Assembly: GCA_031835245.2 (NCBI GenBank)
Contig: JAVKOQ020000002.1
Location: forward strand, 620,001-665,278
From: Balamuthia mandrillaris
Lineage: Eukaryota
Direction: 5' to 3'
DNA length: 45,278 bases
The position numbers and the translations under genes were made by a program. Shown here in pieces: positions 1 to 45,278 of this stretch (the stretch's first letter is position 1; each line of letters begins with the position of its first letter). The notes beneath the pieces are model-generated. The model did not search any database and had not been told where the DNA came from. It saw nothing but the letters and a program-made list of their open reading frames with translations.

Positions 1-2612
1 AAGCGAGCCGACGTGCTGGACACGGCCGCCAAGCTCGTGGTGGACATGTTCCCTGACCTGTGCCCCACCTACCTGGACGGGCTTTTGCAGGAGGGATGGA
101 GGACAGCCACCGCCAAGACGGGAGAGATCAGCCTAGAAAAGCTGCCGCAGGACATAGCCTTGCTCGCCACAGAGCAGGTCATGGAGAAGAGCAACTACCC
201 CAAACGCCCGCCGCCAGCCCTCTCTGCAACCTCCTCTTTGTCTTCTGCCACTACGACTGCCACTACTGTTTCTTCCTCTTCTTCATCTTCCTCATCCTCG
301 TCTTCCATAACATCTGGTTCTTTTACGCCTAAACATGCTGCACAGCACTACCGCAGCGCTGAGTTCGTGAACGAGCTTGCCAACCTTTCAGTGAGCTACT
401 ATCCTCAGTGGTACCATGGCGCACATCACGCTCTTCTTCTTTCTCATCGCTTCGTTTCTTCGCTTCTCTGATCCTTCTCTCTCTCACTCTCTCTCTCTCT
501 CTCGTTTCTTCTGTATACCAGCGAGATATACCTGGCCAACGACTATCCATGGGTGGCTCTGCCGGACATCCGCCGAATACTGCATCAGAACAAGCTCTCG
601 TACACTCTCACGAAGGACGCTTTGGAAGCCCTTCGGGAGTCTCCTGGCGATGCAAACAACGAGCACTCCAACTCCACTGCCTTAACACCTGGCCGAAAGC
701 GGCGCAGAACAAACGCTCCTTCCACGTTCAAAGGGCTACAGCCGTTGCAGCGTGCTCGTGCTCCAAAATACGTGCCCACCACCATTGATCCCGTTCTGAA
801 GGACGAGGTGGAGGCCTATCACTACTATGTGGCCAAGGAGCAGGAGGAACAGGACAAGCGGTTAGCGTTGGACCTCTCGAAGGATCTCTACGAGGAGGCT
901 GGTGGCTCCTTCATTGAGTGTGGATGTTGCTTTGGTGACTACGCCATTGAAGTGGTTCGTTTTATTTTCTGGTCTTCCCTTTATTGTTCTTCTGCTCTTG
1001 GTTCACCTCGTTCTCGTTCTCTCGTTTTACCTTGTCTTTTTTCTTGTATTTAACATGTTTATACCTGTTGTATCCCTACCATAACCAGATGGGACAATGT
1101 ACAGAAGGACATTTATTTTGTGGGGATTGTCTGAAATCTTACGCCCAAGAAACAGTGTTTGGTCAAGGCAAGACAAAACTACGTTGTATGGATGGAGGTG
1201 GGTGCGATGGCACTTTCCCTGACAACCAACTTCAAAAAGTGTTGCCACCTAGCGTGTTTGAGAAGTATCAGCAACGCCGCCAACAAGAGGAGATACGTAT
1301 GGTACTTATTACATTTTCCCTCATTTATCTATTCGTCTGCTTTTCCTATTTACTTTCTTATCATGAAAAAAAAAACGATACAGGCTTTTGAGTCAGATAC
1401 CAGTAAGTTGGTCGAATGTCCATTTTGTGATTTTAGGGCAGAGGTTTGCAACGAAGAAGACAAAGTTTTCAAGTGTCTTAACCCGGCTTGCATGAAAGAA
1501 AGTTGTAGATTATGTAAGGAGGAAAACCACATTCCTCTTCGGTAACGTCTTCCATCTTCCATTTACTTCCTTTTCGTCATCGTTCTTCTTCGCTACGCTT
1601 CTCTTATTATTTTCAAAAATAGATGTGAAGAGGTGGAAAAGAAAGCTCATCAGCAAGCACGTACCACTGTAGAGGAGAAAATGTCGGAAGCATTGATACG
1701 GACATGCCCCAAATGGTACGCACTTGACGCATACTTTACTGTCTTGGTCAGAGTTCATCACGAACCATCATTCATTCCATTTCAAAGCAACACAAAGTTT
1801 TTCAAGGAAGAAGGCTGCAATAAGATGACCTGCTCTTGCGGAGCATGTATGTCTCTCTTCACATTTCCCTTTTTTCAGTTTTACTCACTCGCCTTTTGTA
1901 CTCTCTTTTTCTCTTCTCACGTTTGTTTCTCTTCGCTCTTTTCTTATATGATTTCTTTCTCTCTTATTCTAGCAATTTGTTATATATGTAGGCAGCTGAT
2001 AAAAGGTTACGATCATTTCTGTCAGCACAACCGCAGCCTTCAACCCGTCTTTGGCCAATGTAAAGAATGGTACAATTCTCTCCTCTTCCGCTTCCTGTTT
2101 CTTTCCAAACGGTATTTTAAAATGCTTTCCCCTTTCTTCCACGAAAAATGTTTTATTACAGCAACAAGTGCTTTTTGTTTTTGACCAATACGGTTCAGTT
2201 GGATGCTGAATTGGTGCAGAAAGCTGCCATCACAACCGCTGAAGCGCTTAAGCAAGCCAATCCAGAGGTGCCACTTCTTTGCTTGCGTTCTTTTTATTTT
2301 TTGTCTCGTTGTAACTCTTTTTTTTTTCTTCCTCAAATTCACTACCATGCTAAATAGTTGGCGAATGTAAAACTGCCCATAACAACAACAACGGCAGCCA
2401 CAGCAGCAACAAAGAAAAAATCGAACAAGAACAATAAGAGAAGAAATAGGAACAATCGCCACAATCACCAACGAGTAATGCCACAACTACCACAACTGCC
2501 ACGACCCAGGGTGGCGGCGGCACCAGATGCAGAGGTGGTGGTGGTGAATGCAAACATCGGAAGAGGACGAGGAGGAGGAGGAGGGGCGGTGGGAAAGAGA
2601 AAGCGTGTCTAG
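1..2612 (+). CDS. RING-between-RING (RBR) E3 ubiquitin ligase, RNF216/TRIAD3-like; multi-exon, 5' end outside the window
   Basis: Spliced exons give RING1 (ECGCCF..QCTEGHLFCGDC..CMDGGGC), IBR (CPFCDF..CLNPACMKESCRLC..HIPLRC) and RING2 (CPKC..KEEGCNKMTCSCG..CYICR..YDHFC). Basic Gly-rich tail ends at TAG 2610-2612. Confidence 0.88.
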
Positions 2613-2890
2613 TGTACTTTTTCTTTCTTCTCTTCTTTCTCACTTGTGCGCACTCAGTTATAATAGGTTGGAATTCTTAACAAATCTACTAGAATATTAG
2701 GTGAGGAATAAAAAGGTGCCCCTTCGCGCAAGAACGGAAAAAAAAAAAGGTACTTTTCACAACAACTCAGTGAATATTCACCCAACCAACCCACAACGCT
2801 CTTTCAGACCCTTTTTCTCACCGCTTGTACCAAACAAACACAAACTACCACCTGCTGCGGAAAACAGAAGTTTTAAAACATAAGTCAACA

Positions 2891-5787
2891 ATGGAGGGTA
2901 CAAGGAGGTCTTACACTGTTGGTTCCAACAGCAGAGTGCAAGTTGTACATAGCCCTTCTCCCAACAACGCTGCTTCTCCTGCTTTTGGAGTATCTTCTAC
3001 TGCTACTCCCCCTCTTGCTGCTGGTGGTCTCTTTGGACAACATCAAGAAAGCCCTGGTATTAGGCACTCCATCGCCACCTCAACTTTTAGCGGCGGCATC
3101 CAAAGTCAGACTATTGGGCGTAGACCACAACCTCTTAAAGCTGGTGGAGGGAAAAGCATCAGTCCAAGAGGAAGAGACGATGGCTCCGGAACAGCATCAG
3201 CTGAAGACAAAACTAGATTCAATGGTACAAGAACAGCAGCTCCTGCACGAAAGAGCGTTGCTATCATGACCCCTTCTATTACTTCTCATCATGCCCCTTC
3301 ATTCTCGTCCTCAACTCCAGCTTCACCTATGTATTTCTCTGCTGCCACTCATGAAACTCGTCTCCCTACTTCTTCCTCAGCTTCTTCTCAGTCTTCTAAT
3401 CTTCGTCGCAACCTTCATCATTCCTCTTCTTCCGCCTCTTTTTCCAGTTCCTCGTCTTCTCTTCACCATCAAACCCCCACCGAACCTCTGAAACATCGTA
3501 TACCTTCCATCGATGCAAGAGACCAAGCAGAAGAAAGTAACAACAAGACAGCAGGAGGACTGGCCAAAGGGCTAGTGGAGCAATGCACTGTTATCTCCCA
3601 AAAGGGCAACTTTTTGGTCAACATAATGAGAGCCGAAGCCAGCAAACCGGCGTCACAGCAGTTTGATGCAGAGGTGTTGGCTGTTCTTGTGGCCGAGATG
3701 AAGAAGGTCGCGGCAGCCACCACCCAAATTAGCGACCTGTTGGATGGGCTTTTGCAGTTCGAGGGCTTTGAGGCTGCCGAACTTATAGGAAAAGGTATTC
3801 GTTTCCATTGTTGTTTCGTTTTTGTAGTTCTTTTGTCTTATCTCTTTGTTTCGCTTCCAACAGAATTTCCGGAAGCCATAAAACGATTTATTGAGCTATG
3901 CAAGACCGCTATACAAAACAAAACTCCCACAGACTTTACAGGTAGGACCCCTTCCTATTTTTTTCTTTTGTACTCTCTTCTGATCTCTTCTCTGCTTTCT
4001 ACTTGATTCCGTCCTTTTATCTTATTTGTGATAACAATGCAACAGCAACCGAAGGAGGCTTCGAGAAGATAAAGTGGATTATCAGTCGCATCATTAGTAA
4101 AGTGGACAGCTGGCGAGTCTCCTACGAGCAAGAACAAAAGGAGAAGCAACGCCCCGCGGCTCTCTCAGCCGTCAACAGGATGGCCGCTGAGATAACGAGA
4201 GACATCGTGGAGCTTACCAAAGCGGCAGACAACAAGGAGAGGGAGGTCGTCATTCAACGCACAAAAAACACGTTGAACTCGCTCAACCAGTTGGGTAACT
4301 ATGCTAAAGATGCAGGCTTGGAAGAGGAGGCTTATACCTTGCGTGAAGCTGCGAAGGAGTTCATCGCTGCTGCGACAGTTAGGTACGATGAACAAATGCA
4401 ATAATCACAAAAACACATATGACTGACCAAAAACGAAAGAGTCGAAAACAAAGGCGATGATGCAGCGGAGTTAAAGGTTGCTCTTACTAAGATCAAAAAG
4501 GCTATCGAGTCGCTGATAGAAGCCGCCAAAATGGCCCGAACGCACGTTCAACGGGCGTCCTTCGTCCGCGAAAAACAAAAAGGTGTTTCCAAAGAGACCA
4601 AACAGATCCTCGAGACAAGAGCCAGCGTTGTCAAAGAGCTCTTTGAGACGGAAAACACATATCTCGTGCAACTGCGCCTCTTACTCAAAGCCTTTGTCAA
4701 CCCCTTGCAAGAACTTCTCTCCAACAACAAGAAGACCGAAGACACAAATGTACAAAAGTACTTGAAGCACCCCTCCGTGTTAGCATGTCTGAATGCGTTG
4801 CCTCTCATAGCAGACCTAACCGACAAGATTCGTGATGGCATTCTCACACGTATGGCCAGAAACGATCCAGACTTGGGCATGATCTTCTTGGAGCTCGCTC
4901 CTTCGTTGCACATCTACCAAGAATACGTCAATAACTACGGCGTGGCTTTAGTCAAGCTGGAGGAGTGCAGAAAGAAAAAGTGCAAGGCCTATGTGCGCTT
5001 GGAAAGAAAGTTTTGCAAGGAGAGCGAGTCTGCTGACATAACGGCCTTCTTGATCCTTCCCATTCAACGACCGCCGAGATACGAGCTGCTCTTGAAGGAG
5101 GTCTGCAAGAACACGTTGGAGGACAGCGAGAGCTTTGCCAACTTGAAGATGGCGTTGAGCAAGATCACCGTAATCAACAATACCATCAATCTGCGCAAGA
5201 AGGAGGCAGAGAATCGAGAGAAGATTCAGGCCATACAAAAGTCTCTCCATTTCAAGAAACAGGATCAACGAGTGGACTTGTTGATGGCGGGACGTCTCTT
5301 TGTGAGAGAAGGACGTTTGGATCAGGTCAAAGACAAAGTCATTGGCAGTGGTCACAAGGTGGAGAAGACCTTTCACTGGTTCATGTTCAATGACATCTTG
5401 GTCAAGACAGTTCCTATCACTGGGCTCTTTTCTTCTTCAGGCGGGGATGGAGAGAGACAACGGTCGAGCTTTCGGTTCAAGGCTTGCATTCCTTTCGAGT
5501 CTTGTACGTTGGAGGACGTTCCCGATGACGAGAAAGGAGGAATGAGGCACATGTTCACGTTGGTGCCGGATGAAGTGTTGAAGGAAACGGATGTGAAGAA
5601 ACAGAAGAAGAAGAGGAAGCAGCTTTGTCACCGTGTGAGCTGTCTTTCAGAGGACGAGAAGACGTCCTGGACGAAGGAGATTGCGAATGCTATCAGCGTT
5701 AATAAGTTGATGAAGGAAGTTACAACGGAGAGCAGTGGTGGAGATGAGAGGGAGAGAAATGGAAGCGCCACCATCTTTTCTGTTTAA
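2891..5787 (+). CDS. Dbl-family RhoGEF (DH-PH) with Ser-rich N-terminus and helical middle region; multi-exon
   Basis: DH motifs VVKELFETENTYLVQL and FLILPIQRPPRYELLLKEV; PH motifs RLFVREG, FMFNDILV, EKTSWTKEI. ATG at 2891; GT-AG introns near 3796, 3942 and 4380. Confidence 0.9.
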
Positions 5788-5910
5788 TGTTCGTTATATC
5801 TTTTTTTTTTTTTCCTCAGATGTAGATACCAGAGCAACTGTTCTCTTGTAAGCATGGAATATAGTAATTTAAGAAGTAACTGTATTTTCTTTCGTAAATG
5901 GCAGCAGGCG

Positions 5911-6144
5911 TTATACCCAAACATCGCGTTGGTATCGGTGATCGTTTTCCAAGCCACGCATGTAGGCAGCAGCGCCATCCGCATCGCAGCCTTGCTGCTC
6001 TTCGATGATGGAGAGCAACGCTGCGTGTACGTCCCCAGCCATGTACTTGGCATCTCCGCAGACGTACACATGAGCTCCATTCTGTTGAATGAAAGAGAAA
6101 AAACGAACAAAACGAATGCGAATGAATACCATCAAAACAGTGTG

Positions 6145-6187
<43 letters not shown>

Positions 6188-6441
6188 TGACCTCAAGGAG
6201 TTGCCAAATCTTTTCTGAGTCTTCTTGGATGAGATGTTGCACGTAAACTTTTTGCTTCTGGTCTCTGGAAAAGGCGGTGCGAAGAGTAAGCTTCCCTGCT
6301 TTCTCCAATGCTTTGAACTCATCCCTGTAGAGGAAATCGCAAGAGCTGTAACGGCATCCAAAGTAGAGCATGTTCTCTCCGGTTGCCTCTTTCGCTATCC
6401 GTTCCTGTAGTATTGAATGAGAAAGAAAAGAAACAAGAGAA

Positions 6442-6493
<52 letters not shown>

Positions 6494-8507
6494 GAGAGAT
6501 AAGCACCGTTAGTTCTGATAAATGAAAGTATAGATAATGAGAGAGAACGGAGACCAACCTGTAAGAAAGCACGGAAAGGAGCAATACCCGTGCCAGGTCC
6601 TATCATAATGATAGGCACATGTCCCTCCAAAGGTAACCGAAAGTGTTCATTCCTGCTGATGAAAACCGGCAAACGATCACCAACACTCGTACGATCCGCC
6701 AAAAAGGTGGTGGTAACGCCACTTCTCTCTTTGTTCAACGTGCGATAACGAACGACAGCTGCTGTAATGTTGAGCTTCAATATCTTGTTCTCCTCATCTT
6801 CATCTTCATTATAGCCACATAACGGTGAGGAGGAGATACTGTAATAACGAGGCTGCATTCGACGCATGTTGCCCAACAATTGTATAATGGAAAGAGAAGC
6901 AGAAGAAGAAGCAACATCGAAAGAGAGCTCAGAAAAGGTACTGGGAAAGTCTTCCAAGACGTCAATGACTTCTCTAAGTTCCAAGTACTCTTTCAACTTG
7001 TCGTTATCTTTCAAAAACAACCGTTTGCCGTTCACGTGTTCCACTTTGCCGTTCAACAACGTTTGGAAGATGTTACCGGTGCTTTCGTCCGTTCCATCTG
7101 TGGTGGATGTTGTCAATAACAGCTCTTCCATCTTTTGAAGCTCGGATTCGGAACGAATGTGCTTCGCAACCATCTTCAAGAAGTCCAGTTTCACCGTTTT
7201 CAAGTCGTAGTAATGCATAAGTGCATCCTTCAAAGATATCTCCAACTCCTTTTTGCTCAGCTGCTTTTTTCTTTCCTCTTCTTCCTCCAAAATGTTGATT
7301 CGAAAGTTAGAAGAATGAGGGATGTTGACGATGACTTTGTCTGCTTGTTTCGAGCTGATGTTGAGTGCATTTAGAATGTTTTGCACATCTTTTGGATTGT
7401 TGGAGGGATAAATGCCGAGAGCATCACCGGAAGTATAGTTGATGTCTTTGCCGACGTCTATTTCCACGTGAACTACTTGATTGTAGTCCAGCTCATCCTC
7501 TTCTGGTTTGCCGGTGTTTGGAGTTAAGTTGCGCATCTCGAGGATGGTGCCCCAGTATGGCGCATTCCTGTTGTACTTCTCCGCAGATGAACTGCTCTCT
7601 GATGGACTAGAAACGACGAAAGTAAATAACGTGTAAAAAAGGAAGAGAACCGAAGAAGAAGAAGAAGAAGCACAAGATGAAGAAGAAGAAGAAGAAGAAG
7701 AAGAAGAAGAACAAGAAGAACGAGAGAAAGAAGCCTTTCAGCAAGACAAAGAGAATATGTACTTGCGGGAGGTGATGTAATCTTGACGAGACTCGATATC
7801 AAGGGTTGGTAAGAGGGCAACCAAGTTGTCAATCCACTGATCTATCACCAACCAGTCCTCTTGATCCACATCTCCTCTTTTCTCAACGCAGTGTGCCCCC
7901 AACTCTGTCAGTATAAAATTAAACAGATTAATGCAGTGAAGAAATGGAGAACTACTGAAGGGAGAAGAGTAAAGAGAAAAAACAGAAAAGAAGAGAGAAC
8001 CTGCAAACTTGTCGTGAAGAGCACGACCAGCCCTGCAAAAATGGAGATAATTGGAATCACCAAGAGCCAACACCGAGTATCGCAAATGCGAAAGCGAGAC
8101 GTCGTTCTTGTCCAGAGCGAGAAAAGCGTCATAGAAGGGACGTGCTTCGGCCGGTGGATCGCCATCACCTGCTGTGCTGCATACCACCAGCACTACCTTT
8201 GCTCGAAGATAAGAAGAAAGAAGAAAGAAGTGAAAGAAGAAAGCAGAAGAAAGAGAAACAAACTTGTTCTTTGTGAAGATCAAAAGAGTCTTTGTCTCGC
8301 AGGTTGAAGAGACGTGGCTGCAAGTTATGCTCCTCCGGGTCCAAGTCATATATTCGATCAAACAGCTTCTTGCTGACCTCTTCTCCGAAACCATACTCGG
8401 TGCCATACACTATCAACACTTGTTTGCCTTCTTCCGCGTAGACTCTACTATACTTCTCAGCTATGGTGGTTTATTTTTGAGTTCATTACCGTCAAACATT
8501 ACACATT

Positions 8508-8546
<39 letters not shown>

Positions 8547-8774
8547 GAGAGTAATGAGCAGGGAGCGGAGAGAGAAGTAAACGAAAAGTGAAAAAGAGAG
8601 AGGGGTACCTGCGGCGTTGTTTTTTGGAAGGAGCAGCGCATCGTCTTCGTCTTCCGTGTCATCAATGAACATGTCAATACTCCCACCGTTTTGCTGGGAA
8701 GTCGGACGAAGAGTGATGGCCACAAACAGGATCACCGCCACCAAAACAACCACTGCGATCAAGCCCCAAAACAT
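5911..8774 (-). CDS. Membrane-anchored NADPH-dependent diflavin oxidoreductase (cytochrome P450 reductase / sulfite reductase flavoprotein family); multi-exon
   Basis: N-terminal TM helix MFWGLIAVVVLVAVILFV; flavodoxin motifs YGTEYG, STAGDGDPP, LGDSNY; FAD motif PRYYSISSS; NADPH motifs MIGPGTGIAPFR, YFGCR, AFSR, VYVQH, YVCGDA; C-terminus YQRDVWV*. Confidence 0.92.
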
Positions 8775-9183
8775 CTCTGCTTTCTGTCTTCCTCCTCTCT
8801 CTCTCACTCTTGCAAATTGTTATATATAACGTTGTTTGTTGTATATTCTTCGGAATAATAGCGAAATGTTACTCGGCGTTTTTTTTTCTTTTACCTGGGA
8901 AATTTCCTACTAGAACTGCTCACGTGCTGCAGGGTTTGACCAGCTTAAAGAATCTAGGGAATCCGAAAAATGAAAGGAACGTTTCGTAAAATTCATCAAG
9001 GGGAACCCTCGATCATTGATTTAATTCCCCTTTTTTCCTTTTTTCTCATGTCCTTAAAATAAATTTTTTGGTTTGGAGAAAGAAGAAAAGCAAACAAACA
9101 CCCGATCGACCAGCGTTTCTTCCTTTCTGCTGCTACTTGAACGTTTGGAGGGCTTTAAAGTCAGTACTGCACGCACATACAAA

Positions 9184-10643
9184 ATGCTTCGTTCCACTTC
9201 TCGCTTAGCAGTCCCTAGGGTTGGGTACGCACTCAGACGATGTTTTTTTTTTGCTACTCTTTTTCGTTTTCCTCCTTATTGTTGTCGACGAGGGGGATTA
9301 CGCTCACGACGATCGTACATTGTGACCCTCTTCTCTCCCTTTTATTCATGCGGTTGCAACAACAGGTACCAACCCATGGTGGCTGCTCTCCCTCGCGGTC
9401 ACCTCCAGCAAAAGGCTTTCGCCTCCACTGCTACCGAGTTTTCCAAGCACGCCAACCTGCTGAAGAAGTTGGGCCTGAGCGAGGAAAACGAAGGTGCTTG
9501 TGTGGAGGGCAAGTGGCAGGGCAAAGGGCCTGTCTTGGAGTCCATCTCTCCCGCCACCGGCAAAGTCATTGCCACCGTCAAATCTGTACGTTGGCACCTC
9601 CATTTTGTTCGCCTATATTGGATGCATGCACTGATGCTTTGTTTTTTTCCTCCTCGTTTGATCTGTTTTGCAAACTATGCAGGGCACCGTCGAGCAATTC
9701 AACGAGAGCGTGAAGGCTGCCAAAGAAGCCGAGAAAATATGGGCTGAGGTAACGTTTGGCTTGTCGCTTTGTTCGCTATCCTCTGTCCCCAATTTCTCTG
9801 TTCCGTTTTTGATCTGAAGAAGAATGTGCTTGCTTACATTTAATGTCACGTACGACACAGATGCCTGCACCTGCTCGTGGGGAAATTGTTCGTCAAATCG
9901 GAGAAGCTCTCAGAGAAAACCTGGAAAGCTTGGGTTCTCTTGTTTCTCTGGAAGTGGGCAAGATTAAGGCGGAAGGTATTGGTGAGGTGCAAGAGTTTGT
10001 AGACATTTGCGACTACGCTGTTGGCCTCAGCCGAATGTTTGACGGCAAAGTCTTTCCTTCCGAAAGTAAGTCTTCACACTTTCAGCTGGATTTTTTCTTC
10101 TTTCTAGGGGTATTGAGCAAGACTAATTCTTTCCTTCGTTCGGAAAATAAAAAGGGAAAGAGCATTTCATGATGGAGCAATACCATCCACTTGGCGCCAC
10201 CGGCGTCATTACAGCGTTCAACTTTCCCGTTGCTGTCTTAGGTTTGTGTTTTACTTTCTTTCTCGATTGGATATCGCAAACAGAAGTACTGACCTGCTTT
10301 TCTTTAGGCTGGAATGCTGCCCTTGCATTGGTCTGTGGTAACCCTATCATCTGGAAAGGAGCGCCATCCACTCCCCTGACAACCATCGCCACGGCACGTA
10401 TCGTTCAGCAAGTGTTGGAAAAGAACAAGTTGCCCACTGGCATCCTTTCCACTTTCACTGGTGGGGCTGAAATTGGAGAAGCAATCAGCCATGATGAACG
10501 CATTCCCCTTGTCTCCTTCACTGGCAGTACTCAGGTACGTTCTTTTTTAACTTTTGTATGATAACGATTTTCACTGCTTTGTTTTTTTCAGGTTGGTCGT
10601 AAAGTCAGCGAGGTGGTATCAAGGAGATTCGGTACTTCTTTTG

Positions 10644-10681
<38 letters not shown>

Positions 10682-11860
10682 CTAACACAGTTATTTTAAT
10701 ACGTAAATAGGACGCAGCATTCTCGAGTTGGGTGGCAACAACGCAGTAGTTGTAATGGACGATGCCGACTTGGACTTGGCTGTGCGCGCTGTTCTTTTCG
10801 CTGCTGTTGGCACTGCTGGGCAACGATGTACTTCGGCTCGTAGATTGGTACTGCCCTCTATTCCCCTATATTTTTGTGTTTTGTTCCGTCGAAACTGATG
10901 ATAGAATGTCATGTGTTATAGTTCTTGCATGAGAAGATCAGAGACGAATTCATGGAGAAATTGTTGAAGGCGTACAAGTCCGTTCCTATCGGTGATCCTC
11001 TGGACTCTAAGACTCTTTGTGGACCTGTCCACCGCGCTTCCTCTGTGGACCTCTACAAGAAGGTCGTTCAGTCTGTTAAAGATCAGGTATGGTTTTTTTT
11101 TTTCGTTGCTCTATCTCCTTTCATTTTTCTTATCTCTGGTTATTTGTTGTTTAAATAGGGAGGAAAGATTCTCTATGGTGGTAAAGTGTTGGACCGACCG
11201 GGCTACTATGTGGAACCTACTATCACATCCGTAAGCCCTGACTCCGATGTTGTACAGAATGAGTCATTCGTGCCTATCTTGCACACAATGACCTTCAACG
11301 TACGTTTTCCTTGCTGTTGTAACTTTTGTAGTTTTTTTCGTCCAAATTATCTTATGGCATTTGTACCTTTGTAGAATTTGGAGCAAGCCATCGAGTGGAA
11401 CAACCAAGTTAAGCAAGGACTCAGCAGCAGTCTCTTTACCACTAACCAACAGAATGTCTTCAAGTGGACTGGGTTTGTCTCCTACTTTTTCTTCTTCTCC
11501 TGTCTTCTTTTCTGCTTTATTTATTGCTTACTCTGTCTTCCCAGGCCACGAGGATCGGATTGCGGTATCGTCAACATTAACATTGGCACCAGCGGTGCCG
11601 AAATCGGAGGCGCGTTTGGTGGCAACAAAGAGACTGGTGGCGGACGCGAGTCTGGCAGCGACTCTTGGAAGCAATATATGCGGCGCAACACCTGGTATAG
11701 CTTTTTTTCTTTCCTTTCATTCTCTACTCTTTGTATCTGCCACTCTATCCTCTTCTGCTGCAAGCTTAGAGATGTACGTGCACTAACGTGTGTGATATAT
11801 AATAGCACCATCAATTACGGCAAGAGTCTTCCACTTGCTCAAGGCATTAACTTTGGATAA
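9184..11860 (+). CDS. ALDH7A1: Aldehyde dehydrogenase family 7 (antiquitin / alpha-aminoadipic semialdehyde dehydrogenase), probable mitochondrial presequence; intron-rich
   Basis: ALDH7 signatures [96 protein letters not shown] and the terminal [10 protein letters not shown]. Confidence 0.96.
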
Positions 11861-12386
11861 ACAATATTTCCCTTCATCCAAAACGCATAGATATCAAAAA
11901 CAAAACAAATAAGCAATAAAAGAACAGTTTACCAAGCCATTTACACCTATGCCAGTACTCTGCAGGTTAATTCCTTTATTTTTCTTTCTTGGTTTTGTTG
12001 CTTTGAGCTCTTTGTTGTGCAGGCACGGAATCCAAAAGTACGGCAATTGGTTTGATTTGTTCTGTTCACCGCTAATCTCTGCTCTTTACTTTTGTTGAGG
12101 AGGAAAAAGCAGGTGATTAGTAAAAAGTTGATTAATTTTGCGCAGGTTTCGGGAGCAGAAACCACCTGCGAAGAACATGTTTACGATGACGTTATTACTA
12201 TTCAATTCCTCCTTTACATATCTGCCCAAAGGAAATGTTGTTAGTTGAACAGCAAGTTTGGGAGCAGTGTAATCTGTTCTTTATGATAAAGATAGAGTTA
12301 TGGAAACCACGCAGATTGAACTTTTGCAGGCCGGGGCGAAACACTTCGGTTCTTTATTTGTTGACTAATCTTCTAGTGTGAGTACA

Positions 12387-12576
12387 ATGTGCAAACACGA
12401 CAGCAGGTTACGCTCTTTGTTACAGCTGCTGCTGGTTTTAACCTTTGGTTTATTCTTTTTGGCGGAGAGGGTAGAGGGCCAACACTGTGAAAGGTGGAGT
12501 GGAAGCCCGGAATACTGTGCACAATTTGAACAATGGCAAGGTTTGAACTGTTTCTCTTATCTTTTCCTTGTTGATT

Positions 12577-12629
<53 letters not shown>

Positions 12630-13144
12630 CGCTCGCTCGCTCGCTCTCTTTCTCTTTAGTTGCATAAATAACCAAATGAACAACAGATCCGGAGGTGATG
12701 ATATACGTTCCAGCTTCTGATACACTCTCTTACTTGGAAGAGTATGTCAATCAGGCCATTAACTTCGTGGGTGCTGTTGGCGATGACGGTTCTGCTGATG
12801 CCAAATGCAACCGCCTTTGGGCACGTCTGGTGTGCGCAACATTCTTGAGACCTTGTTCTCACTATAAAAACCAAAGTAAGTTGTTTTTCTTATTATTCGT
12901 GTCTCATTTCCCGTAGTTTGTGGGTTGTTTTGCCTTCTTCTTATCCTTGTCGTTTTTGTCCTAGCTTTACTCCTCTATGTGACTTATATTTCAATACTAA
13001 AACGATCGTTTACTACAGCCGAGAATTCGATAGCATACCTTCCTACCCCCGTTCAACTTTGTGCTGACATTTGTCGAGGGTTTTGTACGTTTTTATTTTA
13101 ATGTAAGCCTTAAGATAAAAGGCGAGAGAGAGAGAGAGAGAGAC

Positions 13145-13176
<32 letters not shown>

Positions 13177-14262
13177 TACAAGTAGCTAACATGGCACTGA
13201 ATCGTTGCACCATAGTGGATCAGTGTACCGCGTATTTTGACAGCTTAAACTTTCCTGTTGGAATTGGGTTGTACTTTCCGCCTAACTCTTCAGCACCGCT
13301 CACTTGCCAAGAACAGGACACCAACGGAGAATCTTTCTATCAGACTGCAAATTACACTGTAGCGGTTTCTCTTCCCAACCAAACGCAAACAATATACCAC
13401 GACATGCAGTGCAATAATATGGCGACCAGGAATGGCTCTTATGTGATATGTGAGGAGCCACTTTATACTCTTGAAAAGAGCAATGAATGCGGCTTTATAT
13501 GTCCTTTACCCTCTTACAACGACGGGCAATTGGATAGCATTAAAGTGTTGCAATTAGTGCTAGGCTGGTTTTCATGGGTTCGTCTTCTTCTTCGTTATCA
13601 TCAGCCCTGTGCTTTTTGCTTCTTTGCTATTCACATTTTAGAATAATGCCATACTTATTGACGAATGGAAATGTATAGGGTGGCAGTTTAGTAGTGTTAT
13701 TATCTTATGCATTACACAACAAGCTTCGCCAATTTCCATCAAATCTTATCCTGATGACGGCAGTGGCCGCACATGCAGAATCAGTGGGCATGATTCTTCC
13801 AACGTTCTTTGGTTACGACAACACTTGGTGTAGCTTTGACACCACTTACCTGATGCCAAACAGTTATGTGGAGAATCGGATGCTCACCGTCGACTTTGAC
13901 ATCGAAGCTCTGACGGTTAACTCGGGGCTTTGTACGTTCCAAGGGTGGTTGGTACAAATGGCATTTTTGTCTAGTACCATGTGGTGGGGTATTGTAGCTT
14001 GCAACATGTTCCTTTCTGTACGTTTACTCTCCCTCGCTCGCGCGCTCTCTCCCTCTCTCACTCTATCTACCTTTCTCTTTTATTAACCTCATGTATTGTG
14101 ACAACAGGTGTTCTTTGGAAAAAAGCTACCAACTACCAAGGCATGGAACATTGGTCTTCAAGTAACTTTTCATGTGTGCGGCTGGGTTGTACCTGTCGTT
14201 CTCATGACGATTCCTGCCGCTGCTGGGCAAATCGGGTTCGCTCCAGGTGCCTCTTTGTACGG

Positions 14263-14305
<43 letters not shown>

Positions 14306-14937
14306 TAATACCCTCACCAATCCTGTGAACGAACAGTTGTTCATTGGATTCAGCAGATATCTACTTTTTGGTGTTTTGGGCTATACCAATCGGATCTGTT
14401 CTTTTGGTGGGAACTCTTCTCTTTTTAGCTTCATTGATACGTCTACTGCAGTACGCTCGCAAAGTGAAAGAACTGAAAAAGACGTGCGGAACATACTTTC
14501 GTGTTATCCTCTTCATCCTGATCTACCTCTGCCTCATCTCGTTCATTTTCTCCTATTCCTTGCGTGTGGTCTCCGCCAAGGACGCCATTGAAGAGGGATA
14601 CTCCGATTATTATCTATGTTTGCTATCGAGGCAACCCGACTGCTCTCTCTCCGAAGAGGTTCACAACTTTGGATTGGCTGTGTTGAGGAGCATCGGCTAT
14701 TCATCACTAGGATTGCTGCTTTTCTTCAACTTTTGCATCAGTCCTTCCATGGCCACGTTTTGGTGGAGGTTCTTCAAGCACGTGGGACAAGGCAGGTTCA
14801 GCAGCATGTTCACCAGCGAGAAGACGGGGCACACCAAGTCACCGGTATCAAAAAAGAACAAGAGCACAGCCACCAGAGACATGATCACGATGAGCGTTGA
14901 CGACGGCAGTGATGCCATAGAAGAAGTGATACCCTAA
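12387..14937 (+). CDS. Frizzled/smoothened-like 7TM receptor with signal peptide and Cys-rich ectodomain; multi-exon
   Basis: Signal peptide, Cys-rich domain (CNRLWARLVCATFLRPC, CGFICPLP), then hydrophobic helices with RQFPSNLI, CTFQGWLVQ, MWWGIVACN, FHVCGWVVP. Matches the Fsl/Fsc-type GPCR architecture of amoebozoans. Confidence 0.8.
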
Positions 14938-15287
14938 CCACCCACCTTTGTTATTGGAACATACCCACTTTGTAAATGTACAGCAAACCTTCCAAGTTTG
15001 CCTTGAACGACTTCGCATGTGAGAGATAGCGTGAACATTAGACAAAGGCAATAGTGTGCGGTGTGTTCAAGCTCGCCGCGTGTTCGCACTGTAGCCCTTG
15101 CAGGAGTAGACAAAACCAAGATAACACGTCACGCTATTCCCCTTTGTCTCTGTGGGAAAATACATGGCCCTGAAATACTTTTGTCCACGGTGTGTAAACT
15201 TGTGTCGTCCCGAGGGTAGAATCTTATTTGTAGACAGCAGCCCCCAAACGAATCAAAGGAGTAGCGACGCCGGGTAATGGCTGCCTG

Positions 15288-15558
15288 ATGGAGAGGGAGC
15301 TTGAGGGAGAACAAGAAGAGGAGGAAGAGGTGATAGAGGAAGGAGGCAACCTCTGGCCAAAGGAGCTTTCGTTCGATATCTCGGACCTACCCAACCCAAG
15401 CCCGGAGCTGGTGAAGGCCATGCAGCTGGTGGAGCAGGCCCTCCAACGGCAACAGCACTCCCCCGAAGTTGCTGACCACCTCTTTGAAAAGGCCTCCATC
15501 AACTTTCTGCAAGCCCTCAGAGGTTTTATTCCTTTTACTCGCTTCTCTCTCTCTCTCT

Positions 15559-15610
<52 letters not shown>

Positions 15611-16700
15611 TTAACTTTTCTCTTTGATCACAGTAAGCGCACCAGAAAACAAAGAAGTGGTAAGACAGATTGTCAACACTTCCATTCAAAAGATAGAGCA
15701 GGAAAGAAAGAGGTTGGGGCGCAGGACCTCCTTTTGCTCTGAAGTTCGTACCTCTGGCAATGTTGCTCCAGAAGAGGAGACGCTGCCAACCTCACCCAAA
15801 GCCACTTCTGCAACAAACATAACAACCGAACAGCAACAAAAACAAGAAAAGCAAGAAAAGAAGAAAAAGAAAAAGGAGAAGGATTCAAAGAAAAAGGTGG
15901 AGAAGAAAAAAGAAGTAAATGTAAAAGTAAAAGTAAAAGTGGCAGCAAAGATAGAACAACCACCACCACGACCATCAACAGTAACTGGCAAACACTCTCT
16001 ACCGTCTTCGAAAAAGACAGATAATAAGAACTCGGATGACAGCAAAAGCAAGAACGAGAGGCGACAAGAAAGAGACAAACAAGCCAACAAGAGCGCGAAG
16101 AAAGGCAGAAGCCATTCCGTGTTCGAGTTGAGGCGAAGCAATGATAAGAACTGCTACAGCGAAAGTGCTACATCTAACTCTCTGCTTGGCAAAGAGAGTG
16201 GTCGGCGCAGTCGTAGTAGAACTCAAGTGAAGACTGACAACCAACAAGAAACGAAGGAAGGCAGAACTGAAAAAACGGCGAACATGAAAGCGCTGCCTGG
16301 AAATATCCAAGAGAAAAAACGACCACGAAATGATGCCATAGAGAAAGAAGAGGACGAGCCAGATTCACGGGTGGAAGTTAGAGTCGAGTCGCCTCCGGTG
16401 GAAACTCGGGTCTCTTCATTCCCTCCTAACTCTTCAATACATTCCACTACTACTGCCACCACCTCTACCGGCATGAAGCGGGTTCCTGGTTAGCTTTACA
16501 CTGTCTTTTCTTTTTTTGAATATATTTCTACAGAGAAAGAAGAGAGAAATGACCCGTTGTTGTATGTAGACTTTATTCTGTATTGTTCTGACTAAGCCAT
16601 TTGTCCTTGTCTTCTCTTCTTTTCTTTGCTCAAAACGAGAGAGCGAGAGAGCGTGAGAGAGAACACCAAGCACGGGCCTTGAGCCATTTGAGTTCCTCTC
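15288..16700 (+). CDS. Hypothetical protein: N-terminal MIT-like three-helix region and long charged low-complexity tail; 3' end uncertain
   Basis: Exons 15288-15522 and ~15634-16489 join across a (CT)n intron. LVKAMQLVEQAL..LFEKASINFLQAL..KEVVRQIV resembles an MIT helical pattern (inference). Confidence 0.5.
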
Positions 16701-16832
16701 TAAAAATTTCCAAGAAAACGCAAGTGGGTAACGAAAAAAATTATGCCTTGCAACAGAAAAAAGAAGGAAAGAAGAAAGGGGTGCAGTGCGTGGCAGTAAT
16801 TTTTTTTCTGGAGAATAGAGAAAAACAAAAGC

Positions 16833-18496
16833 ATGAACAAACGCAGGTTGGACAACAAGGAGAACCAAAAGGCAAAAGACTCGAACCCCACTCAACTCAA
16901 AAAACAAAAAACGCTTTCAGAAACTCGACCAAGCAGATGTTGGTTTGAGGAGCTGTTGCCGGAAGAACTTTTGTGCCACGTTTTGGGGATGGTGCCTGAA
17001 GGGATGGCAGCAGTGGCCGCTCGGACTTGCCGCCGTTGGTTCGTTGCTGCCCAAAAGCTCTTCGCTACCGGCTCACCTGCGAAGTGGCCAGCAGCCGCCT
17101 TCCGCTTCTACGATGGGCCTTGCTCAATGGCTATCATTTGGACAACAAAAAGTCCAGCGTGCGCGCAGCCGAGGCAGGCGCTGTGGACGTCTTGGAATAC
17201 ATTTGGGGACAGAAAATGAATGACCATCTGGTGGATCCGCTGGGCAGCAGCGCGTTTTGCGCGGCGGCGGCGAAGGCTGGACACTTTGACACACTGCTGT
17301 GGCTGCGAGAGCACGGTGACTGCCATTGGGGCGTCGACACCTGCGCTGCCGCAGCAAGCAACGGACATATGCAAGTGCTGCAGTCACTCCGTAGCCACGG
17401 TTGCCGTTGGAGCGTGCATACTTGCTCAGCTGCAGCGTTGGGAGGGCATTTGGACGTGCTGAAATGGGCAAGGGAACAAGGATGCCCGTGGAGCACCCAG
17501 ACAACCGCTAATGCAGCGCGGGGAGGCCACATGGAAGTGTTGCAGTGGTTGCTAGCAAACAGGTGTCCTTGGAACAAGAAGGCATGTGGCGCCGCTGCCG
17601 CGTCCGGGCGTTTGGAGGTTCTAAAGTGGTTAAGAGAGCAAGGATGCCCGTTTGATTGCGACACCTTTACGATGGCAGCCAAAGGAGGCAACTTCGAAGT
17701 GGTGCAATGGTTGGAGGAACAAGGTTGTATGATGGATTCTACGAGACTACGGGCTGAAGCTGCAAAAGAGGGCCACGTGAAGATCCTGCAGTGGCTTTGG
17801 GACAAGAACGAATGGAGCAAATCGGGTGAGGCACGGCTTTACTACCTTGCCGCAGCAGGAGGCCATTTGGAAGTGGTGAAATGGATGCATGGAAAAGGGT
17901 GTGACTTGACCAACGAGTGTCTATTGGGCTTTCACGCTGCTAAACGTGGCCACATGGCGGTCTTGAAGTGGGCGAGGAAGCAAGGCTTAGATTGCTCGGG
18001 GGTTTGTGGTGGGGCCATAACAGGAGGCCACGTAGGAGTACTGAGGTGGGCACGGGCGAAGGGCTATCCTTGGCTAGGATGCAAGTACGAGATTAGCGAC
18101 GCTATCAGATTAGCCAACTGGAATGTACTGAAGTGGGCCAGTGAGAACGACTATCCGCGTGGAGATTGGTGCAAAATAGCAGCATCTTATCGCAGATTGG
18201 ACATGCTGAAGTGGCTGCGGGAACAAGGCTGCCCTTGGGACAACGACACTTGTGCGGAGGCGGCATCGACAGGCAACCTGGAAATGCTGATATGGGCACG
18301 AGAGAATGGGTGTCCTTGGGACGAGGCTTGCATTCGACGATCCGCTAGGTCTGGCCATTGGCACGTGGTGGAGTGGGCTGTGGAGCATGGGTGCCCTTAT
18401 GATGCAACTGCTCTGCGTATGAATTGTGTTGAGGTCTGGCCCACGCTTCGACTGGTTCTTCTTGAAAAAACTCGCAAGGGAAAGAAGCAAGCATAA
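16833..18496 (+). CDS. Intronless F-box-like plus ankyrin-repeat protein (WLREQGCPW type) with a 1-nt frameshift near 17053-17056 (pseudogene or sequencing error)
   Basis: ORF 16833 carries F-box-like LPEELLCHVL..ARTCRRW. ORF 17027 carries many repeats of the form CxxAAxxGHLEVLKWxREQGCPW. Adding one A to CCCAAAAG joins the two frames. Confidence 0.85.
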
Positions 18497-18868
18497 TGGC
18501 ATTGTTATTTCTTTTTTTTCTGCCTTGCTGATTACCCAACAGCTCCCAACACAACAAAAAAAAGACGACAGTCAAGAACAAACAACAGCTGTCGGGTTCG
18601 TAAGAGCAAAAGGATGAACAGCCAAGCCACCGGCGTGTTCTTCATCCTAAGGCCTTAGTGGTGATATATGAAAAAAGGGAGAAGGCGAACAACTTTTTTT
18701 ATTTCACGTCGTCACGAACGTCCAGTCTCCGGTGAAAAGAAAACAGAGAAGCGGCTTCGAGGCAGTGGCGGAGGAGGAAGGAGGAGAACCGAGACGGCCT
18801 TCTTTCCGTAGAGCTTGCAACAATCGTCTCTCTCTCATTTTTTTTTTTTACATTCCTTCGGTGTGACC

Positions 18869-20147
18869 ATGAAGGAGCAGTATGACGAGATAGAGGGGGC
18901 AGAAGGCGCCACCTATTCTCCAGAGAACCAACAGCTGTCGGTGGTAGGCAAAGGCCTGGCCTCCGTTCCTGCCGGTCTTGCAGAGCGCTATGGCAGCACG
19001 GTGCGGCGGTTGGACCTCAGCCACAATGCTCTTACGTGCGTTTTAAAAACCTTTGCTTTGTGTAAAAAGCATTTTTGTTTTAATGTTTTTTTGCTTTTAA
19101 TACATGACACAGGGACTTGAGCGGGCTGAAGGGCTTCAGTCGATTGGATTCTCTTGTGCTTGACTGTAACCAACTCTCCGAGGATCCCAGCTTTCCTTCT
19201 CTTCCTTCTCTCCGCACCCTGTGTGCCAACGACAACAACGTACCTCTGCTACTCTATTCTTCCACCCTCTCTGATACTCATTCTCTGCCTTGCGGATCTT
19301 CTTTGTCTTTTTGGTAATACAGATCGAAGAATTAGAGGTTTTCCTTGAAAAAGTGGAAAAGGCATTGCCCAGTCTTACATATCTCAGTCTTCTAAAGAAC
19401 CCTTGCTGTCCAAATTACTTTACCGGCAAAGATCAGGAAGACTATCAAAGATATAGGTGCCGTACTCTTCTCCGCCTTTGAGGCAGTCTTCTCTTCTCTT
19501 CTCTTCTCTTCTCTTCTCTTCTCTTCTCTTCTCTTCTCTTCTCTTCTCTTCTCTTCTCTTCTCTTCTCTTCTCTTCTCTTCTCTTCTTCTCTTCTCTTCT
19601 CTTCTCTTCTCTTCTCTTCTCTTCTCTTCTCTTCTCTTCTCTTCTCTTCTCTTCTCTTCTCTTCTCTTCTCTTCTCTTCTCTTCTCTGCTGCTAAACTTT
19701 GTAATTCCCTTCGCCTTTCATTCTTCTCTGCTTCTCTGCTTCTGTAAATGAATGTACAGGTACTTTGTGATATATAAGCTACAAGGCTTGAAGTTTTTGG
19801 ATTCATCGGCAGTCACAGATACAGAACGGCAGGAGGCGAAGCGGGTTGGCAAGTTTGTGGGACGGGTGGCGCGGCCAGCTGAAGACCAGTACAACAAACC
19901 ACCCGACCCAACGTTTGTAGCCGATGAGAGCCTTCCCGCTTTGCCAGCTGACTTGCGACCTGTAGAGCCTCCCTCAAAGGCTTACTTTGGCAAGAGCAAA
20001 TATGTACGTCTCTTCTCTCATTTCGTCTGTGTTTACATCTCTTATTCGTGTTAACCCTTTCGCTTCTTTCTTTTGTTTGCAACCAAAAAGGTATATTATG
20101 GGCGGCAATCAGAGGGCAACCGTTTCATTCTCAACGACGATCTGTAG
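18869..20147 (+). CDS. LRMDA: Leucine-rich repeat protein, LRMDA (C10orf11) homolog; multi-exon
   Basis: LRRs RLDLSHNAL and LVLDCNQL, LRR cap LTYLSLLKNPCCPN..DYQRYRYFVIYKL..LKFLDS, and the family-typical C-terminus YYGRQSEGNRFILNDDL*. Confidence 0.82.
19487..19687 (+). repeat. (CTCTT)n pentanucleotide microsatellite, about 40 copies, inside an LRMDA intron
   Basis: Directly visible; one short phase slip near 19585. Confidence 0.97.
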
Positions 20148-20411
20148 CCACGTTCATAGCTGCACTTTTTTTTTTCTCTTTTTCGTTAGGGTTATCTTCT
20201 ACTGTTGGGCTGACGAACGAAATAACATTTTTGAATGCTATCATTTGAGTTGGTGCGGTAAACAGAGAGCAATGGTGAACCAAATACGTCAGGTACACAG
20301 CACAAAGCTACTAGAGACAAATACACAAAAGTGAAATTGTTCAAGTAGAGAAGGAACAAAACAATACCAGGAAGAAAGAAGACGGGAAACACAGACAAAA
20401 AGATGGTATCA

Positions 20412-20653
20412 TCATTCCACCATGCGCCGATAGGAAGGAGTAGCAGCCTCGTATTCTGGCAGAAACAAAGATTTTCGGTTGCGATCCAGATAGCTATAAA
20501 TGCAGTGGTTAGTTAACAACCAATACAAAACGGAGGAATCTTTCAGACCTAAGAATGTCGTTCAACTTTTGAGCGAGAAGCTTTTTAGCATCATCTTCCA
20601 TTTCAACACCGTCCAATAGCTCCGGTAACTTGACTGTTTCAAAAGACATTAAG

Positions 20654-20696
<43 letters not shown>

Positions 20697-20972
20697 ACGA
20701 AAAGGATTGGATACCAAATAGCCGAAGTAGATGCTCAGCTCCATAAAGTTCTGATGGCGGTACGTTTTTGTTTTTCTTAAAAACCTCACTGAACTGCATT
20801 CGTTCAAAGCGATAGAGCAAAAGAGAACCTAACGCTTTGTCGAAATACAGACGAACACCTTCTACCACTTCATCAAATGTGTTACTGTCTGTGCTTGATC
20901 CTGCTTCCTGATTCCTCTCTGTGGAATCTGCAGTTTCCGTCATGCTAAGAAACAAATTGAATGAGACACAAG

Positions 20973-21013
<41 letters not shown>

Positions 21014-21301
21014 GAAGCGAGACAGAGAGAGTCAATTACTCTGAAAATTGTAATGGTTTTAACTCGGCAACGTATGCTTTAAGGATGTCAGCAACATTGG
21101 GTGTTCTTGGCAGCGGTACCAGCTACACATGTTATTGTTTTTGTGTTACAATGATTATTTTCGGTGTTTTTACTGCTTAGAAACAAGTGCGTACCGATTT
21201 ATCCCTGATGAAGCCATGGTCTTTGACCAGTCTTTTTCGTAATCCTAACGGGATATCCAGCTGAAAGTTTGTCTTTTTGTCCTGGTAGAGGTAATAAATA
21301 T

Positions 21302-21332
<31 letters not shown>

Positions 21333-21965
21333 GAGCACGAAACAAAAACAATGCAACACAAGATCAAATACCAAAGAAAAGCAAATACAAAAACAAAAAA
21401 AAAACGAATGAAACAAGCACAAAAACAATTGGGAGAGTATAGTTGCCATCTCAGAAGCTTTGCGTTTTTTGCCTTTGGGCCACCCTCTTTTCTTTTTGGT
21501 GCTGCGCATTTCCTCATTCAATTTCTTGCGCAGCGCTTTGTTCTCGTCATTATATTTGAGCATCCTTGTCTCGTCCACCCATTCATCCCACCTTCACAAT
21601 ATTTCCATTATTGAGCGAGAGAGCGAGAGAGCGAGAGAGCGGAGAGAGAGAGAGATACTAGTGCCGAATAGAGAGTAGAGTAGAACGTATGCAAACACAG
21701 ACAAGAAAGTGAGAGTTTTGGAGAGCACGCACCTTTCTTTCCAGCCTTGGTAATGAATAAAATAAAAGGGCTTCCGTGCGCCCAGCCTATTTTTATCGTT
21801 GTCCGGTCGCAGCTCTTTTTTCAATACCTGTGAACAATAGTTTAGGGCGGGTTTTATTGTTTCAATGTTTTAAAAAAAATGGCGTACCTTGGCTTCATAG
21901 ATAAGGGACTGGTGATACGCCAATATCTTCTCCCCGGTCTCAAAGTTTCCACCGCTTGCCTGCAT
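20412..21965 (-). CDS. EAF3: MRG15/Eaf3 chromatin protein (chromo-barrel plus MRG domain); multi-exon
   Basis: GEKILAYHQSLIYEAKV, YFIHYQGWKERWDEWV; MRG motifs LVPLPRTPNVADIL, EGVRLYFDKALGSLLLYRFER, PSELYGAEHLLRLF; stop at 20412-20414. Confidence 0.92.
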
Positions 21966-22245
21966 ATGAGCCCCGCTTGTCGTCTGCCTTGGGGTGGGAC
22001 TTGGCGGTCGAGTAGCTACTTGTTTCGAATGCCCCGACGAGACGGAGACCAAAGCAAGATTCTCTTTCTTTTTGCTAGCGACTTTCCGGGACGACGCGAA
22101 ATAATTATCCTAAACTTTTCCAAATCAAGTTTATGCTTGAGGGGGCGTAGAAAGAATTTATCCGAATTAGCCCAAATCAAAAAGCAAAGCCAACAACAAG
22201 GAGAAGAAGGGGAGCAGGACTTTGCCCGAAGCACTTGTCGGCAGG

Positions 22246-24048
22246 ATGGCTTCCTCCAAGGACTTTAAGTCACGAGATGATTGGAGAAAGGAGAAAGAGC
22301 TCGAGGAAGCTCGAAAGGCTGGCACAGCAGCACCCTTGCAAGATGAGGAGGGAAATGACATCAATCCTCACATTCCGCAGTACATTGCGCAGGCTCCCTG
22401 GTACCTCAACCGTCAAGCCCCTTCCTTGAAACATCAGCGCGTTCAGAAGGAGAAAGGGGAAACCGCAAAGCTGGGTGAATGGTACCTTCGAGGAGCGTTC
22501 AAAGGACCAGCGGCCAAGGGCTATCGCAAAGGTGCCTGCGCCAATTGTGGCGCTATGACACACAAAACAAATGTAAGAAGCACTCTTCCTGCCCTTTTCT
22601 TTTTTTTTTCTTTTGCTTAGCGGTAGCACTTACTTAATCTTCCATAGGATTGCTTTGATAGACCACGTAAGAAGGGAGCTAAATGGACAGGGAGCGACAT
22701 AAAACCAGACGAAGTCGTAGTGGACGTAAACCTGGACTATGAAGGCAAACGAGATCGCTGGAACGGTTACGATCCGGATGCCCACCAGGACCTCATCAAA
22801 CGCTACGAAAGAACAGAGGAAGAACGGCGAAGACTCAAAGCGGAAGCGTTAAGTGCTAAACTGGTCGCCTCTCAGTCGGAAAGCTCCGAGCAACAACAGC
22901 AACAAAAGGAGGAGGAAGAGAAAAAGTTAGTACCAGAGGAGGAGGAAGAAGACTTTGAAGGAGCCAACGACTACAAAGAAGATGGCTCCGTTTTGCAATC
23001 GAAAGACCCACGCACGCGCACAACCATTCGAAACCTAAGGATTCGCGAAGACACAGCCAAGTACCTGCGGAACTTGTCTTTGGACTCGGCCTACTACGAT
23101 CCCAAGACGAGGTCCATGAGAGAAAACCCGAACCCGCATCTCCCTCCTGAGAATCAACTTTACCTCGGAGACAACTTTGTGCGAAAGACGGGAGATACTC
23201 TCAAGTTTGGTCAAGTGCAAAGATTTGCGTGGGAGGCCTACGAAAAGGGTCAAGACATTCACGTGCAAGCCACACCATCGCAGGCCGAGCTGCTCTATCA
23301 GCGCTATAAGCAGAAGAAAGAGGACCTGAAATCGTTGCAAAAAGAGGCGGTGCTGAAGAAGTACGGTGGAGAGGAGCACCTGGCTGCTCTTCCGCCAGAA
23401 CTGCTGTATGCTCAAACGGAAGAGTACAGAGAGTACGCTCGAGATGGAACGTTAATCAAAGGGCAGGAGAGCAAAGTGGCCGTATCGAGCAAATACGAAG
23501 AGGATGTCTTTCGCAACAATCACACTTCTGTGTGGGGTTCTTACTGGGAAAGTGGCGAATGGGGTTACGCTTGTTGCAAGCAAACCATCCGCAACTCGTT
23601 CTGTACCGGAGAGGCTGGACGTAGGGCCAAGGAGGCTTCCAACAGAGCTCAACGCACTATTCCTCCTCCTCAACAACAGCAATTGCAGCAACAACAGGTT
23701 AAGAAAGAAGAGGAAGAGGAGGAAGAAGAGGAAGATCAGAAACAAAAGGCCGACTCTAAAACGAGCAAGAACAAAAGCAAGAGTAAGAGCAAAAAGGGCA
23801 AAGGCAAGCGGAGAAGATCAGAAGACGAGGAGGAGGACAAGGACGAGAAGTTGCGAAAGGCGATAGAGGCAGAAGAAAGAAGAAGCAAAGAATACGTTGA
23901 AAAAGACGAGAGAAAGCGGGCTTACAATTCGTTGAATAGCAATAACCTGGCCCCGACAGAGGAAGAGATGGAGGCCTACCGTCTCAAGAGAACGCGTTGG
24001 GAAGATCCCATGCGAGCTTTTTTAGATGCAAAAGAGCACAAGCCTTAA
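22246..24048 (+). CDS. SLU7: Pre-mRNA splicing factor SLU7; one intron (~22573-22648)
   Basis: [32 protein letters not shown], zinc knuckle [48 protein letters not shown]. Divergent from EAF3 across ~280 bp. Confidence 0.97.
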
Positions 24049-24136
24049 CACAGGTCGTTGTTATTATTTGCTTTTGAACGACAATCTGTTACTTTAACGT
24101 CTCTTTTCTATTCATGGTTACTTTGCCTTGCATGTT

Positions 24137-25590
24137 CTAAAAGGATGAGACAAGGTTTGGCATAGCAGCCCACCATATCAAGTCGATTTGCACGTAAAAG
24201 CAGTCGTACACTTTCGTGTAAAAGATCTTGACGTGCAGGTCCTCCTCCTGCCGCAGGCGTTCTGCGACGAGTCGCTGAAAAAATGTATCACGAAGGTGTT
24301 CACAAACCTCTTAACCCACCATGAAGTTAGATAATGAGAACTTTAGTTCAAGGGGGCAACTTTTTTACCTTTATGGCACCGCACAAAAACATTCGTACCA
24401 GCATCGTTCTTCAACACTCCTTGCAAAGACTTCATGTTGTTCTGAATGTAATCTTCTGACTTGAACAACCTTATTGATACTTCCTCATTGAATTTTCTCT
24501 TGATCTTTTTCTCTGCTTTCCATTCTTGCAAGACATCTCTCAATAATTCCACCAAATGTTGATAGAGCCGTTCAGTCAGCCTAAGGGTGGACATGTGGTG
24601 TTTTTTCACTTCTGTTGTTACTTCTGCTCCTGATACAGAAAGAACGATGAGAACAGGGAAGAGAAGAGTTGATGAGAGAGAGAAGAGTAGAATACCCAAG
24701 GTTGGGTTCCTATCTTGCAAAAGCGGGAAGCCCCAGTATTTGAGCTCTTGTGTCCATAACTGACTTCCAACGGATAGAGGTTTTTCAGGCGGTGCGTTCC
24801 CACCCGATCTGTAGTAAGCCAGAACAGCGGCAAAAGCAGCACTGTCTCTGTCAAAGAAGTACTCAGGTAAAGAGGAAGACGAGAGAGGGTCTATCTTTCG
24901 GCGCAAACTGGCATTACGTGGATTGAACATTGTGCCTAACATTGTGTCTGGATGTCTCTGAAGAGTTGAAACAAAGGTTTGGAATTTGGTGCCGCCAACA
25001 TTGAGTAGTACCATCTCTTCGCTCTCTTCTTCTTTTTCGTTTTCTATTTTTTCGGTTTCGTCTCCTTTCTTTCTCTCATTACCGAAGACTTGCATCCATG
25101 TCTCCACGTGGTTGTCAACAGTTTGTAACATAACCTGGCTGATGTGTTCGGCCATATTCAACCTTTCTTGCAGCGATGTGGACTGTTTCCTGCCTTCTTC
25201 GTGTAGCTGCTGAACAAGTGCGTCTAGGTTTTGTCGAAGGCCTTTCCAATGGCGATGGCGTTCTTCTTCTTCAGCCATCATTTCTTGATGGGACTGTTGT
25301 AGCTGTTGTGACAGAGTCCGGGTTGTGGTGATGACCTCTTGCAGTTCATTCTCGAGGCGTTGCAGCGCAGCTTTACTGCGCTCCTCCATCTCACACTCTC
25401 TTCGCTGTTGTCTTTCTTCAATTTCTGCCTCCTTAGCTCGAATACGAGCTTCCCAGAGGTCTTCATTTCTGTGGTGCTCTTCTGCCATTCGCCGATTTAC
25501 TTCGTCAGCAACAACCCGTCGAATCCATTCCTTGGTCTCATCCGATTCTTCCTTCTCTTTGTCTTTAAGGGGTTTCTTTTTCTTGAACAT
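24137..25590 (-). CDS. Coiled-coil plus BTB/POZ (KCTD/T1-type) protein; multi-exon
   Basis: Long coiled coil, then VLLNVGGTKFQTFVSTLQRHPDTMLGTMF..EYFFDRD..FAAVLAYYRSG..QELKYWG. Last exon inferred by splicing at ~24398/24311 to TAG at 24137. Confidence 0.82.
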
Positions 25591-25640
25591 GATTCCTTGT
25601 TGTTCTCTCTCTCTCCTCTCTCGCTCTCTCTCCTCTCTCG

Positions 25641-25684
<44 letters not shown>

Positions 25685-25816
25685 TCTCTTCCCTCTCCCT
25701 CTCTCTCTTCTCTCTCTCTCTCTGTGAGGGGAACGTGTATCTCGCTACTCTCATTAGTCACTTTAATTACGAGAGATTGGGTCTGACAATGATGAGTTCA
25801 TTTCTGCTAATCTTGG

Positions 25817-36958: not shown

Positions 36959-39140
36959 CACCTGCCTGAGTTACGGCGTTGTGAACGAGTTGTGGCTCCT
37001 TTTCTGCTGCTACTGCTAGATGAGGCAGCCACGGCAGCAGCAGCTCTTTGCAAAGATGACTTGGCAGCAGCAGTAGCAATAGCCTTTTGAGCAGCAGCTG
37101 CAGCCTTGCGCGTAGATTTGCTGCTAGGGCTCTTAGTAGCACTTGTGTTTTCCTCTTCTTTCTGTTTTTCTGCTTCTTTTTCGCCAGCTTCTGCTTCTGC
37201 TGCTTTTGGTTCTTCTTTTTCTTTTTCTTCTTCTTTTTCTTTTTCTTTTTCTTCTTCTTCTTCTTCTTCTTCTTCTTCTTCTTCTTGTTCTTCTTCCTCC
37301 TCTTCCTCTTCTTCATTTTGTGCTGCTGCTGCTGCTGCTTGTTTCTCTGGGCCATTAGCAGGTTTTTTTGATACTAGAACAACAACAACAACAACAAAAA
37401 TCAGTAAGGCTTGAATGAGAAATCACAAAGGCATAACAGTGCAAACAAACTCCAAAAAGATAGCGCTCCGCTGGAGCGCTAAACAATCAACACCAAAAAG
37501 ACAACCAACAAGAAATACAAATAATAATAAGAACAAAACTGGAGTTAAAAAGCTGCTGCTCCGACGGAGCGCCACTGTATAAGCATAGAATTGCAACTGA
37601 AAAGCCCAAAAAAAAAACACCACGAGGAAGAGGACAAACAAACAAACAAACAAACAAACAAACAAACAAACAAACAAACAGAAAACGAGTAAACCAACAA
37701 AAGAGAGACAAAACACAAAGCTAGTAGAAAAACTGACGGACAGATGGACAGACAGACGGACAGATAGAGAACCAAACTCGAATGGACAAATGAAATAAAA
37801 ATACATACATTCCAACACGTCTATCAGTATGGAATCATCAATATCTTTATCCACCATCGCAGCTGTTGAAGGAGCTGTCTGGTTGGGAATATCTGACTTT
37901 GTTTTGCTATCTCCAGCACCATCACGTGTATCTGCATGCATGCATGTATACATGCATGCCAGCAAGTGTGGTTAGTGCATATGTGAGTTGTTGTAAGTAA
38001 CACCAAACGTGAGCGCCTCTTACCTGCTACATTAGTGATATCAAGGCTCATGAGACTGGCAATCTCATCATCATCATCATCTGAGGAGCTGCTGCTGCTG
38101 CTGCTGTTACTGCTGATGCTAGGAGCAGTAGACTTGGTGGAAGTTGCAAGCTTCTCTGTCTTCTTGGGTTCTTCCTCCTCCTCCTCCTCCTTCTCTTCCT
38201 CCTCTTCCTCCTCTTCCTCTGACTTGCCTGACTCCACTGACTTATCTGATGCCTCTGACTCAGATGAGGCCTCAAACTCCTCCGACTTATCTGATGCCTC
38301 TGATGCGGATGAGGCTTCGGACTCCTCTGACTCGGTGGCAGTCTTCTTTTGTTTCTTTTTCTGCTGTTGTTTCTGCTTCTCCTTCTCCTGTTCCTTCTCC
38401 TTCTCCTTCTCTTTCTTTTTCTGTTGTTGCTTTTGCTTCTGCTTCTGCTTCTGCTTCTCCTTCTCCTTCTCTTTCTCCTTCTTCTTCTTTTTCTGCTGTT
38501 GCTTCTGCTTCTGCTTCTGCTTCTCCTTGTCCTTCTGTTTCTGCTTCTGTTGTTGCTTTTTTTTCTTTTTTTCCAACAACAGTTGATCATCATCCGCTTT
38601 CCGTGGCTTCTTGCTTGTCACAGGAGAGGAAGAGGCAGAAGAGGACATAGCTCTTGGGCGCTTTGTTGAGCTTGGTTGTTGCTGCGCTGTTTCTGCTGTT
38701 GCTGCTAGGTCCATTGTGTCTACGAACACACCAGCTGAGGTAGCATTTCCACTACCACTTCCACCACCACCACCACCACCACCACCACCACCCAGGATAC
38801 TGCCATCATCGAGATTAAACTCCGCATCATCCAAACTACTCTGGTCTACAGCAGCAAAAGAGCGAAGGTCAGGCCCAAAAAACTCTGTCAAGTCTATACA
38901 GGGGCTGGCATCGACAGAGATGTCTTGCTGCAGCTCACTGCTCTTCTGAGCCAGCTTGTCCATGGCTTTTTGGTGCCTAACAGAATGGCGTTTGGCACGA
39001 TGCTTCTCCCTCTTCATTTCTGTATTGCCGACTTGGGTAGAGGTGGTATGGATAGGCTGCCATGTTTTGTTATCCAATTGATCCACATATTGTAAATCCC
39101 TGGAGAATGACAGAAAGAGAAAGAGAAAGAGAGAGAGAGA

Positions 39141-39184
<44 letters not shown>

Positions 39185-39478
39185 AAGAGAGAGAAATAAA
39201 GAGAGAGAAAGAAAGAGAAAAAGAGAGAGAAAGAAAGACAAAAAGTTAAAAAGCGAGTAAATGGGAGGAGGTTGGTAGAGAGTGGTGAATTGTTCCTTTC
39301 CTATGAAACAAACAAACAAACAAATAAACAAACAACTTACCAATCAGCCGCGAGTGGTGATATAGCATCCAGCTCAGGCAAGTCCTTTACATGCACAATA
39401 GCAGCTGCATTGTATAACTGGTCTGTAGGCACTTTAGTGGTAGCAGAGCTGCTGCTAGCTTTACTCTTGTTCTTGCTT

Positions 39479-39512
<34 letters not shown>

Positions 39513-42500
39513 TGCTTTTGCTTTTGCTTCGCCGTCGCTCAGGTTTGCTGGATTTTTCCAGTGTGATGTGCGGCCACACTCGCTCCAGCTGAGAACGAAC
39601 CGGATGACGAATGCGTGTCTTCCAGAGCTTTCTATCCAAAGGATCCAACTCCAGCGGAGTATTATGTTGTTGCGCTTCCTTCACCAAGCAGCGACGAACA
39701 GCAAGCATCAACCGCTTGACATCCTCCAAAGGTCCAGAAAGGTTGATGCTGGTAGAAATGCGCATGCCTTTCAAGGATTTCAGACTGGCGAAGTTCAACG
39801 CGTTCTCTGCCAAGGCTTCTTGCACCGTAAAGGGAGGACAATAATGGATTAGCTTCATACGGTATTGGAACAACTTTTCCTTGGCGGAATGCTGTTTCTC
39901 TACCATCGCTTCCGTTCGGGCTGCTTGCTCTAATTGCTGGCCGTCCAATGGGGGATATAAGAAGGCTTCTGGATCTTCCTCCATCACTGCCGCTTCTTCT
40001 TCTTGTTGTTGTTGCTCTTCACCTTCTTCCTCTTCTTCTTCCTCCTCCTCTTCCCCTCCTGCTAATATCGCCTTTTGTTGCACTTTGGTTCGATGGCTGC
40101 TCGTTGTTGGCTTTGAGGGGGTAGCTGACATTAGAGCATCTGCCAAAGATGACTCGTTCAACCATTCTTGGCGCAGCGGTGGCAAACGGGTATTCTCCTC
40201 GTGTGTTGCGCTATCACTATGAGCAAGCAAGCAAGCAAGGAGGCGAGCGAGTGAGTAAACAGGCAAAGGGAATATAGAGAGGTGGCAAGGATAACATGTC
40301 TTGCATTGCAAGCAAGCAAGCAACCAAGCGAAAGAGGAGCAACATACTGGATAGTTTTGGCCCGTAATAACATGAAAAGTTTCTGCAGGCCGAGAGGGAG
40401 TTGTCTATATACTAACAACAGTTCTTCCCGGGTGAAGGAACCCTGAAAAACGCGTCCTTTGCGGTTGCGCCGTTCATCCGAGGAGGGCATCTCCTTCAGA
40501 ATGCTATACACTGCAGCGTTAATGAGGTTACGGATCCAACTTCCAGTTGGTGTCTCATAAAACCTGCTGCTGCTGCTGCTGCTGGACTGGGAGGAAGTCG
40601 CATCCAACGGTTGTTGTTGTTGCGATGGATCCATCGGCAAGACTTCTTTGCCACGGTCAAGACCAAGAGCGGCCTGATGCAGCACGTCCCAATGACCCTT
40701 GCGAATGGATTGCGCCAGCCACTTCCACCGTGGATTTTCCAGACCGTTGACGATCCAGGGTCCTTCAACGATGCTGCCATGGCAGCGTAAGCCATTGGCC
40801 ACGATATCACCCAATTCCTGGATGATTCCCTCGTTTTGGGCCTGCAGCCACCCAAAGTAAGCGAGAGTTAGCACTTTCCTTCCACCCACCCACCCACCAA
40901 TTGAAACAATCAACCAACCAACCAACCAACCAAACAAACAAACAAACAAACAGATAATGATAAACGGACCTTGCGTCTACAAAACCTCAGAAAGGTTTTG
41001 CTTAGCTCTGTATTTACTTCAGATGGAGGGCTGACCACCATGGGAATGTAATAATAAAACACCAACTGCTTCTGGATGGCTGGAGCCAAGGGGTGCAGCA
41101 GACGAAAGTCGGTTTTCGAAATGAGACCCCGGTTCTCTGCTGCCAGTTGGGAAATAACGTCGATGGACATATGCTCCACCAGGGAGAGATCTTGTCTAAA
41201 AGCGTTGAGTGTAAAGGATTTCGCATGAGCTGCTGGCAAATCCTGTTTGGTGAGCACAAAATAGGGGAGCATCTCCCGTGGAGGTAGGCTTTTCTTTGAT
41301 TTGGCCTTATCGAAAATATGTTCTGCAGCAGCAAGCGCCACTTTCAAGGCCCTGTTGCTTTGAATCTGATCCATTGCACTGACAATGCAACAACACAACA
41401 CATACACATAGCAGTAAGTTGAGAGGTAGTTAGGTCAGATAACCAAGGGCCATATAAAAACAAACAAACAAACAAACAAACAAACAAACAAACAAACAAA
41501 CAAACAAATAAATAAAAAGAAGAACATACTCAGTTTTTGATAGTTGCACGGCATTGGCCAGTTTCAGCAACGTGTCTGCAAATGACCATTCTCGGGGCTT
41601 CACTTTGGTGTTGGGGTCTTCCACCATGGACACAAGCTGATGCACCGGCAGTGACAGTAGATGAATAATGTTGAAATATCGACCGTAGATGGGCATAAGT
41701 GGCGATAACCATGCGCCGTTCTCATCGGCGAGCTGATAACGCCGTACTACATCGCTAGCCGAACGATACACCGCGTTAAGATCGCTGTCCGACAACTTTG
41801 CTGCCACCCTTTGCTGAGGAGAAGAGGCAGCAGCAGCAGCAGCAGCAGCAGCAGCTGATGAAGAGGCAGAGGGGGGGCTAGTAGGCGAGGCAGCTACAAT
41901 AGCTGTGGTTCTCAGTGGAGTAGAAGGAGGAGTGAAGAGAATGCTGTTGATGGTCCCACCAGAAGGCATGGGGCTCTCTTGCGATGATGAAGGTAGGCCA
42001 AGTGAAGCAGCAGCAGCAGCAGCAGGGGATAGCGATGCTGAACTTGCTGCCGCTGCTGCTGCTGCATTGACTGCTGCTTGCTTTGCCTTTAGCAAGGCTT
42101 GCAGTGTGGCTAAGCGAGTGTTACCGCTCAAGACACCTATCCTGAGATGTACTCTCCATGAGTCTGGTTGGTTGGTTGGTTGGTTGGTTGGTTGGTTGGT
42201 TGGTTGGTTGGTTGGTTGGTTGGTTGGTTGGTTGGTTGGTAGGTAGAAAGAAAAACACAGAGGCTCAGTTACTCACAAGGAAACAAAAAAAATAAACCAA
42301 TAACCCCAACAGCAATAACCATAATAACAATGATGGACAAAAGGAAAAGAGAAAAGAGAGATAAAGGGTTAAAAAGAACGCATGATTGCTGGGGTTAAAT
42401 TTGCTGAGGATCTCAGCTTCGGCCTCTGGGCTACCAATAGCAGCAACTGGAAACATATGAGCCTTAAGTTACAATGCAAACCAACCAACCAACGAAATGC

Positions 42501-43399
42501 TACCAACAAACAAACAAACTAACAAACAAACAAACAAAATAAAAACCCTAAAGTGCGGTGGTGGTGCAACCAACGGGTTGGTTGAATAGAGTACCTTTGT
42601 TTAAAATGAGTTCTGCCGAAGTCTGGGTGGCAGTAAACATGAGCTGACTAAGCTTAGCACGCTCGCGGGCCAAAGCATCGCTGGGCTGGCTGCTCTCCTG
42701 GCTACTGCTCGCGATGCTGCCACTGCTGCTAGCGGGAATGCGACATCGGCTAGTAGCAGGGGGGAAAGCAGGAGAAGGAGCCAGTTGGGACAGTTGCCAG
42801 CCCCCTGCAGCTTCATTGGTGTAGACAATGAATGGCGTGATGAAGAAGGCCCCATCAAATCCTTCTTGTGAAGTAGCCCAGCCATTGGTATGGATAAGCC
42901 TCTCAGCTAGGCTGTAATTATACACGCCAGGTCGGAACCCGCGCTGTACCACGTAGGTTAAAAGTTGGGTGCTCCTTTGCGTGGGTAAAAAGTATCTGCA
43001 GAGTGAGTGTGTTCATGTAGTATTGCATTCATTCAGCAAAACAAAACAATCACACCAACAACAAGTCAGTAAAACATAACACAAAGAGAATGTAAAAAAC
43101 AAACAGTTGGTTGGTTGGTTGGTTGATTGGTTGGGTAAAAGAAGAGAAGCAATGCACTCAAAGGGAACGCCCATTAAAAATGAATCTTGTTTTGCAGCCA
43201 AAGAGGTGTTAAGCAGCGAGGGGGACAACTGTTGGAGTTGCTCCCAAGCTTCCTCAAATGAGGAAAAACCATCCTCAAAACCGGTACGAAGGATATCAAT
43301 TAACTGGGAATCATCAGTTTGCAACAACTGCATCCAGAGGGGAAGAGTATGAGTGCCAACTGGTGGCATGAAGGAGGGTGTCACTTGAATGGATTCCAT
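36959..43399 (-). CDS. Large multi-exon hypothetical protein (about 9 exons) with Ala/Ser/Glu/Lys-rich tracts and a possible viroplasmin (RNase H1 N-terminal)-like motif
   Basis: Chain of minus-strand ORFs separated by GT-AG introns holding (TTTG)n, (CCAA)n or (CT)n; donors near 41529, 40969, 40347 and 39340. The 39340-39100 splice was checked in frame ([11 protein letters not shown]). TGA at 36959-36961. Could be more than one gene. Confidence 0.6.
37461..37575. repeat. Two isolated copies of the array palindrome inside an intron
   Basis: TAGCGCTCCGCTGGAGCGCTA at 37461-37481 and GCTCCGACGGAGC at 37558-37570. Confidence 0.85.
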
Positions 43400-43444
43400 C
43401 ACAGCACGGACAGCAGAGTTTAACGGAGAATACAAAAGTATCTA

Positions 43445-43740
43445 TGGTTCAAAATGATTATTGTCCTATTGTCAGCCAGCCACGCCACAAAAACAATAAG
43501 ATGTTAATCAAATATATATCAGCAAACATGACAAAGTCATCTAGTTGAAACAAAAAACAATGAAAGAGAACAAAGCATAAGAGGAATAACAACAATAACA
43601 ACAAATACAACTACCACCACAACAAAAAGAAGAGATAACAAAGACAGACAAAGATATAAACATACAGTTCTGTTTGTGAAGCAATTCAAGTTGAAATTTG
43701 GTCACAACATAATAAAACGAACAATAATCATTTTGAACCA
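43445..43740. repeat. Perfect 20-bp inverted repeat pair enclosing 256 bp
   Basis: TGGTTCAAAATGATTATTGT at 43445-43464; its reverse complement ACAATAATCATTTTGAACCA at 43721-43740. Confidence 0.9.
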
Positions 43741-43816
43741 CAAACAGTAACTAGGGAAAAAGAACAACAGATGCATGGAAACCAGCAGAATGCAAAACAA
43801 AACCCACGAATGCTAG

Positions 43817-44750
43817 CAGCGCTCTGACGGAGCGCTACTTGCTGCGATACAAAAATAAAAAGGAGAAGAAATGAAAGAGTGATAAACAAGGAGGTGAAAG
43901 TAGCGCTCCGACGGAGCGCTAACGCGCGAGTGAATTTGACAGAGATAGGAGGGAAAAAGTCAAAATAAACAAAGTCAGAACAGCACGGAGGAATAATGGG
44001 ACAAAGAGTGAATGGTGAAAATAGGGGAGCGAAAGTAGCGCTCCAACAGAGCGCTAACCCCGCGCAGGATTGTGGGAGAGGGAGAAGAAAAAATAAAAAC
44101 AACCAAGTCCAAATGGAACAGGGTCGTGCAGGGAAAAAAGAGTGAGTGGTGTGAAATGGGGAAGCAAAAGTAGTGCTCCGATGGAGCGCTAACCCCATGA
44201 GTGATTTTGAGAAAGGGCGAAGAAAAAATAAAAACAACCAAGTCCAAATGGAACAGAATCACGAATGAACATAAGAGTGAGTGGTGCAAAATAGGGGAGT
44301 GAAAGTAGTGCTCTGACGGAGCGCTAACCCCGCGCGGTATTTTGAGAGAGGGTGAAGAAAAAATAAAAACAACCAAGTCCAAACGGAACAGGTCGTGCAG
44401 GGAAAAAAGAGTGAGTGGTGCAAAATAGGGGGGCAAAAGTAGTGCTCCAATGGAGCGCTAACCCCGCACGGTATTTTGAGAGAGGGTGAAGAAAATATAA
44501 AAACAACCATCAAATGAACAGGGTCGTGCAGGGAAAAAAGAGTGAGTAGTGGGAAATGGGGGAGCGAAAGTAGCGCTCCGACGGAGCGCTAACCCCGCGA
44601 GTGATTTTGGGAGGAAGAGAAGTGAAAATAAAAACAACCAAGTCCAAACGGAACAGGGTCGTGCAGGGAAAAAAGAGTGAGTGATGCAAAATAGGGGAGC
44701 GAAAGTAGCGCTCCGACGGAGCGCTTACCCCGCGAGTGATTTTGAGGAAG
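43817..44750. repeat. 135-bp tandem array (7 units plus 1 partial), each with the 21-bp palindrome TAGCGCTCCGACGGAGCGCTA
   Basis: Palindromes start at 43817, 43901, 44036, 44171, 44306, 44440, 44571, 44706 (spacings 84, 135, 135, 135, 134, 131, 135). Sequences between them are homologous, e.g. AAAATAAAAACAACCAAGTCCAAA and GGTCGTGCAGGGAAAAAAGAGTGAGT. Confidence 0.97.
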
Positions 44751-45278
44751 AGAAAGCCTCACCAGGAGGTGATTGTGTTAAAACAAATGCGTAGACCAAC
44801 GCATGAAAAGGCCCACAATATATATACACGCACACACCACACAAGTGAAGCCCGTATGCCATAAAACTAGAGAGAGAGTTCACAAAGAAAAAGTAGTACG
44901 TACAGAATAGATCGTGTTGCAAGGACGACCAGAGGCACAGGCAGAACAAAAACAGTAGATTTTTTTTGTTTTTTTGTGATTTGTTTTGATACGAAGGAAG
45001 AAAGGACAGGAGGGGTAGTAAAACGAAAAATCAAATACAGGGAAGGGAGTGCAAAAGGGGGATAGCGCAAGTGTTGGAGAAAGGAGCAATATCAACCACT
45101 AGCACAAAGGCAGCAGTTGAAAACAAAGTGAAACAAAAACGAAGAAAAAAAAGGGGGTAGTAGGGGGAAAGTTGCTGTGAGTGCGTGGGGTTGTGTGTGG
45201 GGGTGTCTGGCAGTAGTGTTTGCTTAGCTGATGACGAAAAAAAAAAAAAATAACGGTCAAAAAAATTAAGGTGGATAA

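What the first reader, a model, noticed from the sequence alone, without database searches (positions are those of the whole stretch)
43817..44750. 135-bp tandem array with a 21-bp palindrome: candidate binding or recombination platform
Seen: eight copies of TAGCGCTCCG-A-CGGAGCGCTA (10-bp arms, 1-nt centre), seven at 131-135 bp spacing, as GC-rich islands in A-rich purine-skewed linkers. The right arm GAGCGCT is invariant in all copies. Inference: dyad sites for a dimeric protein, such as subterminal sites for the recombinase, iteron-like origin or partition sites of an excised circle, or an enhancer for the cargo gene. The 1-nt centre is too short for a loxP-type crossover spacer (6-8 nt), which favours accessory binding over crossover.
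Basis: partly seen in the sequence, partly recalled or inferred. Interest (0 to 1): 0.75.

Follow-up and report, generated by a model that had tools for sequence, protein, structure and literature searches.

The report
Palindrome array inside amoeba transposon intron
A 135-bp repeat carrying a conserved 21-bp palindrome lies in what spliced transcripts indicate is the first intron of a Balamuthia mandrillaris gene, beside a tyrosine-recombinase–Myb gene whose relatives are multi-copy, and it is likely a cluster of protein-binding sites belonging to that mobile element; whether the recombinase binds it is untested.

Summary
Eight copies of the 21-bp dyad lie at 43817-44726, and TRF reports 6.3 units of 135 bp. 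A ninth, solitary copy at 37461-37481 was missed. Six spacings, not seven, are 131-135 bp.

The window is Balamuthia mandrillaris. It encodes an NCBI protein of that species exactly.

The array lies in a predicted 1,438-nt 5'-UTR intron (43466-44903, minus strand) of an orphan gene ("gene A"). Gene A has relatives on three other contigs.

About 7.5 kb away lies one YR–Myb gene made of two exons. A paralogous subfamily of it has 17 members at 90% identity or more, on many contigs. It therefore looks like a Crypton-like mobile family.

The block 30-43.5 kb is CpG-depleted, and the array is a CpG-rich exception. Non-CpG positions of the palindrome are conserved (1 of 91 changed) while linkers decay (74 of 646 changed). 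The solitary copy shares nothing but the palindrome.

The array is low-copy, not a general satellite.

Best reading, at about 0.35: a cluster of dyad sites for a dimeric protein, predicted to be the element's YR–Myb.

Co-location with other YR copies could not be tested because no genome is held. The "1-nt centre" argument is weak, because the site also reads as 7-7-7. Interest is moderate.

The parts
43896..44746 (.). 135-bp tandem array, 6.3 units
   Evidence: TRF period 135, 81% matches, score 1024. Unit alignment.
43817..43837 (.). Palindrome 1, in the leading shortened 84-bp unit
   Evidence: 2 mismatches. T at 43825 is C in DNA run X9: 127.7 of 127.7 depth, one contig.
43901..43921 (.). 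Palindrome 2, perfect, in the oldest full unit
   Evidence: 0 mismatches. Its linker is 75% like the younger units.
44036..44056 (.). Palindrome 3
   Evidence: 2 mismatches, both CpG>CpA.
44171..44191 (.). Palindrome 4
   Evidence: 2 mismatches, both CpG>TpG.
44306..44326 (.). Palindrome 5
   Evidence: 2 mismatches, both CpG>TpG.
44440..44460 (.). Palindrome 6
   Evidence: 3 mismatches, all CpG transitions.
44571..44591 (.). Palindrome 7, perfect
   Evidence: 0 mismatches.
44706..44726 (.). Palindrome 8, in the last, partial unit
   Evidence: 1 mismatch, A21>T. Contigs of X1-X3 follow the array to 44718 and then run on into 255 letters that are not in the window.
37461..37481 (.). Solitary ninth palindrome, 9-bp arms with a 3-nt centre as it stands
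   Evidence: 2 mismatches. Flanks unrelated to the unit. DNA hairpin -10.2 kcal/mol, z -4.1.
43466..44903 (-). Predicted intron 1 (5'-UTR intron, 1,438 nt) of gene A; it holds the whole array
   Evidence: In X1, X2 and X3, contigs ending at 43465 run on with 29 letters that match 44904-44932 at 27 of 29, a unique match in the window. Signals GTACGT...AATAG are intact in the window. Unspliced contigs 43436-44047 also exist.
44904..45180 (-). Predicted non-coding exon 1 of gene A; the upstream end is approximate
   Evidence: Contig depth 95-180 falls to 3.65 beyond 45179 in X1. No ATG in this stretch.
43158..43465 (-). Exon 2 of gene A, start codon at 43399
   Evidence: Joint 42995/43158 with minus-strand GT..AG in X1-X3. 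P0016 residues 1-81 map to 43399-43157.
42595..42995 (-). Exon 3 of gene A
   Evidence: Joints 42995/43158 and 42446/42595. P0016 residues 82-229 map to 42994-42551.
33588..36344 (-). Tyrosine-recombinase exon of the YR–Myb gene (open frame, stop to stop)
   Evidence: 44-46% identity to Balamuthia proteins P0001 and P0002. The motifs TGAR, VTKG, HSLR, GW and YVK are kept in 4 of 4 sequences. The nearest Atlas clusters are eukaryotic Tyr-recombinase / Phage_integrase.
32007..33020 (-). Myb exon of the same gene (open frame, stop to stop)
   Evidence: Aligns to P0001 residues 502-703, E = 1e-37. Myb Pfam match below cut-off here (20.7 bits) and above cut-off in P0001 (39.4 bits).

Best explanation
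The array is a low-copy 135-bp minisatellite whose conserved core is a 21-bp dyad. It is predicted to act as a cluster of binding sites for a dimeric DNA-binding protein, most likely the YR–Myb recombinase encoded 7.5 kb away on the same Crypton-like element.

Shown:
- The array and a solitary ninth dyad exist.
- The dyad's non-CpG positions are kept while linkers decay.
- The array is not a general satellite.
- The YR–Myb gene is one gene with an intact catalytic motif set, and a paralogous subfamily is multi-copy.
- The 30-43.5 kb block is CpG-depleted, and the array is a CpG-rich exception.

Inferred from spliced contigs of a 97%-similar copy plus intact splice signals: the array lies in the 5'-UTR intron of gene A, about 150-1,090 nt downstream of the 5' splice site.

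Predicted mechanism:
- Dimers of the element's recombinase would occupy each dyad.
- The sites would then act as a loading or synapsis platform near the gene-A end of the element. This is accessory binding in the sense of arm-type or subterminal sites.
- Read as 7-bp arms around a 7-bp centre, they could instead be core-type sites.
- Because the sites sit just downstream of the start of the transcription unit, occupancy would probably also affect transcription of gene A.

Unit number would change by unequal exchange, as the older edge units and younger central units suggest.
For: - Constraint on the dyad: 1 of 91 against 74 of 646 non-CpG cells changed. Unit 43901 keeps 21 of 21 with a 75% linker. 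The solitary site has unrelated flanks. Shuffles gave no such 21-mer by chance.
- A YR with an extra DNA-binding domain is adjacent.
- Its relatives are dispersed. The P0002 cluster has 17 members, and the 15 listed lie on contigs of 15 different lengths, two of them fused by annotation to host genes.
- Gene A also has relatives on 3 other contigs at 95, 83 and 76% identity. Variant units that are not in the window appear in contigs. The module is therefore probably repeated.
- CpG o/e is 0.27-0.62 in 30-43.5 kb against 0.70-0.91 in the host genes, which marks the block as different from host DNA.
- One contig, seen in X1, X2 and X3, loses similarity at position 13 of the last dyad.
- Precedent read in passages of PMC12256816: MYB/SANT genes at Starship edges, DUF3435/MYB hybrid genes, and the proposal that such a Myb recruits the recombinase to element ends.
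Against: - No binding data.
- No test of co-location with other YR copies.
- The element's ends are unknown, and the window stops 528 bp beyond the array.
- Described Cryptons have 4-6-bp terminal direct repeats. 'palindrom' does not occur in the text of either Crypton paper; 'tandem' occurs once in PMC3212892, in its reference list, and not at all in PMC13465315.
- The dyad holds no AAC core of the kind classic Myb domains read (recalled).
- CpG positions of the dyad decay as fast as those of the linkers: 9 of 56 against 14 of 64.
- All units share one orientation, so there is no trace of inversion between near-symmetric sites.
- The spliced contigs differ from the window by 14 of 531 letters, so they come from another strain, allele or paralogue.
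- The window's own YR subfamily has not been shown to be multi-copy.
Confidence: 0.35

Rival explanations
1. Intronic enhancer. The dyads would be sites for a host dimeric transcription factor. As a homotypic cluster in the 5'-UTR intron they would drive or tune gene A, with the solitary site serving the next transcription unit. The recombinase plays no part.
For: - Position just downstream of the predicted exon 1.
- The array is a CpG-rich island (o/e 1.05) in a CpG-poor block, as expected of protein-bound, unmethylated regulatory DNA.
- The dyad is conserved.
- The intron is about ten times longer than the gene's other introns of 131, 148 and 162 nt.
Against: - No factor is known.
- Only 9 sites in 45 kb, all inside the YR block and none near the roughly 10 host genes.
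- Dyad CpGs are decaying, and the gene's intron-4 donor is mutated in this copy. This is odd for a maintained regulatory module.
Confidence: 0.3
2. Neutral minisatellite. A segment that happened to hold a palindrome was amplified by unequal exchange in a long intron of a decaying, methylated repeat. The palindrome has no present function; it could be a relic of joined 10-bp inverted ends of a small element.
For: - Typical array dynamics, with diverged edge units and similar central units.
- CpG decay hits the dyad as it hits the linkers.
- Differences between runs at dyad CpGs (43825, 44174, 44182, 44309).
- No hit in Rfam and no protein match for the array frame.
Against: - Non-CpG conservation of the dyad against the linkers.
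- A perfect dyad in the oldest unit.
- A solitary copy with unrelated flanks 6.3 kb away.
- Inverted similarity does not extend beyond 10 bp: 3 of the next 10 positions match, by my own reading of the unit.
Confidence: 0.2
3. Crossover sites. The dyads would be true core sites (7-7-7) at which the YR cuts and rejoins. The solitary site and the array would bracket genes A and B as an excisable or invertible cassette, and unit number would change by YR-mediated exchange.
For: - 21 bp read as 7+7+7 matches the classic size of YR core sites (recalled, not tested).
- Two site positions flank a 6.3-kb gene block.
- Similarity of one foreign contig ends inside the 7-nt centre.
Against: - The centres differ (CCGACGG against CCGCTGG), which would block exchange between the solitary site and the array.
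- No inverted units.
- Eight direct core sites should collapse quickly if the enzyme were active.
- The contig that breaks at position 13 lacks a second arm.
Confidence: 0.1
4. RNA-level or replication roles: intronic hairpins or small-RNA precursors, or iteron-like origin or partition sites of an excised circle.
For: - The array is transcribed at least as unspliced RNA.
- Each dyad folds as a 9-bp stem, -10 kcal/mol as DNA.
- Neighbouring dyads can pair in RNA, z = -6.5.
Against: - Stems are too short for known small-RNA precursors.
- The changes do not preserve pairing on the transcribed strand: 2 compatible against 6 not, by my own count.
- No Rfam match reaches a gathering score.
- No Rep-like or Par-like gene among the 21 frames scanned.
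- The 135-bp spacing is unlike iterons (recalled).
Confidence: 0.05

Closest known systems
Crypton DNA transposons (tyrosine-recombinase elements with an added DNA-binding domain)
   Same: - A YR with the R..K..HxxR..W..Y motifs and no reverse transcriptase nearby.
- An extra C-terminal DNA-binding domain: GCR1_C in CryptonF, Myb here.
- Dispersed near-identical relatives.
- Features of the family read in passages of PMC3212892 and PMC13465315.
   Different: - Described Cryptons have 4-6-bp terminal direct repeats and no inverted repeats.
- No tandem array or palindrome is described in the text of either paper.
- The ends of this element are unknown.
- The YR does not reach any Pfam YR model: 0 families at E <= 0.01 for the window frame, and none at E <= 1 for P0001 or P0002. 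Only P0003 gives Phage_integrase, at E = 0.023.
- I found no amoebozoan Crypton with a Myb domain in print.
Starship elements of fungi: Captain YR with MYB/SANT genes and DUF3435/MYB hybrids
   Same: - A YR and a Myb/SANT domain on one cargo-bearing element, sometimes fused in one gene.
- The Myb is proposed to recruit the recombinase to element ends (passages of PMC12256816).
   Different: - Starship captains carry DUF3435, which is not detected here.
- Starships are fungal and tens to hundreds of kb long, with terminal inverted repeats in the cited examples.
- No palindrome array is reported in the passages I read.
Core recombination sites of tyrosine recombinases (lox, FRT, dif, att cores) — recalled
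   Same: Two inverted arms about a short centre. A total of 21 bp fits a 7-7-7 layout.
   Different: - The centre here is itself nearly palindromic.
- The sites stand as eight direct copies inside an intron, not at a junction.
- Cleavage is untested.
Subterminal transposase-binding repeats of DNA transposons, and arm-type sites of phage integrases — recalled; Harbinger as cited in PMC12256816
   Same: Many copies of a short site near one end of an element, read by a second DNA-binding domain of, or partner to, the recombinase.
   Different: - Those sites are usually short and directional, not 21-bp dyads at 135-bp spacing.
- Nearness to an end is not shown here.
Tandem promoter or enhancer units at the 5' end of mobile elements (mouse L1 monomers, retroviral enhancer repeats) — recalled
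   Same: Tandem units of about 70-200 bp at the 5' end of an element's transcription unit, each with factor-binding sites.
   Different: These units lie downstream of the predicted first exon, in an intron. Promoter activity is untested.

Membership tests
Minisatellite (tandem array) | Head-to-tail units of one period, more alike than chance | tested here: met
   Period 135, 6.3 copies, 81% matches. Alignment.
General host satellite | High copy number, many loci | tested here: not met
   - In DNA run X9 the flanks stand at 121-137 and the array bins 44270-44774 at 384-1620 summed depth, about 3-12 fold. The tool warns that this is no copy number.
- No other copy in the 45-kb window.
- 0 viral loci, and 9 single metagenome loci with no similarity beyond the dyad.
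YR core recombination site | Inverted arms | tested here: met
   10-bp arms, or 7-bp arms under a 7-7-7 reading.
YR core recombination site | 6-8-bp centre between the two cleavage points | tested here: inconclusive
   1-nt centre as a palindrome, 7-nt centre (CCGACGG) if read 7-7-7. The cleavage points are unknown.
YR core recombination site | Lies at element or host junctions, or between exchanged segments | tested here: inconclusive
   The sites are internal, in an intron. One foreign contig breaks at position 13 of a dyad. The element's ends are unknown.
YR core recombination site | Bound and cut by the cognate recombinase | not testable with these tools
   Needs a bench assay.
Crypton-like YR transposon (the setting of the array) | Tyrosine recombinase with catalytic residues | tested here: met
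   TGAR, VTKG, HSLR, GW and YVK are kept in 4 of 4 aligned sequences. Atlas neighbours are Tyr-recombinase clusters at 0.97-0.98. No Pfam YR hit for the window frame, P0001 or P0002. The structure model was too poor to use, pLDDT 40.9.
Crypton-like YR transposon (the setting of the array) | Several dispersed copies | tested here: inconclusive
   Met for a paralogous subfamily: 17 members at 90% identity or more, with the 15 listed on contigs of 15 different lengths. Not tested for the window's own subfamily.
Crypton-like YR transposon (the setting of the array) | Short 4-6-bp terminal direct repeats, no TIRs, no reverse transcriptase | not tested
   The ends are not defined. No RT domain among the 21 frames scanned.
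Iteron origin or partition site | Direct 17-22-bp repeats at about helical spacing beside a Rep or Par gene | tested here: not met
   Spacing is 131-135 bp. No Rep-like or Par-like family in 21 frames.
Integron-like cassette array | Different gene cassettes, each ending in an imperfect palindrome, beside the integrase and its attI | tested here: not met
   The units are copies of one non-coding 135-bp sequence. The array frame has no protein relatives. The YR is 7.5 kb away.
Homotypic binding-site cluster (enhancer-like) | Repeated motif in non-coding DNA near a transcription start, conserved above background | tested here: met
   Intron 1 position. Conservation. Activity and binding are not testable here.
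Structured RNA family | Match to a curated covariance model | tested here: not met
   The best 4 matches score 20-26 bits against gathering scores of 50-100.

The most novel reading that the evidence does not exclude
The 21-bp dyads are the DNA sites of a eukaryotic YR–Myb transposase. The enzyme would be two-handed, like a phage integrase: one part reads a core-like dyad and a second domain holds repeated sites. The array would serve as its loading and synapsis platform. This would give the first defined recombination-site architecture for a Crypton-like element, in an amoebozoan.
Probability: 0.2. Interest if true: 0.8.

Novelty: new variant of a known kind. Interest (0 to 1): 0.45.

Why it matters
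How Crypton-type tyrosine-recombinase transposons find and join their DNA is still inferred only from 4-6-bp end repeats (PMC3212892, passages). A conserved 21-bp dyad sits next to an intact YR–Myb gene and is repeated eight times, in a genome whose transposons are said to await annotation (preprint 10.1101/2025.02.25.640156, passages). That gives a concrete and cheap hypothesis to test by gel shift and by a whole-genome co-location scan.

If the dyads are instead a host-factor enhancer, the case shows a CpG-rich regulatory island surviving inside a CpG-depleted repeat block. That would also point to CpG methylation in Balamuthia.

If neither holds, it is an ordinary intronic minisatellite.

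Tried and rejected
- Whole-genome search: no genome is held.
- Earlier findings of this scan: nothing by place, by sequence (twice) or by words.
- Metagenome scan for the dyad with CpG decay allowed: 9 loci with one match each. Similarity beyond the dyad was at most 58 nt at 78%. I read these as chance. Viral scan: 0.
- RNA raw-read runs X12, X13 and X14: 0 reads laid on either stretch. The tool calls this no test. No RNA holder was listed.
Two smaller stretches were laid instead.
- Whole-window repeat search was swamped by low-complexity DNA.
- Protein search with frame 41430-42272 returned only 12 PT-repeat hits, caused by a (TGGT)n stretch.
- Atlas search of frame 39337-40404 gave no usable hit.
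- Protein search with the array frame: 0 of 277 candidates scored.
- Structure model of P0001 from a 4-row alignment: pLDDT 40.9, so no fold search was made.
- PDB sequence search matched only the Myb part.
- Rfam: nothing near a gathering score.
- Telomere repeat TTAGGG x2: 0 in the window.
- The Myb ends in ..DCKDKWRNLL and each dyad is followed by TAACCCC, so I considered a telomere-type Myb reading a GGGTTA-like word. I dropped it. The best PDB matches are general Myb proteins (E = 8e-5), while telomere-binding ones are at E >= 0.12. The word also belongs to one repeated unit, so it counts once.
- Extra half-sites (18981, 33114, 37565) are about what chance gives, 1.3 expected.
- The Harbinger paper could not be opened by DOI or by a guessed PMC id. 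It is cited only through PMC12256816.
- Supplements of the bioRxiv preprint are closed. Its repeat annotation may bear on copy number.

Full report
**1. Observation**

The 21-bp dyad TAGCGCTCCG-A-CGGAGCGCTA occurs eight times between 43817 and 44726. The copies carry 0-3 mismatches, and no match arose in 100 shuffles. TRF calls 43896-44746 a 135-bp array of 6.3 units, with 81% matches and score 1024.

The spacings are 84, 135, 135, 135, 134, 131 and 135. Six of the seven, not seven, are 131-135 bp. The first unit is a shortened, diverged one.

The + strand of the array is 69.8% purine. GAGCGCT is unchanged in 8 of 8 copies. That has little weight, for two reasons. 11 of the 13 changes in the dyads are CpG transitions. 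The three changes in the mirror CpG of the left arm lie in adjacent units and may be one event.

It differs at positions 11 and 12, and one of those changes is a CpG>TpG. Its flanks are no more like the unit than shuffled sequence.

**2. Organism and setting**

The window is eukaryotic. It is rich in microsatellites and holds RhoGEF, Slu7, ankyrin, BTB and F-box genes in its first 29 kb.

It encodes, letter for letter, a 229-aa NCBI protein of Balamuthia mandrillaris, P0016. The coding stretches are 43399-43157 and 42994-42551 on the minus strand. I call this gene A.

Gene A has no relatives outside a handful of proteins:
- In a full HMMER pass over 1.84 billion representatives, 7 proteins reached E <= 0.001.
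- Four of them are close, at 99, 95, 83 and 76% identity. All four are Balamuthia proteins on four different contigs.

**3. The array lies in a predicted intron**

Contigs of runs X1, X2 and X3 come from one sample, and their kind is not on record. They carry joints with minus-strand GT..AG ends at 42446/42595, at 42995/43158 and, in X2 and X3 only, at 40216/40348. Their depth collapses inside the skipped parts. A contig of DNA run X9 runs straight through 42996-43157. I therefore read X1-X3 as RNA-derived.

In all three runs a contig ending at 43465 continues with 29 letters. These letters match 44904-44932 at 27 of 29 and nowhere else in the window. The window keeps GTACGT at 44903 and AATAG at 43466. 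The stretch 44904-45180 holds no ATG, and its depth ends near 45180 in X1.

This predicts a 1,438-nt 5'-UTR intron, 43466-44903, that holds the whole array. It is about ten times longer than the other introns seen (131, 148 and 162 nt).

Caveats:
- The spliced contigs differ from the window by 14 of 531 letters. They show the splice in a close allele, strain or paralogue, not in this very copy.
- Unspliced contigs 43436-44047, with 1 difference in 611, also exist at about a quarter to a third of the exon depth.
- Three labelled RNA runs gave no reads at all. The tool rates that as no test.

**4. The neighbouring recombinase**

The frame 33588-36344 (minus strand) is 44-46% identical to two Balamuthia proteins that carry Myb domains. 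The frame 32007-33020 (minus strand) aligns to the C-terminal 200 residues of one of them, at E = 1e-37.

The motifs TGAR, VTKG, HSLR, GW and YVK are kept in 4 of 4 sequences. Language-model neighbours are eukaryotic Tyr-recombinase and Phage_integrase clusters, at 0.97-0.98. Pfam finds no YR family in the window frame, P0001 or P0002. The structure model was too poor to use.

One paralogue's 90% cluster holds 17 proteins. The 15 listed lie on contigs of 15 different lengths, and two of them are fused by annotation to a Rap1-GAP and a DEAD-box helicase. That is the pattern of a mobile family.

I found no paper that joins Balamuthia with tyrosine recombinases. I also found no amoebozoan Crypton with a Myb domain. 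The genome preprint says that transposon annotation is still to be done (passages).

**5. A marked block**

CpG observed/expected values are:

| Stretch | CpG o/e |
|---|---|
| 1-27 kb (host genes) | 0.70-0.91 |
| 27-30 kb | 0.60 |
| 30-43.5 kb | 0.27-0.62 |
| the array | 1.05 |

Of the 40 differences between the window and the laid runs that one search lists, 31 lie at CpG sites. One of them turns the GT donor after exon 4 into AT in the window.

This fits CpG methylation of the YR / gene-A block. That step is inferred. The array is either young or protected.

**6. What is constrained**

| Positions | Palindrome, cells changed | Linkers, cells changed | Test |
|---|---|---|---|
| non-CpG | 1 of 91 | 74 of 646 | Fisher p = 6e-4 (cells not independent) |
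| CpG | 9 of 56 | 14 of 64 | not significant |

These counts come from the seven units from 43901 on.

The oldest full unit keeps 21 of 21 dyad positions while its linker is 75% like the younger units. The solitary site shares only the dyad. The dyad, not the 135-bp unit, is therefore the entity that persists.

**7. Copy number**

In DNA run X9 the flanks and gene A stand at 121-137, mostly as single contigs. The younger units sum to 384-1620. The tool warns that this is no copy number. Even so, it excludes a high-copy satellite, and it allows a longer array or one or two more arrays.

Loose ends show unit variants that are absent from the window. They also show one contig, in X1-X3, that follows the array to position 13 of the last dyad and then runs into 255 letters that are not in the window. 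A second, 85-90% similar form of the gene A exons is also present.

**8. Reading**

A conserved 21-bp dyad calls for a dimeric protein. The nearest candidate is the element's own YR–Myb.

Tyrosine recombinases bind inverted arms as dimers. An added DNA-binding domain is the rule in Cryptons (GCR1_C). Myb partners, or Myb fused to the recombinase, are reported for Starships, with the proposal that the Myb brings the enzyme to the element's ends.

I therefore put 0.35 on a binding platform for YR–Myb.

The same 21 bp is 7+7+7, the classic core size (recalled). True crossover at these sites nevertheless seems less likely, at 0.1, for three reasons:
- The two kinds of centre differ.
- No unit is inverted.
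- Eight direct core sites should collapse.

The intron position and the CpG-rich state give the enhancer reading nearly equal weight (0.3). A neutral minisatellite (0.2) fits the CpG decay but not the solitary copy or the non-CpG conservation. RNA hairpin, origin or partition roles have little support.

**9. Verdict**

The feature is real, and it is described more exactly here. It is a new variant of a known kind: repeat arrays with protein sites inside mobile elements. It sits in what appears to be an undescribed YR–Myb element family of an amoebozoan.

The key claim, linkage to YR copies and binding, remains open. It can be settled by one genome scan and one gel shift.

Noticed in passing
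window 32007-36344 (-): The YR and Myb frames are one gene. A paralogous subfamily has 17 proteins at 90% identity or more on many Balamuthia contigs, two of them fused by annotation to host genes. It looks like an undescribed Crypton-like family.
   Followed up: partly
window 30000-43500 against 1-27000: CpG o/e falls from 0.70-0.91 to 0.27-0.62. 31 of the 40 listed differences between the window and other runs are CpG transitions. This suggests CpG methylation targeted to this block.
   Followed up: partly
window 42383: The donor after exon 4 of gene A reads AT in the window. The C that restores GT on the minus strand is carried by 1390 of 1408 depth in X5 and 121 of 121 in X9; X1 has no depth at this place. 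This is a CpG>TpG change. In X1 and X3 exon 4 is joined to 30 letters that are not found anywhere in the window.
   Followed up: partly
window 37824-42272 (-): A run of open frames ('gene B') between gene A and the solitary dyad. It has no Pfam family and no Atlas neighbour, and it is expressed at 3-18 depth against 60-136 for gene A. One intron, 40217-40347, was seen.
   Followed up: partly
window 44718, last dyad: Contigs in X1-X3 match the array up to position 13 of the dyad and then continue for 255 letters unlike anything in the window. This could be the edge of another array, or a junction.
   Followed up: partly
window 35617-35870, 19487-19687 and many others: Very dense microsatellites: 76 TRF rows in 45 kb. 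They include (GAA)85 inside the YR frame and (TCTTC)40. Several sit in introns and give false PT-repeat protein hits.
   Followed up: no
L009:1063-1253: A freshwater metagenome contig holds four partial copies of a similar GC-rich palindrome at about 57-bp spacing. It is unrelated outside the palindrome and probably a different repeat system.
   Followed up: no
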